Position numbers and translations under genes: made by a program
Source of the DNA: Minutocellus sp. GHC0000111
Lineage: Eukaryota
Direction of reading: 5' to 3'
DNA length: 64,000 bases
Assembly (NCBI GenBank): GCA_977018835.1
Contig: OZ361256.1
Span: 1,488,001 to 1,552,000 of the forward strand
Shown: piece by piece, positions 1 through 64,000 of the stretch
Numbering within the stretch: position 1 is the stretch's first letter
Layout: each line of letters begins with the position of its first letter
Notes under the pieces: generated by a model
What the model saw: the letters and a program-made list of their open reading frames with translations, nothing else
Database searches by the model: none
What the model was told of the DNA's origin: nothing

Positions 1-3000
1 CTCCGAGCGGCCCATCGCTCGACCGCCGACCCCTTCCGCTCCTCGGCCGTGGGTGCCACCAATAGCAGTGAAAGTGGTACCAGCACCAACCATGACCGTC
101 CGACCAGCTCGGGCAGCTCCTCCTCCGGCAGCATCGACGCAGGCGGTGGCGGTATGGGGATGGCAATGATGGAGATTGATACGCCCCTGGCGGTGGCCAA
201 TATGATGGCCAGCGGGGGACCCCCGCCGTTCACCCCCCGGTTGGCACGACGGTTGCTCACCGACGGATTGCTGCCGCTGGCCGGCGTCGGCGGTGGTATG
301 GGTGGTGGTAATGGTAGTGGTTGTGGTGGTATGGGTGGGAATGGCAATAATAACGAAGAGGAGGAGGAGCAGGAAGAGGATAACGACGATGTGGTCGGGG
401 AGCTCGTCCGCAGGTGCGTGGTGGAGTGCATACTGCCCTGCGCGGTGGTGGTCACGAGTGATCCGAATGCAACGTCTGCCGGTGCTGGAATGGGTGTTGG
501 CGTGGGCAACAACAACGTGAACATGGACGGGAGGAACTGCAACTCGGACATTGGCATCGACGTCCTGCTCCCCTCCTATCTGAATCGGTTGGTCGGCACG
601 GGCCATCGGCGGGCCCCCGCCATCCTCGACGCGCTGTGCGCCGTGCCCCGATCGGGATACAGGTTGCGTCCCCATAGGGCGGCCGCCGTGGCGGCGGCGC
701 TGGGAGAATTGTCCGATCTGTGTCCCACCGCCTTGACCGGATGCGTCGGCCCCGTGGCCGTGTCGGTACAAGAGGAGGGTGAGGAGGGGGATGACGCCAG
801 CGCTACGGGCAAGCCCAAGAAGACCAAGAAGGAGTCGAGCAAGAAGAATAACAAGGACTCGAACAGCAACAAGCAGAAGGATGGCGGAGGAAAGAACAAC
901 TCCAGCAACAAGAGCAAGGAGAATGACAATATCGACCGCATCACCAGCCTGACCGACGCCCTCCTGCGCTCCCTCCGGACGCTGACGACCGTCCACACCC
1001 AAGAGCTCGACTGCCTCCCACCCCTGGTGTACCAGCTGTGCCTCCTCCCCTCGAAGATTGAACGCGGATCCAGAGCCGCCGCCGGGGATGGCACGGGACG
1101 ATCGTCCTTTTTGGCGATGCCATCCAAGGCTGCTACCAGTGGTGGTAGTAGTGGTGGCGGCGGTGCTTCGACGGCAATGGTGGTGGCGGTATCGGACGTC
1201 ATCACGGTAGAGCTGCGCATCCGCATATTGGCCGGTATCGCCGACGTCTTTGATGGGCTGAGGGAGAAGGTCGACGTGGCAGCACGGGCTGCCGCCGAGG
1301 CATTGGCCAGCGCCGATTCGGCGGCTACTGCTGCTGCTGCCGCTGCAGGGCAGCAGCGTCGGGCGCTGGGCATTGACGCCGATGCCGTTCGGTGGGCGGT
1401 TGGAACATCGCTGAGTCATGTTGGTACGTACTGTTTGGTCCTTGATTCAGCCGACGACTTACAGTTATATCATTAATCTCTCATTCGTTTCATATTGGCA
1501 TTCCTCTCAACTCTCCAAACTCCGCGTTTATATCTTCCGCAATATGTTTGAACAGGAACTGGCCTCAGGGGAGATCCAGATTTGGTCAAGGCCGTTCTGC
1601 GACTCGTCAAGGGCGATATCCCCGCTTCCGTCCATGATATAGACTATTCATCTGCGCCCTTCCGCTACCTTCGGCTCACTCCCTTCCGCCTCTGTCTTGG
1701 TGTGACCGCGGCATCCGCCCTTCCTCGTACCCGAGCCACGGCACTGGAGGCCGTACGTGACCTCATCGTCGAGGAGCAAACCATCGCCACCAAGCGTTCG
1801 CAAAGCCCCTGGTTCAATGCCGTCGCCGGTGCATCCGTCCTACTTGCCGAGAAGGATCCCAACAATGAGCGTGTATCGGCCGAATTCCGTGATGGTTCTA
1901 CCCTGGGAAGTCTGGAGGGACGTGCCAAACGCAGTGACAAGGCTGGACGACACGTCTTTTCCTGTATCCAGTCCGTCGTTGGCTTTGCATCGTCCAAGGA
2001 TGGCATTGGTGCCGAGCTGACGGGGTTGATGCAAAGTCTTGTCAATTTGGGATTTCTCCTTGTGGACTGCGTAAAGAAGGACAGCCCAACCGTCACGTGC
2101 GTCGCCCCAACCTTTGGCGTTGCATCCTCGGTTATGAAGAAGCTATCCCGTGAAGGCAAGTGCCCGTTGGATGAGCTTCGCAATACCGGATCGAACGTAT
2201 CCTCCAAGGCCAATGAGGCTGCTGCCGATGTTGGACGGAGGATCCTTGCCTTCCTCTTTGTGACGGCTGGTTCCAAGGCCCATTCCGATACGATGTCGTC
2301 TCTCTCGTCCAACGCCGAAGTATCACCCCTTTGCAGATCCATCCTTCATACAGCCTCTGGCAAGTTTTGCGGCATGGCCCCCAATGCCGTTCAGCATTCC
2401 TTTCTGCTTCGAGATCTTGCTCTGGGAACCTTTGAGAGTCTCGGTGATGTTGCATCGTCGGCCATCACTGCTTTAGCTACCGATACGGCCCCGGATATTC
2501 TCTCCGCCAACTTCATTCCAACCATTATCAACTATCTATCCAACATTCCTGGTGGGGGGATGCCACCGGCTGTTGCCATCGCGTCTGTCGTCCCTGCGCT
2601 CAATGCAGTTCTGCATCATCAGTGCTGCCGACGTCGATACCGCGACGTTGAGGACAACGTCGACCATTGCTTTCTTTTGGGTAAGAAGGCCATCTTTTGC
2701 ACCGACCCCGAACGTCGAGCCGTAGCGGTCAACATTCTCTGTATGCTCATTGGCATCGTCGTTGTCTCCGGCAATACGCGAAGCTTCTCTCTGGGAAGCG
2801 GGGGGGCAACTTTGGACGAGATTCGGGGATATCTCCGCCGTTGCCTCACGCAGCACCAACCATCGGTAAGAATGGAAGTTTATTCTTCTCTGGTGGAGCT
2901 TCTGCCGTGTGGAGAAGATGCCAACGGTGAAGATTCGACCACTCCAAGTGCCTCGTTGGAAGGCGACACCACTCCGGTACCTATCGTCCGCAGGGGCAAG

Positions 3001-6000
3001 GCCAGAGTTGGCACCGCAATTTGTGATGTTGTTGCCGATATCCTTTCGTCGCAGTTGGAGCGATATGTCACCCCGGCGGAAGACAAGGCCGATAAGAAGG
3101 CTCGGAGGGATAGGGCGAAGAAGCACGGGTCGCAGCTTTCGCAGCCCATGTCTTCCGATGAAGATGAGAATGAGTCCGATGATGAGAAAGACGATGGGTC
3201 GACTTCTGATCCTCCCATTCGCTTCGAGTTGTGCCTGCAAGATGGAAAGCAGGCAGCAGTTGAACAGCCTCCAACCAAGAACGTCGCCAAGGGAAAGAAA
3301 GTTGACGGCAAGTCCAAGAAGGCACAGGGTCCAACTCTCATTGAAATTGCGAGAAATAAGATTGCCGAGCCCATCCCTTTTCTCTTGGCTTCGTGTTCCG
3401 AGGTGGTCGTTGTCCAAGCTGAGATGTCGAACTTCGATGCCGTGGCCGCCGATGAAGACCGGGTCAGCCCCAATGACGAGCTCAGCAAGGCCTTCGCTTC
3501 GCTGCGAAAGCGTGTGGCCAAATCGAAGCTTGATGACTACCTCGCGGCAGTCCAGAAGAAGCAGGCCGAGAACGACGATACCTCCGCCGAAGCCAAGAAG
3601 GAACGCACAGCGGGGCTTCTGGCAACATGCCTTCTCGTTGCCTCGGCGGCTGAAACGTTGATGGGAAGTGATGTGAAAGATGATACTTCCGGACGTGACC
3701 CTGGCGAAATCACCGAGCGACTCTTCCGCCTTCGGACCGACGCCGTGGACAAGGCAGCTACCATTCTCGCCACCCCGTCGGCCAAAGAGAAGAAGGCCCC
3801 AGCCGAGAAGGGCAAACCGACCAAGAAGAAGAAAAAGAAGATGAAAGCTGGAGAAGAGAACGACCATCCCAACCTCACCATCGATGATGATGTAGCAGCC
3901 CCCAAGGAGATCAAGAAGACTACTCTCGACAAGGCCCGCAAGGCCGTGGAGGACCAGATCAGTCAGATATGCCCCGCTAGCGACTACCAGTTTTTGGCCC
4001 ACTGCCTCCGCACTTACGGTGTGTCCGCTGAGGACGCCACTTCTCGTAGCCAGTTGACCTTCGGAGAAGACCAAAATCCGCAGACGCGCCTAACGGCAAA
4101 TATCCAGTTCCGTACCTTCATCCTCAACAAGTCCCTCCACCTCTTCGAACGCAGCGGCGTTGTCATCAAGGCCGGCCGTCGGTTTGATCCTGCTTCTATC
4201 GCTTGGAAGCACGAGGCAGACGACAATGTCCTTGCCCTCAAGACCGGCTTCATCGCCAGCTCCATGATGCTTGGATCACTTGCATTCTCCGAGTTTGCGT
4301 CCCACTGCTCGAAGATCAATCGAACTTCGATTGCTCAAGTAGACAAGGGCACCAACGATATCCCTCTCACCGAACTCTCGCTCGCTGTCGTTGTGAGGGC
4401 CATGCAGCGAATGACGGACGACCATCCAAATCACCAGATGAGCAAGGAGCGTCGCGCCTTCACACTTCTCATGACTATGTTCAACCGCACAGCGGCGGAT
4501 ATTCCCTCGACGAAGAAGACATTCCAGTTCTATGCCAAAGGCAAGGTGGCCCCGTCAAATCAACGCTCCATTTCCGCAGAATCTCTCGAGCTGCGGAATC
4601 ACTTGCTTGCTTTGGCTTCGCCTGTCCGTGAATATGAAGACAATGAGGGGCGCAAGATGAAACGAGGTGGGCTGCTCGCTGAGCTCCTTTCTCACTCAAT
4701 GGAGAACGAGGCTAGGGAATGTGTGAGACTCATAGCCTGCGCTGGTTCTGCTTGTAGCGACCCAAGTGTTCGTATGAGTATTGGTGCATCCATCCTTTCT
4801 TGCTGGGAGAAAAATGATGGCGCTTGGATCTCGCCGCTTGGCCTTGACCATCGCGACAGCATTGACATCGAAAGGCCTACTTTTGTCAGCCCGACGGTGG
4901 CGGTAGAGGCCTCAGTCCTCCTTGGAGGTCACCTCGATGGTGATACTCGAATGCCACTGCTTCCTTCAAAGGGTAGTGACAGTGATATCATCAAATCTAG
5001 GGCCACCTCCCTATTTCCCATCATGGCCTCTGATGATTGGCCGAAGCACCACCGCAAGGGCATCGAACAGCATCTCGACATCGACGACTGCGCCGTGGGC
5101 GTTGTGAAGAAACTCTCCATTGCGATGCTCGTTCGGTTGCAAATTTCCGCCTCCTTCAATGACGAGTTGGACGCGCCATCCAGAAAGCCTTGCAAGCTGT
5201 CAATCATTGATACTATCGCTGCGATCGAACCTCTCAAAGGTCTCACGAGACCAAGGGAACTTGGCTTTGTCGCATCGTCAGTCCAATCTGCTATTGACAT
5301 TGCCTTGACCGATGCCGACTACGTTTGTTTCAAGGTACTCCCTCATCTCAACGACCCCATGGTCACCGATCGGGCGATGGAGTATGTCGCAGGTCGACTT
5401 CTTGCCGTGGCGTGCACCGTCAGCAATGTCTCTGGAATCGCAGAGGACTGCGACGATAATGCTGCCTTTATGGCATCGCTTCTCAAGAGCACCAAGCGCG
5501 TTTACAGTACCTTCACGAAGCTTATACAGCTTCAGATGAAGAGTGATCTCACGAAACTTGCCTCGCCCCTTCAAAGCCTTTTGCTAGAGGAACTTTCCAC
5601 GACAATGACTCCGAGAACGATGTGCCTTCTCTTGGCAGCAACGGAACACGTCGAAGTTGGCGAACGAGCCGATGACGGCAAGCAGGCCAAGACCCTGACC
5701 GAGAAGCAGCTCAACGCCCAAGGAAAGGTTGCTTCCGAGGTTGTGTTCAACAAGGAGCGTCTCGATAGCTTCCTTTCTAAGGCCAGCAAGCAGCTCAAGA
5801 AGGCTGGCCTCGAAGACGAATCTGAGTGGTTGGAGGGCCACATCACCCGCTCCGACACGCGCTCGTTCAGGATCAGGACGAAAGAGATTGCAGCTGCCCA
5901 GGAGAGAGAAGCTCCCAGGAAGAAGGATAAGAAACGCAAGGCCAAGACCGAAGGCGGAACCAAAAAGAAGCCCAAGAAGAAAATCCATGCCAGTGAGGAT

Positions 6001-6156
6001 AAAGATGGCGAGGACGACCAGAGTATGGCCGACACCGCATCCGTAATGGACGCATCTATCGTAGGTGATGACGACGAAGTAATGGACGATTCGACGATGG
6101 GCGAAGAGGAACAGGATGATGACGATGATGACGATGAGGATGACGACGATGAGTAG
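1..6156 (+). CDS. FANCI: Fanconi anemia group I protein homolog, 5'-partial, one intron 1424-1555
   Basis: Frame is open from base 1. A GTACGT...AACAG intron joins ORFs 49..1476 and 1582..6156 in frame (HVG|TGLRGDPDLVKAVL). FANCI-like motifs: LPPLVYQL, LRRCLTQHQPSVRMEVY, SQxSQ cluster, TRSFRI before a basic/acidic tail. Confidence 0.75.
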
Positions 6157-6287
6157 AAGATCCATTGTTTGGTGCACTTTTGATCAGGCGCATTGTACGA
6201 TCGTATAGCAGATTTTCAATGGCGCGCATATGATCCCATAGCACGAATTGCCACATTACTAACAGTAGATCAAATTTGCATAGAAAT

Positions 6288-8453
6288 CTATTCTATTATA
6301 GCTTCGCCTTCCTTTTCTATAAGCTTCTCAGCCTGATTAGTCTCCAACAACAGCTTGGCCCAATGACGTTCACTGATAACACCCGCGCCGAGGCATTCCT
6401 CGTCGTCCATGTTGTAAAAGACGCAGTACTGACCGGGCGCAAGGCCCTTGTCTTTGGTGTCCAAGTGAACGTTGCCGCTACCACCGCCAGCGTCAGTCAT
6501 GTCAAGTGTTAGCGTGCCGTTGACCATGGTCGGTCCGTGCCGAATCTTCATCGTAAATCTACCATCCTTCCATTGCTTGTCGCCACCATCTCTCTGAACG
6601 AGCCGTTCAGGTGGAGATCCTGCAACCCACGTGATATCCTCTACGTAAAAGTCGGAGCGGGCTTCCTCAAACGCCTCTTGGTCGTACTCGTTGGAGGCAA
6701 TCACAATATTCTTCTCTTGATCCTTGGCAACGATATACCACGGACCCTTGGCCGTTTCCTTGGGGTTCAATACCTTATCGATGCCCTTCCTCTGACCGAC
6801 GGTATGATACCACAAACCGTTGTGCCGTCCAATGACACGTCCGGTGGTGGCATCGACAATATCGCCGGGATTGGTGCCCAGATAGGCGTTGATAAATTCG
6901 TCGAACTTGACCTTCCCAAGAAAACAGAGACCCTGCGAGTCCGGTCGATTTCGATTGGGCAGCTGAAATTGCTGGGCTAGATCACGTACCTCCGACTTGA
7001 GGAAGGACCCGATGGGAAACTCGACTCTGGATAGCTGCTCTTGCGTCAGAGCGCAGAGAAAATACGTCTGGTCTTTGACCGGATCGGGAGCTCGGAGGAG
7101 ATGCATTTGGCGTTGTCCACTTTCGTCCTCGTCGCCTTTCACCAGCTGTGCATAGTGTCCAGATGCAACGTAGTCAAATCCTCTTCCGCCAATGGCATCG
7201 TAAAAGCAACCAAACTTGACCCGAGAATTGCACATAATGTCTGGATTGGGTGTACGGCCCTTCCGTGCCTCGTCGACGGTGTAGAAAATGACTCGATCCT
7301 TGTATTGATTTTGGAGCGACACGGTCTCCAACGGCACGCCGGCCTGGTCACATACGGCCTGGCATACCGAGTAGTCGTCCTCCCAGGGACACTGGCCGAG
7401 ATGCGACAGTTCATCTTCCAACCATATCTTGAGGTAAAATGCCGTCACGTCGTATCCCTCCCGAACCAAGAGGTTGAGGGCCACGGAACTATCGACGCCA
7501 CCAGAGAGGAGCATGGCCACGGTGGGATGTCGCTTTTCACCGTTATTTGCTGGAGCATTGCTTGGTTCGGCTGTGGCAGGACTCTCGGCAGACAATCCCA
7601 AGCTTTGACGAATCTGATTCTGAACGACAGTCGTCATGCTGGCCAGCCCGTCATTCCGTCCCGTCGAAAGGACCGTGCGCAGACCCAGGAGATCGGCAAC
7701 TGTATCTGGGTCCAGATTGAGAATGTCTTGGGCGGTCACCCTTCCATCACCCGACAAGGCATCCGATAACAGGGCAAGGAGGCCACGGCTCAAGAGAGCA
7801 TCGGCATCGCCGTCGACGACGATTCGGTACTTGGATAGGTTTGTATTAGTGGCATCATCACTACTTTTCACGGCAGTATCGTCAAGAGGCAGCAACGACG
7901 TCTGAACGTGCACCGTGGCGACACACCCGGGAACTCGCTCGCGATCCGATAAAAGGGATGGCTCCAATGAAGAATTGGCATCGCCGTTGGCGGAAGCAGA
8001 GGAGGCAAATTGCTGACCACGTTCCACAATGGCCAGGTTGATCTTCTTGGTGGTGGCAGCATCGGTTGCTTCGTCACTACCAGAAGCGCCGCCCAGAATG
8101 GTCTGCCTCACTCGATCGAATGAGGTTTGGAGCGAATCGTTTGCTTCTGTTGGGATACTTATGTCAGGAGTCCGATCGACAAATAGTGGCGTTGTTGAAT
8201 CGTCGTCATCATCTGTATGACTGCTGGCAGCGCTCCACATTACATGTCTTTGCTTTGGAGGGCGATATTGATGGCCAGAGGATACAGCGGGGGAAACCAA
8301 TCGGGGAACAAACGCCAGAACATGCACATGCGACCAATTGCAGACGCACACGCCCATCAAGGTCAATAAGATGGCAAGGCCACCATTGTGGGGTGAAGAA
8401 AAGCCAGTACGACGACGACGCTGACGCATCAACTTGGTCCTGTCGTTCGCCAT
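6288..8453 (-). CDS. mnmA: SufE domain + tRNA U34 2-thiouridylase MnmA fusion, probably plastid-targeted
   Basis: MnmA motifs SGGVDS, NPDIMCN, SGHYA, KDQTYFL, DSQGLCF, TVGQRKG, PGQ. Upstream SufE motifs RVPGC, DADALLSRGLLALL, LGLxxxLSxGRxDG. Signal peptide ends VLA|FVP. Start is uncertain; ATG 8453 chosen. Confidence 0.9.
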   Translation of the reverse strand: MANDRTKLMRQRRRRTGFSSPHNGGLAILLTLMGVCVCNWSHVHVLAFVPRLVSPAVSSGHQYRPPKQRHVMWSAASSHTDDDDDSTTPLFVDRTPDISIPTEANDSLQTSFDRVRQTILGGASGSDEATDAATTKKINLAIVERGQQFASSASANGDANSSLEPSLLSDRERVPGCVATVHVQTSLLPLDDTAVKSSDDATNTNLSKYRIVVDGDADALLSRGLLALLSDALSGDGRVTAQDILNLDPDTVADLLGLRTVLSTGRNDGLASMTTVVQNQIRQSLGLSAESPATAEPSNAPANNGEKRHPTVAMLLSGGVDSSVALNLLVREGYDVTAFYLKIWLEDELSHLGQCPWEDDYSVCQAVCDQAGVPLETVSLQNQYKDRVIFYTVDEARKGRTPNPDIMCNSRVKFGCFYDAIGGRGFDYVASGHYAQLVKGDEDESGQRQMHLLRAPDPVKDQTYFLCALTQEQLSRVEFPIGSFLKSEVRDLAQQFQLPNRNRPDSQGLCFLGKVKFDEFINAYLGTNPGDIVDATTGRVIGRHNGLWYHTVGQRKGIDKVLNPKETAKGPWYIVAKDQEKNIVIASNEYDQEAFEEARSDFYVEDITWVAGSPPERLVQRDGGDKQWKDGRFTMKIRHGPTMVNGTLTLDMTDAGGGSGNVHLDTKDKGLAPGQYCVFYNMDDEECLGAGVISERHWAKLLLETNQAEKLIEKEGEAIIE

Positions 8454-9350
8454 GGTGGCAGGAGATTGTGTCCGCGCTGAAAGGGTAGAATTACGTATCA
8501 CAAAGGGTTCCAAGTGATCAGGCGCGTCGTCTCGACTACTGCCATCGTCCTCTTGGCTGCCAAGCCTTCGCCTCTGGCGGCTGCGAGACGGGCTGAGGCA
8601 CGCAGAAGACATCCCCATCATGGCCGGCCTTAAAAAAAATGGAGCGACGCGAGAAAATGAAGAAAAAAGGCATGCAATCGGCTGACGGCCAGACGATAAC
8701 AAATTTTTTCACGGGGAGTGTGCGGAAAGTCTGGTGTCGTTCAAGATTTCCATTTGATGTCATTCGGTGTCGAAATCTTCGCGTGGGCTGTTTTGCCGAC
8801 GGTCAATCCCATCACTTTTTGGACAGCCTCCGAGCCGGAGGGAGGTTGCTGGCGCGGCTGTGCATGCCTCTCCACCGCCCAAGAGAAGATACTGATACAA
8901 CACTCACTAATAGGTGTGATTGAACAGCGCGTTGTGCTGCACTGCACCGGATTTTCCCGGTATCTTTTGTCTATATTCGAAAAACCAGCACATCTCGTGT
9001 TCGGTAGAGCAGCAGCAGGGGCAGGAGCAGATCCGAGGTCACGACGAATCATCGAATCTTCCCCCGCCCCCACAGAGAGTGACCACTGCAAGAAGGCAGA
9101 CACACGATCCATTGAATTTACGTTTGCTTTTTTTAGAAATAAAAACGACAGAATGGAGGACCGCGCATTGCAGGGGAGAAGGCGGAGGCGGACCGCCGGC
9201 GGCAGGCCAAACAACTGCCGCGGCAGCAGCAGCGAAGGCGACGGCGGCGAATGTCCGATTTCGTCACATTCACAGGGAGGAGGAGGAATCTTGCCAAAAG
9301 CAGGAAGGCACCGCCGTCGGACTTTTGGGAGTGAAAAACGCCGGACCATA

Positions 9351-12300
9351 ATGATGAATTGCCTGGTGGTCATCACCTTGCTGCTGGCGGTGCTCGCGAA
9401 TGAGAGACTGATTGTGCAAGCGCAAGAGCAAGAGGTTCCTGCCGTCCCAGGTATCATTCCCGAAGAAGAAGCGGCGGCGGAGGTCAGCGGTAATGCCAAT
9501 CAGCAGTGCACGGTGCCCAAGCGGGTCGATCCGTCGGTATCGCCCTCGGTCGTGTCTTCCACTGCTACCGATGAGTCCGAACCCATCAAAACCTACCAGG
9601 TCGGAGTCCTGGCCATCCGCGGCTTCGACGCCGCCTACGCCGAATTCAACGCCACCTTCTCCACCTACCTCACGTTGACGGCCGGCCGGGCCTTTTCGCC
9701 CCCGATTGCCTTCCAGCTCCGTCCCCTCAACTTCATCAGCCTGTTCGGCGACGTCCAGATCCAACCTCTGCCGGCCGTCGACTTCATCTACGTCAACCCC
9801 TCCGCCTACGCGTGCATCGAGTCGGAATTCAGCGCCCACTCCCTCGTTTCCAAAATATCCCAGCGCAAGGTCGGCGGCAACACTTTCGACTTGACCAAAT
9901 TCGGCGGCGTCATCGCCGCCCGGTCCGACCGGACCGACATCCAAACCTTGCAGGACATTCGCGGCAAGGTCGTGGCCGCCGCCTCCATCTCCGGTCTGGG
10001 CAGCGGACAGATGCAGTTCCGCGAGCTGCAGCGCGCGGGCATGTCCTACATCAACGCCCCCCGCCAGCTGGTCTTCACGTCCAACCAGGGCAAGGTCGTC
10101 AACGGCGTGCTGGACGGCAAGTTCGACGTGGGGTTCATCCGCACCGATCAGATCGAGCGGACCAAGAACGCCAGCGGGGTGCTGGTCGATCCCGCCGACT
10201 TTCGCGTCCTCCAACCCCAGCCCGATCTGGCCATCGATGGGGTGCCCTTCCCGTTCGAGTCCAGCACCCCCCTCTATCCCGAGTGGAATTTGGCCAGCCT
10301 GGGCCATGTCAGCGACGAGGTCGCCAGCGAGGTGCAGAGTGCCATGAGGGCGCTGGCCGGCCATGCCGACGTCGGATATGCCATATTGGCATGCTACGAG
10401 GAGTGTGCCGGTGTCGGAGGAGAGCAACAGCAAGAGACCGACGGTGCCGGTGCCCGGTGTCGGAGTTGTCGACGGAACCGAGCTGGAGGGATGCAAGGCC
10501 GCCTTCCGGGCCGATGCCGACCTGACCGTCGGGGGACGGTGCGATACCACCGTCGAGGTGGCGCTGGCGGCCGCCGAGGCCAAGACCAACGGGAAGTACA
10601 CCGGGTAAGTTTTTGGGTGGGGAGGTGTTGTATTTTATGAGAGGGAGTTTTGCGTCTGTGGATATTGGCCCTATTCCTTTTCAACTTATCTCCCCCGTTT
10701 TATCGCGCCCATTCTGCATTCTCCCCTCCTCAATTCCCATAACAGCTGGCGGTCCACCCTGTCCTACATGGAGCTACGGAACATGCAGGTCGAGACCAAC
10801 TTCATCCGACGGAACGCCACCTCCGGTCTGCAGCAGTGCATCCGCTCGTCCAAGATCTACGATGCCATCGTTTGTCCTCCGGGACACTTTCGCCGCCGCG
10901 AGGAGGAGGTCCTGGCCGGGTGTGAGCTGGCCGGTCTGCCCTGCGATGAGGGATTTCAGTGCATCTGCCGCCCGTGCGTCAAGAGTTTCGACGTGGACGT
11001 GTTCCCGGTATTTGACGATGGATCGCTCTTCCGGGATGCCGACAGTACGGGGCAGACGACAACTGCGGCTTCGGCCGCGGTAGACGACGAAGAAAGTCCC
11101 GTGGGATGCCCCAAAATGGAGCTGTGCGGGTCGATTGAGCAGGGCAAGCCCATCCGCTTCCGTGCGATTGACAACAAAAAGAGGTCCGGCATTGATATGT
11201 CTGTCTTTGTCCACGCCGGCCAAAGCGAGACTAGAGAAATTCAAGCGACGCCCGTTCTTCCTGTTGGAAATGAGACAGAATCGTTCATGTACGACTTTGT
11301 TATCTCTGAACCACGCGTTGGCGTTGTTGTTCTTGAAATTCTTGCCGGTGGTGAGCAGATTCCCGAGTCACCTCTGCGTCTCGAGGTTACGCCCCGGAAT
11401 TGTGCCGCTGACAACGACGACCCTCTCAGCGTTGCTCAAGCTGATGGATCCTGTTCGTGTGCTGCAAACTCGGTAGATATTGGAGGTCAGTGTGTGTCTT
11501 ATGCGATCCTTCTGCCGGCAATAATCCTACCTCTGTTGGCCATTGCTGCGGTTGGCATCTTCTTCTACATCAAACAGAAGCACAAAGCGGCTGATTCGGT
11601 ATGGCACGTCAAGGAGAAGGAGTTGGAATTCGATGACCCTCCTCAAATTATTGGGCGTGGTACGTTCGGCTTGGTCCTTCTTGCCGAATACCGAGGAACA
11701 CAGGTGGCAGTAAAGAGAGTTATTCCCCCGAAGCAACGGAGGCCTACTGATAGTGGCCGGTCTAGTTCTTCATCGACAAACGGCACCTCTTCTCAGTCAA
11801 TCAATAAAAGATATTCCTTTCTTCCCAATGCATCGCGGTCTAGAGATTCCATTATTGCTCCAGGAACGACAAATCGTCTTGCGTCGTTGGAGGGTATTGC
11901 CGAAGGGGAAGACGAGAGCCATGCCGATTCAAGCCATGCGACTTCATCTGCTGGCAAGCGAAAGAAAATGAGACGACATAGCTCTGGGTTCTCTATTCCT
12001 TCTCGACGAGCCAGTGATATGTCCTTACTAAGTGATGACGAGGCAGACGATGCTAAGAAAAAGACCACTGGTTCAATGGAGATTCCATTTGGAAGAAGGA
12101 ACTCGGACAATGGCGGCATTACGGCGAGACGGAGAAGTTCTGGTGGTGGTGGTGTTGTGGCGGGGATGGCAAAGAGACGAAATTCGAATTTCGGCCGTAA
12201 AGGAAGTGACGAAATGGTCGATGACAAGCAAAGGAGGCGTTTGTCGGCATACAATGCTTTCGACATGACGGATGATCCCGAAGCTGGCAAATCCAGCGGT

Positions 12301-14348
12301 GCTTTCAATGATTCCAGCAGCGGCAATTTCAACCAGAGCAGCGGTGATTTTTCCAGCAATGGTATGGGATCTGGCGTCCTTGGCAACGCTTCAGGAGCCT
12401 TTGATTCGTCTGCTATATTTGACAGCCAAGCCCTGGGCACTTCCTCTGGAGATGCACTGTCTTCGATGCAAATTATGCCATCGAACAATGACAACAAGAG
12501 GAAGGGGAGGAGACCAAGTGACACGTCGGGAAGGCGACGTTCGGACGCATCTTCTGGCTCCGGTGGTTCCTATTCTGGATCTTTTGCAAAGAAGGGCAAC
12601 TGGCTTTTACGAAGCATGGGCCTTGCCTCCAAGGATGAATACGCGAAGCTCAAGGCCGACTTTATTGTGGAGATGCGCCATTTGTCGAAATGTGAGTACA
12701 TTGTCGGCGTATAATCATCCTTCTGATGTGTTTTATGTCCTTTATATCGCTCGATCGCTCATCTATGTGCATTTCTCTGTCATTTCTCTGTCACCATTAC
12801 TAGTGCGCCACCCTTGCATCACAACGGTAATGGGTGCTGTCATCGAAAAGGGCGTCGAACCGATGCTTATCATGGAGTACATGGACATGGGATCCCTCCA
12901 TGATATTCTCCACAACGAAAGTTTCCCGCTCGATGGAGATTTGCTGCTTCCGATTCTTCGGGATATTGCCCAGGGCGTCCGGTTCTTGCACGCAGCCAAG
13001 CCCCAGGTCATCCACGGCGACTTGAAGGCGCACAATGTCCTCGTTGATGGTAAATTCAGGGCAAAGGTTGCCGACTTTGGTCTCTCTGCGAAGAAGATTA
13101 TTGGCGCCACAGGCACACCATTCTGGTGAGAACTAAAATACGTATCAGCTCTATAAAAATCATTGCATTTGCGTCTTGGATTGCCGCTCTAACTCACTTG
13201 ATTTATTTATTTTCTGTTCAATTTCCAGGATGGCTCCGGAATTGCTCCGAGGTGAGAGTCGAAACACTGCTGCATCAGACGTCTATTCATTTGGCATTAT
13301 CCTCTACGAAGTTTATAGTCGTAGAGACCCCTACGAGGGCGAAAATGCTGTCTCTGTGCTCCGCGATGTCGCCGACCGCAAAATCAACAAGCGGCCACCA
13401 GTACCGCCAGCGTGTCCTCTCAAGGTCCAAGCCATCATGTCTGACTGCCTTGCTGGCAACCCCAAGGATCGTCCACATGTGGAAGAGATTGACCTTCGTC
13501 TGAAACGGCTGAGTGTAGAAAATGTGGAACCGGGAGAAATGCACCTATCTCATCAAGCCCGGAAGCATCTCAAGGCACAGCGGGGAGAAGATTTGATCTC
13601 CAAAATGTTCCCCAAGCACATTGCCGACCAGCTACGACAAGGTCGTAAGCCCGAACCTGAAAGCAAAGAAATGGTCACGATTTTCTTCTCGGATATAGTT
13701 GGGTTTACGGATTTGTCTTCGAGACTTCCGGCCGAAAAGGTCAGCGACATGCTCGACAGATTATACCTTCGGTTTGACGCCCTTGCAGACAAGCACGATG
13801 TCTTCAAGATCGAAACGATTGGAGATGCCTTTATTGGCGTTACAAATCTCGTCAAGGATCAAGATGATCATGTAAAACGCATTGCAGAGTTTGCCATTGA
13901 CTGTATTGAGGCTGCCAGGCAGACTCAGATATGCCTGGATGATCCGAGTATGGGTCATGTCATTATTCGTGTCGGATTGCACTCAGATCCCGTCATCGCG
14001 AGTGTCGTTGGGTCTAGACTTCCGAAATATACAATTCTCGGTGATTCGGTCAATACAGCCGCAAGGATGGAAAGTAACTCCCTCCCCGGCAGAATTCAGT
14101 GTAGTGAACAATCGGCTCGATTGCTGGCAAAGCAGAGCCCTGCTATCCCGATCGCTCCAAGAGGAGAAATCTCCATCAAGGGCAAGGGTGAAATGGTCAC
14201 CTTTTGGATCAACGAGGTCAGTTCAAAATCTCGTAAGCATTTGCTCCCCTCAGATGAGTCCAAGAAGGACGTGAAGAAATCTCCCCCAAGAGCAACGAAA
14301 GAAACCGCGCCGGAAGCGCAAGATCGTGATATCGAGGCACAGAATTAA
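9351..14348 (+). CDS. Receptor-type protein: signal peptide, phosphate/phosphonate-binding (PhnD-like) ectodomain, Cys-rich/Ig-like region, TM, protein kinase, class III (guanylate-type) cyclase
   Basis: Introns 10605-10745, 12692-12803 and 13126-13228 (all GT-AG, frame-restoring). One extra C at 10453-10455 shifts the frame. Kinase motifs GRGTFG, VAVK, HGDLKAHN, DFG, APE. Cyclase motifs FSDIVGFT, KIETIGD, GDSVNTAARMES. Alternative start 9153. Confidence 0.85.
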
Positions 14349-14405
14349 AAATAAAGATAAATTTCAAGATCTAAATGAATTCTCGTTTTGTAACCTAGTA
14401 CCTAA

Positions 14406-17400
14406 TCAGGCGGCAACCTTGGGTTGACTGCTCCCTTCCTTCTCAAATTCCTGTGGCGGAAGTCCAAAGGCCGCTCTCAGGGTCCTGCTGAGTGCTCGCT
14501 CTCCAAGTCTGGCAATTATTTCACTCGTTATGCGTTGTACTCGAGGCTCTTGCGAGAGCTTCCTCACCAAGGGAACAAACTTGGATGGGTCTGTTCGACT
14601 GCCTCTCGCTCCGAGGAGGAGAGCTATTCGCCAAAACCGCTGCATCGATGGAGTAGGTTCTGGCAGAGCCTTACCTAGGCTTTCTCTTATTTCCTTGCCA
14701 ACGCCCTCAACACTTCTGTCTGCTTCTTCGGCGCTGGCGTTTTCGATTATAGTCTGGAGTGATTGCAGGGCATTTGCAACGCCGGCTTCGTCGTTGGTGA
14801 GAAGAGCTCGAGATGCATCCACCACATAAGACATTGTCTCTGATCCAAGTGAGTCTGCACCTTCGACCAGTTGATCTGCCAAGTCATTAAGAAGCTGCTC
14901 GCCGTCGTCAGATATCAAATAGTCGCTGAGCAAATCGAGGGCAAGCGACACATCGTAGTCTTCGGTCTCACTGGCTTCCTCCAACAAACCCTCGAGCCGA
15001 GACCAGCGAATATGACCATCACTAGTGAAAGCAAGCCTTCGGAATGCCTCTTGCAGCTCATCTTGAGGATCAGTAAGAACTCGGCTGGCAATGAAAGGAT
15101 ATGCTTTGCTGATAATTCTTGACGATGGATCAACCTGAATGGCCAGGCCTTCAAGAACTCCAAGACATCTGATGATGGCGATGTAGAAGGGCGGAAGGGA
15201 GAAGGGGTATTTATACATGATGTCGCCGAGCTTTGAGACGACGTTTTTGAAGTTGAGCTCATTGACGGATGCACTCAAAACGTCGGGCAGTGCGTCCTCC
15301 AAAGCAAGCTCGATTGGGCGAAGATCTTGATCCTCCGGGATGAACCCGAGCTTGACATACAATCGCGCCAGTTCGCCCCAATCTCTATTGACAATGTGAA
15401 CGACAGCCAGTAAAAAGCCGTTTCGTTGTTTTGCAGCAGCATAGCTCATCATGCCAAAATCAAGGTAGCACAACCTTCCATCCTCACAGGCGAGGAGGTT
15501 ACCACCATGAGGATCGGCATGAAAGAATCCATTGTCGAGGATCTGTCGCAACGAGCACTGCACGAGGGTATCGACGAGTTTTTTCCGGTCCAAGTTATAT
15601 GCTTCGAGCATATCAATATCGGTCAGACGAAACCCATCGACCCACTCCATCGTCAGTACCTTGGACGTTGTGAGTTCACTGTAGACCTTTGGCACAAAAA
15701 CGTCGGTGACGCCAGAGTAGAGCTCGTTGAAACGTTGAGCGTTGGCCGCCTCGGCGACATAGTCGATCTCTCTGTAAATGAGTTCACCAAAATCACCGAT
15801 AATGGAGCTGAAATCGATGTCTCTGTTGAGGAGTGCAGCGACCCGGTTCCACAGTGCATTGGACCACCACCTCAGAACGTACAGATCCAGAGCAATAATC
15901 TCCTCACACTTTGGTCGCTGGATTTTGATGGCCACGAGTTCGCCATTCGAGAGCAAGCGGGCCTTGTAGACTGACGACAGAGATTGTGCATGGCAAAGGC
16001 AGGAAAGACAAAACACTCATCAGAAAGATGTATGGGAAAACAAACATGCGCTGAATTGCCGCAACGAACGTACCTTGTCCGATCGAAGCCGCGGCAACAG
16101 GATCCGTGCCGATAAGTTCAAATAATTCTCCAAATTCCACGCCCAATTCCTCTTCGACCGTGGCAAACGCCTTCTCGTTGGGGAAGACTGGTACATTGTC
16201 CTGCAAATTCTGCAGCTCATCCAAATATTCCCGGGGCAGCAAGTCCGACCGCGACGACAGCGCCTGACCCGCCTTGATGATGGCCGGTCCGAGACCGCTA
16301 ATCGTCTGCAGGAGCTGCTTGGCCCTGGACTTGCGATTGCGCTTCTCGTTGCCCGTCACAACGTCCAGTACCACACCGGCCGCCCACGCCCCGAGGGGCA
16401 AGGCAATCTGAACGTTGCGGATGACCCACCGATTGGGTTGTCGGAACAGAACCTTCTCGGCCACGGCCGGATCGTACTTGCGCAACGGTTCGGCCACCTT
16501 GACGACGCGCTGCCAACGGGTGACGAAATCGCCCGACCCCCCTTCCAGGTTGCCGTTGTACCAGAAGGAGTCGGGGAGGACAATTTCCTTCCCGTCCTTG
16601 GAATATTCCACGGGAGCACCCTGCATCTGCATGTTGCCGTTGATGGGCGCGGCGCTCATTTTGCCATTGATGACCTTGCTGGCCTCCTTCTGCAGCCTCT
16701 TTTGGGTGATGGTCGGCATGGTTCTGGCACCGGTCCCACCAAATGCCGCCCTTTTCTTTGCGCTTTTGCCGTTGTCCTTACCGCCTACCGATGCGACAAT
16801 ATCACTCTGGCCATCCTTGCCGACACTTTCCGCCATCAATCCGGAAGCCTGCGCCTCGACGAAGGTACCCGTAGGATCCAAGAGAAACTCATCCAACATC
16901 CTCCTGGCCTTCTCGAGTCGGGCCTGACTTCTCATTCGTTCCCTGGCTGATCGGCCGGCGTACGATGTCGAGGCGATGTGAGGCTGGTGCTTGTGCCTAG
17001 TGGTTGATTTGGAAGTGCTTGAAGACGATTTCTTTGTACTTGTATCTTCGGCGGTTGAGCTCATTCGTCGACTTGCCGTTGCTGCTGTTGGTTGTGTGGC
17101 ATAAATGTTATTATCATGTGTCGGTTTGTCGAATGTAATGTGCCTTCTGCCGACCACATTGCTTGAAGGAATCACAAAGGCACCAACGTCAACAGCGATG
17201 CATAGAACTGCAGCAAAAATATATAATTGATGTGCCTGCCGCCGAGGAGGGGACGTGCCATTCCAGGTTGAAGCAGATGCCGAAGATCGGCTTCGGTTGG
17301 GTGCTGGTCGATCGTTACTGCGTGTCATCTCTTGGGGCTGTGCGAGTTCCGACAACTCACTGCCGCTGCAGCCACGCCCTCTGACCCTCCTCCTTGCAGG

Positions 17401-17415
17401 TGGGAGGTCATTCAT
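14406..17415 (-). CDS. ABC1/UbiB-family atypical kinase, probably plastid-targeted; intron 15971-16073
   Basis: LGPAIIKAGQALSSRSDL, PVAAASIGQ|VYKA across the intron, VAIKIQRP, FHADPHGGN, LDFGMM. Signal ends VGA|FVI. Start codon uncertain. Confidence 0.9.
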
Positions 17416-17870
17416 GCTTCTCTGATTGGATTAGCTATGCCGACTTGTTGCCGGCCTCTCTCCATCGTCTTCATGCCATGGTTCGGCCGGTTCGGCGCCA
17501 GCTGGCCAGATTTCTGAAGTACATACGCCTGTATGTTCAGGGTTCTTGTACTCTTTACAGCGAACCTTTTTCTCGAGCCACAGCGAACCCAAAAGTACGG
17601 CACCGGCGAGGCAAGCAAGCAATGCGAAGCAAGCAGGTCGTGGTGGCGCCTTGAAGCAAGAGCCACGACCGATCCCATGGTCGTGAAAGGTCTTGCTCCC
17701 GCCTTGTCAGTCGCTTCTTGGTCTTGGCGTTACAATCCGATTCACATCCATCTTCAAACTCCCTCCTCAAAGTGCTCATAAAATGAACAAGTCAAACTCA
17801 AGCAATCAAATCCAACTCGATCAAATCACAAGTCAAACGAAACAAGTCAAACCAATCAGATCACAGCATC

Positions 17871-18518
17871 ATGAAGCTACTCAATTCATTCCTCCTCTTT
17901 CTCGCGTCTTCCTACGCCGGCGCCGATGAGACGGCAAATCTACGCGGTAATGCTCTGGCAGACAAAAATACTCACGACAGTGGCACCAACGACGATGGCG
18001 ACGACGCCCATCGCCGCCTTTACAATGTCGGCGGTTGCTTTCCAAGAGAGTGTCAAGCAAGAATGAACGATAATTTTTGTGACGAGGAATGTAATACTCA
18101 AGGGTGCTATTCGGACGGAGGAGACTGCACGAGCAGTAGGGTCGAAAACTTCGTCAGTCTGACCTTGGGAACCAGTGACGTCCACAGATACGCATATTCT
18201 GGCATGGATGCAGAGTTTACAATCTACGACACCAGAGGTAGGAAGTATTCATTCAATATCGAAAAATACGACCCGCTTCCTGATGTCGGCGAAACTTGGA
18301 CTTATTCAATTTACACTCCTCGTGGCTTTGGCACCCTCAACAAGAACAAAATTAAAATCGAAGCCACCAACGATGACGGCTGGTGCTTCGACCTCGTCAA
18401 AATAGACAGAACAAAAATGAATCTTGAGGCAGATTGCGAAGGAGGATCCTGCGATCAAGATGCACTCTGGTTAGACGATCTCACTTGGAGAGAACATAGT
18501 ACTTCGTATGCTTTGTAA
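17871..18518 (+). CDS. Secreted protein with an LNR (Notch-like) repeat and a PLAT/LH2-like beta domain
   Basis: Signal peptide; RRL propeptide site; CQARMNDNFCDEECNTQGCYSDGGDC matches the LNR pattern; C-terminal TSD...SGMDA...DGWCFDLVKI resembles PLAT. Confidence 0.7.
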   Translation: MKLLNSFLLFLASSYAGADETANLRGNALADKNTHDSGTNDDGDDAHRRLYNVGGCFPRECQARMNDNFCDEECNTQGCYSDGGDCTSSRVENFVSLTLGTSDVHRYAYSGMDAEFTIYDTRGRKYSFNIEKYDPLPDVGETWTYSIYTPRGFGTLNKNKIKIEATNDDGWCFDLVKIDRTKMNLEADCEGGSCDQDALWLDDLTWREHSTSYAL

Positions 18519-18924
18519 TTTTGGAAAAGCAGAGTCCTGGACGCTCTACTCCTACAAGAGTCCTCGAAAGAACTAGCTACGCGTACATGTAGTTGTCGTT
18601 CATTTTTGGGAGCGTTTTCAACATCGTATTGCAGAGAATATCTTGAAAAAAAGAAAATAATCATACTTTAAAACGAGCTTCATTATATTCACATTATAAC
18701 ATTCGATCTACCCCATTGTAGTCGATAGCTCCTGGACTTTATTCTCTGTAATTGCTTTTCTTATGACAAATATAAATGCAACCGGTCATTGCTTTGGCAA
18801 ATTCGACAAGCAAATTTCATCACATTTCTCCCTCTTCTGAATAATCACATTTTAAATAGCTAGCCTGTGGGACTGACAGTATAGCTTCTTGACGCAAACG
18901 TAGCACTTGGCTTGGATGGCTTCT

Positions 18925-21543
18925 CTAAATCATGCCAAAGATGACGGCGGAGGCACCAGCAATAATGATACTGGCCATGGCCTTGACGCCGGCGGCAGAA
19001 CTAGTCGCGGTCTGGACAGCAGCGACGCTGCCGCCACGAAGGCCGGAACCTTGCTCGTCCTCTACGTCGTCCATGGAGGTTGCCGTGGTGGTACCGCCGT
19101 CTTCACGGGAGATTTCGGTGACGGCATCTCCGGGGATGGGATCTTCAACCTCGGCGATGGGATCATCGGGGGTGGCGATAGCGGCTTCGTCCATGCCATT
19201 CTCGGTGTCCTCAATATCGGTGGTCTCGTCCATGGGAGATTCCTCGACGACTTCAACAACTTCTTCCATGGCATCGTTAGGGTCTTCCATGTCGCCGGCA
19301 GGCCCTTCGGGCATGATGACCTCTCCAATGACCTCCTCGTCAGTACCAGTAGCCTCATCCTCGTCGCCTTCTTCGGTAGACTGGGAAGGCATCTCATCCA
19401 CGGTGGACTCGTCGGACTCGTCGTCGGCATCACCGGCCATGTCCATGTCAGTGTCACCATCTTCGACCTCGGTACCCTGATCGTCGGCGACTTGACCATC
19501 CTCGGACTCACTCTCGACACCGCCACAGAGGCCGTAGCCCTCCTGGCAGCCATCGCCGCACCATTCGACGCCCTGACCGCAGAAGCCCCACTTGGAGCAG
19601 CAGTAAACGGCGGTGCCGTCCTCGGCGAAGGGACAGAGGGCATCGCCGGCGTCGACACCGCACATGGGATCGGTGGTCTCGTCGAAGTTCTTCTCGGCAA
19701 CGGACGGAGTCATCTCGTCGGCGGTAGACTCGGTGGTGGACTCATCTTCGATGGTAGAGGGGGGCGTGGGTTCATCGATGGCGCTCTCCTCGGTAGGCTC
19801 ATCCATGTCCTCGTCCTCATCCTCGGAGATGACCTCCTCCATAGTGACGGTAGTAGCCTCCTCGGGAGGGGTGGTAGACTCGACCTCCTCTTCGGCGACG
19901 ATGGACGCATCGTCCTCTTCTCCTCCTCCCTCCTCGAGAAGAAGTGCCTCGTCGACGGTGCCCCCGTCCTGGTTGGTAGCAGCCCCTTCTCCGGTAGCAG
20001 CCTCTTCTCCGGTAGCAGCAGACTCTTCGGTGGGCTCGGAAGGTGCGACGTCGGTGATCTCCTCCCCGGCAGCAACGGGCTCGGCGGACTCTTCGTCGGT
20101 GGCACCGTTCGTCTCCTCCTCCTCCTCCTCATCATCAGCGGCGCCGGCCTCTTCCTTGTCGGTGGTAGTAGTAGTAGTAGTAGTAGCTGGGACGGCATCG
20201 ACGACCTCGTCCGCTTCGGAGATGATCTCGACCTCCACCTCGGGCTCGGCCTCTTCTTGTTCACCCCCGTTGACCTCGACGGCAGTGGTGGCATCGGCGG
20301 CGGCGGCGGTACCAGTATCGTCGGCCTCAGACGGAGGTGGTTGCGGGGCATCCCCCGCCTCCACCATCTCCTCCTCGGTGGCCTCCTCCATGGTCATCTC
20401 CATGCCAACGTCCTCATCCTCGTTGGTTTCGACGGTGTTGGTTTCGACGGTACCGGTAGTAGACTCGGCAGGCTCGGCAGGAGCAGTCCCGCCGGCGGCA
20501 GGAGGCTCCTGCTCCTCACCGTCCGCATCGTCAATATCTTCTTCGCGGGCCACCTCGGCCGGATCGACGCCTCCCACGTCCACCTCCGTCGTCTCCACCA
20601 CCTCTGGCTTCTGCCCCACCTCCTCCTCTGCCTGCGGCGTCTCCCCCACCTCGCAGCACCGGGTCCCCCCCCTGCTCACATCGTTCTGAACATACCCCCG
20701 CACGGCCTTGTAGCAGCTGTACTCGCAGATGGTGCCGGCGGTCCACCCGTCGTCCTCGAAGCACTGGACCGCCAACGCCTGGATGGCGGTGGTGCAGTCG
20801 TACGAGCGCTTGAGCATGTTTTGGGTGGGAGTGTTGGTGCACGGGGTGCAGTTGGCGGCGGTGGGGGTAGAGGAAGCAGTATTGTGAGCAGTACTGCCGG
20901 GAGCAGCGGAGATGGCATCCTCGAACGCGGCCAGGCCGTTGGGATTGCCACCTTCGCCGTCGACGGGCACACCGGTATTCTCCTCGGCGGCAACGGGAAG
21001 CACAGGCAGTTCGGTGGGCAGGTCGTTTCCATCGCCCTCCACGGCCAGCACCTCGACGTCGTCGACAGCGGCATCTGGCTCTCCCTCGCCTTCTTGGGCA
21101 TCCTCCTCCATATTCGCCAGCGCGCCGAGGGTGTCCATGTCGGCCAAAAGGTTGGCGTCGACGGTCCCGTCCTGGCTGTCGGTGCTGGTGATCTTCTCAT
21201 TTGCAACACTGGTGGCAATGCCCTTCTCACCGTTCGCAGCAGCGCCGTTCGTGGAAGCATTGTCGGCAGCTGGAGCGGGGCACGGGTAGAACTCGCAATT
21301 CTGTGTGGGGTTGCGCAGCACCGCAAAGAAGGTTCCGGGACATTCGCGGGAGTCGGTGGGGCACACCTTGGCCAGCTGGGCCTTGGGGGGTGCTGGGACG
21401 TCCGCCGCGGGCGCTGGGGGCGACTGCAGATGGCGGAGGGAGGGGGTGGTGCGTGTAGCCGAGGAGGTGCGGTCCGCCGCAGCAGGAGGGGAGGACAGGA
21501 GGGTGAGGGCCAGCAGGGCCGAGGCGGCGGCGGCGAGCTTCAT
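18925..21543 (-). CDS. Secreted acidic Glu/Thr/Ala-rich cell-surface protein with two Cys-rich modules, a hevein-type (CBM18) chitin-binding domain and a hydrophobic C-terminus (GPI/TM)
   Basis: Signal peptide, RHL site, CCSKWGFCGQGVEWCGDGCQEGYGLC hevein signature at about 19520-19665, terminal hydrophobic stretch. Confidence 0.85.
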   Translation of the reverse strand: MKLAAAASALLALTLLSSPPAAADRTSSATRTTPSLRHLQSPPAPAADVPAPPKAQLAKVCPTDSRECPGTFFAVLRNPTQNCEFYPCPAPAADNASTNGAAANGEKGIATSVANEKITSTDSQDGTVDANLLADMDTLGALANMEEDAQEGEGEPDAAVDDVEVLAVEGDGNDLPTELPVLPVAAEENTGVPVDGEGGNPNGLAAFEDAISAAPGSTAHNTASSTPTAANCTPCTNTPTQNMLKRSYDCTTAIQALAVQCFEDDGWTAGTICEYSCYKAVRGYVQNDVSRGGTRCCEVGETPQAEEEVGQKPEVVETTEVDVGGVDPAEVAREEDIDDADGEEQEPPAAGGTAPAEPAESTTGTVETNTVETNEDEDVGMEMTMEEATEEEMVEAGDAPQPPPSEADDTGTAAAADATTAVEVNGGEQEEAEPEVEVEIISEADEVVDAVPATTTTTTTTDKEEAGAADDEEEEEETNGATDEESAEPVAAGEEITDVAPSEPTEESAATGEEAATGEGAATNQDGGTVDEALLLEEGGGEEDDASIVAEEEVESTTPPEEATTVTMEEVISEDEDEDMDEPTEESAIDEPTPPSTIEDESTTESTADEMTPSVAEKNFDETTDPMCGVDAGDALCPFAEDGTAVYCCSKWGFCGQGVEWCGDGCQEGYGLCGGVESESEDGQVADDQGTEVEDGDTDMDMAGDADDESDESTVDEMPSQSTEEGDEDEATGTDEEVIGEVIMPEGPAGDMEDPNDAMEEVVEVVEESPMDETTDIEDTENGMDEAAIATPDDPIAEVEDPIPGDAVTEISREDGGTTTATSMDDVEDEQGSGLRGGSVAAVQTATSSAAGVKAMASIIIAGASAVIFGMI

Positions 21544-22694
21544 GGTTCTTGACTGATATTGCCCGGCGTTCTGAGAGGAGGAAATCGAACGAACTTATTA
21601 ATTCACTTTTCGATGGAAATATGGAAGTGCCGATCGATGAGATGGTTCGATATCGACAAAACAAGAATGAGAGCTGGCTGCAGATCACTTTCAGGAAAAA
21701 GGAGTGAAAGTGTGTGTGAGTGGGTACGCACCAAACAAACCCACCAACGAATCAAAATCGAATGGAATTGGGAAGTCAGATGCGTTCTTGCTTGGAGCAC
21801 AAACAAGTGCCAACTCCGCTTGTCCAGAGGTAATGGCGGCCGGGTGGCGAGACGTGGCGAGACGCATGCATCGAAATCGGCACCAAGGATGAGGCATTTG
21901 GCGGTCCAAACCACGAACCAAAAACAATTTCAATCAAGTGCCAACCAACAAAGTGAGAGAGGGGGTGGCTCGGCCAGCTCGAAGACGGCCTCAAATTTTT
22001 GTGTGAGATATTTATAACACCATAAGAGCTCGTGTTCTAGTAACTCTCTATAATATTTTACGAGGTTTGTGGAAAGTGATAAATGTGGAAGTTGCGCGCC
22101 GGCCGAGTCGGAGGGACGTGGCCGGCCCGGCTCGCAGCAAAATGAGAGTTTCAGCAAAGCAAATTCCCCGCCCCATGACGCTGCCACAACCCTGCCCAAG
22201 CAGCCAGGACAAGTGAGCACTTGACTTAGCTACGCGCCACCGCAAATCATATCCCGCAATCGCATTGCATTTGTAGCACCCTCTCTCGGATAGCAGTCAG
22301 ATTTGGAACTACTCCACCTTGTGCCACATTTTCCCCTCGCCGCCCCCAAAGGAACGCACTTTTTGCGCTCCAACCCAACCCAGCACATACATGAAAACCT
22401 CCGCCCATCCCAGCATTAGTAGGAATAGGGGAACGACGAGGAGGAACGAGGTCCACGAACAGGAGGATCCATTCGACATTGATAGCACCACCTCATCGGG
22501 CTGCTGCGCCAACTTTTTAAGCCAGCTCCACGGCGACCATTGCTTCGCCTTTCAATTTTTGTGCTGGGCCTGCACCGCCACCGCTACCGGCAACTCATCG
22601 GAATATGGAGTACTAGTAGTGCAGCTACGGAGGGAGCTTGGTATAGCCAGTACTGGAGGCTTGGAAAGAAAAATATCTAAAGAAGAAAACAAAT

Positions 22695-23951
22695 ATGAGA
22701 AACATGGCAAGGCTTGCAAGTTTTCGATCGGCGGTCCATCTCGCGGTGGTAGTGGCATTGTCCGCAATCCACCCTTCGTCGGCCGTCAATGCAACCGCAG
22801 AATGCCCCCAGCCCGAACGGCAGATCTGTCCTGGCACACCCTTTGCCGTCCTCCGCGATCCGGCAAACAACTGCACCTTTTACGACTGTCCTCCTGCCCC
22901 ACCCGGTTACATTGATTGGACGGCGGAAAGCAGCAGCAGCAGCAACAACAAAAACAACGACATAATTCCAACCGACCTAATCGACGTAGACGAACAGCCA
23001 ACGCCACCTCCCAACTGCACCATCTGCACCAACATCCCCACCGCCAACATGATGTCCCGTGGTCTGAACTGCACCACCGCCATCCAAGCCTTGGCGACGA
23101 GATGTGCCGATAGTGCCGGTTGGGTTGCCGGGACCATATGTCAAAGTTCGTGCTACTTTGCCGGGAGGGGATATGACGGGGATGTGTGCTGCCCGGGCGA
23201 TACGGCGTATCCCACGACGATCCCGACGATGAGTCCGAGTGAGGTGCCGACCGTCGGTCCAAGTTGGGTCCCAACGGCGGTGCCGACGGCTATCCCTTCT
23301 GCAAATGGTACCGCCGCGCCTACGATATCCGCGAACAGCAGCAATGATATCAACGGGACGGCCGATGATGAAGGCGAAAACGAAATCGTATGTGATAGCC
23401 CCTTCGGTCCGAAGAAGGTAGGGGAGCTGTATTTTATCTCCAATGGGTGCAACTATTGCGTGTGTGGCGATGGAGGCGTACCAGCCTGCACTGCATTGGT
23501 CTGTCCCGTCACTCCTACTTCCTCTGCGTCCTCGCCTCCCACGGCATCGCCAACAATGTCACCAACCGATGTCGTTTGCCCCAATGATGTTTTGGAATGC
23601 GAAGGAAATATCACTCTCACACGTGATACCGCAGCTGGATGTGAATTTGGACCTGCCGCTACCTGCCCTCCAACCACACTACCGCCTGGTACATCGTACA
23701 AATGCGCCGAGAGCTCATCTGGAATCTATCCAGTTGATTTGTGTTTGGGTTTCATCTGGTGCCAAGATGGAGAATACTTGGCCGGGCCCAGCCTTTGTCC
23801 TTCTGGGATGCGCTTTGATAGTTCTTGTCAATGCTGCAAGGATGCTGATGAGGTGAATTGCGAGGTGGGATTTGGTCGTAATCGATATTTGGTGCAAGAA
23901 GGGGACGGATCGGGTATGGAGCAGGAGGGCAGAAAATACCTTCGGAGATAG
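22695..23951 (+). CDS. Secreted Cys-rich protein, partial paralog of 18925-21543, with PT repeats, a pacifastin-like module and a CBM14-like chitin-binding domain
   Basis: Signal peptide; modules CPGTPFAVLRDP..C.FY.CP and CTxCTNxPTxNM...CTTAIQALA shared with the neighbour; CNYCVC...ACTALVC; CxGFxWC...CPSGMRFD. Confidence 0.8.
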   Translation: MRNMARLASFRSAVHLAVVVALSAIHPSSAVNATAECPQPERQICPGTPFAVLRDPANNCTFYDCPPAPPGYIDWTAESSSSSNNKNNDIIPTDLIDVDEQPTPPPNCTICTNIPTANMMSRGLNCTTAIQALATRCADSAGWVAGTICQSSCYFAGRGYDGDVCCPGDTAYPTTIPTMSPSEVPTVGPSWVPTAVPTAIPSANGTAAPTISANSSNDINGTADDEGENEIVCDSPFGPKKVGELYFISNGCNYCVCGDGGVPACTALVCPVTPTSSASSPPTASPTMSPTDVVCPNDVLECEGNITLTRDTAAGCEFGPAATCPPTTLPPGTSYKCAESSSGIYPVDLCLGFIWCQDGEYLAGPSLCPSGMRFDSSCQCCKDADEVNCEVGFGRNRYLVQEGDGSGMEQEGRKYLRR

Positions 23952-24403
23952 GTTGAGTTTGGGGAACGCTAGCTATTATACTTCATAATTGTCTTGTTTC
24001 ATTCAAATGCGTTGTAGCTAACTGGCAATTACATGTATAACAATTTTCTACATAGTCGTTTTATCATATTGACATACTCAGGTGATGGAAAGTGAAGAAA
24101 GTAGGTTAGAACAAGCAGAGATAGTCACAAAGAATTACTCATAGTGCCGTTCAGGTCCACTTCTAAAGCCTCTAAATTGCTCGTAGTAACCGTATTCTCG
24201 ACTCGAATGACGTGCCGAGAAACCGTCACCATTAGAGCATCCGCCACTCTCATACTGATGCTTAGCATCCTCAGCGACCCTAGCTGCCTCTACCCTCGAG
24301 CCTCGAACAAAATGCAATCGTGACCTCTTGTGCAGGGAGAGACCGCGGGCAATTACATACATGTAGATCTACACAATACCATGGCACAATACAAGCCAAC
24401 TTC

Positions 24404-25359
24404 TTACCCTGAATAGTCACACATCACTTTGCACTCGCCATCATTCGATACATGATTCGCCATCTGTCCAATGGTGGTCCTGATACACTTATACGAAAGA
24501 AACGAGTGTGGCATGTCTCTCATGTAGTGCGACAATTTACCTGCTGTAGCCAGGTTAGAACTCCAATTATCAAATTTGAAGCCAACGACTGCTGTGACAA
24601 ATTCGATCTCCCCTGTTTCCTTATGCATGGCAAGAAGCGTCATAAAAATATCCTTGACTTCATTCTCAACAAATGCCCTCTCTCTCTTCGGCAACATATC
24701 GAATGGCAGACGCGAAAACAGGAGGGGCGTAATGTTCCAGCTGGAAATGAAGACTTCTACCAACGTAGGGATGGAGGGGATTCGTTCCAGCATGCGGATC
24801 GTATTTGTAATCCTTCATAGATCGAAACTCGACAAATCCTTCGCACTTGTGTTGGGGTTCAAGCGGAAGGAACGAATCGTCTACTTTTCTGGAACATCTC
24901 AGAAAGAGTTCGTACTTCTCGGGCTCGCAATAGATTGCCGTGCAGACTTCGTCTGGGAACGCTGAGCACCCCTTGCACTGGACGACGAAATCCCCTTCCG
25001 CATCTTGCATAGCGAGGTGGCTCTCGAGGAGTGGCTCCATCCTCTTCGCAAACTCGTGAGCTCGGAAAAAATCGGGAGAAACGATCCTTACCACCGTGAC
25101 CGATGGTGCCGCGGAACTTTTCTGGGACCGAAACATCGAGCCGTTCCCAATGGGTTTGAACGAGAGGGCTTTGCCTCAAGGCCTTGCAGGTTCGTTCGAT
25201 GCGGCATACGGATACCACGTCGCAATGCTTGAGAATCGATCCAAGAGGGTCACCCAGCGTTAGAAGGGCCAACTGTTCGTCATTTGATAGTCTTGGTTTC
25301 TTTGCTTTGGGCGCGGTACCTCTGAGAGTACCGCCGTCGTTGGCGGTGGTGTCCATCAT
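24404..25359 (-). pseudogene. F-box-like protein gene broken by two frameshifts (pseudogene or consensus errors)
   Basis: F-box-like LGDPLGSILKHCDVVSVCRIERTCKALR. Coding-like sequence passes through three overlapping ORFs, with shifts at the A6 run 25066-25071 and near 24800. 3' end uncertain. Confidence 0.5.
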
Positions 25360-25618
25360 CGTTGCGGGCCGGAGGACAGAGAATACGAATGAGCAAAATG
25401 CCTGCAAACCCTTTGCTATGGTCGCATCTCAGTTACCACCATAAAACCGCGCGGCGGCCGAGGACGAGGATCGAGGCAAGGCGAACGGCAGGGGCAGAGA
25501 ACAACCGTTCCATTTGATATGAAAAGGTACCAGTCAGTGCCCATTGTTGAGTGCTTTTACTACATTTGATCGATATATTAGTTGATCTGGCATTTCTATT
25601 TTCCAAAATAAACAAAAT

Positions 25619-26629
25619 ATGCCCAAGAGAAAGGCCGACCAACAAGACCCGGCGCAAGATGCCGCGAAGGCGGATGCCGAGCTGGCCAAACGAGAAGCCG
25701 AGACAGCCCAGCGCGAAAAGGACCTTGATGGCCGTGAAGAGTCTCTCAAGAAACGCGAGGAGGAACTTGAAAAGGCGGAGGAGGAGTTTTCAAGCGAGGC
25801 CGCTAAAGCATATGGCGCTACTAAGCCGGACGATGTTCTTACGCTAAACGTTGGCGGGACGAGATTGCAAGTTTTGCGAAGTACTCTTTGCTGTTTGGAG
25901 GGATCGTTGCTTGCAACCATGTTTTCGGGCCGGTGGGATGACAATCTGGTAAAGGATGGTAAAGGCGCCTTCTTTATCGACCAATCTCCAGAAAACTTCA
26001 AGGTTCTTCTTGACTTCCTTAGGTCGTGGAAGTGCGCGGCCGTAAATGGTCCTAAACCTACCGTTGCCGATTTGGGCGTTGTGGCGAGAAGTAGTCTATT
26101 TACACGAATGGTTGACTATTACAATTGTACAGCCACCCTTTATCCGATCAAGGTTATCTTCTGCGAAATTTTTGGAAAGCCAACACCAAACGTGTGGCCT
26201 GACATATGTGTGAACCCGAACACGATGACTGTTGAGTTCCACGAAGTCGGAGATTATTCTTTCTCTTTCCTCCTCGATGGACACGCAAGAATGGTGAGTA
26301 AGGTTACGTTTGTCTTAGAGGAGCACAAAGCCTTTTCGCTTCGTTCCTATTCAGGTAAGGAAGATTACCTCAATTTTGATCTATCTAAATTCGAAATGAG
26401 TGTACCTCATAGCCAAGATGGCAGAAGAGCTGTGAGTTTGGCTGATATAAATTTGAATTGTCAACGGCTCGTGCCTACAAGTGAAACCAAATCAGGGGAT
26501 GTCGTTGAAGTTGAATTTCATACTGCCTCAGCAAGCCGTATCAAGTTTAAAAGTGTGAAGCTTAATAGCAGATTGGTCTTTTCTTCGTTGGATAGGGAAG
26601 AGCACATTTTTGGTGGCGATGAGAGTTAA
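25619..26629 (+). CDS. Coiled-coil + BTB/POZ (KCTD-type) protein
   Basis: DVLTLNVGG...RSTLC...SLLATMFSGRW...FFIDQSPENFKVLLDFLR. Confidence 0.85.
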   Translation: MPKRKADQQDPAQDAAKADAELAKREAETAQREKDLDGREESLKKREEELEKAEEEFSSEAAKAYGATKPDDVLTLNVGGTRLQVLRSTLCCLEGSLLATMFSGRWDDNLVKDGKGAFFIDQSPENFKVLLDFLRSWKCAAVNGPKPTVADLGVVARSSLFTRMVDYYNCTATLYPIKVIFCEIFGKPTPNVWPDICVNPNTMTVEFHEVGDYSFSFLLDGHARMVSKVTFVLEEHKAFSLRSYSGKEDYLNFDLSKFEMSVPHSQDGRRAVSLADINLNCQRLVPTSETKSGDVVEVEFHTASASRIKFKSVKLNSRLVFSSLDREEHIFGGDES

Positions 26630-26844
26630 TATTCTTTGTAATGAGTATGGATCTTTTGCCTTCAAGATTGAAGGGAAAGTTTGCATAACTGATTGGGGCT
26701 TATCACCTTGGCATAGCTACTAGCCCTACCTTTTCGATGCCACCATGCTCATAATATGCATAACTATGTAAAGTTCTAACCTCAGATAAATTCGATACTT
26801 GGAACAGTAGTTTAAAAGTATAGAGCTAGCAAGCTCTTATCGCT

Positions 26845-27837
26845 CTACGCGCTTGGTGCGCTCATCCGTCGTCTTGGTCTACGTTGCTCAGAATCGGACC
26901 GTACAATCCTCGGCGGTCCCGACGATCCGGTAAGCTTCGATTCGGGAGTTGATGGTATGCCCAGGGAGGCAAAGTCGATGCTGGGAAAGTCGGTAATGTC
27001 AGAAGTGGCCTTCTTTGGTGGTGAGGGTCTATGATCTCGGCCCGTATTGGCAGCAGGCAAGCTAGTTTGTGCGATATGGAGCGGAGGTGGCCCAGGTGGC
27101 TGCACCTCATTTGCTGTTGATGTCGATGCTGGATCAGTCGGAAATGGCACCGACAAGGCCCTCGCAAGTGTTTGGAGGACATGGCCGCTTTGGAACTGCG
27201 GCCTCATCCGTACGCCCGAGGACGAGGACGATTCCAACGACGTCGACAACACCGCTATCGGTCCGGATTCGGTCCGAATCTTCTTGGTCACCTCTTGAGA
27301 TGCCTCCTCCAGGGGCAGCAGCGTGCGCGGAAAGAGTCGGGGCGGGCTGCGGTTCCATCCCGCGTCGGCAGCGAGGGCGGCGTGTCGTCGGCCGGGCGTC
27401 CGGGGAGTCGGTGGTAGGTTCTGCGGCATCCGAAGTCCGGGTCGTGGATTTGAGTGGTCATTTCCGTCCGTGGGAGGAGTTCGAGGCGATAGGCGGGCGT
27501 ATGGCTCCGCCCGACTGGCCGCGCTGGAATATAGGAGCGAACGGAGCGTGTCCTGCGGCTGGCGCATGTAGGGGTTCGATTCGCTCGTGCTGGTTTCTGC
27601 GTCGTTTGTGCGTGAGGTGTCATCATCACCGTGTAGAGGCGGTGGAGGCAGGAGCGGTTCCTGCTTGTCGTACGAGCGGGAGTATTTGTGCTCCTGGCGC
27701 ATCATATGCTCTCGGATAGATTTGAGCCGGTTGCTTTTGGCAGTAGTGTCGGTGTCGTTGTGCATATTTGCTGAGACGTTGGCATTAGTAGAAGTGGAAG
27801 AAGACGGAGACAAACGGTAATTTTGTGGGCTGTTCAT
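26845..27837 (-). CDS. Hypothetical Pro/Ser-rich disordered protein
   Basis: Long ORF with ATG MNSPQNY at about 27837; no recognisable domain. Confidence 0.55.
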   Translation of the reverse strand: MNSPQNYRLSPSSSTSTNANVSANMHNDTDTTAKSNRLKSIREHMMRQEHKYSRSYDKQEPLLPPPPLHGDDDTSRTNDAETSTSESNPYMRQPQDTLRSLLYSSAASRAEPYARLSPRTPPTDGNDHSNPRPGLRMPQNLPPTPRTPGRRHAALAADAGWNRSPPRLFPRTLLPLEEASQEVTKKIRTESGPIAVLSTSLESSSSSGVRMRPQFQSGHVLQTLARALSVPFPTDPASTSTANEVQPPGPPPLHIAQTSLPAANTGRDHRPSPPKKATSDITDFPSIDFASLGIPSTPESKLTGSSGPPRIVRSDSEQRRPRRRMSAPSA

Positions 27838-28624
27838 TGTTGTTCCAAATGCGAATTTGGGTATGTATTCTTGTGAAGGTGAATAGGGAAGTGATTCAAG
27901 GCCTAAGATTGGTAAATTCGGGCAGCTTGACACCCTTTGATGGAGAGCGTGGGAGATAGAGGGAGCGACGCTGTAGGGTTGCGGGTAGACAGAGTTTGAC
28001 TCATGGAGAGAATGCAAAGAAGGTTAACTCAATCCGGTTACTGCTCAGCCAGTTTGCTTTCTCGACGTGTCACAGGCAATATGTTTTGCTGCATGAAACA
28101 ACTGCCCCCGTTTGTGCTTTGAGTGGTTGTTTGGGTGCCGGCAATGCGTGCGACGTCGAGGAGACAATGCTCGGACATGAGAAGGCATCGCGATCGTTCT
28201 TCAAGGCCTCAAATTTTTTGCCTTTGAGACGCCGCAGTGCCAGCTCTCGCAACCGCGGAGCCTTTTGCTCCTTTTGCACTCCTGGAGACGCTAATAATGT
28301 TACTTTCAAACCATTATTTCTTTCAAAGGGAGTGTTTAATTTGGCATCTTTCTTTTTGACGAGCGCTCTGCATGGTGAGGTGTGCGCGGGAACTCCAAGA
28401 ACGAAGAAGTGATGCAAAGCGTGCAGACCATTCCTCGGCGCAAGGCAGGCCGAATTGACTCAGAACGCCGATGGCAATTGTTGCTGATGGGTGGATTCGG
28501 CAAATCGTTGCCTGCCATAAATACAAGAGTTGTTCCATAAAGAATATCACTTCCATCAATTTCACTGCACGCACTGATAGATCAAAGCGATCACGTATTA
28601 TTTTTAGCAAAACTACATACAGAA

Positions 28625-29692
28625 ATGGATCTCACTCAGCATCCGCCAGACCCGTCGGCTACTTCTGCGAAGCGACTTCGCCGTGCTCCAACAGCTACCG
28701 CCACGAGCAATAATAATAGGCCGAGTCGAGGGATTCTGAAACATTCTTCGTCGTGGCTTGACACTGAAGAAGCTGGAAATAGATCACCCAATATTTCCTG
28801 CAGAACCAAGAACTTGTCTACGTTGTCGTCCTTCTCCCAATATTTCGACCGGCAAGTTGCCCAAGACATTGTCAATTCGTACAAACGTCCAGCCACCATC
28901 GCCACGCATGAGGAGCAGATGGAAACATGCCGCCTCATGATTTATGATCTCATTGAAGTTTCGACTCTTCTGGTAGACGAGAAACATGACGCACCCCTTG
29001 CCGTTGAGGAATATACCTTGGCCTTGACTGTGGTTCATCTACAAACCAAAGTTCACGACAATCTCGGCATTATTCGATTCCCTCCCGAAGAACTCCTCAC
29101 CGAGCTGGTTACGTACAAACTTAACACGGCCAAGCTGTTGCAGAGGATGCACGAGGCACGCGGCAAGTATGGCATCTACGATCGAGCACTTGACGAGGCC
29201 TACCGAACGACGTGCAGTAGTACTAGTACATACTCACATACTCATCTCTCGAACTGCACAATAGAACCCCTTCACATCAAGTCCTACGCCGATTACATGG
29301 CCGATACGGCCGAATCCATCACCAGCGTCATCCTGTACAACATGAGCGTAGCTTACTCGCTCCAAAATTTGGATTCATTAGCGCTGCAGACCTGCCAGTT
29401 GGCATTGGAATGCACCCGTCTTGTACCCAATGCTCATCGTGGTATGCTCATCAAGACATTGGTTTTGCGACGGATATACTCCCTGTTGGTTGGGCGTGCT
29501 GGTTGTGAGAAGGACATTATTGGCAAAGATGCAGAACAGCAACGGCACCAAGTAGGACAAATCGCATTTGCCAGTGGGCTAGATCCGACCCAAATATCGG
29601 AGGAACTATTTCCTACGAAGTTTACATGCTTACAATTTACCCTTCCGGTGCCATGGCTGCATAATGTAGAAGTATTGTTTACAAAAATTTGA
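28625..29692 (+). CDS. Hypothetical helical protein with a TPR-like segment
   Basis: 355-aa ATG-initiated ORF; VILYNMSVAYSL...ALQTCQLALE resembles a TPR helix pair. Confidence 0.6.
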   Translation: MDLTQHPPDPSATSAKRLRRAPTATATSNNNRPSRGILKHSSSWLDTEEAGNRSPNISCRTKNLSTLSSFSQYFDRQVAQDIVNSYKRPATIATHEEQMETCRLMIYDLIEVSTLLVDEKHDAPLAVEEYTLALTVVHLQTKVHDNLGIIRFPPEELLTELVTYKLNTAKLLQRMHEARGKYGIYDRALDEAYRTTCSSTSTYSHTHLSNCTIEPLHIKSYADYMADTAESITSVILYNMSVAYSLQNLDSLALQTCQLALECTRLVPNAHRGMLIKTLVLRRIYSLLVGRAGCEKDIIGKDAEQQRHQVGQIAFASGLDPTQISEELFPTKFTCLQFTLPVPWLHNVEVLFTKI

Positions 29693-29728
29693 ATCTAATT
29701 TGATGTCTAAAACTTTTACAACCAAAGG

Positions 29729-31513
29729 CTACGCCGCTACCACAGCCTCGTTGGCCTTTTGCACCAAAGCAGGCTTGACCTCGATTGGCACGCCATCCTT
29801 GGGTAGCGGAATGATGCTCATGCGCTTCCACTCCACGTTTTCTCCAGATTTTAGGTTTTCATCGGCCAAGCTGAAATCCATTTTACGTGCCAGGGTGGCA
29901 AGAAAGACTTTCATCTCCGTATAAGCCAGCGTCGAGCCGAGGCAGTATCTAGGTCCAGCTCCCATGGGGATAAAGACGGTCGAGGGACGAGTCGTCTCAT
30001 CGAGCCATCGCTCGGGTTGGAATCCATCCTTGACGTCCATGTGCGAACCATCCTCCTTGTACGTGATGGGATCGTTCTCGTGTGTCAGCAGGACATTCCA
30101 GTTGACGCCCCATCCCTTTGGGACTTGGTACCCATCGATGGTGACCGTACTCTTGAGCGTTCGTGGGGCACCAGACGACAATGGCTTGAGCCGCATGGTC
30201 TCCTTGATCACACCCTCCAGATACGGACACTCCTTATCGAGGAGATCACGGGTCATCTCATCTCCATGTTTGGCCATCATATCGCGTTGTTCTTCCACCA
30301 GCTTGGCCCACTTGCCAGGACTAAGACCAAGGAACAGCAAGGCATTCGTCAGCGTCGAAGCCGAGGTCTCTGATCCGGCCAGAATAAGCACCAACGAGTT
30401 CTCCACAATCTGCACCCTCGTGAGTTTCCTGTTGCCATCGGTGCCTTCCGTTGCATCATCGGTGGCATATACCATGGCACTCAGCGTCGATGCATCGGGA
30501 CCATTGGCCTCCAACTGATCAATCTTTTGCGTAAGCCATGCCTTGGCACGGAACGCTGGCGACCGCTTGGGAAAGACGTTGAACACCACCCTCAGATCTG
30601 CGAAGCCAGCAATCCACTGATCGACCATCTGACTGAATACGGGTACCTCGTCCTCCGACAGATTCAAACCCAAAATCTGCTTCCACGCCACGTCCAAGGT
30701 GTATGCCGTGCACGTCGCCTCGGAATTGGCCGCGCCATCCCGCAACATTTGATCGACCTGCATTTCCGCCGCCTCCCTCAAATTGGGCACGGCCTTGGTC
30801 ATCGCCGCCGGCGTCATGGCGGCACCGACCAGCCGGCGCATGTACGAGTGCATCTTGCGATCTTTTTCGGCCAGCATGGAATTCTCATCGAGCATACCGC
30901 TGGGGTTGACCCCATTCTCCACGCCGTCGTCGTCAAATTCGGTGTTGAGCAGATTCTTGATGCTGTCGCCGCCGGTAATGACGGCACCTGGTCGGCCGAG
31001 GAAATACACCATCCACACACGCGGTGCGCCGAGGGCCTTGGACATGCGATGCCAAAAGTATCCGGTGCCGAACTTTTTGGAGCCGACAAAGATTTGATTG
31101 CCAAAGAGGGGACATCCCAGCTTGCCCGGGGGGAGGGGTTCGTCGACGGCGGCATCGCGGACAATGTTGGGGTACAGGATGCGCTTGATATTGAGCGAAA
31201 GAGCGATGGCTGCACCGAGGAGAATGATTTTGCGCACAATGGATGGAGTTACTGGGAGGGAGGATATGGCTCTGGATATGGCCGCAGCTGGTGCCAGAGA
31301 GAGGGAGGTGGAGGTAGTTGCAGGAGAAGTAGCAGCAGTCGTGATGGGCGCATTGTTGAGTAGCGGTAGTTGTTGGTGGGTTTGCTGGGAACACCGACGA
31401 ATCTGGCCGTGTGCTTGTGCTGGGACTGAAACTACTGCCGAATGAGGGACGAACGCGGCTGCATGATTAGCCGCCAGCGCGAACGCGGCAGCGCATATGC
31501 ATATCCTTGGCAT
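29729..31513 (-). CDS. Cytochrome P450 with a bipartite plastid-type presequence
   Basis: LPPG proline hinge, AGSETS I-helix, ETMR (ExxR), PERW, heme motif PMGAGPRYCLG. Signal ends AAA|FVP. Confidence 0.93.
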   Translation of the reverse strand: MPRICICAAAFALAANHAAAFVPHSAVVSVPAQAHGQIRRCSQQTHQQLPLLNNAPITTAATSPATTSTSLSLAPAAAISRAISSLPVTPSIVRKIILLGAAIALSLNIKRILYPNIVRDAAVDEPLPPGKLGCPLFGNQIFVGSKKFGTGYFWHRMSKALGAPRVWMVYFLGRPGAVITGGDSIKNLLNTEFDDDGVENGVNPSGMLDENSMLAEKDRKMHSYMRRLVGAAMTPAAMTKAVPNLREAAEMQVDQMLRDGAANSEATCTAYTLDVAWKQILGLNLSEDEVPVFSQMVDQWIAGFADLRVVFNVFPKRSPAFRAKAWLTQKIDQLEANGPDASTLSAMVYATDDATEGTDGNRKLTRVQIVENSLVLILAGSETSASTLTNALLFLGLSPGKWAKLVEEQRDMMAKHGDEMTRDLLDKECPYLEGVIKETMRLKPLSSGAPRTLKSTVTIDGYQVPKGWGVNWNVLLTHENDPITYKEDGSHMDVKDGFQPERWLDETTRPSTVFIPMGAGPRYCLGSTLAYTEMKVFLATLARKMDFSLADENLKSGENVEWKRMSIIPLPKDGVPIEVKPALVQKANEAVVAA

Positions 31514-31906
31514 CGTGACGTAGGCTTTCGCAAGGCAATATGCGCTTCGTGGATCGGTTGGCTGCAGTTTGACTACATGTATGCTGCGCCATCTGAATCA
31601 ATGTCGGCGATGTGGGATGTGGGGCTGTGTGGGCAGATTCGATCCACTTCACTTCGCCGAAGCAGCACAAGTGCGAGCCGGCCTGTCTTGTGTGCAAGTC
31701 ATGATGTTGACCTCGCCCCAAGAGAAGCAGGCGAAGCGAAGTCAAAGAGGTGATCGAATCGACTTGCACAAGCGGCAACAATGCAACACCAGTCACATCA
31801 ACCACTGTCAGAGAGTAGCCGCCTGTTCCAGTTGTCACAAATATTGAGAGCCAAACCTACGCCTGCATATCCACTTCCTCTCTCCCACCCACACATCTTC
31901 CCCACC

Positions 31907-34418
31907 ATGTTGTCGTCGTCTTTGCTACTTCGAACCATCGTCCTCATCCTTGTCGCCACCGCCGCCATCAACTGCTCGGCCCAGCAGCCCCGGCCGGCCC
32001 ACCAGCTCGTCCGAGAGGGACCCTTCCGCCTCCGCCTGCATTACCAGTCCGACTACAACTGGCAGACCGACAACCTCGCCTTCGGCACCAGCTACTGCTG
32101 GGCCTGTTCCGGTTCCGGCGCCGATCTAGGCAGCTCGACCACCCAGGCCACCAAGCTGATGGAGAAGGGAGACGATGGCCCTTCACAGGCAGACGTCAAG
32201 AAGCAGTGCCAGAAGGGCGACACCGTATGGATCGCACCGTGTGACCTCAAGGATCCCAAACAGCTCTTTCAGTACGAACGGATTGATAATCTGTTGCAGG
32301 TCGATGGACACACCGCCACGGTGGGATTGTTCAAGATTGCCGGCACCGACCTGTGCCTGACCGACGATCGGGCCGAGAATTGTGGCTTCGATACCACCGA
32401 CGTCGAGTACGAGGAAGAAAAATGTTACACGTTGCAGAAATGTGCCACGGCCCGGTTGATGAGCAAGATGGAACGTGCCGGCGGTGGAGGAGGCGATGGC
32501 GACTCGTCCATAATGTCTGCTGCAACCAAAGAGGAAGATACGACCAAAGATCGAGATGATCCGTATTCTTTTTTGCCCTCCATTGCCTCCCGCCAACTGT
32601 TCGTTGGATTCAACCCCTCGCGAGATTTGTTCGAGATCCATCCCTTCTCCCTGACGGGCTACACCGCCACGCAGGGCATCAGCTACCGCAAATGCGTGAG
32701 CAACCATCACCATCCCAAGCCCAAGGAGCTCATCTACGCCCAGGGATGCGACGTGGCCCGCCGCACCGATTCAAGCTACTGGAAGATTTGGGGCGAGAGC
32801 TGCACGTCGTACGCGCCCTGTCACATGTGCGAGGGCAAGTGTCGCGATCACGATCACTGTGAAGGATCTCTTCAGTGCTTTTATCGGGAAGATGACGACG
32901 ACGACTCCTTTGTGCCGGGCTGTGGTTCGTCGTTCAATGGTTTGGAGCCGGGTGAAAATGTATGCTACTATCCAGGAGAAGGTTTGACGCTAAGCACAAC
33001 ACCTGATGAAGATTCAGTGACAACAGCCTCGTTGTATGAATGCGAGGGAGATTGTGGTGAGTATCTCGCATATGCATTTCTTTCGCTTGCTTATTGTTAT
33101 TACTTTTATTCCTCATCCAACCTAATATCTCTGCTTTACTTACTTGCTTTCAGACGCCGACTCGGACTGCTTTGGAGAGCTAGTTTGCTATTTCCGCAAT
33201 GCGTATGAGTCAGTACCAGGATGTTCGGGCCAGGGAGGCCGAGGTGAGGACTACTGCTATCACCCAATGCATCATGGAGTTCACGGTGATAGCAACATGA
33301 TTCCGAGAATCACTCGTAACCCCACCCAGGCTCCGACCACACCCAAACCAACTCCAAGGCCTACCTTGCGAGCCCGTCCAAATGAGCCCGAGAGGCCCAG
33401 AGATTACGCTTTGAATGACGACAAAGAATCATCTGAGGAGTTGGGCGTTTCTGTAAATAGGGCACATGCAGATCCTTTTGGTGATGGCGAAAGCCCGCTT
33501 GGAGGTGAGGGTGCTGGTGTAGTCGATACCAAGACCACAACGTTTGAGGTAGTTCGCAATCATAATTGTTTTCTCGGGCAGTGCGACCTTTGCGAAGGAT
33601 CCTGTCGGCATGATAGTGACTGCGCAGAGGGTCTCTTTTGCATCAAGAGAGATGAATTTAGTGACGATACTGTTGACAACTTCGCAGATTGTTCTGGTCA
33701 GGCCCAACGACGAGAAAATTACTGCTACCACTCAAGACCATACACCGAGCTCATGATCGTACCAGATGCGGGCGCAAATTGTGGAAAGGGCGTGATCTGC
33801 ACAGCGTGTCAGGGTGATTGCGGTGAGTTTCGTATACATTGTTTATGTTTGTCGTTTGTCTCCTTCTTGTATACAATGTCTCACATGAGTAATTTTTCCT
33901 TTCTACTCACATGCTTTGCTTCAGACAACGATGAGGAATGTGCTGGCAAGCTCAAATGTTTCCAGCGATCATCATTCGAGCGAGTTCCCGGCTGTGCTGG
34001 AAAAGGCGTTGAGGGCCGAGATTATTGCTATAAATCTGATAATGAAGAGGAGTTCAACGAGGTCGAAGATGCCGGAGATACTCCTGTACCAGAGGTGGGA
34101 CATAAGCTTGATCCGTTGATTGATGAGGTCGCGGCCATCGATGATGGTTTGGCACACGAAAAGCTTCCAAAACTGACAGAAGAGGACTACTATTGCCAGA
34201 AGGTTCCATGTGGAGTATGTGAAGGAGATTGTAATGATTCAACCATGTGCTCTGGTGATCTGGTATGTATCCATCGCGAAGGAGATGAGTCCATGGAAAA
34301 TCTTGGATGTTCTGGTAAAGGTGTAAAAGGAGTAGATTACTGTGTGGATCAGATGAAAGTGACTTGGAGGACGGCGAGGTATGATGGAACGACGAAGAAG
34401 TGGTGGGCGCTAAACTGA
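31907..34418 (+). CDS. Frustulin-like cell-wall protein: N-terminal Trp-containing domain + five acidic Cys-rich (acr) repeats; introns 33057-33153 and 33823-33924
   Basis: Signal peptide; repeated C(E/Q)G(D/K/S)C..D..C.G.L.C..R.....VPGC.G......DYCY; GTGAGT...CAG introns both restore CxGDCD. Confidence 0.85.
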
Positions 34419-34734
34419 TAGAGCTGGCTATAGGCAGATGAAGTGAAAAGAGCCAAAATATAATGTACCATGGTGTGTTCATATTTTTTGTATGTAAGCT
34501 AAATCCTCTCTAATTCAATGAGAAATTCGTTCAGAATTTTACTCTCGAAGTGTTCAACATTGGCTTCACTGCGTAGATAGGAGGGCATGGCTTCAATCTG
34601 TTTAGTAACACTCATCTGGTCCCTGCCATGCATGGAGCAAGAACATTCGCAGCTGTCACCTTCCGAGCAAATAATGATAGATCGAGCACCGCACTCATTG
34701 AAAGGCCGATGCGTTTGATATGCGGAGCACTTCA

Positions 34735-35244
34735 TTATCTCGACACCCATTTCACTAAGCTTCTTCGCAATGCGATCGTACTGATTGGCTTTTTTTGCGC
34801 TTCTTTGACCATTTCTTCTCTTTTTCGAAGCTCTTCGTCCCTCGCCGCAATCACTTCGTCCTTTTTGCGAAGAGCGGCCTTAAATTCTTCCACCATGCAG
34901 GTTTCAAAGCCTTGCAGCTCCTTGTGGACCTCATCAAGCATCAAATACCTTGTAGCCGATTTGAGGAGGGCCAAATCCGGGCGAGAAAGAGTTCGAGCGT
35001 CCTGCGAGATATTGAAAGTGCCTTTGAGAATCCCAAGAACAATACGAAAAGAAGCTGGGTCCACGTCGAGAAAATATTGGCCATTCCTTTTCTCCCAGGG
35101 AATCTCACTGCTGAGTATCTTGGACAGAATCCAATCCTGAGATTCGATAATGGACTTCTTCACTACAAAATATTGGCCCTGAACGGAGAGACCAACTGAA
35201 TCATCTTTCTCGGCTTCGTTTGAATTCGATAAGGGGGATGACAT
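34735..35244 (-). CDS. Small BTB/POZ + coiled-coil protein; may continue by frameshift into 34499-34750
   Basis: VGLSVQGQYFVVKKSII...YFLDVDPASFRIVLGILK is BTB-like. Confidence 0.7.
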   Translation of the reverse strand: MSSPLSNSNEAEKDDSVGLSVQGQYFVVKKSIIESQDWILSKILSSEIPWEKRNGQYFLDVDPASFRIVLGILKGTFNISQDARTLSRPDLALLKSATRYLMLDEVHKELQGFETCMVEEFKAALRKKDEVIAARDEELRKREEMVKEAQKKPISTIALRRSLVKWVSR

Positions 35245-35339
35245 GATGATCTTATAATGGATCAGAAATGAAGACGTGGCTACAAAATTTATTTCAACGT
35301 GTTGGAATCAATGAAAATTTGATTCGCAGGTTGAAAATT

Positions 35340-36047
35340 TCAGCTCAACGTGTCGGTCACCTCCAATCTTTGGGTAGCTCGCTCTCTCACTCGGAGTCTC
35401 CGCTCTTTCGCCGCTTTCTCTCGCAGCATCCTCCATCTACGCCCGTCTTCTCGCTTCTGCAGTATCTTTGCGATATTATTCGTATTGTCATCTTCGCCTG
35501 AATTATCATCACGTGTTCCCTTGCTGCTGGCGTCAGTCGCCACTCGGACCACATGCCGGCATTCCTCTGGGGAATTTACTCTTGTAAAGTGAGAATCTTC
35601 GGCGGCAATGGAATTCGACTGAATGTGACCATTTGGTCCCATGGTACAGTGATCTCGACAACCACCGCCAACAACGCGGATGTTGCACTTGCTGCTGTTA
35701 CCTGCCTTCTCGCCCCTGCCCATTACCAGCGACTCAATCTCGAGGAGGGCAGCACCGCCGCCGCTGCCAGAGCAGTCTGGTCCCAAGCATACCTCGATGG
35801 TCACTGCTTTATTGCCATTGTCAATGCCCCCATCAGCTGGTAGAGAGTCCAGCACCTCCTTGCCCTGGTCGACTGTACTACTACTGCCGGCACTTTGGTG
35901 ACCTGTCGTGTCGTTGATGGTGGCTTCGTCGGTGGCTTTGTAACGAGATGTGTCGCAGTAGCTACGCTGCGGATCTACCCGCGCCCGGGCCGTCTGCTGC
36001 CTCTGCCGGGCCTGCAACTGCTTCAAGAGCAGGGCACCGCTCGACAT
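35340..36047 (-). CDS. Thioredoxin-like [2Fe-2S] ferredoxin domain protein
   Basis: IEVCLGPDC...GCRDHCTMGPN gives the C-x4-C...C-x3-C-xx-GP pattern. Confidence 0.75.
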   Translation of the reverse strand: MSSGALLLKQLQARQRQQTARARVDPQRSYCDTSRYKATDEATINDTTGHQSAGSSSTVDQGKEVLDSLPADGGIDNGNKAVTIEVCLGPDCSGSGGGAALLEIESLVMGRGEKAGNSSKCNIRVVGGGCRDHCTMGPNGHIQSNSIAAEDSHFTRVNSPEECRHVVRVATDASSKGTRDDNSGEDDNTNNIAKILQKREDGRRWRMLREKAAKERRLRVRERATQRLEVTDTLS

Positions 36048-36336
36048 GCTCCCTCATTCATATAATCTCTTCAGCAACTCCCAGCAAAATTCTCCGATGC
36101 TACTCACCATCGAAGGCAAATGGCAGTGGCGGACAGACGAATTTCGTGGCAAGAATGAGGCCAACTGCGGCAGCGCATAGTAGCAGCGCGCGTACGTTCG
36201 TACGTTGCATAAAACACTGCAACAGCAACCGCAACTACCGCAACGACTGCTACTGTCCATAGCTTGCTTAGCTCTAGCTTGAAGAGCCGTTGGCCTTTAT
36301 TCTTTCCTTCTGTCATTTCCCGGGGCGTTCCTTGTC

Positions 36337-36856
36337 ATGACGGCAATAACATTTATCGTTCGTCACCTGAGTTTTCATATTTATTTTCTAGCGAAGGAAT
36401 TGCGCGCATTACATGTACAATGGCACTTGCTGTGGCGTGCATGATTTTGAATGCACAGTCACAAATATATATGTAGAACGCAGAACGCTAATCAACCCCA
36501 TTTTTTCATCCCTTCTTATTCATGTGGGCATTTGCATTCAAATGGCATTCCGTTTTGAACGTTTACTTGACTACTTGCAACATTCGCAGTCCAAGAACTG
36601 AGACGGGGGGCTTCAGGAACGGCAGACGGTAGTTGATGCCATCACCGATGTATTTCCTGGAGCCAGCGTGGAGGCACACAGCAAGAACGCCTATCCGTTG
36701 AGGCTGAGGGTGCACGCAAAGATTGATGAAGGAGAAAAGGTCAAAGTTTGGGACGGCGATCAGAAAAGGCTGTTCAAAAAGTATCCCGGCAAGCGGGCGG
36801 AGTGCATTGAGGAAATTCGAACTGCACTTGAGAAAATCCGGGACGAAATCCAATAG
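36337..36856 (+). CDS. Candidate small selenoprotein (about 95 aa, SxxU motif, Rdx/thioredoxin-like fold); UGA at 36599-36601
   Basis: TCC AAG AAC TGA GAC GGG is in frame with ORF 36668..36856, and a SECIS-like hairpin lies downstream. 5' end is either exon MTAITFI (36337-36357) + intron 36358-36589, or an unspliced ATG at 36542. Confidence 0.7.
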
Positions 36857-36920
36857 TGGCAGCCCGCAGTCCATGTTGTGTGACATCTCTCCTGTACCTA
36901 GCGTCTGTGGCGACACTATC

Positions 36921-36964
36921 GGTGAATGACGGTAGCCTGTAGAAACGCTGCTACCTGAAATACC
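36921..36964 (+). promoter_or_regulatory. SECIS-like element in the 3' UTR
   Basis: GGTG-A-ATGAC-GGTAGC-CTGTAG-AAA-CGCT-GCTACC-TGAA-A-TACC: AUGA core, AAA 13 nt after it, 3' UGAA, perfect GGTAGC/GCTACC helix, GGTG/TACC lower helix. Confidence 0.7.
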
Positions 36965-37429
36965 AAATGATCGTCCAGCGGATACGAGCTCACACTTTGA
37001 ACCCATTAGGCGGAACGAAAGAAAAGTACCAGCGAGGAAAATTTACACGCTGTACCGTATATGCGATAGATTTGTTGCTTTTTTATTCCGACTCCTTGCG
37101 CCGAACTACATGCCCGTCGGAACATTGTGAATGATATCTATACATACATGTATGGCTTATCCGCGAAATCGAGATTCACGATGAAAGGATTAAGGAATGG
37201 TTTTTGTCATGAAGTGTAGGATGACTTGATAAAATCCCTGATTTGCAGATTACCAACTCAGGGCATGAAAGTTACCTGGACAAACGCAAGAAGGGCAATG
37301 CTCTGGGACAGTAGATCTTGACCTAGCAGAAAAAGACACGAGAGGTCACTGCAGGTAGATCTAGATCTACCGTAGGAATTCCTCGATCTGGGGCATCTTA
37401 TTGACCTTTGTAAGTTAGTATTTTCAGAG

Positions 37430-37990
37430 TTGCTTCGTCACCACGATTCTCGCGGTCACCGTCATCTCCAGCATCGGCGCCGCCATGCGCCAAACGCAGA
37501 GGCGATCCAAGACATTTGCATCAATCCCAAGCCGAAGTTTAACGTCGAGGAGGCCTTATCAGACCTCCAAGCCAACAGGATCAAGTTCAACAACCTCCAA
37601 AATTACGATATGCGCATCCAACGGAGCTGATATTGCTATGGAGATAAACTTGACCCGTACCTCATCAGTGTTCGGAATGGCATCACAGCATCGGTGACCA
37701 ATGAGCGGACGGGCGAGGCGATGAATCTCGACGATCAACGGTACAAATTACCCGCCATTGCCGACCTGTTTGACATCATCGATACTGCTTGCACCAAACC
37801 ATATGCCAGTCTATTTGTGACGTATGATGCCGATAGGGGATATCCAACGAGCATGGGATATGATGTGAACGAGTGCATTGCTGATGAGGAGAATTCGTAC
37901 ACAGTGACTGACTTTGTAGACAGGACGCCAATGTTTGTCGATGCCAGCTCGAACCTTCGGCGGCGGCGGCGGCGATATCACCAGGGGTAA
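37430..37990 (+). pseudogene. Upstream tandem paralog of 38517-39356 with an in-frame TGA (37628-37630) and no clear start/signal peptide
   Basis: FNVEEALSDLQANRIKFNNLQNYDM..QRS*YC...LPAIADLFDII...YDADRGYP...IADEENSYTVTDF aligns with the downstream copy. Confidence 0.6.
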
Positions 37991-38516
37991 GAAACAAACA
38001 AGCGAAGGCAGAGGCAGAACAGCAGACAGATCTACCGTGTACATTTTACCGTACATGTAATGTCAGAGCAAAGTGTACATAGTAAATCGTTTTTTTCCGT
38101 ATGCAGCGGCTGGAACTCTAGATCTAGTCAGCTTATAGACAGGGTAACTCAATCTGGCATGTCTACACTGTAAATTTAGCTGTAGTTACGAGTAAACTCA
38201 AAAGGCCATGCAACACAGTATGATGCCGCATAAATGATTTTGTCGGTCATTTGTCACATCCCAGCCCCCGCCCACCCGCAAGCACGTCGTTCCCGAGTGT
38301 CAAACCACAAACCAACCACGACCACATGCAATAACAAAACAGTCCCAATAGCATCTCTCGAATGCAAAACGCTTCTTCTTCATTCGGCAACTGACAATCA
38401 CAAACATCCTGGCGTGCGTTAATTGCTTCATCATTTATTGCGCAAGAGCGGCAGATACTGCAACTATTTTGACAGTCTAAAGTAGTGCAAACTTACGTCA
38501 CGCGGAGCACCGAGCA

Positions 38517-39356
38517 ATGCGTTCCTCGTCCACCCACCGAATGATTACACTTGCTGCCTTGCTGGCGGCACTTGCTCAGGCCGCAACCTTAGATTTGCAA
38601 AAAGACGAAGAAAGCATTCACGAACGATTCCATCGTCCTCAGGGCCGCCATCTGCGTCGCTCTCCCCCCGCCAACCGCCACCATCGACAAGGACGCCGTC
38701 GAGCCGAAAACGATGCAGCAGTCCACGAAATGGCGCCGAAAGTAGATGAAAACGTTGCTATTGAGCCTAAGCCCATCGAAGCCCAAGACTTTTGCTCCGA
38801 CCCAACGGCTGATCCCGTTGCTCGGTTTGACGTTGAGGCTGCCCTTGCCGAGCTCGAGGCCAATAAGCTCAAATTCAACAGCCTCCAAAATTACGACATG
38901 AAGGGCGTCGAACGTGCCTGCTTCTGTGCCGAGGAATGGAGAGGCCCTTATTCTCTTAATGTTCGCAATGGAATCATAACATTAGCGATCAACGAGCTGA
39001 CGGGCGAAGCGGTGGATCCCCAATACTTCAATCTTCCAACCGTTGAAGATCTGTTCCGACAGATTGAAACGGCCTGCACCGAACCATATTTCGATCTAAC
39101 TGCGATGTATGATATCGACATGGGATACCCGGTGAATTCATGGTTTAACATGAATCAATGCATTTGCGACGAAGAAGTGGGCTATACGGTGACAGATCTG
39201 GTGGACATGACGCCTGATCTCTTGAATCCCAATCCAGATGGAGGGGATTTGACCAAGGGCAAGAAGGGTGATGCGCCAGGACAGCAGAACAGGTCTAGTA
39301 GCAAGCCGCGAAAGCCAAAGCCAAAGGATCTCAACAGAAGAAAGAACAAGGCGTAA
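38517..39356 (+). CDS. Secreted protein with a DUF6174-like domain
   Basis: Signal peptide, RHL site; RACFC...GPYSLNVRNG...LPTVEDLF...YD...GYP...DEEVGYTVTD resembles the mainly bacterial DUF6174 pattern (recognised from memory). Confidence 0.7.
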   Translation: MRSSSTHRMITLAALLAALAQAATLDLQKDEESIHERFHRPQGRHLRRSPPANRHHRQGRRRAENDAAVHEMAPKVDENVAIEPKPIEAQDFCSDPTADPVARFDVEAALAELEANKLKFNSLQNYDMKGVERACFCAEEWRGPYSLNVRNGIITLAINELTGEAVDPQYFNLPTVEDLFRQIETACTEPYFDLTAMYDIDMGYPVNSWFNMNQCICDEEVGYTVTDLVDMTPDLLNPNPDGGDLTKGKKGDAPGQQNRSSSKPRKPKPKDLNRRKNKA

Positions 39357-39798
39357 CGACCGCCATTGAGGCCACCATGATGGCGGTGCTAAGAAAATTT
39401 ACTGCCAATACTAGTATTTGCAATATATTAGATTTTAACATGTTCCTTTGCATTGTCCTTCTCTTCGGATGTTTCATATTGGTAATAGATCTAATACCAT
39501 TCATGAGAACTCTGCTACAATTTATATCCACTACATGTGGTGAAGACCTAATCCAAATAAATAGGCGGCTTTACTTACTATTCATCACAGAGGCACGCCC
39601 TGGGAGAGAAAAGTCCAGGGGAGACGGCAGAGATACGCGAAAGAAATACGGCGATAGTACCTGCTCGTATTCCAGATACAATTCTCTTTACAGCATGTAA
39701 TGTTATAGGAAAGAAAATAAAAAACAGTGCAGTCTATTGTCTATTCAGTAAATTAAGTTGTTTTATGAAAACGATATGTCGCGAAATATCACTCAAAA

Positions 39799-42700
39799 TC
39801 AATCAAAGATATCCCAGCTGGCCTCCTTGACGCCAGCACATTTGTGCACCGAGTCGGAATTGACGATGATGTAGTCCTTGGCGGAGGCGGTGAAGACGCC
39901 CATGCTGGCAAAGTATCTCTTCTCCAGCTCCGCGGCGCTGACACCAGGAATAGGGGCAGGGCGGGGAAGTACTGTGGCCTTCCACTTGGGTCGGCCCTCC
40001 CTTCTACCGATGAAGGTACCACGGACTTCAAGAGGGATTAGTTGGATCTTTTGGGTGGACTCATCAAAATTAAGCACAAAGTAGTAAGGCGCCGAGGACT
40101 TGGTCTTCTTCTTGGGCTTTACGGTGCGGTTGTAGTAATATGTCTTCTTTGGATCGCGGTACATGGGTGGGATCCTCTGCTTCCTCAATGGAGGGGACTT
40201 GGGGGTTGAAGGCTTGGATGATTTCCGTGCCTTGGCCTTGGGCGTGGTTGACGTCTTTGTCGGCTGTGGGCCATCACTACGGGAGCGAGGAGGCTTGCGT
40301 CCTGCGGCCGAATTGACCAGCTTGGCCGCTGGCTTGACTGCCAGCCACGGATCGTTCATCTGACGACGCTCAAATTCGGCCGAAAAGCGCCCATTGCCAA
40401 CGGGAGTGACCGGACGACGGGCCTTCTTGCTTCGAGGGCCATCCAACGATGCATGTGCCTGCCCTCGCTTCTTTCCGCTGGCGGCTTGAGCTGATGCAAG
40501 GGCACCGGGCTTGGAACTGACAAGGGGAGGAAGGACAGCGGGCGGTACTGGACTCCACGAGTGCGAGGGCTTCCTTCGGCCGATGTTGCCTCCGAGATTC
40601 ATAATCTTGGGCTTCTCGTGCACAAAGTGGCCCGCAAGTGCGTCGAGGAACGATACCTTGCTCACCGCTCGGCCACACTCGACGCAGTGATGGCCGGCAG
40701 CGTTGGGATTCATCTTGGACCGATCGATTTTCAGCGCCATCATGTACGATGGACCTCCGTGCCACTTGTTGATGCTCTGAGCAGACTCCTCAGCGTAAGT
40801 CCAATGCCGATATCCGACCAAAGGGGCATTGGCAAGTGAGGGAGGCGATACTGCGGAAGATGCCGGTGCTGCTGGTGCTCCAGCTACTACAGTGGTTTGC
40901 TGTGCTTGTGGCTTGGAACCCTTGATACCCTTGGCACCCTTGGCGCTAGTAGCAGCGGCGGCGGCAGCACCAGGCTTGTCTGCACCAGCCGCCTGCCTCG
41001 CCTGTCGGCCGTACTTGGAAACAGCCCCAACACGAACAAATCCAAACCGCTCGTAAAAGGTCCGAGAGGTATCGGTGGCCTGCAACACAACGTAGTCGTA
41101 GCAGTCTCTGCGGCAAATGTCATCCAACGCCATCCTCACCAGGTACTCGCCACAGCCCAACGCACCGACCAGACTAATCTCAGCGATGGTCGGCCACACC
41201 ACGCCGCCGTGGTTGGGGTCGCCCGATCGAGGCTGAGCCTCCAACTGCGACGAGAGCGAACCATCAAAGTCCACCCCAACCATACCGGCACTTGCAGCCG
41301 CCTTGGCGAAGGTACTGCCACGAAGACCGGCGGTGGGGTGGGTGGAATCCCACTTGAAATAATGCGTCCATGTCGTAAAGGTGGTGGTAAGGACGAATCC
41401 CTGCAACCAACCGCCCGTCTTGTGCCGGATTTGATACCCACGGATGGGATCGTCAATATCGATGCGATCGCGGATGTAATCGCGCGACAGGGGCTTGAGC
41501 GGCGGTTTGGTCTTGCCCTTGCTGTCCTTGGCACCGCTACCGGTGGCACCACCGGCTGCGGCGGCGGCGCCACCCTCCATCTCCAAACGCATCTGCTCCT
41601 GCTGATGCTTGCGAAGGACGGCACTGTAGCAGACCGAGGTCATCTCATCGACGCAGTCGTCCCACTGGTATCGAGTGGTGGGGACCCAAATGACGCTCTC
41701 ATCATCCAAAAACGGGTCGGAGGTGGCACCACCAGAGGAGCCGGACTTCTTTTTACCGGGCGATGGAGGAGCATGCGAGCAAAAGGGAAAGTGCTGGCAC
41801 GTCCCACATCCATCGGCACCAGCGCCAGCACCAGTCTTCTTGTCATAATCATCTTGATGCGAAATAGCCTCGTCGGGAATATCACCGACCTCCACACCCA
41901 GCATGGCCGCAGCCTCCGCTTCCAATTCCATCCGTTCCTCCTCCTTGGCTCTGCGCTCCTCCTTTTCCTTGGCCTCCTCCTGCAGCCGCTTGACTCTGGA
42001 ACTGACCCTCAACGGTCTGGCCACATTGCCCGCCACTACCACGCCGTGCTCCATCTCCATATCGTGCTTGTATTTGTTCACCTCGGCAATGTTCTTGAAC
42101 CGCCGTCCCTCGGGAGAGAAGTAGTACCGATCGAACCTGCCGCCGCGCTTCTTGCTGTCGCGGTTGGGATCGTCGTATCCCGGCCGGCCAACGACGATGA
42201 GGGTCCATCCCGGTCCGATTTGGGGGGCTGGCTCGTTGGAGATGAGGCGGGGGTGGTCGGCGTAGGACAGCGGATCGGTGTACGACGGTTGCTGCGTAGT
42301 GAGGAGGGATCCCGTCCGGTCGTTGTCGTCCGATGCGGTGGTAGCAGTAGATGCTTCAGTTGTACCAGCAGCAGTGATAGCGGCAGCACCAGCTGTACCA
42401 GCACTGCCACCATCGACGGCAGCAGCGGTAGCAGTATCCAACCGACGCTTGACCACCCGTCCCGAGCTGGTCGTTACCGGCGGAGGAGGCGGCGCGACGG
42501 TTTTGCTGGCCGCAGCCTTGGTCTTGGCACTGCCAGGCGGCGATCGGATGAACCGCCCAAAGTGATCCCGCACGGCGTGACGCTTCTGCGGACTGGGCGT
42601 TCCATCACCGCCACTGCCACTCCCATCATCGCCGGCCTGCTGCTGCTGCTGTTGCTTGGCCTGCAGCAAACTCACAAACGAATCCCTCCGCTTCAACCTC

Positions 42701-43620
42701 CGATGGAGATCGTGCTCCCCGACCCGCCACCGGTGCAAAAAGTCGGGATTGCGCTGCACCTCGGGAACCAGCGCCAGCGAATACCGGACCATCTTCTTCT
42801 CGACGGTGATCTTCTTCGGCGTCTGGTGCTTGACTCGCGTGGATCGGCGGGAGGCCGAGGCCGGTACCGGCTTTTTCGTGTACTTGCGCTTGGCGGGGGT
42901 CGTCGTGGGAGTTGCTGTGCTTGTGTTATCGGTAGCGGCTGGGGCTGGGGCTGGGGCTGCTGTTGCTGCTGCAGAAGATGTGTCAGTGCTGGCAGCAGCT
43001 GCAGCAGCTGAATCAGAAGTCTGCGTATCTTTCGGTGCATCTGCAGCAGCTGCAATAGGAGCAGCAGCATTGGCCGAGGTCTCTCCAGAAGCAGAAGCCT
43101 CCTCTTGTTCATTTGTATCTTTGGCAGCGCAGGACGTGACGGCATCGGACTGACTGCCTGCCATCTGGGCTTTGGCAGTATCCTCGTCCGAAACACATCG
43201 TGCCAGAGGTTCCTTGGTATCTTTTGCAGTAGTAGTAGTAGTACTAGTAGCAGTAGTACTACTTCCCTTTTGGCTTTCACTTGCTTCGCTCGTGGTGGCT
43301 GCTGCCAGAACATCTCCGTCTCGCTTTTGCTTTTCCCCCGCAGTTTTCGTCAAATCCGTTGCTCGTGCAGGTACAAACGCGGTACTGGCCACGCCACGCT
43401 TTTCCCCCTTTTCTCCCCCGCCCTGCTGTGCGGCCAGGAACCGAGACGTGTTGCCGGGCGTCGTGGCCGCGCTGCCTCGTACGAACTGATCCAGTTCGGG
43501 GGTGATGTAATTCACGGCCGTGGTCACGTGCAGCTGGGAGGTAGGATCGAGCGGTTCCGACGTGAGTGGGGGGGCTGGCATGTCGCCGCCCTTCGTGGCA
43601 TAGCCGCGGGAGGAGCTCAT
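39799..43620 (-). CDS. Large nuclear protein with an MBD-like domain and a GNAT-type acetyltransferase domain
   Basis: MBD-like GPGW...GRFDRYYFSPEGRRFKNIAEVNKY (about 42065-42230). GNAT-like GCGEYLV...YDYVVLQATDTSRTFYERFGFVRVG. Multiple basic NLS-like stretches. Confidence 0.75.
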   Translation of the reverse strand: MSSSRGYATKGGDMPAPPLTSEPLDPTSQLHVTTAVNYITPELDQFVRGSAATTPGNTSRFLAAQQGGGEKGEKRGVASTAFVPARATDLTKTAGEKQKRDGDVLAAATTSEASESQKGSSTTATSTTTTTAKDTKEPLARCVSDEDTAKAQMAGSQSDAVTSCAAKDTNEQEEASASGETSANAAAPIAAAADAPKDTQTSDSAAAAAASTDTSSAAATAAPAPAPAATDNTSTATPTTTPAKRKYTKKPVPASASRRSTRVKHQTPKKITVEKKMVRYSLALVPEVQRNPDFLHRWRVGEHDLHRRLKRRDSFVSLLQAKQQQQQQAGDDGSGSGGDGTPSPQKRHAVRDHFGRFIRSPPGSAKTKAAASKTVAPPPPPVTTSSGRVVKRRLDTATAAAVDGGSAGTAGAAAITAAGTTEASTATTASDDNDRTGSLLTTQQPSYTDPLSYADHPRLISNEPAPQIGPGWTLIVVGRPGYDDPNRDSKKRGGRFDRYYFSPEGRRFKNIAEVNKYKHDMEMEHGVVVAGNVARPLRVSSRVKRLQEEAKEKEERRAKEEERMELEAEAAAMLGVEVGDIPDEAISHQDDYDKKTGAGAGADGCGTCQHFPFCSHAPPSPGKKKSGSSGGATSDPFLDDESVIWVPTTRYQWDDCVDEMTSVCYSAVLRKHQQEQMRLEMEGGAAAAAGGATGSGAKDSKGKTKPPLKPLSRDYIRDRIDIDDPIRGYQIRHKTGGWLQGFVLTTTFTTWTHYFKWDSTHPTAGLRGSTFAKAAASAGMVGVDFDGSLSSQLEAQPRSGDPNHGGVVWPTIAEISLVGALGCGEYLVRMALDDICRRDCYDYVVLQATDTSRTFYERFGFVRVGAVSKYGRQARQAAGADKPGAAAAAATSAKGAKGIKGSKPQAQQTTVVAGAPAAPASSAVSPPSLANAPLVGYRHWTYAEESAQSINKWHGGPSYMMALKIDRSKMNPNAAGHHCVECGRAVSKVSFLDALAGHFVHEKPKIMNLGGNIGRRKPSHSWSPVPPAVLPPLVSSKPGALASAQAASGKKRGQAHASLDGPRSKKARRPVTPVGNGRFSAEFERRQMNDPWLAVKPAAKLVNSAAGRKPPRSRSDGPQPTKTSTTPKAKARKSSKPSTPKSPPLRKQRIPPMYRDPKKTYYYNRTVKPKKKTKSSAPYYFVLNFDESTQKIQLIPLEVRGTFIGRREGRPKWKATVLPRPAPIPGVSAAELEKRYFASMGVFTASAKDYIIVNSDSVHKCAGVKEASWDIFD

Positions 43621-43946
43621 GGTGGCTCTTGCTTTTTCGATAAGTGTTGCCCTGAAAAAAATGCTGCGCATGGAAAATGCAGCATGTGTTGTTGTGGAGG
43701 GTTTCGGACAGGCGGAAGGACTCATCTGTCGAATTCTGTATGCCACATTTTTCGACAGGTTTCTGGCAGGGTGTCACGTGGAAGGTGCGGTGTCGAGCTG
43801 ATGAAAAATCAGTGGCGGCATGAAGAAAGTGAGCAATGGTGATGGTAACAACCAAAGGCAGATAATGCACAAAGAAAACATGCATGTGATGGAAATATGC
43901 ACAACACACGCCAATGCGATGCCAGGCAAAAGGCAAAAAAGAAATG

Positions 43947-44019
43947 CTCTCGATAGCAGGATCGAACTGCTGGCCTCACGATTAACAGTCGCGCGCTCTA
44001 CCAACTGAGCTAATGGAGA
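43947..44019 (-). tRNA. trnN: tRNA-Asn (GUU)
   Basis: TCTCCATTAGCTCAGTTGGTAGAGCGCGCGACTGTTAATCGTGAGGCCAGCAGTTCGATCCTGCTATCGAGAG: cloverleaf, anticodon GTT, A/B boxes, followed by an oligo-T Pol III terminator. Confidence 0.95.
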
Positions 44020-44121
44020 TTTCGTTGAAGTAAAAGGACGAAAATAGGTATAAAAACATGTAGCATAGTATAACATAAAAAACAAGCTTACGAAAGGATC
44101 AGCAGTAGTCATCAGTAATTA

Positions 44122-44937
44122 TTGCATTACACAATTCGAGACAAGCAACGAAAGACAGTCGTAGGAAACAATGGAAAACCTGCCGAAGCATGTCCGAGAT
44201 GCCGTGATGCAATCGGCCACAATGCCCGTTGTGGCAGGTGTGGAACGAGAGAGGCCGAGAGTTATGGCCAATCGGTGGAATATGGATTCATTTGCCACCG
44301 GTGTGCCTTCCTCGAACTGATCGGCCCTGGCGGTGAGGATCATCCCAACTGTCCCCCGCTGCCGAGCGATTTGCTAGGAGGGGCGGCCAGGAGCACCATC
44401 ACCGCCACCAGCCACTCCACCTGCACTGGTGGCTGCGGGTCAGCCGGCGGCAACCTCTTGGCCTGTGCCGGGACTTGTGGTGGTAAAGCTGCGTATTGTA
44501 GCAAGGAATGTCAGATTGCGGACTTCAAGTCTCGCCATAAGAAAAAGTGCTGGAGGAAGGCTGGCACGGATGCCTTCGTGATTCCTCACCCTCACGATGA
44601 CTCGAAGGGACCACTCAGACTCAAGGCGTACCGCCGTTACGATGGACATGGCAGGGATGCCTTGCAGTTGAATTACTGCGATGACGTGAACGAAGAACCC
44701 AGTATTTATGACGTCTGGTGTGCTGTGACCAGTCCAGTTTCCGACGAACCTGGCCATGCTTCTTTGCGGGCTGGAGAGGCCGCATTCAATACAACAAAAT
44801 ATCCTACTGAGGTGGAGGCGCTTCTTCGTCATGGCATCATCAAAGATACTGGAAAGAAGATCAAGATCGGGTATTACTCTCCCCATCCTGTTTGTCGCAT
44901 CAACCTTCCTGTCTGGGAAGATGAGGAAGATAATTGA
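44122..44937 (+). CDS. MYND-type zinc finger protein (start uncertain)
   Basis: CAGTC...YCSKECQIADFKSRHKKKC, plus extra CxxC pairs upstream. Confidence 0.7.
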   Translation: MHYTIRDKQRKTVVGNNGKPAEACPRCRDAIGHNARCGRCGTREAESYGQSVEYGFICHRCAFLELIGPGGEDHPNCPPLPSDLLGGAARSTITATSHSTCTGGCGSAGGNLLACAGTCGGKAAYCSKECQIADFKSRHKKKCWRKAGTDAFVIPHPHDDSKGPLRLKAYRRYDGHGRDALQLNYCDDVNEEPSIYDVWCAVTSPVSDEPGHASLRAGEAAFNTTKYPTEVEALLRHGIIKDTGKKIKIGYYSPHPVCRINLPVWEDEEDN

Positions 44938-45161
44938 AGTGTGCACATGTGACATGAAAAGAGGGCGAATGCTTTCAGATTCGTTGACAAATGCATTTGA
45001 AAAAAGAAGAGATTGCGAATACGTAGGAGCCACATGTATTGGGAGGGCATAACAATACTAGCTACGTAGTTACTACTTCGCAAACGAAAGCAAATTTCTT
45101 ATAGGATTGTATATTGTGTTGTTTATTATTAAGTTGCTATTCTTTTGCCAATCTATTTAAA

Positions 45162-48100
45162 TCAAGCCGACTTCGGAATGGCCTCGGACTGGACAAACTC
45201 GGCTCGAAGCTGACGCTTGTCAAAGAATCGACCGGCGAGGCTCTCGGCACAAGCTCTAGCACCATCGACGGCCTCAAAGGTGGCATATATTTTGCCTCCA
45301 GGATCATTCGACATGACAAGTACTGAAAGAATCTTGCCATGCTTACTGCACTCCTCGATGAATTCCTCCTTGATATCGTCGGGCCAGCCCTCCTCGTCCT
45401 CCTCATCCTTGTCAAACATGTTGTGAACAAGAATACTGGTTGATGGAGAGTCGGCCCCGCCAACCTTGGTAGGATCGTCAGGCTCTGATGATGCAGCCGG
45501 TGCCGCTGCCGTAGCGGCTGCTGCAGATGTGTCAGCGGCAGGGGCAGCTCCAAAAGCGGCATCCAACGCCGCCGCAGCCATTGCCTCGACTTGGCTTGTA
45601 GTAGCTGTGGCCGCTGGTACCGCCGCAGCAGCCGCCGTGGCAGTACCAGTAGCAGCAGCATCAGCGGGCGCAGCCGCAGCGGTTGCGCCAGCGTTGGGGT
45701 TCAGACCGACGAGGGTCATTTGTGGCGTTACCACAAGGCCGGTGCCAGCGAGCTGGACCATTGCCGCGTGGACCTGCTGGATGCGAGCATTGGCATCTGG
45801 AGGAACCTCTGCTGTGGTCACCTCCTCGATGGTGAGGTCGTTGGTCTGCTGATTGGCCCATCCAGTTTTCCTGTTGATTATTATGAGACGAAAAAAGAGA
45901 AATATATCGTCAGAAGCATGCGCAGTGCAAGATGATGAGAAAAAGTTGCGTTACCGTTCTCCGCTGAGTACTTCGAGTGCCTCTTCGGGACCCTCCTCAT
46001 ATAACTACTGTTACGCAAGCTGCAAAACGAACACAGTGTGTTCAAGAAATTGACGAGCCTGTGGAGTGCAACAGAAGAAATGAAGAAGATCCAAAAGAAG
46101 CGAAACGAGAATATCCATCACCACGAACACATGCAAGCCGCCGACAAGATTTAGTACACCGCTATGCTTCCGCCCAATATTGTTCATCCGCCCTACGAAA
46201 AAGAGATTCTAGCTCGTCGTCACTTCCTGACATTAAAAAGTCGTTTGAAGGATTGTTGTTCCACATGATATCCAGATCAAAGTTAGGGTTGGGGCATCGA
46301 CAATCGCCGCCGGCCACTCGCAACAAGAACCGCAAAACAAGTGAACAAATGTTGGAAAGGAAAAGAGGAGGATATGCTTGTATCAACTTACAACTGACGT
46401 CCGGCAAGAGTCTGGCCGGCCATGACTTGAATGGAAAGGTTCGCGTCCTTGGGGTCCCTGTAGGACAGGAAGCAAAAGCCTCGAGACAGGCCCGTCGTGG
46501 GGTCCATCTGCAGTTGCACATTGTCCAACGGCCCGAAGCACTGGAAGATGTACTGGAGCTGGGCGGGAGTGATGTTCCGATCGATATTGCCCAGATAGAC
46601 CTTCTGGGCAACCTTGCGCTTCCCTCCTAGGGTGGCGACGGGGGCGCTCGGAATGGTCGCGCGAGGAACGGCGGCCGTGGTATTCGGCACCGCGGCAGCA
46701 CCATCTGCTACCGTAGGCCTACCGGCGGCACCCGACACGATTCGAGTACCGGCCGTCACGGTACCACCGAGCTTGCTCTGGATTCCTTCGGCGACGGTAC
46801 CGCCGTAGTTCTTCTCGGCCTCGCTGCTCTTCACGAGGATGGGGAAACGCTGGAAGTCGGGAACCTGCGCGCTGAGCTCAAGCGCGGCGGGGATGTCGGC
46901 GAGGTTGGCCATCTCGACGTAGGCACAGCCCTTGTGCCGGCCGGTGCGCTTGTCGCGGAGGAGGATGACGTCCCGGACGCGACCAGCCTCCCGGCGGAAG
47001 TAGTGCCTGATGTCGCGCTCGTGGGCCTTCATGACCAGCTGCGATACGAAAACGGTCCGCTGTTCCTTGGTGAGGGGATCGACGGCATTGCCCTCGGCAC
47101 CCTCGGAGCTGGGGGACCGCGATCGGTGGCCGTGGTGATGATGACGATCGCGCTCGTGGGGTGGGTAGTCGCGGGGATGTCTCCTGTCATAATGGTGGTG
47201 CCGATGATGGTGATGGTGACGAGGCTCTCGGCCGCGACGGTCCGATCGATGACGATCGCGGCTGCTGCGCGAGCGCTTCCTGTGATGACGATCCTTAGAT
47301 CTGGACCTGGACCGGGATCGAGAGCGCGACGAACGACGAGAAGGCGACGAGTCGGAACGCTTTCGCTTGCTCCCGCTGCCGTTCTCGGTGGCCTTGTCAG
47401 TATCGTCCTTGGGTGGGCTTGTGGACGACGCCTTGTCGGTCTTCTCCCTCTCTTCACCATCACCATCGGCGGTGCAATTATCGCCCTTGCCCTTGTGATT
47501 GGCATCACCGTTGGTGATCTTGACTTTCTCGGGAGAGCGGCTGCGCGACCTCGATCTGGATCTGGACCGAGATCTCGGAGAACGACTGCGACTGCGGCTC
47601 CGACTGCGACTTCTCGAATAGGACCTCGACCTCGATCTCGACCTTGGCGAACGGCTCCGACTCCGACTGCGACTGCGGGAGTACGATCTCGATCTGGACC
47701 TGGGTGATCTGGACCTGGACCTGGACCTCGATCCAGAGCGCGACCTCGACCGACTCCTGGAATACGACCGGCTCGGCGAGCGGGAGTAGCTCCGACTTCG
47801 GCTGCGGCTGCGGCTGCGGGAGTAGCTTCGGTCCCTCGGAGACCTTGATCTTGATCTCGACCTCGATCGGGATCGGGAGTAGCTCCGACTGCGGCTGCGG
47901 CTGTCGTAGCTGCCACTGCGGCTGCGAGAGCGAGACCGACTGCGGCTGCGGCACCGGGACGAGGAGTAGCTGCGGCTGCGGCTGCGGGAGCGGCTGCGGG
48001 AGTACCTTCCGCCACCCCTCACGGGCGACCGGCCCCGAGGAGGACCACCGGGAGGTCCTCCGCCGCGGTGGTACCCACCACCCCATCCGCCACCCCGATG

Positions 48101-49330
48101 TCCGGGAGGAGGTGGACCGCGGCCCCACTCATCGTACCCTCCGTACCGTCGATCGGGTCCCGGAGGAGGAGGGTGGTGCCGACCATGCCTGCTGGGTCCT
48201 GGACCACCGGGACCTGGACCGCCCGCCATCCTGCCCCCTCTGTCTCCTCCTGGTCCTGGTCCTGGGCCTGGTCCTCCCGGGCCAAAGTCGCGGTAGTGCT
48301 GCCCTGGTCCTGGGCCGTGACCTGGTGGGGGAGGGTGGCCGTAGTATCCACCGAAGCTCACGTCCGGCTGCTGACCCTGACCCTGCTGGCCGTAATACGA
48401 GGAGTTTTGACCCTGGGATTGGCCCTGCTGACCTTGTGCCTGCTGCGCCTGCTCCCTCAGCTGTCTCTCGCGATTCCGCCTCCTCCGTGCGGCCGACCGG
48501 CTGAGCTTCCTGCCACCGCCGGATGCAGTACCAGCGCTAGCAGCGGACCTCCCGTCTCTGCCACTGCCGGCTCGATCTCGATCTCGTGGATCGCGCCGCC
48601 GATGATCGTCGTCGTCGCCGTCGTCGTCTTTTCCCCCCTCCTTATCTCTTTCTTTTTCCTCTTCCCGCCGCCTCTGCTTCTGCCGCTGCTTCTGCTCGAT
48701 CCTACGCTTCAGAAGCCGCTCCTTGAGCCGTCCCTCGTCCGGATTGTCCTCCGACTGCAGTTCCGGCTCTCCGGATTCCTTCTTACTTCTCTTCGTGCCG
48801 TCGTCGGCGGAGGAGGAGGCGGTGGAACCTTTGGCACCGGCACTCGCCGAATCTGCCGCAGGTGCTGATGAGCCGGTGTCCTCCGCGGGAGGTTTGGCAG
48901 ACGACCCAGGTACCTCCGCTTGCGCCGACTTGGCCTTGGGCTGCTGTTCGCCGTCGGCTCCCTCCGCCGCCGATGCCTTCTCCTTGTGCGGCTGCTTCCT
49001 CCCGCTGCTCTTGCGGGTGCTCTTTTTCAGTGGGGAGGCCTTGGCCACCTCGATCCGGATGACGGTGGGCTCCTCCGACGCGAACGACACCGACTTCTTG
49101 GCGCTCCCGCTGTTGCCGCCGGTGCCGCCGCTTGTGCTTGTGCTGCCGCCGCCGGTGCCGGCTGCCCCTCCGGTCGTTTTGCCTTTGCGGCCCGGGCTCA
49201 GGGCGCTGCCTGCGGGAGGAGGGGGGCTGGCACTGCCGCTGCCGCCGGGAATGTTGCCGGGCGAGCTTTTGTTGGTAGCGCCGTCGTCTCCCTTCTGCTT
49301 CTCCTGATGATCGTCCTCCGCGGCCGCCAT
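45162..49330 (-). CDS. RBM39: RBM39/CAPER-like splicing factor (RS domain, 2 RRMs, C-terminal UHM); intron 45871-46391
   Basis: Long RS tract; RTVFVSQL...KGCAYVEM; KVYLGNI...RGFCFLSY; the splice gives GRQL|KTGWA; UHM ILVHNMFD...EECSKHG...GRFFDKRQL. Confidence 0.9.
47530..48000 (-). repeat. Coding hexamer repeats (Arg-Ser dipeptide tract)
   Basis: Imperfect (CGCAGC)/(CGCAGT)/(AGGTCC)/(AGATCG) arrays encoding (RS)n. Confidence 0.85.
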
Positions 49331-49793
49331 TGGCTTAGACTTGTATGCCTTCAACTCTGCCTCTGCCTCTGAAAAATGGCACCAAGCGGCTGCAAAGCAA
49401 CGGACGGACGATGGACGGACCAAAACAGTCATCTCTTTGGGCCTGGCCTTCGTCCGGTGGCGGGGGTCGCTCGATCGCTCGAGGCCACAAAACCGCGCGA
49501 GATCAAAACCGTGGCATCGGCATCGTACCGAGAGGCGGCCACGACGATAGACTGCCCAGGATAGCCGAAGACTAGCCAGTTGTGCATTTCGATCGCATTT
49601 GGCGTATCTTATCTACATTTTGGAAAGTCACGGAAGTGAGAAAGCGAACACATCTAGTGTCATTTTATCCTGTTGGGTCTCATCTCCACTTTACGCCAAA
49701 AGAAGAAGTCAATCGATCAAACGCTACTTTCCTCAGAAAGAAAAAAGTCAGTCGAAGCATCAAAATCATAGTGGTCGAAAGCAATTCAAGAAC

Positions 49794-52700
49794 ATGGTCC
49801 GGAAGAAGCTCGACGCCCGCATCCGGACGCTCATCGAGCGCTCCGTCGTGACCGGCCAGCGGTCGATGCTGGTCCTGGTCGGCGATCATGGCAAGGATCA
49901 GGTCCCCAACCTCCACCAACTTTTGGCCCGAACGTCCGTCAAGGCCCGTCCCAAGGTGCTGTGGTGCTACAAGAAGGAGTTGGGGTTCTCGACGCATCGG
50001 ATGAAGGTACGTACGCTCGATTGATTGGCATTGCATTACCTGATGAGTTTGTTGCGGTATGCCCATGAGATGCAAATGCAATCCGATCCAGCTGCATCAC
50101 AATATCTATATCGACATCGCCATGACGAGTATTATTCTGAGGGTCTGACGGTGCTAAAAATGTCTGGCATTTCGACTGAGGACCAAGCAATAATAATCCT
50201 ATACCCAAATTTCTGAGCGATATCATGTTTCGATGATATATGTGATGAACAGTCTGTGTTGTGGCCCAACTTTTTTCCAAAGATATCACTTCTCACAACT
50301 TTTTATTATCTCAACCTAACCTCTATTGCCTGCAGCGCATGAAGAAGATCAAACGCGACAAGGCCCGAGGACTGGCTTAGGGCACGTTGGGCAACGACGA
50401 GGACCAATCCGCCGACAACTTCGAGCTGTTCATCTCCTCCACCGACATCAACTGGTGCTACTACCGCGACACGCATCGCGTTCTGGGTTCCACGGTCGGC
50501 GTCCTCGTCCTCCAAGACTTTGAGGCGTTGACTCCCAACATCATGGTCCGGACCATCGAAACCGTTGAGGGCGGTGGCCTCGTCATCTTCCTCATGCGCA
50601 CGGTCAAGAGTTTGAAGCAGCTGTACAGCATGAGCGTGGACGTGCATTCGCGGTACCGCACGGAGCAGAGCGGGGACGTCGTGCCTCGGTTCAATGAGCG
50701 GTTCATCCTAAGTTTGGGCAAATGCGCCAACTGTCTGGTTTGTGATGATGAGCTCAATGTTTTGCCGCTTTCCAAGTCGGCGCTTCGGAGGCTGGGCGAT
50801 GGAAGCGATGGGAGCAATATGATCCAAAAGGGTGATGCCGGGGAGGTTGTTATGCGCAAGAGCAAGGAGGACATTGAGCTCGAGGAGCTCAAGGAATCGC
50901 TGTCCGATACGCCGCACGTTGGCGTGATTGTCGATCTGGCGAAGACGTTGGATCAGGCCCGGGCCATCCTTACCTTTTTGGAGGCATGCAGCGAAAAGAC
51001 ATCGAGGTCGACGGTTGCCTTGACGGCTGCTCGTGGACGTGGAAAGTCGGCGGCCATTGGCCTTTGTTTGTCGGGAGCCATATCGTTTGGCTATTCCACC
51101 ATTTGTGTCACAGCGCCTGAGCCGGAGAACTTGGTGGCGGTCTTTGACTTTGTATTGCGTGGTCTCAAGGCCCTCAAATATCAGGAACACTTGGACTACA
51201 CGGTATCATACAACACGGCATCGGGCAGAGAGCAGACCAAGTGCATCGTCGGCGTTGAGATTCATCGTGATCACAAGCAGAGCATTCGCTACGTCCGACC
51301 GGACGAACCCGACAAATTTGCAAGTGCTGAGCTTGTTGCGATCGATGAGGCGGCTGCCATCCCATTGCCAACCGTCCGCGCATTGATGGGCGATCGCCTG
51401 ACCTTCATGAGTTCCACCATTAACGGATACGAGGGCACCGGACGTGCTCTCAGCCTCAAGCTATTGAAAGAATTGCGCGATAGCAAGGGACGTGGTGGAC
51501 TGGATGCCGCCACAGCTGCTGCAGATGCCATCGCTGGATCCAAAACGAAGAAGGTGAGACATTCATGAATTGGAACAAGACGACTATATTGTTCCTCCTC
51601 TTGTCTTTCAATTATCATTACTCACTGTGCATTTGAATTCCCTTTATCTCGATTGTAGGGTGAGGCCAAGGTTCATGAGCAGAGATGGGCAGCAGCGGCC
51701 GCAGCGGCTGCAGATGCACAGAATGCCGCCGCCAACAGCGGCCCTTTGCGTGAAATCGAGCTCAGTCCCCCCATCCGATACTCTCTCGGAAATCCAATCG
51801 AGTCTTGGCTCAACAAGCTTTTGTGCTTGGACTGTGGAAGTAGTGCCAGCATGAAGCTCTTGGGAGGTGCCCCCGCCCCTCAAGAATGCGAGCTTTACCA
51901 CGTCGACCGCGACGCCCTCTTCTCCTACCACAAACTTTCCGAGGCCTTTTTGCAGAAACTTATGGGACTCTACACAAGCGCCCACTACAAGAACACACCG
52001 AACGATTTGCAGATGCTGTCTGATGCTCCGGCCCATGCTGTCTTTGTCCTTCTGTCGCCCTCCGCCGAAGAGGACGCCGATTCTCTCCCTGATGTCCTTG
52101 CCGTTGTGCAGGTGGCACTTGAGGGCAAGATCTCACGCAAGGCTGTCGAAGCCCAGCTTGCTCGTGGCCAAAGGTCGGCCGGTGACCTTATTCCTTGGAC
52201 GCTTAGCCAACAATTTGGTGACAGTAACTTTGCACAGCTGAGTGGGGCGAGAGTTGTCCGTGTTGCCGTCCACCCTTCTGTGCAGGGTATGGGATACGGT
52301 TCAAGAGCAGTCGAACAGCTCTACCGTTTCTACAATGGCGATATGGTGTCTCTTTCGGGTGGAGCTGATGATGAGTCTGATGAGGAGGAACAACCAGACG
52401 ATGAGACCAGGTCGTCGGATGAAGAAGAGGCCATGGGAGACAGTGGCTCCAAGAAGGGCATTCGAGGTGAGAAGCTCAACCCCCGTAAGGAGCTGCCACC
52501 CCTTCTCTTGCCCTTGACGGAAGTCAAAGCACCGCGACTCGATTGGCTCGGCACATCCTTCGGCTTACCAACGATCTTCATCGATTCTGGCGTCGGACGG
52601 GTATGCGAATGCTCTACTTGCGACAAACAAAAAATGACCTGACCGGTGAGCACTCGTCCATCATGATCCGAGCGCTTCCAAAACGAACTGGTTTTGATGA

Positions 52701-53628
52701 TGCTTGGCTCCCGGCCTTTGCCGTCGACTCCCAGCGCCGAATTATCGCCCTTCTCGCCGGTCCCTTCAAGGACATGAGCGTACGTCTTGCCATGTCGCTC
52801 CTTGATGACTTTGATAGCATCGGCAAAAAGAGCGAGAGCGACGATGCCAACGCCGCCATTGAGAGGCGATCTGGAGCGGCATCGAACAAGATCAATGTGT
52901 CCGAGCTCAACTACTTCCTCACCCCGCACGACCTCAAACGTCTTGAGCAGTATGGTCGCAACCTATGTGACCACCACCTCGTCACTGATATCCTTCCGTC
53001 AGTCGCAAGGCTCTACTTTACTGGAAGAATGGGTCCCGAGGCTCGTCTGTCAAGTCTCCAAGCCGCCTTGCTCTGCGGCATCGGCCTTCAGTACAAGACG
53101 GTCGACTTCTTGACCTCGGAGCTTGCATTGCCATCCAACTAGGTATTGGCCATGTTCAACAAGGGCATTCGCAAGATCTCTTTGGCCCTGAACGGTATTG
53201 TTGAAGAGAGCGAACGTGCCGCCATGCTCGGTGGCGACGCTATGCGCAAGGCCGAGATGAAGGCGGCCAAGATGAAGAACGTCACACAAAAGACGCTCGA
53301 GGAGGACGCCGAAGAAGGTGCCCAGGCGGCCATGGCAACTCTCAAGAAACAGTCTTTGCCATCCTCTATTGCACAGGACGATGATATCATGCAGTATGCG
53401 GTCCGAGGCACCGACGACGAATGGGCCAAGGCTCTCGAAGGCAAAGGCGTCGACGGCGGGACGGTTCAAATCATGAGCATGCAGGAGAAGCGGCCCGGCA
53501 AGCGCCGTGTGAATGATGAAGACATTCAACGCGAGATGGACGGGGCGAGTACTCCCAAGTCTAGCAGTAAGAAGCAAAAGAAGGGCAAGAAGTCTTCCAG
53601 TAAAAAGAAGAAACAGCGGGCAGAGTAG
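49794..53628 (+). CDS. NAT10: RNA cytidine acetyltransferase NAT10/Kre33; introns 50007-50335 and 51554-51658; disrupted as assembled (TAG 50378, frameshift near 52565, TAG 53140)
   Basis: MVRKKLDARIRTLIE, VLWCYKKELGFS, LQDFEALTPN, TAARGRGKSAA, IDEAAAIPLP, STINGYEGTGR, HYKNTPNDLQ, RVAVHP..QGMGYGS. Confidence 0.93.
50116..50221 (+). ncRNA. Intronic box C/D snoRNA with two LSU rRNA guides
   Basis: Terminal stem ATCGC/GCGAT; box C ATGACGA 50122-50128; D' CTGA 50145-50148; C' CTGAGGA 50176-50182; D CTGA 50213-50216. Guide CCTATACCCAAATTT is antisense to conserved LSU AAUUUGGGUAUAGG. Confidence 0.85.
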
Positions 53629-53697
53629 GATTGCTAATTTAGCTATAATATATTAGCCCCTCTAGATAGGTTGTATCTAGTAGAAAGGGTGGTGAGC

Positions 53698-55158
53698 TCA
53701 CGCCCCAAAGCTCTTGATAAACTGCCCCAACCTCTCCATTAGCGATGGTGAACCGTCTTTTTCACCTCTAGATCCGTCGCCAATTCTATTCCTACCGGTT
53801 GCTCCCTTGTTTCTCATTAGTAAGTTTTCAGCACGTCGCTCAAGTTCAGCTTGAATTTCTTCAGAAGTCATACGACGCTGTTCACTTTGGTCGTCTCTTC
53901 CTGCTCTGTTGTAAACCTCCTTCTCTGCATCTTTGCTGCGCAACACAAAGTGCTCGTAGATTCGGGCAGTGGCCCACGCGTCTGCGGCACCGTAAATTTC
54001 CAGCTTCTCGTGAATTCGTTTCGTAGGTCGTCTCTTGTTCTGGAACCATCTGGTCATCGTCTTGTTCTTGCTGTAAAGAATCCGGTGAGGCGTTTCCATG
54101 TCATGGTTGATCAGACTTGTGCTCCCATTTCTGCATTCATTGAACAGGTCCATGAGCGACGGCGTGAGCATTTTGCCGTGTCGACCCCAACCCCGGGCTT
54201 CTTTCTGCAAGCATATTGTGTTGTTCACTGGAACTCCAAGGCTGGCAATATCCCCCTTGGCATCGAAGAACACCTTGAGGACGGAGTTGTCCGCGAGCAG
54301 ATCCTTCAAGGCATCGGATAGCTGGCTGCCCCCGCCATATGCCGCCCGACGCCTCGGCTGCTCGATGTACACCTTGGTGCTAGTGTTGATGTTGGTGTTG
54401 CTACTATCGCTATCACCATCGGCGGCAACGCCCACTGGACATACCTGTACTAGTATTGGTGGAATGAGATGTATACCTTCCGTATCAATCGCCACCGCTG
54501 TTGGAATGCACCTACCACCGTCGTCGACCTGCTCTCTTTCAAACATACTCATGGGGGCAGTACTCCCACCTGCCAGCACAAAGGCATCGCACAACGTCCG
54601 TACATGAGTATTCCTGGCCAATTGCATCAGCTCATCTCGAGCCGGGCCCAGCGGTGGGGCCGTCAAGGCACCGCCCCTCCCAAACGTGTACATGTGCGGA
54701 AGAAGTTGGGACACTGCCTTGATCCCGCCATAATCTTTGATGGTCTTGGAATGGCTTGGGTGGCGAGATGCAAACTCCGACGCGACGAGATGCCGGTCGC
54801 TCTTGGGCGTGGTGAGGATCAGCTCGCGGATGGCCTGGGCGGATTCCTTCAATGCCTCGTCCTCAAAGGGTGCCGATGCCAAGAGAGGCGATGAGGACTG
54901 GGACTTGTCGTCGCGCGGCACGTCACCACTGGAATGGCGATGCGGCGGAAGAACAGGCATGTCGCCGGCAGACGCCGCCGAGACCGGCACACCGCCGTTC
55001 GACGCATGCTGATGTGCCGGTCCGGTGCCAAAGATGAGGTCTTGCAGGGATCTGGAATCTCCGCCGAGTTTGCTCCGTCGTCTGGCACCATGCCTTCGCC
55101 TCCTGCCGCGGCCCTGTCGCCTAGCCGCGGCACGCAGGACCACGGAGGACGCCCTCAT
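53698..55158 (-). CDS. DEDD/DnaQ-like 3'-5' exonuclease domain protein (WRN/EXD-like)
   Basis: VAIDTEG (Exo I), LLADNSVLKVFFDAKGDI (Exo II), YGAADAW (Exo III). Arg-rich N-terminus may be a mitochondrial presequence. Confidence 0.8.
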   Translation of the reverse strand: MRASSVVLRAAARRQGRGRRRRHGARRRSKLGGDSRSLQDLIFGTGPAHQHASNGGVPVSAASAGDMPVLPPHRHSSGDVPRDDKSQSSSPLLASAPFEDEALKESAQAIRELILTTPKSDRHLVASEFASRHPSHSKTIKDYGGIKAVSQLLPHMYTFGRGGALTAPPLGPARDELMQLARNTHVRTLCDAFVLAGGSTAPMSMFEREQVDDGGRCIPTAVAIDTEGIHLIPPILVQVCPVGVAADGDSDSSNTNINTSTKVYIEQPRRRAAYGGGSQLSDALKDLLADNSVLKVFFDAKGDIASLGVPVNNTICLQKEARGWGRHGKMLTPSLMDLFNECRNGSTSLINHDMETPHRILYSKNKTMTRWFQNKRRPTKRIHEKLEIYGAADAWATARIYEHFVLRSKDAEKEVYNRAGRDDQSEQRRMTSEEIQAELERRAENLLMRNKGATGRNRIGDGSRGEKDGSPSLMERLGQFIKSFGA

Positions 55159-55802
55159 GCTTTCATGTACCTCTCGGAGAAAAATGACTGTGATCAGCGG
55201 CAGCATGATGAGCAAAATTTCGTCTGGCCTTCCATCATGTTCGTATCGTACGGTTCCCACACTCTTTCTTTCATCACATCACCGTGAAATAGGTGAAGTG
55301 AAGTATTGAGGAGTGGGCCGTGCCACATGCGCGCGACGGATGAATTGAAAACTTCAATTTGCTTGTATGTTTTTGTAGTGTATTAAGTTAGGGTTAAGAC
55401 AACGGAGCCATACATGTTATAATGTAATTGTATAATACCGGCAGACAAGTGACTATTGGTCATCAAGTAGACTACATGTATCGTCGGAAAAATTCGCCCT
55501 GCACGCCCAGCCCAAGCCTTCCCCACCTGGAAGATTTTTGTCAACAACTTGACCGCCAGCAGCAACAGTCTAATAGTCTAGTCGAAGTTGTGAGCCAATT
55601 ACATGCTGTAGGAGAAATCTAGGACAAAGCAGGTTTGGTTTGGTTCCTTCTACGATTATTTATGGCAGACTTGCGATGTGCTCCTATTGTCAAGTTCGGG
55701 CTCACAAGCAAGGTCAGCAAGTCCCTTGGTCTCAGACTGCTTCGTTTTCAATGTTTATTTTTTCGTGCATTTATTTTTATTTTGACTTTGTCTGAGTTCA
55801 AA

Positions 55803-57520
55803 CTAATTATTCCTCGATTCCTCTGTCCACGTTGGGCCTCCGTGGCTAATCAGGGTAATGCTCGAGTTCTCCGTTGATACGAAGTTGGCATTGCCCTTGA
55901 GCTCTATGTAGGCGTTGTGCTTCACGGTCGTACCAGCCTCGCTGAAGAGCAGCGTCACGACCGTTCCCTTTGAGAATCGATCGGCAGTGCTATGATTAAG
56001 TCGAATGATGGTCCGGGAAGGATTGCCCTGCATGTCCATGTCGAAGTAGTTGCCCTCATTTTTGGGGAGAATCCAGTAGTACGGCGTCGAGGAGGGTTAG
56101 GGTTAGTTAGGCCCATGCTCAGCGTACCGCTCATCTTAGCTCCACTTGCCGACAAGAACTCGGCTCCAGGGGTTGCTGGTGTTTGGCCGTAGACAAGCGT
56201 TGGGGCCGTAATGTCCACGTCACCGGTGATGGAGAAGTAGAAGTACGGTGCGGTCTTGTCGTACAGGGCGGACATGGAGATGAATTCCCACCCTCCAGAT
56301 CCAGAATGGGCCGAGGAGGAAATGATGCTGCCAGATTCGTAGCGCATGGCCGCAGCGATGGATCCAGCCACGCTCGATCGGGCGTAGATTCCGAATGTAA
56401 CGAAGGAATGTCCTGGTGACTTGGGAAGAATGTCTGGACTGAGTTTGAAGGGACCGCCGTACTTCAAGTAATCTATAGCTAAGACCTGGTGGTCAGCGAA
56501 CAAGGCCTCTGTCTCCGGTAGTACAGTCATCTGCCAATTGGTACCGGGCAAACTCCAGCCGGCCATAGAACGGGCGTCAGAGTCGTATCCATGGAAGGCG
56601 GCATTCCAAAGCATGTTGAGAGGTGCTGGGTCTATACCCACCGACTTGGCGCTGGTAAAGTCAATGCCTGGATTGCGAGCTAAATCGGCCTGAATGTTGG
56701 TATGTCCAAGCATACCGGTCATCACATTGCCATAGGAGGAATCGTCAATGATGACGAGTGGCTTATCAGCAGCAAACATGTCCGTTCCCTCGAGTCTTGT
56801 GTCGAGAAGACGAACGTTGGTCTTGGATCCCGTCACGTAGACGTGCGCCAGATTCGTCGAGGGTGGTTCGATGACCATTCCGTAGAACTTATTGTCGTTG
56901 CACGCGCCCGGCCCCTCGGCACGAAGGGCTACCTCGGTAATACCACCAGATATGGCCCCACCAAAGAAGGAGTTGGAATTGACAAAGCTGCCATCGTCAG
57001 CCGTCAGCAGTATGCCCGTGTGGGCATGACGGATCCGAACATCTTTGAAGCTGGCATAGGCAATACCCCCACTGTTCTTGGCACGAACGGTAAGGGCCGT
57101 GCCTCCCATGAACCAGTAGATGAGGACGTTGGACATGGTGACCGATTCGACGGCAGCATTGTCGGCCTCGACCAGCACCCCGCCCGCCGCCTGGATGCCA
57201 TCGCAGTATCCACCCTCGGGATAGCGCCAGTCGTACACGGCCACGTCCTCCAGCGCAGCGGCATGTCCCTGCATTGTAACGGCAAAATCCGTACCGCAAT
57301 AGGCAATGACCGAGGAGCCAGCATCGAACTGAATGGCCAGTGGGGACGAACCATAGCCCTGTCCCCTGAGCTTGATCCCGCCGGGTATGGTCAGTGTGGA
57401 CTTGGTCAGAAAGGTGCCGCGGGGGAGAATGACCGTGCCGCCACCTTCGAGGTTGGAGGCGGCGATGGTCTCTGCCTCAGGCTTCAACGTCGCACACAAA
57501 ATTTCGGACATTGCAGACAC
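55803..57520 (-). CDS. Pectate-lyase-superfamily parallel beta-helix protein; frameshift near 56095, N-terminus apparently incomplete
   Basis: GGGTVILPRGTF...LTIPGGIKLRGQG entry motif and Asn/Gly-rich strands. Coding-like sequence continues in ORF 55803..56039. Confidence 0.65.
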
Positions 57521-57810
57521 GCAAAAAGAGGCCGAGAGGTCCTGGGATTGCTCTTACTCCCAGTCACTGCCTGCGCTGGTACATTATCTAATTGCTGATC
57601 TTGCTCGAGGGTGGAGATGCCTCGCGTTGCTCCTGGTTTTGCAATCTGGCCGGCGCTGTATCTTCTAGTAGCATCGATCACGTCGCCCCCGGTCCAAATA
57701 AATATTATCAGGGAGGGTGCGCGCTTATTGTGCTTGCTACTTCACGTTCTTTCTTTTGCACCTCCTCCCAACCCAACCCAACCCAACCCAACTCAATTCA
57801 CTTCGAATGA

Positions 57811-60621
57811 ATGGCCGGTTGGGGTGACGAGGACGACGATTACAGCTTCGGTGGAGTTGGTCAGCAGCAGACGCAGACGCAGTCGGCCGCCTATCGGGGA
57901 ACCATGCTCGGTGGTGGCGGAAACCGCGGCGGTGGCGATGACGATGGATATTCCAACGTTTTCGATATGGACGAGCAGGACGAGGAGCTGTACAACGACT
58001 CCTACGGCAACCAACAGCTCAACGGCGATGGCTACGCGGCAACGGCCGGTGGATCCGCCCCCGGGGAGATGGGAGGGGACGATTATGACACGTCGATGAC
58101 AGACAGCACGTACAAGCGCAAGAGACTGAGGAAATTGTTCTGTGTCGGCCTGCTCCTGCTGATAATCGGCGGATTGGTAGTTGCCTTGGCCATTGTCTTT
58201 TCCAATCGGAACAAAACTGAGGGTGGGAGTAGCAACAACAATTTGGGAGTGAATGACCGTGGGGCACCGACGTCCAAGCCTACCGTTCATGGAGATCATG
58301 TGCACGACGATGGGCACGATCACGGCGATGGAGATGGCGATGGCGGATCCTCCTTCTTCACCCCGACAATATCCCCACAGCCCACTACATCGGATGATTT
58401 CTGGGACGGTGTTGGGGTAGGAACTGGAGAAGACAAGGACAAGGGTAGCGGAGGAGATGTCTTTGCTCCGACGTCGTCACAGCCGACAATGGGAGGAGGA
58501 GATGGCGGGGTGGAACCAACTGCGATGGATTCGGGCGCCACTCCCGATCCCGCACCAGCGCCAGTAGTAGAGCCCACCGCGGCCGCGGAAGAACCTACAA
58601 CTAGTCCTATCGGGGGTGAACCTACGAGTGACGGTGGTGATGGTAATGGCGATGGAGGCGATGGAGGCGGTGGTGATGGCAATGGTGCAACTCCTGCACC
58701 AACAATCACTGGACTATTGAATGGTGGAGCAACGCCTGGACCAACACCCGGCGTCCAGGAAAATATATTTGACGAAAGTCCAAGTCCCACAAGCACCACA
58801 CCGGGCGGAGATGATTCTTTTCCGGTATTTGAGCCCACTTCTATGCCAGAGCCCACTTCTATGCCAGAGCCAACCTCAGATAGCACTAATGGAGGCGATG
58901 GAAGCGGACCAGGATCTGCGGTGACGCCGGTACCAAGTCCATTGCAGGGAGATGGTGGAGGCGACGGTGACAACAGTGAGGGTGGTGCTCCAGAGCCCTC
59001 GATGCAGCCAAATACTTCGGCGCCCTCGAAAATGCCTACGGATATGCCAACCGTCACACCTGGATCTCCAAGTAGAAGTCCTGTGACGAGCACGCCCACG
59101 ACGCCAAAGCCTTCGGTGTCACCAATTGCTGCAGGCGTGGATGATGACACTGGCAGTGATGTCGGAGATAATAATGGTGGCAGCAGTGACGGTAATGGAA
59201 GCGGTAACAACGCTGGAACATCAATACCTGCGACGCCGCTGCCGTCCAAGGCTCCGATAACGAATCCCCCTACTGTGACTCCAGGTGCTCCGTCCCGCTC
59301 GCCAATAAGTCCTGTGCCAACTACGACACGACCATCTCCTTCGCCAACTGCGGCGCAACCAACTCTGGACCCGACTAATTCTCCAACTGTGACACCAGGA
59401 AATCCGACAGGTAATCCGACGACACCGTCACCGACGCCCGCTTCAAATGCAGAAGTTGCTAATGACGGTGAAAATAGTGGATCAGACTCTTCTGTTGGTA
59501 CAGATGGTCTAGATCCCGGTCAAAGTGGCGGCGATGGGTCGAACAAAGTCGGCCAGAGCCAGCCCACAAAGGCACCAACAAAGATGCCGACGGTCGAGCC
59601 GGGTTCGCCGAGTAAAAGCCCGGTCTCCGATGCACCGACACCCGTAGCCGTTCCTTCACAAGTTACTTCTGGTGATTCGGCGTTGGCACCTATTGCTTCT
59701 CCGACGATTGTTAATCCTTCGGGAAGTGCTCCCAATTCTGGTTCAAGCCCATTAGCGCAGCCCACAGCGGATGCTGGTGACAATAACGGTGCTCCGACCT
59801 CTGTTGCACCACCGTCGGCGTCAAGTCCGGTAGCTCAACCCACCGAGGTGAACGGTGGTGATAACGCTACTCCCGTAGCTGTTCCTCCACCAGTAGCAGA
59901 GCCAACATCGGCTAGCTCAGGAGGTGGTGATAGCCCAACGCCGACCTCGGACTCGCAGCCTGTTCCAGCACCGGTTTCACAGCCAACCACTGCCACTGGT
60001 AACAGTGCACCCGTAGATCAGTCGCAGCCAACACCGGCACAGGCACCACAGGCAAATTCATCGCCCACTGCCTCTTCTCCAACTAATGATGAATCGGGAT
60101 CTACCTCCGGTTCAACTTTGGCACCAAATACCCAGCCGACGGCTTCGGCGTCGAGCCCGACATCTGCAGTTCGTGAGGGGGAACCGACGACTGTGAATCA
60201 AACCCCTCCGACGCCGGCACCACTTGCTCCAGCAGCAGTACCAACTCCAGCAACGACAACAGGGGTAACACCAACGCAGATACCTACGTGGCTTGCAAGC
60301 ATAAGTATGTGGTCGTTCAGTATCAGCAATTTATCAATTTCGGTATTGCCGTTCGCTGGGAGAAAAGCGAAAGAAAGAATCGATAATCGACGCAATACGA
60401 AACGACGCAACAATAAGCGAAAGGTGATGAAGACGAATAAAATGCCATTCGCCGCAAGTCACGTCCACGGAGATGATAATATCGAGGAAATTAGTACGGA
60501 GAAAGCTTCGCTCCATAGCACTACGATGGTGGCGCCCACAGATGCCAGGAGAGATAGCCAACTGAAAAGGATACGATTGGGGACGATGGACACAAAAAAC
60601 GACAATGCGGGGAAGAACTAA
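57811..60621 (+). CDS. Type II membrane mucin-like protein with Pro/Thr/Ser repeats
   Basis: Acidic N-terminus, basic cluster, single TM (LFCVGLLLLIIGGLVVALAIVF), repeated PTxxPTVTPGxPSxSP units. Confidence 0.8.
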   Translation: MAGWGDEDDDYSFGGVGQQQTQTQSAAYRGTMLGGGGNRGGGDDDGYSNVFDMDEQDEELYNDSYGNQQLNGDGYAATAGGSAPGEMGGDDYDTSMTDSTYKRKRLRKLFCVGLLLLIIGGLVVALAIVFSNRNKTEGGSSNNNLGVNDRGAPTSKPTVHGDHVHDDGHDHGDGDGDGGSSFFTPTISPQPTTSDDFWDGVGVGTGEDKDKGSGGDVFAPTSSQPTMGGGDGGVEPTAMDSGATPDPAPAPVVEPTAAAEEPTTSPIGGEPTSDGGDGNGDGGDGGGGDGNGATPAPTITGLLNGGATPGPTPGVQENIFDESPSPTSTTPGGDDSFPVFEPTSMPEPTSMPEPTSDSTNGGDGSGPGSAVTPVPSPLQGDGGGDGDNSEGGAPEPSMQPNTSAPSKMPTDMPTVTPGSPSRSPVTSTPTTPKPSVSPIAAGVDDDTGSDVGDNNGGSSDGNGSGNNAGTSIPATPLPSKAPITNPPTVTPGAPSRSPISPVPTTTRPSPSPTAAQPTLDPTNSPTVTPGNPTGNPTTPSPTPASNAEVANDGENSGSDSSVGTDGLDPGQSGGDGSNKVGQSQPTKAPTKMPTVEPGSPSKSPVSDAPTPVAVPSQVTSGDSALAPIASPTIVNPSGSAPNSGSSPLAQPTADAGDNNGAPTSVAPPSASSPVAQPTEVNGGDNATPVAVPPPVAEPTSASSGGGDSPTPTSDSQPVPAPVSQPTTATGNSAPVDQSQPTPAQAPQANSSPTASSPTNDESGSTSGSTLAPNTQPTASASSPTSAVREGEPTTVNQTPPTPAPLAPAAVPTPATTTGVTPTQIPTWLASISMWSFSISNLSISVLPFAGRKAKERIDNRRNTKRRNNKRKVMKTNKMPFAASHVHGDDNIEEISTEKASLHSTTMVAPTDARRDSQLKRIRLGTMDTKNDNAGKN

Positions 60622-60674
60622 GTCATATCGATTAATTTTGTTTTATGTATCACACACTGCCCAGCTACTAGTAG

Positions 60675-62051
60675 CTAAAGAATGAGGCACAATTTGACCA
60701 ACGCACTCAAAGCATGGCCTGTAACATCGAGTCTTTGCTCGATCACCTGTGTTTCCCCGAACCCAAGACCACCAAACCCCACTGGCGAGTCTTTGGAGAC
60801 TTGAGATTGCGACCACTCCACAAAGTAGACCGCGTTCATAGCATTGCGCTTGAGCAAAGCTGCTGTATCCTCGTCGCCAATGGTACTGGCAAGGCGAATG
60901 CCTTCGGCAATTGCGTCCAGACCACAGACAATCTCCACAGTATTCAGATTTGGATAGAATCGCTGACCCTGCTTCAGCTCTTTCCACGCCCTCGAATGCA
61001 CAATGTCCCGACACATGTCCAATACATGCTGTGCCACAAAGGTAGCTTGATCCAACCTACCCCGTCGCCCAAGTATGTCGTAAAAACGAGAAAGGCTCAT
61101 GATTTGCCAAATATTGAAGTTCACATCGGGTCTCTCTTGGTGATAATAGTCGCAGTAAAATATGTAGGCTCTCTCCATGCTTGATACGATGGATTCTCTG
61201 ACCGCTTCATCTACAACACTCCCAAATTTTTCAGATAAATCATAAACATCCATCAAGGCCAGCATTGCCTCGCCTGGAAAGAAGTCAATGCCCGTGTACA
61301 CATCGCCGCAATCATTCTGCCCGTTACTCGGAAATTCTACTCGGAATGCACCATCGGGTCATTGTCTGGAGAGGATGCCTTGAAGTAAGCCACTGATAAT
61401 TTTATGAATATCGGAGTCTGGACAAATGGATAATCTTTGAGCATTTGCAGTTGCCATTATCAGCAAAGCCGAGTGAGCAATATTGGCAGTCTCCTGGAGC
61501 ATGCTGGAATCAAGAGTCAATGCGGGACGATGTTGGTCTGCGCATCCACTTACAGCTTCAACCATTGGCGTCAACGGTTGGTATGCCTCGAGAGTGGAGC
61601 ACACCGCCGCCCGTAAATTTTGCCGCATTAGTTCAGTAGTATCGGTTTCATCGTTGGAGTCTCTCTGTCCATCATGTTGCTTACCGTGTGTTTCCAGAAA
61701 CAGCAATGCCTTGGTAGCATCCCAAGCCGCCGCCATGTCACGTATGGGCATGTGCCGATGTTCGCGCTCTCCGGTTGGAGGACGACAGATGTAAAAAAAA
61801 CGATTTGTTGTCGAATCCACCATGTCCAGAGCAAAGAACGATATCATGCGCGGGAGTATGTTGTCGGCAATTATGTCGGTTATGACATCGGTGCTGCCAC
61901 TCCTCAGCACGAGTGGTCTTCTTTGGGTGGTGCGCATGGTATTGGTAGAGCGGCTGAAGCCGCTGTTCGGGAAGCAGGGTGGTGGAGGCACAAAGGCATC
62001 ACACGCGGCGGCAACGGCGATGGAAATGGCAAGGCGCCGGGTAGAGGGCAT
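60675..62051 (-). CDS. Plastid-targeted (alpha/alpha)-barrel-like protein with an in-frame TGA at 61359-61361
   Basis: Signal ACDA|FVPP. ORFs 61359..62051 and 60675..61301 share a frame, separated only by the TGA in ILSRQ*PDGAF. Other motifs FPGEAMLAL and RLDVTGHA. Confidence 0.65.
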
Positions 62052-62317
62052 CGCCGGCCTAGTAGCGCTACTTCTGTAGCTACGTAGTAGTAGATCTACT
62101 GACTTTGGAGGCCACTCTGAACCTTCAATGTCGAAGGGCGGGCATCATCATGGATGCTTGTGGCTGGGTTCGCCTCAGTTTGCCTCATCCGCCTGCCTGC
62201 ATTTTTGCTCATCCTGAAAGAAAAAAAAGATGTGACGCCGAACTTCGCCGACCACCTCATTTACCCGCCTGTGGCCTGTGGTAGGAATTCCTAATTGTTG
62301 CCGTGATAACCGGAACA

Positions 62318-63259
62318 ATGAGATCTCCATTTGTGCCAAAGACGGCACATTTCGTGCAGGTAATCCTTTTGCTTATTACCACTCTTTTGCTTTCGCCATG
62401 CGATGCATTCGTTCAGCAACAAGCAGCGCCCTTGGCTCAAAGAAGACCAAGTGCCACCATCCCTTTGTTGGCCACGCCAGCCTCCAAAGAAAAGGAAGAA
62501 CAGTCGGCCAAGCGCATCGATGAGTTTTGCCGGGGCACAAACGAATTCTGGAAGAAGTTGGTGATTTTACCAGTGAGGGAGTACGTCGAGGTTCGACCGG
62601 GCGGCTCGGCGCCGTCCGATCCGCTTGCCAAGCTCACCGCGCCTCCCGAGGTGCCTGGCATCCCCCGCCCTGTCTGGTTGACAATACTTGGATCTGTTCC
62701 TACCGCTTTAGGATGGTATGGATATTACAAGTTCTCGGTTGAGGAGGAATTGTATCAGCATGAGTTGCAAACCGAGGGCCGAGTGACAGGATGTGGTGGT
62801 TATGGCACTTTGTTCCCATTCGTGTACGGTATCATTATTGGATTCCCACTATCTGTTCTGCACATACCTGGCGGTGAGACCATTCTCAACGCAGCGGCAT
62901 TTTGGATTCTAGCCAGTCAAGTCAACCTGTATCGCAGAGTCAATGAACTCACAGAGGAGGTCAAGGATGAGCTGGATTTGGAGGGTGATGGGCGTATGTT
63001 ATACGAATGGTGGGCTTTGCTACCTCCGCCTCTGGATGTTGTGGTTGGATTGAGGCAGGTTCACTTTCTGTCAGAGTACTGGCGAGTAAAGCGCGGGGAG
63101 GAGTACCAGAAGGATGTGGTGGCAGAAACCCTGTTTCCGTTCATAGCAAGGAAGGAGCGATTTACATTGAAACAGTTCTTTCGTGAGCCAAGCCACTGGT
63201 TCTGGTTTACGACTGAGTGGAAAGATTTTGACTTTGAGTTCTTGAAGGAGAAGGAATGA
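62318..63259 (+). CDS. Plastid-targeted membrane protein of unknown function
   Basis: Signal ends CDA|FVQ; several hydrophobic helices; Trp-rich C-terminus. Confidence 0.75.
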   Translation: MRSPFVPKTAHFVQVILLLITTLLLSPCDAFVQQQAAPLAQRRPSATIPLLATPASKEKEEQSAKRIDEFCRGTNEFWKKLVILPVREYVEVRPGGSAPSDPLAKLTAPPEVPGIPRPVWLTILGSVPTALGWYGYYKFSVEEELYQHELQTEGRVTGCGGYGTLFPFVYGIIIGFPLSVLHIPGGETILNAAAFWILASQVNLYRRVNELTEEVKDELDLEGDGRMLYEWWALLPPPLDVVVGLRQVHFLSEYWRVKRGEEYQKDVVAETLFPFIARKERFTLKQFFREPSHWFWFTTEWKDFDFEFLKEKE

Positions 63260-63382
63260 GTGTTCATTCAATATTGCAACGCAGGTTGGTATCCATAACA
63301 ATGGAGCTGCACTAGCTAATTGATTCGCTTGCCTACTAGCTAACTGTTTAAGTCCTTACTGGTGAATGTAATCGAACGATAC

Positions 63383-64000
63383 TCAATCGAGAACAAAGCG
63401 ACGAGCGGATATCTTGCGGTCGTCGTCACTGTCACCACCGTCATTATCATCGCCTTCATCGATGGGATTGCCATCCGCATCCACCAAACCCAATAAGAAT
63501 TTTGTCCTTCTGTGGTCTTCGCTTGATTCGGCATCACCCATGGACTTTCCGTTGCCCTCTTCTCCGCCTGCCTCGTCCGATAAACCCTCATCCGTCATGT
63601 CGATAACACCATCATCAGAGCTCTCATCGTCGGAATCCTCCTCCTCAAATAATTCCGTAAAGACATAGGTCGCGTTGGTTCCTGAGGAAATACCTGCCAT
63701 TTTACTCGCATCTCGCTTGCGCCATTCCAACAGACGACTCTCTACGGTCACCGGCACATAATATACCTTGACATGGACATTGTTCTTTTGGCCGTAGCGA
63801 TGACAACGAGCATAGGCTTGAGTCTCCTCTTCTTGTCTCGAAAATGGTTCAATGAGAAAAAATTTTGAAGCAGCCGTCAAAGTTAAACCACTAGCAGCTG
63901 CACCTGCTTGAACGACAAGGACTGGCCCGGTCTTGTTCGCCTCACAATTCATTGTTTCCCAAGCGGTGACCGCTTCTGCTGATGTAACAGTATCTTGGCC
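63383..64000 (-). CDS. C-terminus of a SNF2-family (Rad5/16-like) helicase, 5'-partial
   Basis: AAASGLTLTAASKFFLIEP...ETQAYARCHRYGQ gives helicase motifs V/VI, followed by an acidic tail. Confidence 0.85.
   Translation of the reverse strand, partial: GQDTVTSAEAVTAWETMNCEANKTGPVLVVQAGAAASGLTLTAASKFFLIEPFSRQEEETQAYARCHRYGQKNNVHVKVYYVPVTVESRLLEWRKRDASKMAGISSGTNATYVFTELFEEEDSDDESSDDGVIDMTDEGLSDEAGGEEGNGKSMGDAESSEDHRRTKFLLGLVDADGNPIDEGDDNDGGDSDDDRKISARRFVLD

What the first reader, a model, noticed from the sequence alone, without database searches (positions are those of the whole stretch)
6288..8453. Plastid-targeted SufE-MnmA fusion: tRNA thiolase with a built-in sulfur carrier
Seen: one intron-free ORF carries a signal + FVP transit start, a complete SufE-like domain (about 8135-7600; acceptor Cys in RVPGC at 7925-7923) and a full MnmA (from about 7523, DxxC...C type). 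Known: SufE accepts persulfide from the desulfurase SufS; MnmA gets sulfur via IscS/Tus or a dedicated desulfurase; plants have SufE-BolA and SufE-NadA fusions. Inference: a SufS -> SufE(cis) -> MnmA relay for plastid tRNA s2U34, or in-cis Fe-S cluster supply. I do not recall this fusion being characterised.
Basis: partly seen in the sequence, partly recalled or inferred. Interest (0 to 1): 0.78.

Follow-up and report, generated by a model that had tools for sequence, protein, structure and literature searches.

The report
Red-plastid SufE-MnmA fusion, diatom copy
This diatom gene joins a sulfur-carrier domain (SufE) to the tRNA-thiolating enzyme MnmA and likely hands sulfur from one to the other in the plastid; the same fusion is common in red algae and diatoms and is already published for malaria and Toxoplasma parasites, so it is sound but not new.

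Summary
Observation confirmed. One uninterrupted 721-aa frame (8453-6288, minus strand) holds a signal-plus-Phe presequence, a SufE domain (Pfam 48 bits, cut-off 27; SufE fold) and a complete D-type MnmA (above NCBIfam cut-offs). One RNA contig covers the presequence, SufE, the junction and most of MnmA. The fusion is the usual form in diatoms (8 named taxa) and red algae (7 named taxa). The SufE residues matching E. coli C51, D74 and R119 (here C177, D218, R266) never vary: 209/209, 216/216 and 216/216. The halves form congruent clades, apart from one fragment. No SufE lies near 80 related bacterial mnmA genes. I found no biochemical test of it, and no paper on algal copies. Best reading (0.6): a private in-cis persulfide shuttle for plastid tRNA s2U34; main rival: in-cis Fe-S cluster building, as in plant SufE3. 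The scan found this fusion before in other genomes (8 earlier findings). New member of a known kind.

The parts
6288..8453 (-). SufE-MnmA fusion gene, one frame, 721 aa from Met1 (true start may be Met9 at 8429)
   Evidence: RNA contig 6620-8616 without a joint
8313..8384 (-). Hydrophobic signal-peptide-like segment (aa 24-47), predicted cleavage at VLA|F
   Evidence: sequence; own hydrophobic + [AGSC]F rule met here and in 77 of 99 homologues against 10.9 expected from shuffles; no SignalP or ASAFind run
8154..8312 (-). Transit-peptide-like stretch starting at Phe48 (FVP), low-confidence and coil in the model
   Evidence: (pLDDT under 50 over aa 1-104); diatom Phe+1 rule recalled, from no call
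7599..8144 (-). SufE-like domain (about aa 104-285; Pfam match aa 159-279 = 7979-7617), with insertions
   Evidence: Pfam; profile hits to solved SufE and CsdE, E 2.5e-14; model pLDDT 89, Foldseek top 12 ranks all SufE/CsdE-type, TM(target) 0.63-0.72
7923..7925 (-). Cys177, equivalent of E. coli SufE Cys51 (persulfide acceptor)
   Evidence: alignment; Cys in 209 of 209 fused proteins with a residue there, 9 gaps
7800..7802 (-). Asp218, equivalent of E. coli SufE Asp74 (contacts SufS His343)
   Evidence: 216 of 216
7656..7658 (-). Arg266, equivalent of E. coli SufE Arg119 (needed for turnover with SufS)
   Evidence: 216 of 216
7527..7598 (-). Flexible linker (about aa 286-309), poorly conserved, with a 12-base in-frame indel against sequencing runs
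   Evidence: pLDDT under 50 at aa 290-305; 4-7 of 23 identical in distant homologues
6912..7523 (-). MnmA HUP catalytic domain (aa 311-514): PP-loop SGGVDS 317-322, Cys355, Asp405-x-x-Cys408, Cys510
   Evidence: Foldseek TM(target) 0.83-0.84 to solved MnmA
6696..6899 (-). MnmA PRC-barrel domain (aa 519-586)
   Evidence: Pfam PF20259, E 2.5e-19
6375..6653 (-). MnmA C-terminal beta-barrel (aa 601-693)
   Evidence: Pfam PF20258, E 2.6e-13

Best explanation
The gene encodes one protein with a SufE domain in front of a complete D-type MnmA; it is predicted to be imported into the plastid, where its SufE cysteine (Cys177) would likely take a persulfide from the plastid desulfurase SufS and pass it in cis to the MnmA active site, which would put the sulfur on U34 of plastid tRNA-Lys, -Glu and -Gln. 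Shown here: the fusion, its presence in RNA libraries, the intact motifs, and the invariance of Cys177, Asp218 and Arg266 across diatoms and red algae. From established MnmA chemistry: U34 is adenylated at the PP-loop and the sulfur enters through the Asp405/Cys408/Cys510 site. Inferred and untested: plastid location, SufS as donor, transfer in cis, and whether the sulfur reaches the tRNA as a Cys510 persulfide or through a labile [4Fe-4S] cluster (disputed for D-type MnmA generally). The domain would be a private shuttle that replaces the Tus relay of E. coli, separate from the free SufE(-BolA) that feeds SufBCD.
For: Domains and fold. Conservation: Cys, Asp and Arg are invariant in 209/209, 216/216 and 216/216 fused proteins while the mean column conservation is 0.52. 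In the 35 fusions retrieved by an MnmA-only query, so not selected for SufE similarity, the counts are 33/33, 35/35 and 34/34. These are three of the four SufS-contact regions of E. coli SufE, and Cys51 and Arg119 are the two universally conserved residues (PMC11408855). Presequence pattern in 77 of 99 homologues against 10.9 expected. Apicomplexan counterparts localise to the apicoplast (PMC10219651, PMC9420914). Plasmodium genetics fit a private shuttle: deleting sufS or mnmA destroys the apicoplast, deleting free sufE, sufC or sufD does not, and free SufE is still needed for Fe-S supply (PMC10219651). Linker: median 60 aa from the Arg motif to the PP-loop (n=183), low-confidence in the model, so the domain could swing between partners.
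Against: I found no biochemical test in any organism. B. subtilis MnmA, which has no SufE domain, rescued Plasmodium mnmA loss on its own (1 of 4 attempts), and the authors favour direct SufS-to-MnmA transfer (PMC10219651). Related bacterial MnmA works without a neighbouring SufE: 0 of 80 loci have one nearby, and only 9 of 49 genomes hold any SufE match, so the domain is not chemically required by this MnmA type. The fourth SufS-contact region (first helix, E. coli W20/E21) has diverged: the conserved Tyr column of free SufE aligns in only 35 of 218 fusions and not in this protein. Invariance shows the domain is active; it does not show where the sulfur goes. No SufS gene of this organism was available to examine.
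Confidence: 0.6

Rival explanations
1. The SufE domain supplies sulfur to build or repair a [4Fe-4S] cluster on Asp405/Cys408/Cys510 of its own MnmA half, as the SufE domain of plant SufE3 does for its NadA half, and is not the carrier of the sulfur that ends up in tRNA.
For: Arabidopsis SufE3 needs its SufE domain to reconstitute the NadA cluster with NFS2 (review PMC5890173, passages). D-type MnmA can bind a labile cluster through 2 Cys + 1 Asp (PMC13066941 passages; PMC11784392 passages). The same invariant residues would be expected. An oxygen-producing plastid would favour local repair (inference).
Against: Whether the cluster matters in D-type MnmA is disputed. In Plasmodium, loss of SufC or SufD leaves the MnmA-dependent apicoplast intact, which excludes scaffold-made clusters but not assembly in place. 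No iron-delivery part is fused.
Confidence: 0.2
2. The SufE domain mainly docks and activates SufS, or passes sulfur in trans (to another MnmA molecule or to SufB); sulfur reaches the MnmA site directly from SufS and the fusion only raises efficiency.
For: SufE proteins stimulate SufS about 17-fold in Plasmodium; a SufE-less Bacillus MnmA could be served in the apicoplast (PMC10219651). The full-length model has pTM 0.60 and a low-confidence linker, which says nothing on domain contact.
Against: A pure docking role would not need an invariant Cys (209 of 209). In Plasmodium the fused domain does not replace free SufE for Fe-S supply, which argues against general service to SufB.
Confidence: 0.14
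3. The protein serves mitochondria (as the Mtu1 equivalent) or both organelles, so the donor would be an IscS/Nfs1-type enzyme and not SufS.
For: Automatic names call it tRNA-5-taurinomethyluridine 2-sulfurtransferase. Location was not measured, and the start codon is uncertain.
Against: Signal + Phe pattern in 77 of 99 homologues; apicomplexan counterparts are in the apicoplast; SufE pairs with SufS-type enzymes.
Confidence: 0.04
4. The fusion is an artefact of two adjacent genes, or the SufE half is a decaying remnant.
For: SufE score is low (48 bits, against about 100-138 for near-full-length free eukaryotic SufE domains) and the fused domains sit on a long branch.
Against: One frame; one RNA contig across the junction; 47 of 47 and 120 of 120 listed homologues carry both domains; key residues are invariant.
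Confidence: 0.02

Closest known systems
Apicoplast MnmA of Plasmodium falciparum (PF3D7_1019800; Swift et al. 2023, PMC10219651) and Toxoplasma gondii (TGGT1_309110; Yang et al. 2022, PMC9420914)
   Same: Targeting peptide + SufE-like domain + D-type (C-DxxC-C) MnmA in the same order, in a red-derived plastid; the same relay was proposed. An Apicomplexa cluster is the second-best ESM Atlas hit (0.96).
   Different: Those proteins are longer (about 1084 and about 1600 aa). I did not hold their sequences, so orthology and conservation of the SufE Cys in them were not tested here; Figure 3-supplement 8 was not visible.
Red-algal SufE-MnmA proteins in public databases (e.g. Porphyridium purpureum KAA8497046.1, Rhodosorus marinus, Gracilariopsis chorda)
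   Same: Same architecture and motifs; both halves group with the diatom proteins.
   Different: Primary-plastid transit peptides; the first SufE helix is closer to free SufE. Annotated as MnmA only; no paper found on them.
Arabidopsis SufE3 (SufE-NadA) and SufE1 (SufE-BolA)
   Same: A plastid SufE domain fused in front of a client domain; in SufE3 it serves the client in cis with NFS2 (PMC5890173). Free SufE/SufE-BolA proteins are the nearest unfused hits of this domain.
   Different: The client is a tRNA thiolase, not quinolinate synthase or BolA. The fused domain forms its own diverged clade.
E. coli SufE / CsdE and D-type MnmA (E. coli IscS-TusABCDE-MnmA; B. subtilis YrvO-MnmA)
   Same: Fold and catalytic residues of both halves.
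   Different: Separate proteins; the carriers are Tus proteins or none. The domain here is below the SufE and CsdE equivalog cut-offs. The MnmA half is closest to a CPW[ED]-type bacterial group (Dependentiae, Patescibacteria, Ignavibacteria, spirochaetes and others), whereas cyanobacteria are reported to have C-type MnmA (PMC7025502).

Membership tests
MnmA (tRNA 2-thiouridine(34) synthase) | Score above curated equivalog cut-offs | tested here: met
   PRK00143 341.8 against 284; TIGR00420 340.8 against 236.95
MnmA (tRNA 2-thiouridine(34) synthase) | Three domains (HUP, PRC barrel, C-terminal barrel) and PP-loop SGGxDS | tested here: met
D-type MnmA | C-DxxC-C motif | tested here: met
   C355, D405-x-x-C408, C510; definition in PMC7025502
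MnmA (tRNA 2-thiouridine(34) synthase) | Forms s2U34 on tRNA-Lys/Glu/Gln | not testable with these tools
   needs an assay
SufE-like sulfur acceptors (PF02657) | Pfam score above gathering cut-off and SufE fold | tested here: met
   48 bits against 27; Foldseek top hits SufE/CsdE
SufE-like sulfur acceptors (PF02657) | Universally conserved Cys (Ec C51) and Arg (Ec R119) | tested here: met
   C177 and R266; invariant in fusions
SufE-like sulfur acceptors (PF02657) | First-helix SufS contact (Ec W20/E21, region A) | tested here: inconclusive
   helices are modelled but the sequence does not align with free SufE in this protein or most fusions
SufE-like sulfur acceptors (PF02657) | Accepts persulfide from and activates SufS | not testable with these tools
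   needs an assay; no SufS of this organism was available
Bacterial SufE / CsdE equivalogs | NCBIfam cut-off for the stand-alone protein | tested here: not met
   22 against 160 (SufE), 28.8 against 136.4 (CsdE); filed as a SufE-like domain, not as these equivalogs
Apicoplast-type SufE-MnmA fusion (Swift 2023, Yang 2022) | SufE-like domain N-terminal to D-type MnmA in one chain | tested here: met
Apicoplast-type SufE-MnmA fusion (Swift 2023, Yang 2022) | Plastid location | tested here: inconclusive
   presequence pattern here and in 77 of 99 homologues by a crude rule; location not measured
Apicoplast-type SufE-MnmA fusion (Swift 2023, Yang 2022) | Orthology with the apicomplexan proteins (one fusion event) | not tested
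   no identified apicomplexan sequence in my trees; only the Atlas similarity 0.96

The most novel reading that the evidence does not exclude
The red-algal ancestor gave a non-cyanobacterial D-type MnmA its own copy of plastid SufE, creating an obligatory single-chain SufS -> SufE -> MnmA sulfur route that was passed on to diatoms and apicomplexans. The route would run apart from Fe-S assembly, would explain why free SufE is dispensable for apicoplast upkeep, and the compact algal proteins would let the persulfide-versus-[4Fe-4S] question for D-type MnmA be tested with a single Cys mutant.
Probability: 0.4. Interest if true: 0.55.

Novelty: new member of a known kind. Interest (0 to 1): 0.3.

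Why it matters
The fusion and the relay idea are already in print for apicomplexan parasites, so this copy is no discovery of a new architecture. What it adds is a usable handle. Swift et al. could not build expression plasmids for the AT-rich Plasmodium gene; this intron-free diatom gene and the 560-640 aa red-algal ones should be easier to express (inference). The invariance of Cys177, Asp218 and Arg266 across more than 200 fusions makes an active SufE domain far more likely than one homology model could show. A test would say how red-type plastids, including the apicoplast, route sulfur to tRNA, and would bear on the open question whether D-type MnmA uses a persulfide or a cluster.

Tried and rejected
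Own genome: none is held, so free SufE, SufS, Tus-like carriers and a mitochondrial Mtu1 of this organism could not be looked for; the window itself holds no second SufE or MnmA frame. Complex prediction of the SufE domain with the MnmA half was not available, so domain docking is open. ESM Atlas on the SufE part alone gave only sub-0.9 SufE clusters, a lead only. Atlas rows for green algae and plants show at most three families, so they do not show that SufE is absent there; green-lineage absence was not tested. Bacterial precursor: no fusion or neighbouring sufE in 80 loci (flanks up to 4 kb, some shorter; scan covered 17 of 64 parts; the HMM found 9 of 10 control SufE loci). A crude desulfurase motif scan flagged 5 frames, not followed and not used. 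A second, independent fusion: fragment P0232 groups with free SufE in both trees, but one clade of all fusions is not rejected (AU p 0.242), so it is not claimed. Eight rows were dropped from the first SufE tree by my extraction rule; five were added back. MnmA-only long hits P0262 and P0275 proved to be N-truncated fusions. RNA contigs stop at 8608-8616 in three runs, but of one study, so no transcript start is claimed; uncovered stretches in single runs are no evidence. Supplements of PMC10219651: 12 of 36 files were searched, no hit; the figure supplement on the SufE-like domain was not seen and may already show the conserved Cys. Paper searches 'MnmA + diatom' (6 listed, none on this by title or abstract start) and 'SufE + cysteinyl-tRNA synthetase + dinoflagellate' (0) gave nothing.

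Full report
Observation. The minus-strand frame 8453-6288 gives 721 aa with no internal stop, inside a stop-to-stop frame of 806 aa. Pfam finds SufE at aa 159-279 (48 bits, cut-off 27) and the three MnmA domains at 311-514, 519-586 and 601-693. Both general MnmA equivalog models are passed; the bacterial SufE and CsdE equivalogs are not. The closest named relatives are diatoms, so the window is taken to be diatom DNA; this is inferred. Neighbours are unrelated in function: a FANCI-like gene, a phosphonate-binding/kinase/cyclase gene and an ABC1 kinase.

It is one gene. Of 11 runs listed, 7 are RNA. I laid 3 RNA runs of one metatranscriptome study and 1 run of unrecorded kind. No joints were listed. 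One RNA contig of 2009 nt covers 6620-8616, through presequence, SufE, linker and most of MnmA, and a second (6783-7828) also bridges the junction. Contigs of RNA libraries can include DNA, so this is support, not proof, of transcription; complete transcript-derived ORFs with both domains are also on record for relatives (MMETSP names). All 4 runs carry 12 more bases in the linker than the window. The start is open: three close relatives begin at the Met9 equivalent, and ATGs lie in frame upstream at 8621, 8618 and 8612.

The SufE domain is real and looks active. A profile of the domain hits solved SufE and CsdE at E 2.5e-14 to 6e-10 and aligns C177, D218 and R266 with E. coli C51, D74 and R119 (positions counted from the printed alignment). 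The model of the domain (pLDDT 89) returns SufE/CsdE-type chains as its top 12 Foldseek ranks, TM(target) 0.63-0.72; the full-length model gives MnmA at TM(target) 0.83-0.84. Among 377 proteins held at that point, 218 had both domains by my HMMs (fragments included). The Cys column has C in 209 of 209 with 9 gaps, Asp and Arg 216 of 216 with 2 gaps each, against a mean column conservation of 0.52. The 35 fusions found with an MnmA-only query give 33/33, 35/35 and 34/34, so this is not a product of searching with SufE. In the E. coli SufS-SufE structure these residues mark three of four contact regions, and R119A blocks turnover (PMC11408855, passages and section 8 read). The fourth region, the first helix, has diverged: Pfam starts at profile position 23, and the Tyr column of free SufE aligns in 35 of 218 fusions, not in this one.

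Distribution. All 47 hits of the SufE-region search and all 120 listed hits of the alignment search carry both domains. Named diatoms: Pseudo-nitzschia multistriata, Seminavis robusta, Cyclotella cryptica, C. atomus, three Thalassiosira and Attheya. Named red algae: Porphyridium purpureum, Rhodosorus marinus, Purpureofilum apyrenoidigerum, Bangiopsis sp., Gracilaria domingensis, Agarophyton chilense, Gracilariopsis chorda. Most hits are unnamed. A hydrophobic stretch followed by [AGSC]F occurs in 77 of 99 N-termini against 10.9 expected from shuffles (a crude rule of mine; the diatom Phe+1 signal is recalled knowledge). The nearest unfused SufE relatives are eukaryotic SufE and SufE-BolA proteins. 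In a SufE tree 36 of 37 fused rows lie on one branch (100/99; 8 rows dropped by extraction); with five of these added back, 18 of 19 do, and one clade of all 19 is not rejected (AU p 0.242). MnmA halves of 28 fusions form one branch (SH-aLRT 100) against 36 bacterial proteins; no plant, green-algal, cyanobacterial, mitochondrial or identified apicomplexan row was included, so one origin is suggested for red algae and diatoms only. The closest bacterial MnmAs are unfused (85 of 120 listed lack SufE; two of these are truncated fusions), have no SufE in the fetched flanks (0 of 80 loci; control 9 of 10), and 9 of 49 of their genomes, mostly MAGs of unknown completeness, hold any SufE match. Cyanobacteria are reported to carry C-type MnmA (PMC7025502, passages), so this D-type enzyme is probably not of endosymbiont origin (inference).

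What is in print. Yang et al. [quoted passage not shown] Swift et al. [quoted passage not shown] Five searches found no test of the domain and no paper on algal copies; subscription papers are mostly outside the library. This scan has 8 earlier findings of the fusion or its derivatives in at least 4 other genomes; they gave me the Toxoplasma paper and the red-algal lead, both checked here.

Mechanism. Best reading (0.6): SufS loads Cys177, the domain swings on its linker (median 60 aa from the Arg motif to the PP-loop, n=183) and delivers sulfur to the MnmA site for s2U34. Plasmodium genetics fit: SufS and MnmA are needed to keep the apicoplast, free SufE, SufC and SufD are not, and free SufE is still needed for Fe-S supply. 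In E. coli SUF, SufS is not known to pass sulfur to the scaffold without a SufE or SufU (bioRxiv 10.64898/2026.05.18.725997, part 1 of 5 read), so a private SufE is a natural adaptor for a SufS-only compartment (inference). Against: Bacillus MnmA alone rescued the Plasmodium mutant once in 4 attempts and the authors favour direct transfer; bacterial relatives lack the domain; the first helix has drifted. Main rival (0.2): in-cis cluster building as in Arabidopsis SufE3 (review PMC5890173, passages), plausible because D-type MnmA can bind a labile cluster, a disputed point (PMC11784392 and PMC13066941, passages; PMC8053098 seen in a search listing only). Docking, activation or trans supply: 0.14. 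Mitochondrial role: 0.04. Artefact or remnant: 0.02. Whether the two domains can touch was not modelled.

Verdict. A real, conserved, probably plastid-directed SufE-MnmA fusion. The architecture and the relay hypothesis are published for apicomplexans; the algal range and the invariance of the SufE catalytic residues appear not to be, within the searches named. New member of a known kind; interest 0.3.

Noticed in passing
proteins P0194, P0387, P0388 (one 90% cluster, not in the window): A eukaryotic SufE domain fused in front of a complete cysteinyl-tRNA synthetase (Pfam SufE + tRNA-synt_1e + CysS_C), in three members from three sources including a transcript ORF. One paper search gave 0 hits and no earlier scan finding holds all the words. 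Organism unknown; may be a real fusion worth its own look.
   Followed up: partly
protein P0232 (291 aa fragment): A SufE-MnmA fusion whose SufE half scores and groups like free SufE (108.8 bits): possible domain replacement or second fusion; AU test does not reject a single clade (p 0.242).
   Followed up: partly
proteins P0022, P0025, P0028, P0029, P0033, P0069: Homologues of 1140-1190 aa with a SET domain in front of an internal signal + Phe stretch and SufE-MnmA; either read-through of an adjacent gene in one lineage or a real larger fusion.
   Followed up: no
proteins P0009, P0010, P0013, P0016: Some diatom-like homologues carry an extra stretch of 150-250 aa without a Pfam label between the presequence and the SufE cysteine.
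   Followed up: no
window 7585-7589: All 4 runs laid, and database protein P0002, have 12 more in-frame bases in the linker than the window: allele or assembly difference, harmless to the frame.
   Followed up: partly
window 8700-14348 (+): Divergent neighbour with phosphonate-binding periplasmic domain, protein kinase and adenylate/guanylate cyclase domains over several frames: a receptor-like kinase-cyclase.
   Followed up: partly
window 1552-6156 (+) and 14406-17430 (-): A FANCI-like gene converges on the fusion gene's 3' end, and an ABC1 atypical kinase lies further on; no functional link seen.
   Followed up: partly

What the first reader, a model, noticed from the sequence alone, without database searches (positions are those of the whole stretch)
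36337..36964. Hidden selenoprotein candidate: in-frame UGA in an SxxU motif plus a SECIS-like hairpin
Seen: reading TGA 36599-36601 as Sec gives (MTAITFI)SKN-U-DGGLQERQTVVDAITDVFPGASVEAHSKNAYPLRLRVHAKIDEGEKVKVWDGDQKRLFKKYPGKRAECIEEIRTALEKIRDEIQ*. The pattern is beta-(xxU)-alpha-beta-beta-beta-alpha, and no Met follows the UGA. About 70 nt past the stop lies ATGAC-GGTAGC...AAA...GCTACC-TGAA with a GGTG/TACC lower helix and further pairing (about 36902-36986). Known: eukaryotic Sec decoding needs such a 3' UTR SECIS; Rdx proteins (SelW/T/H) place CxxU right after the first strand; diatoms are selenoprotein-rich. Inference: a divergent Rdx/thioredoxin-like selenoprotein with Ser replacing the resolving Cys and lacking the GxFEI motif. 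I cannot assign it to a named family. The SECIS upper stem is shorter than usual and exon 1 is inferred.
Basis: partly seen in the sequence, partly recalled or inferred. Interest (0 to 1): 0.9.

Follow-up and report, generated by a model that had tools for sequence, protein, structure and literature searches.

The report
Uncatalogued SelW-like selenoprotein family in protists
This diatom gene has an internal TGA that likely encodes selenocysteine, and it belongs to a widespread family of small, predicted SelW-like redox proteins of single-celled eukaryotes that gene annotations cut short, although this copy has a changed splice site and may not be spliced normally.

Summary
TGA 36599-36601 is in frame, and four independent runs read the same letters. 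A relative at 70% protein identity keeps it (exon-2 dN/dS 0.11). Among 108 homologues with the motif region, 47 have Cys at this column and 59 have Trp. In the one case checked on DNA, the Trp is TGA read by a gene caller. None of 20 eukaryote-annotated models has Trp: 6 have Cys and 14 lack the motif. The SECIS-like hairpin is the only 3' sequence shared with the relative, but it is short and shows no compensatory change. Predicted structures match SelW/Rdx best, but weakly (Z 6.5-8.6). Pfam Rdx misses this protein and GxFEI is absent from all 108. The family, motif (C/S)xN(U/C)DGGxQE, spans diatoms, cryptophytes, a labyrinthulid, a chytrid and amoebae. SxxU is common in it, not a peculiarity of this copy. 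I found no description in the papers searched; key supplements were unreadable. One correction: the family-type exon 1 ends at 36366, where this genome has CT instead of the GT of the relative. No spliced read was seen, so this copy may be damaged.

The parts
36337..36366 (+). Exon 1 coding part in its family-type (ancestral) extent, 10 codons, encoding strand 1
   Evidence: 24 of 30 nt identical to L001 exon 1. The family profile aligns it: 96.8 bits against 88.4 for exon 2 alone.
36358..36363 (+).
   Evidence: Present in the window, absent in L001. The resulting exon 1 is not aligned by the family profile, 89.5 bits. Use not shown.
36367..36372 (+). Ancestral donor position, reading CTGAGT here and GTGAGT in L001/L002
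   Evidence: No other letter at 36367 in 4 of 4 runs whose contigs cover it.
36367..36589 (+). Intron (from 36358 if the upstream donor is used), with branch-like TTGAC at 36567-36571 and a CAG acceptor
   Evidence: GC 0.40 against 0.52 in exon 2. Same acceptor in L001. 39 of 106 homologues have Q or K just before the motif, the sign of an intron end read through at this position. One RNA contig starts exactly at 36590.
36590..36856 (+). Exon 2 coding part, 88 residues plus stop; predicted helix-strand-strand-strand-helix part of an Rdx/SelW-like fold
   Evidence: dN/dS 0.11 against L001.
36599..36601 (+). In-frame TGA, inferred selenocysteine codon, in an S-x-x-U motif (36590-36601)
   Evidence: Kept in L001/L002. 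Column holds C in 47 and W in 59 of 108 homologues. Same letters in 4 of 4 runs.
36921..36964 (+). Compact SECIS-like hairpin; core 70 nt after the stop and 325 nt after the TGA
   Evidence: A 13-nt exact match to the 3' region of L001; 0 of 300 shuffles reach it (best 11).

Best explanation
This two-exon diatom gene carries a conserved in-frame TGA that is likely read as selenocysteine with help from a compact SECIS-like hairpin, and it would give a 95-98 residue protein predicted to have a SelW/Rdx-like fold and likely to act as a single-selenol redox catalyst. Shown: the TGA, its conservation, purifying selection on exon 2, the Cys/TGA pairing across a family of more than 200 database proteins, and the conserved hairpin. 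Predicted: the fold, with the motif between strand 1 and helix 1. Inferred: Sec insertion. Also inferred: the selenolate attacks a peroxide or a partner's oxidised thiol; with Ser in place of the motif Cys, the intermediate would be released by glutathione or by a Cys elsewhere, as in monothiol glutaredoxins (established knowledge, recalled). The protein has no long N-terminal extension, so it is likely cytosolic (no targeting predictor was run). Splicing is unresolved. My odds: substitute donor 36358, 0.55; CT donor at 36367 still used, 0.15; no productive splicing, 0.25; other, 0.05.
For: TGA and the acceptor kept in L001/L002 although dS is about 1.37; dN/dS 0.11. 124 hits in one library and 111 in another (overlapping, and a few weak hits are unrelated). 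Motif column: W 59, C 47, other 2, of 108. In P0002 the three W residues at issue fall on TGA codons of L001, two of them intronic, so the W comes from the gene caller. Of 20 models from eukaryote-aware sources, 6 have Cys, none Trp, and 14 lack the motif; 4 Thalassiosirales models jump from strand 1 straight past it. The hairpin is conserved although it lies 70 nt after the stop here and 6 nt after it in L001; the introns share at most 7 nt. 19 of 20 stem cells pair. The core fits UGAN/KGAW (PMC3753652, passages). Best structural matches: SelW-related 2fa8 (Z 8.6, rmsd 2.8, 79 aligned) and mouse SelW 2npb (Z 7.7, rmsd 2.9, 84 aligned) for homologue P0018; mouse SelW first for exon 2 itself (Z 6.5, rmsd 2.5, 72 aligned). 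Pfam Rdx matches 5 of 56 members, one above the cut-off. Diatoms carry 20-44 selenoprotein genes (PMC7539508, section 5).
Against: No spliced joint was seen in 3 RNA runs; contigs of X1 and X3 cross the whole intron unspliced. The ancestral donor reads CT. The SECIS has only a 6-bp clean stem and 11 nt between the apical AA and the 3' core. That is too short for the one SECISearch pattern I could see, and the SECISearch3 filter asks for a stem of 7 or more (compared by hand). Rfam gave no SECIS hit. There is no compensatory pair change and one pair breaks in L001; only two species were compared. W was traced to TGA for one cluster only. The fold scores lie in the range the tool calls common, tied with non-redox folds (RNA 3' cyclase Z 8.1), and Foldseek had no match at E <= 0.001. 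No activity was tested. This copy has Ser where many SxxU members have a candidate second Cys.
Confidence: 0.68

Rival explanations
1. The family is a real selenoprotein family, but this copy is recently broken. The G-to-C change at the ancestral donor leaves the intron in the message, a stop at 36442 ends translation, and the short SECIS is part of the decay.
For: CT at the donor in the window and in 4 of 4 runs; two RNA contigs of two studies span the intron unspliced. Six letters after the C still match L001 although dS is 1.37, so the change looks recent. The substitute donor shifts strand 1 out of the family register. The first in-frame stop without splicing is at 36442.
Against: Exon 2 has no stop or frameshift, and a close relative differs at only 2 of 87 residues. 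An RNA contig starts exactly at the acceptor (about 1 in 80 by chance for 14 contig ends, my estimate). All stem pairs of the hairpin are intact. Unspliced contigs may come from DNA, pre-mRNA or antisense RNA.
Confidence: 0.22
2. The intron is retained and translation starts at an ATG inside it (36542 or 36413), in frame with exon 2, giving a selenoprotein with a new N-terminus.
For: The last 66 codons of the intron are open in the exon-2 frame, which 2.1% of shuffles give. Relative P0132 keeps the ATG and the open frame.
Against: The intron-derived part differs at 3 of 16 residues from P0132 against 2 of 87 in exon 2 (Fisher p 0.026), as expected for non-coding DNA, and it adds nothing to the family profile score, 88.3 bits. 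The upstream ATG 36337 would be met first. L001 has stops in that frame.
Confidence: 0.04
3. Sec is inserted, but the protein is not a turnover enzyme. It is a redox-switched binding or adaptor protein, as proposed for SELENOW with 14-3-3, and uses the conserved basic Q-x-x-L-F-x-K and C-terminal helix surface.
For: Q-x-x-L-F/Y-x-K is kept in 106 of 108 motif-bearing members, more strictly than the first motif Cys. One clade has S-R-L-C and long tails. SELENOW binds 14-3-3 (PMC10650576, passages).
Against: Repeated Sec/Cys exchange across the tree (weak support) is what catalytic sites show (established knowledge). No partner is known.
Confidence: 0.04
4. The UGA is a true stop or is read as Trp; the hairpin is chance.
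For: 59 database homologues show W at the column. Rfam finds no SECIS.
Against: W traced to TGA at three sites. No eukaryote-annotated model has W, 0 of 20. The alternative residue is Cys. No Met follows the TGA. The hairpin is conserved in a relative.
Confidence: 0.02

Closest known systems
Rdx family (SELENOW, SELENOT, SELENOH, SELENOV, Rdx12; Pfam PF10262, NCBIfam TIGR02174)
   Same: Small predicted strand-helix-strand-strand-strand-helix fold with the Sec/Cys motif right after strand 1; the best structural matches are SelW proteins. A few members match PF10262 and TIGR02174 over nearly the whole model.
   Different: No GxFEI/V in 0 of 108 members; Y/F-P-I/V at that loop instead (88 of 108). 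Own signatures N-(U/C)-D-G-G-x-Q-E and Q-x-x-L-F-x-K. Ser in about half of the members at the first motif position. This protein matches neither profile.
Algal SELENOW and 'Hypo' families among the 42 families of Jiang et al. 2020 (PMC7539508)
   Same: Sec and Cys forms in diatoms and other algae.
   Different: Could not be compared: the supplement was too large to read. The main text does not mention SxxU and describes SELENOW as CxxU or UxxU.
Eukaryotic SECIS elements (type I/II; SECISearch3 model)
   Same: RUGAN/NGAN core, lower helix, apical adenines, position in the 3' region, 325 nt from the UGA.
   Different: Upper stem and loop shorter than the pattern seen in the SECISearch3 supplement, both here and in L001.

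Membership tests
Eukaryotic selenoprotein gene | In-frame UGA conserved in relatives, with conservation on both sides | tested here: met
   L001/L002 keep the TGA, exon 1 (24 of 30 nt) and exon 2 (dN/dS 0.11).
Eukaryotic selenoprotein gene | Cys in homologues at the UGA column | tested here: met
   47 of 108 motif-bearing homologues have Cys. The searches were seeded with Cys at this place, which favours such hits.
Eukaryotic selenoprotein gene | SECIS downstream with the UGAN/NGAN core, conserved | tested here: met
   Core and both helices in the window and L001; 13-nt shared stretch not reached in 300 shuffles.
Eukaryotic selenoprotein gene | SECIS of standard length, with covarying pairs | tested here: inconclusive
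   Shorter than the one pattern seen; no two-sided change in two sequences; no Rfam hit. SECISearch3 itself was not run.
Eukaryotic selenoprotein gene | Spliced mRNA that holds both the UGA and the SECIS | tested here: inconclusive
   One RNA-library contig spans both but is unspliced; no joint listed.
Eukaryotic selenoprotein gene | Sec machinery in the genome and selenium in the protein | not testable with these tools
   No whole genome is held; needs labelling or mass spectrometry.
Rdx / SELENOW family | Thioredoxin-like fold of the SelW type | tested here: met
   Predicted models; SelW entries rank first, Z 8.6 and 6.5, tied within 1 Z with unrelated folds.
Rdx / SELENOW family | Cys-x-x-Sec motif | tested here: not met
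   Ser-x-x-Sec here; 50 of 108 family members do have the first Cys.
Rdx / SELENOW family | tGxFEI(V) stretch (PMC10650576, passage) | tested here: not met
   Absent here and in 108 of 108 motif-bearing members.
Rdx / SELENOW family | Match to PF10262 or TIGR02174 at the curated cut-off | tested here: not met
   No match for this protein. One member, P0073, passes PF10262 (25.2 against 22.6 bits); none of 18 passes TIGR02174.
Published algal families (SELENOW, Hypo and others) | Sequence similarity to the listed members | not testable with these tools
   Supplement unreadable. In the four supplements of PMC2375036 the signature strings were not found.

The most novel reading that the evidence does not exclude
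An ancient, pan-eukaryotic selenoprotein family, sister to Rdx/SelW, has been missed by all selenoproteome surveys. This copy would also be a snapshot of a splice-donor shift, or a CT donor, fixed in a wild diatom.
Probability: 0.45. Interest if true: 0.72.

Novelty: new variant of a known kind. Interest (0 to 1): 0.55.

Why it matters
New eukaryotic selenoprotein families are rare: a survey of 137 algae added three (PMC7539508, abstract). This one appears in diatoms and many other protists, and public models cut or splice around its active site in 14 of 20 annotated cases. Adding it would enlarge the diatom selenoproteome, which bears on why marine algae need selenium. It also offers a natural series of CxxU, SxxU, CxxC and SxxC variants in one small fold, which makes the value of Sec and of the resolving Cys testable. 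The mechanism of Sec insertion is itself well known, so this is an addition, not a new principle.

Tried and rejected
Pfam on the protein itself: no family up to E 10. Rfam: one chance hit, no SECIS. PDB by sequence profile: nothing below E 0.27. Foldseek: no match at E <= 0.001. Prokaryotic and viral homologues: none confirmed. A TGA-bearing DNA pattern gave 35 prokaryotic loci, none of which scored with the family profile (best E 0.24), and 0 viral loci; these are weak searches, not proof of absence. A second paralogue in the window: none. Testing whether GTTCGT is a usual donor in this genome: not enriched (35 seen, 31.5 expected), and the few clear introns found use GTGAGT or GTGAGA, so inconclusive. 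The link between Ser at the motif and Cys before Tyr-Pro (17 of 29 against 5 of 31, Fisher p 0.001) was not corrected for relatedness and is only a lead. The family tree (124 sequences, 83 columns) is too weak to count switches. Literature: 10 searches found no description of the family by title, abstract start or motif string. The library lacks most subscription papers, among them the original Rdx paper, which I saw only in reference lists. Earlier findings of this scan: none by sequence or place. No language-model look-alike search was obtained.

Full report
Observation. An ATG at 36337 opens a short frame, a CAG acceptor ends at 36589, and exon 2 runs from 36590 to TAG 36854-36856 with TGA as its fourth codon and no later in-frame Met. 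Contigs from 4 of 4 runs laid cover the TGA with no other letter; one of them may be the source of the window. The host is a diatom: the named best hits of the neighbouring NAT10 gene are Eucampia, Chaetoceros and Pseudo-nitzschia at 77-78% identity.

A relative keeps the whole design. One scan of metagenomes gave two loci, L001 and L002, near-identical to each other and 70% identical to this protein; they count as one species. They keep the TGA, the acceptor and exon 1 (24 of 30 nt). Exon 2 has dS about 1.37 and dN about 0.15, so dN/dS is 0.11. The 3' regions share a 13-nt exact stretch, which 0 of 300 shuffles reach, and it is the 5' side of the hairpin; the introns share at most 7 nt. The hairpin core lies 70 nt after the stop here and 6 nt after it in L001. 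Of 10 stem pairs, 8 never vary, one changes on one side and one breaks; none changes on both sides. So the element is conserved, but its structure is not proven by covariation. It is compact: 12 nt precede the apical AA and only 11 follow before the 3' core. That does not fit the one SECISearch pattern visible in the supplement of PMC3753652, and the 6-bp clean stem is at the edge of the SECISearch3 filter (compared by hand). The core fits UGAN/KGAW. Rfam found nothing.

The family. Searches gave 124 hits at E <= 0.001 among 50%-identity representatives and 111 with a profile; these overlap, and a few weak hits are unrelated. Of 232 distinct proteins then held, 108 carried the motif region: 59 W, 47 C and 2 other residues at the TGA column; 57 S, 48 C and 3 other at the position three before. 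For P0002 the W residues fall on TGA codons of L001 at the motif and at two intronic sites, so the W is a gene caller's reading of TGA. I could not check this for other clusters. Of 20 proteins from eukaryote-aware annotation, 6 have Cys (Naegleria twice, Willaertia, Cochliopodium, two unnamed transcriptomes), none has Trp, and 14 lack the motif (Thalassiosirales diatoms, Guillardia, Hanusia, Hondaea, a Lobulomycetales chytrid); four diatom models jump from strand 1 directly past the motif. This is the pattern a hidden selenoprotein leaves; that those 14 genes carry TGA is inferred. The tree is weak, but it shows several diatom clades, scattered W and C states, and this protein in a divergent clade of its own (support 0.99). 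No prokaryotic or viral member was confirmed.

Fold. AlphaFold2 on homologue P0018 gave pLDDT 94.8 and the order strand-helix-strand-strand-strand-helix. Its best matches were a SelW-related bacterial protein (Z 8.6) and mouse SelW (Z 7.7), tied with a ciliary protein and RNA 3' cyclase. Exon 2 alone (pLDDT 84.9; first four residues below 50) matched mouse SelW first, Z 6.5, with its first residue on SelW residue 10; that SelW's CxxU starts at residue 10 is recalled. Pfam Rdx matched 5 of 56 members and one passed the cut-off. This protein matched neither Pfam Rdx nor TIGR02174. The Rdx hallmarks are CxxU and tGxFEI(V) (PMC10650576, passage); the first is replaced by SxxU here and the second is absent from all 108 members. 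It therefore likely works like an Rdx protein, but I do not file it as a member.

The exon 1 problem. In 66 members with an intact N-terminus, the five residues before the motif are F (56 of 66), any, V/I (65 of 66), any, and Y/F (the last position was used to select them). The window's codons up to 36366 fit this, and L001 has GTGAGT exactly there. The window has CTGAGT, confirmed in 4 of 4 runs. RNA does not settle it: no joint was listed; contigs of X1 and X3 cross the intron; one X4 contig begins exactly at 36590 while another crosses the donor region unspliced. Contigs from RNA libraries may hold DNA or antisense RNA. The simplest reading is a recent loss of the donor, rescued by the cryptic site 9 nt upstream at the cost of three residues; decay of this copy is the main rival.

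How it likely works. The UGA would be read as Sec through the hairpin (established mechanism; use here inferred). The selenolate at the start of helix 1 would attack a peroxide or an oxidised thiol of a partner. With no Cys in the motif, glutathione or a distant Cys would release it. Among W-type members, a Cys four residues before the Tyr-Pro loop occurs in 17 of 29 with Ser against 5 of 31 with Cys (not corrected for relatedness), a candidate relocated resolving Cys. This copy has Ser there; its only Cys is in the last helix (36803-36805). No substrate is known.

What is known. Jiang et al. list 42 algal families (PMC7539508; abstract, sections 5, 10 and 22, and passages); its supplement could not be read and may hold this family under SELENOW or Hypo. 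Lobanov et al. (PMC2375036; passages and four supplements searched) list no SelW for Thalassiosira and hold none of the signature strings. The fungal survey (10.1101/314781, passages) names seven known families and no SelenoW or Rdx. I also saw passages of PMC10668967, PMC4840926 and PMC2874811, which added no description of this family. UniRef labels one truncated member 'Selenoprotein W', so the likeness has been noticed by an automatic name. Ten searches found no description; that is limited by the library.

Verdict. TGA as a Sec codon by descent: about 0.96. A working selenoprotein from this copy: about 0.75. The family undescribed: about 0.6. New variant of a known kind; interest 0.55.

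Noticed in passing
window 50378-50380 and about 52564-52567 (+): The NAT10 gene has an in-frame TAG where homologues have Lys, and a frameshift that relatives at 96-99% identity lack. This points to assembly errors or a broken allele in the window.
   Followed up: partly
P0202 (Lobulomycetales), P0226 (Guillardia), P0233 (Hanusia), P0030 (Hondaea): Annotated members start after, or skip, the motif. They are candidate hidden selenoproteins; a chytrid member would add a family to the fungal list. DNA not seen.
   Followed up: no
P0047, P0048, P0076, P0079, P0089, P0101, P0113, P0117, P0126: A well-supported subclade has an S-R-L-C motif, an insertion and long low-complexity tails, some ending in a Cys-rich stretch.
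   Followed up: no
window 36563-37042 (-): A 159-codon stop-to-stop frame overlaps exon 2 and the hairpin on the other strand; probably a shadow frame.
   Followed up: no
window 37631-37990 and 38481-39356 (+): Two tandem DUF6174 genes lie just downstream.
   Followed up: no
window 31754-34418 (+): An intron-containing gene with repeated Cys-rich C-x-G-D-C modules and no Pfam match.
   Followed up: no
window 35340-36053 (-): The divergently transcribed upstream frame holds a Cys motif of the form C-x-G-P-x-C ... C-x-x-x-C and has no Pfam match at E 0.001; by recall this resembles thioredoxin-like 2Fe-2S ferredoxins.
   Followed up: no
window 6288-8708 (-): A SufE domain fused to an MnmA-type tRNA thiouridylase.
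   Followed up: no
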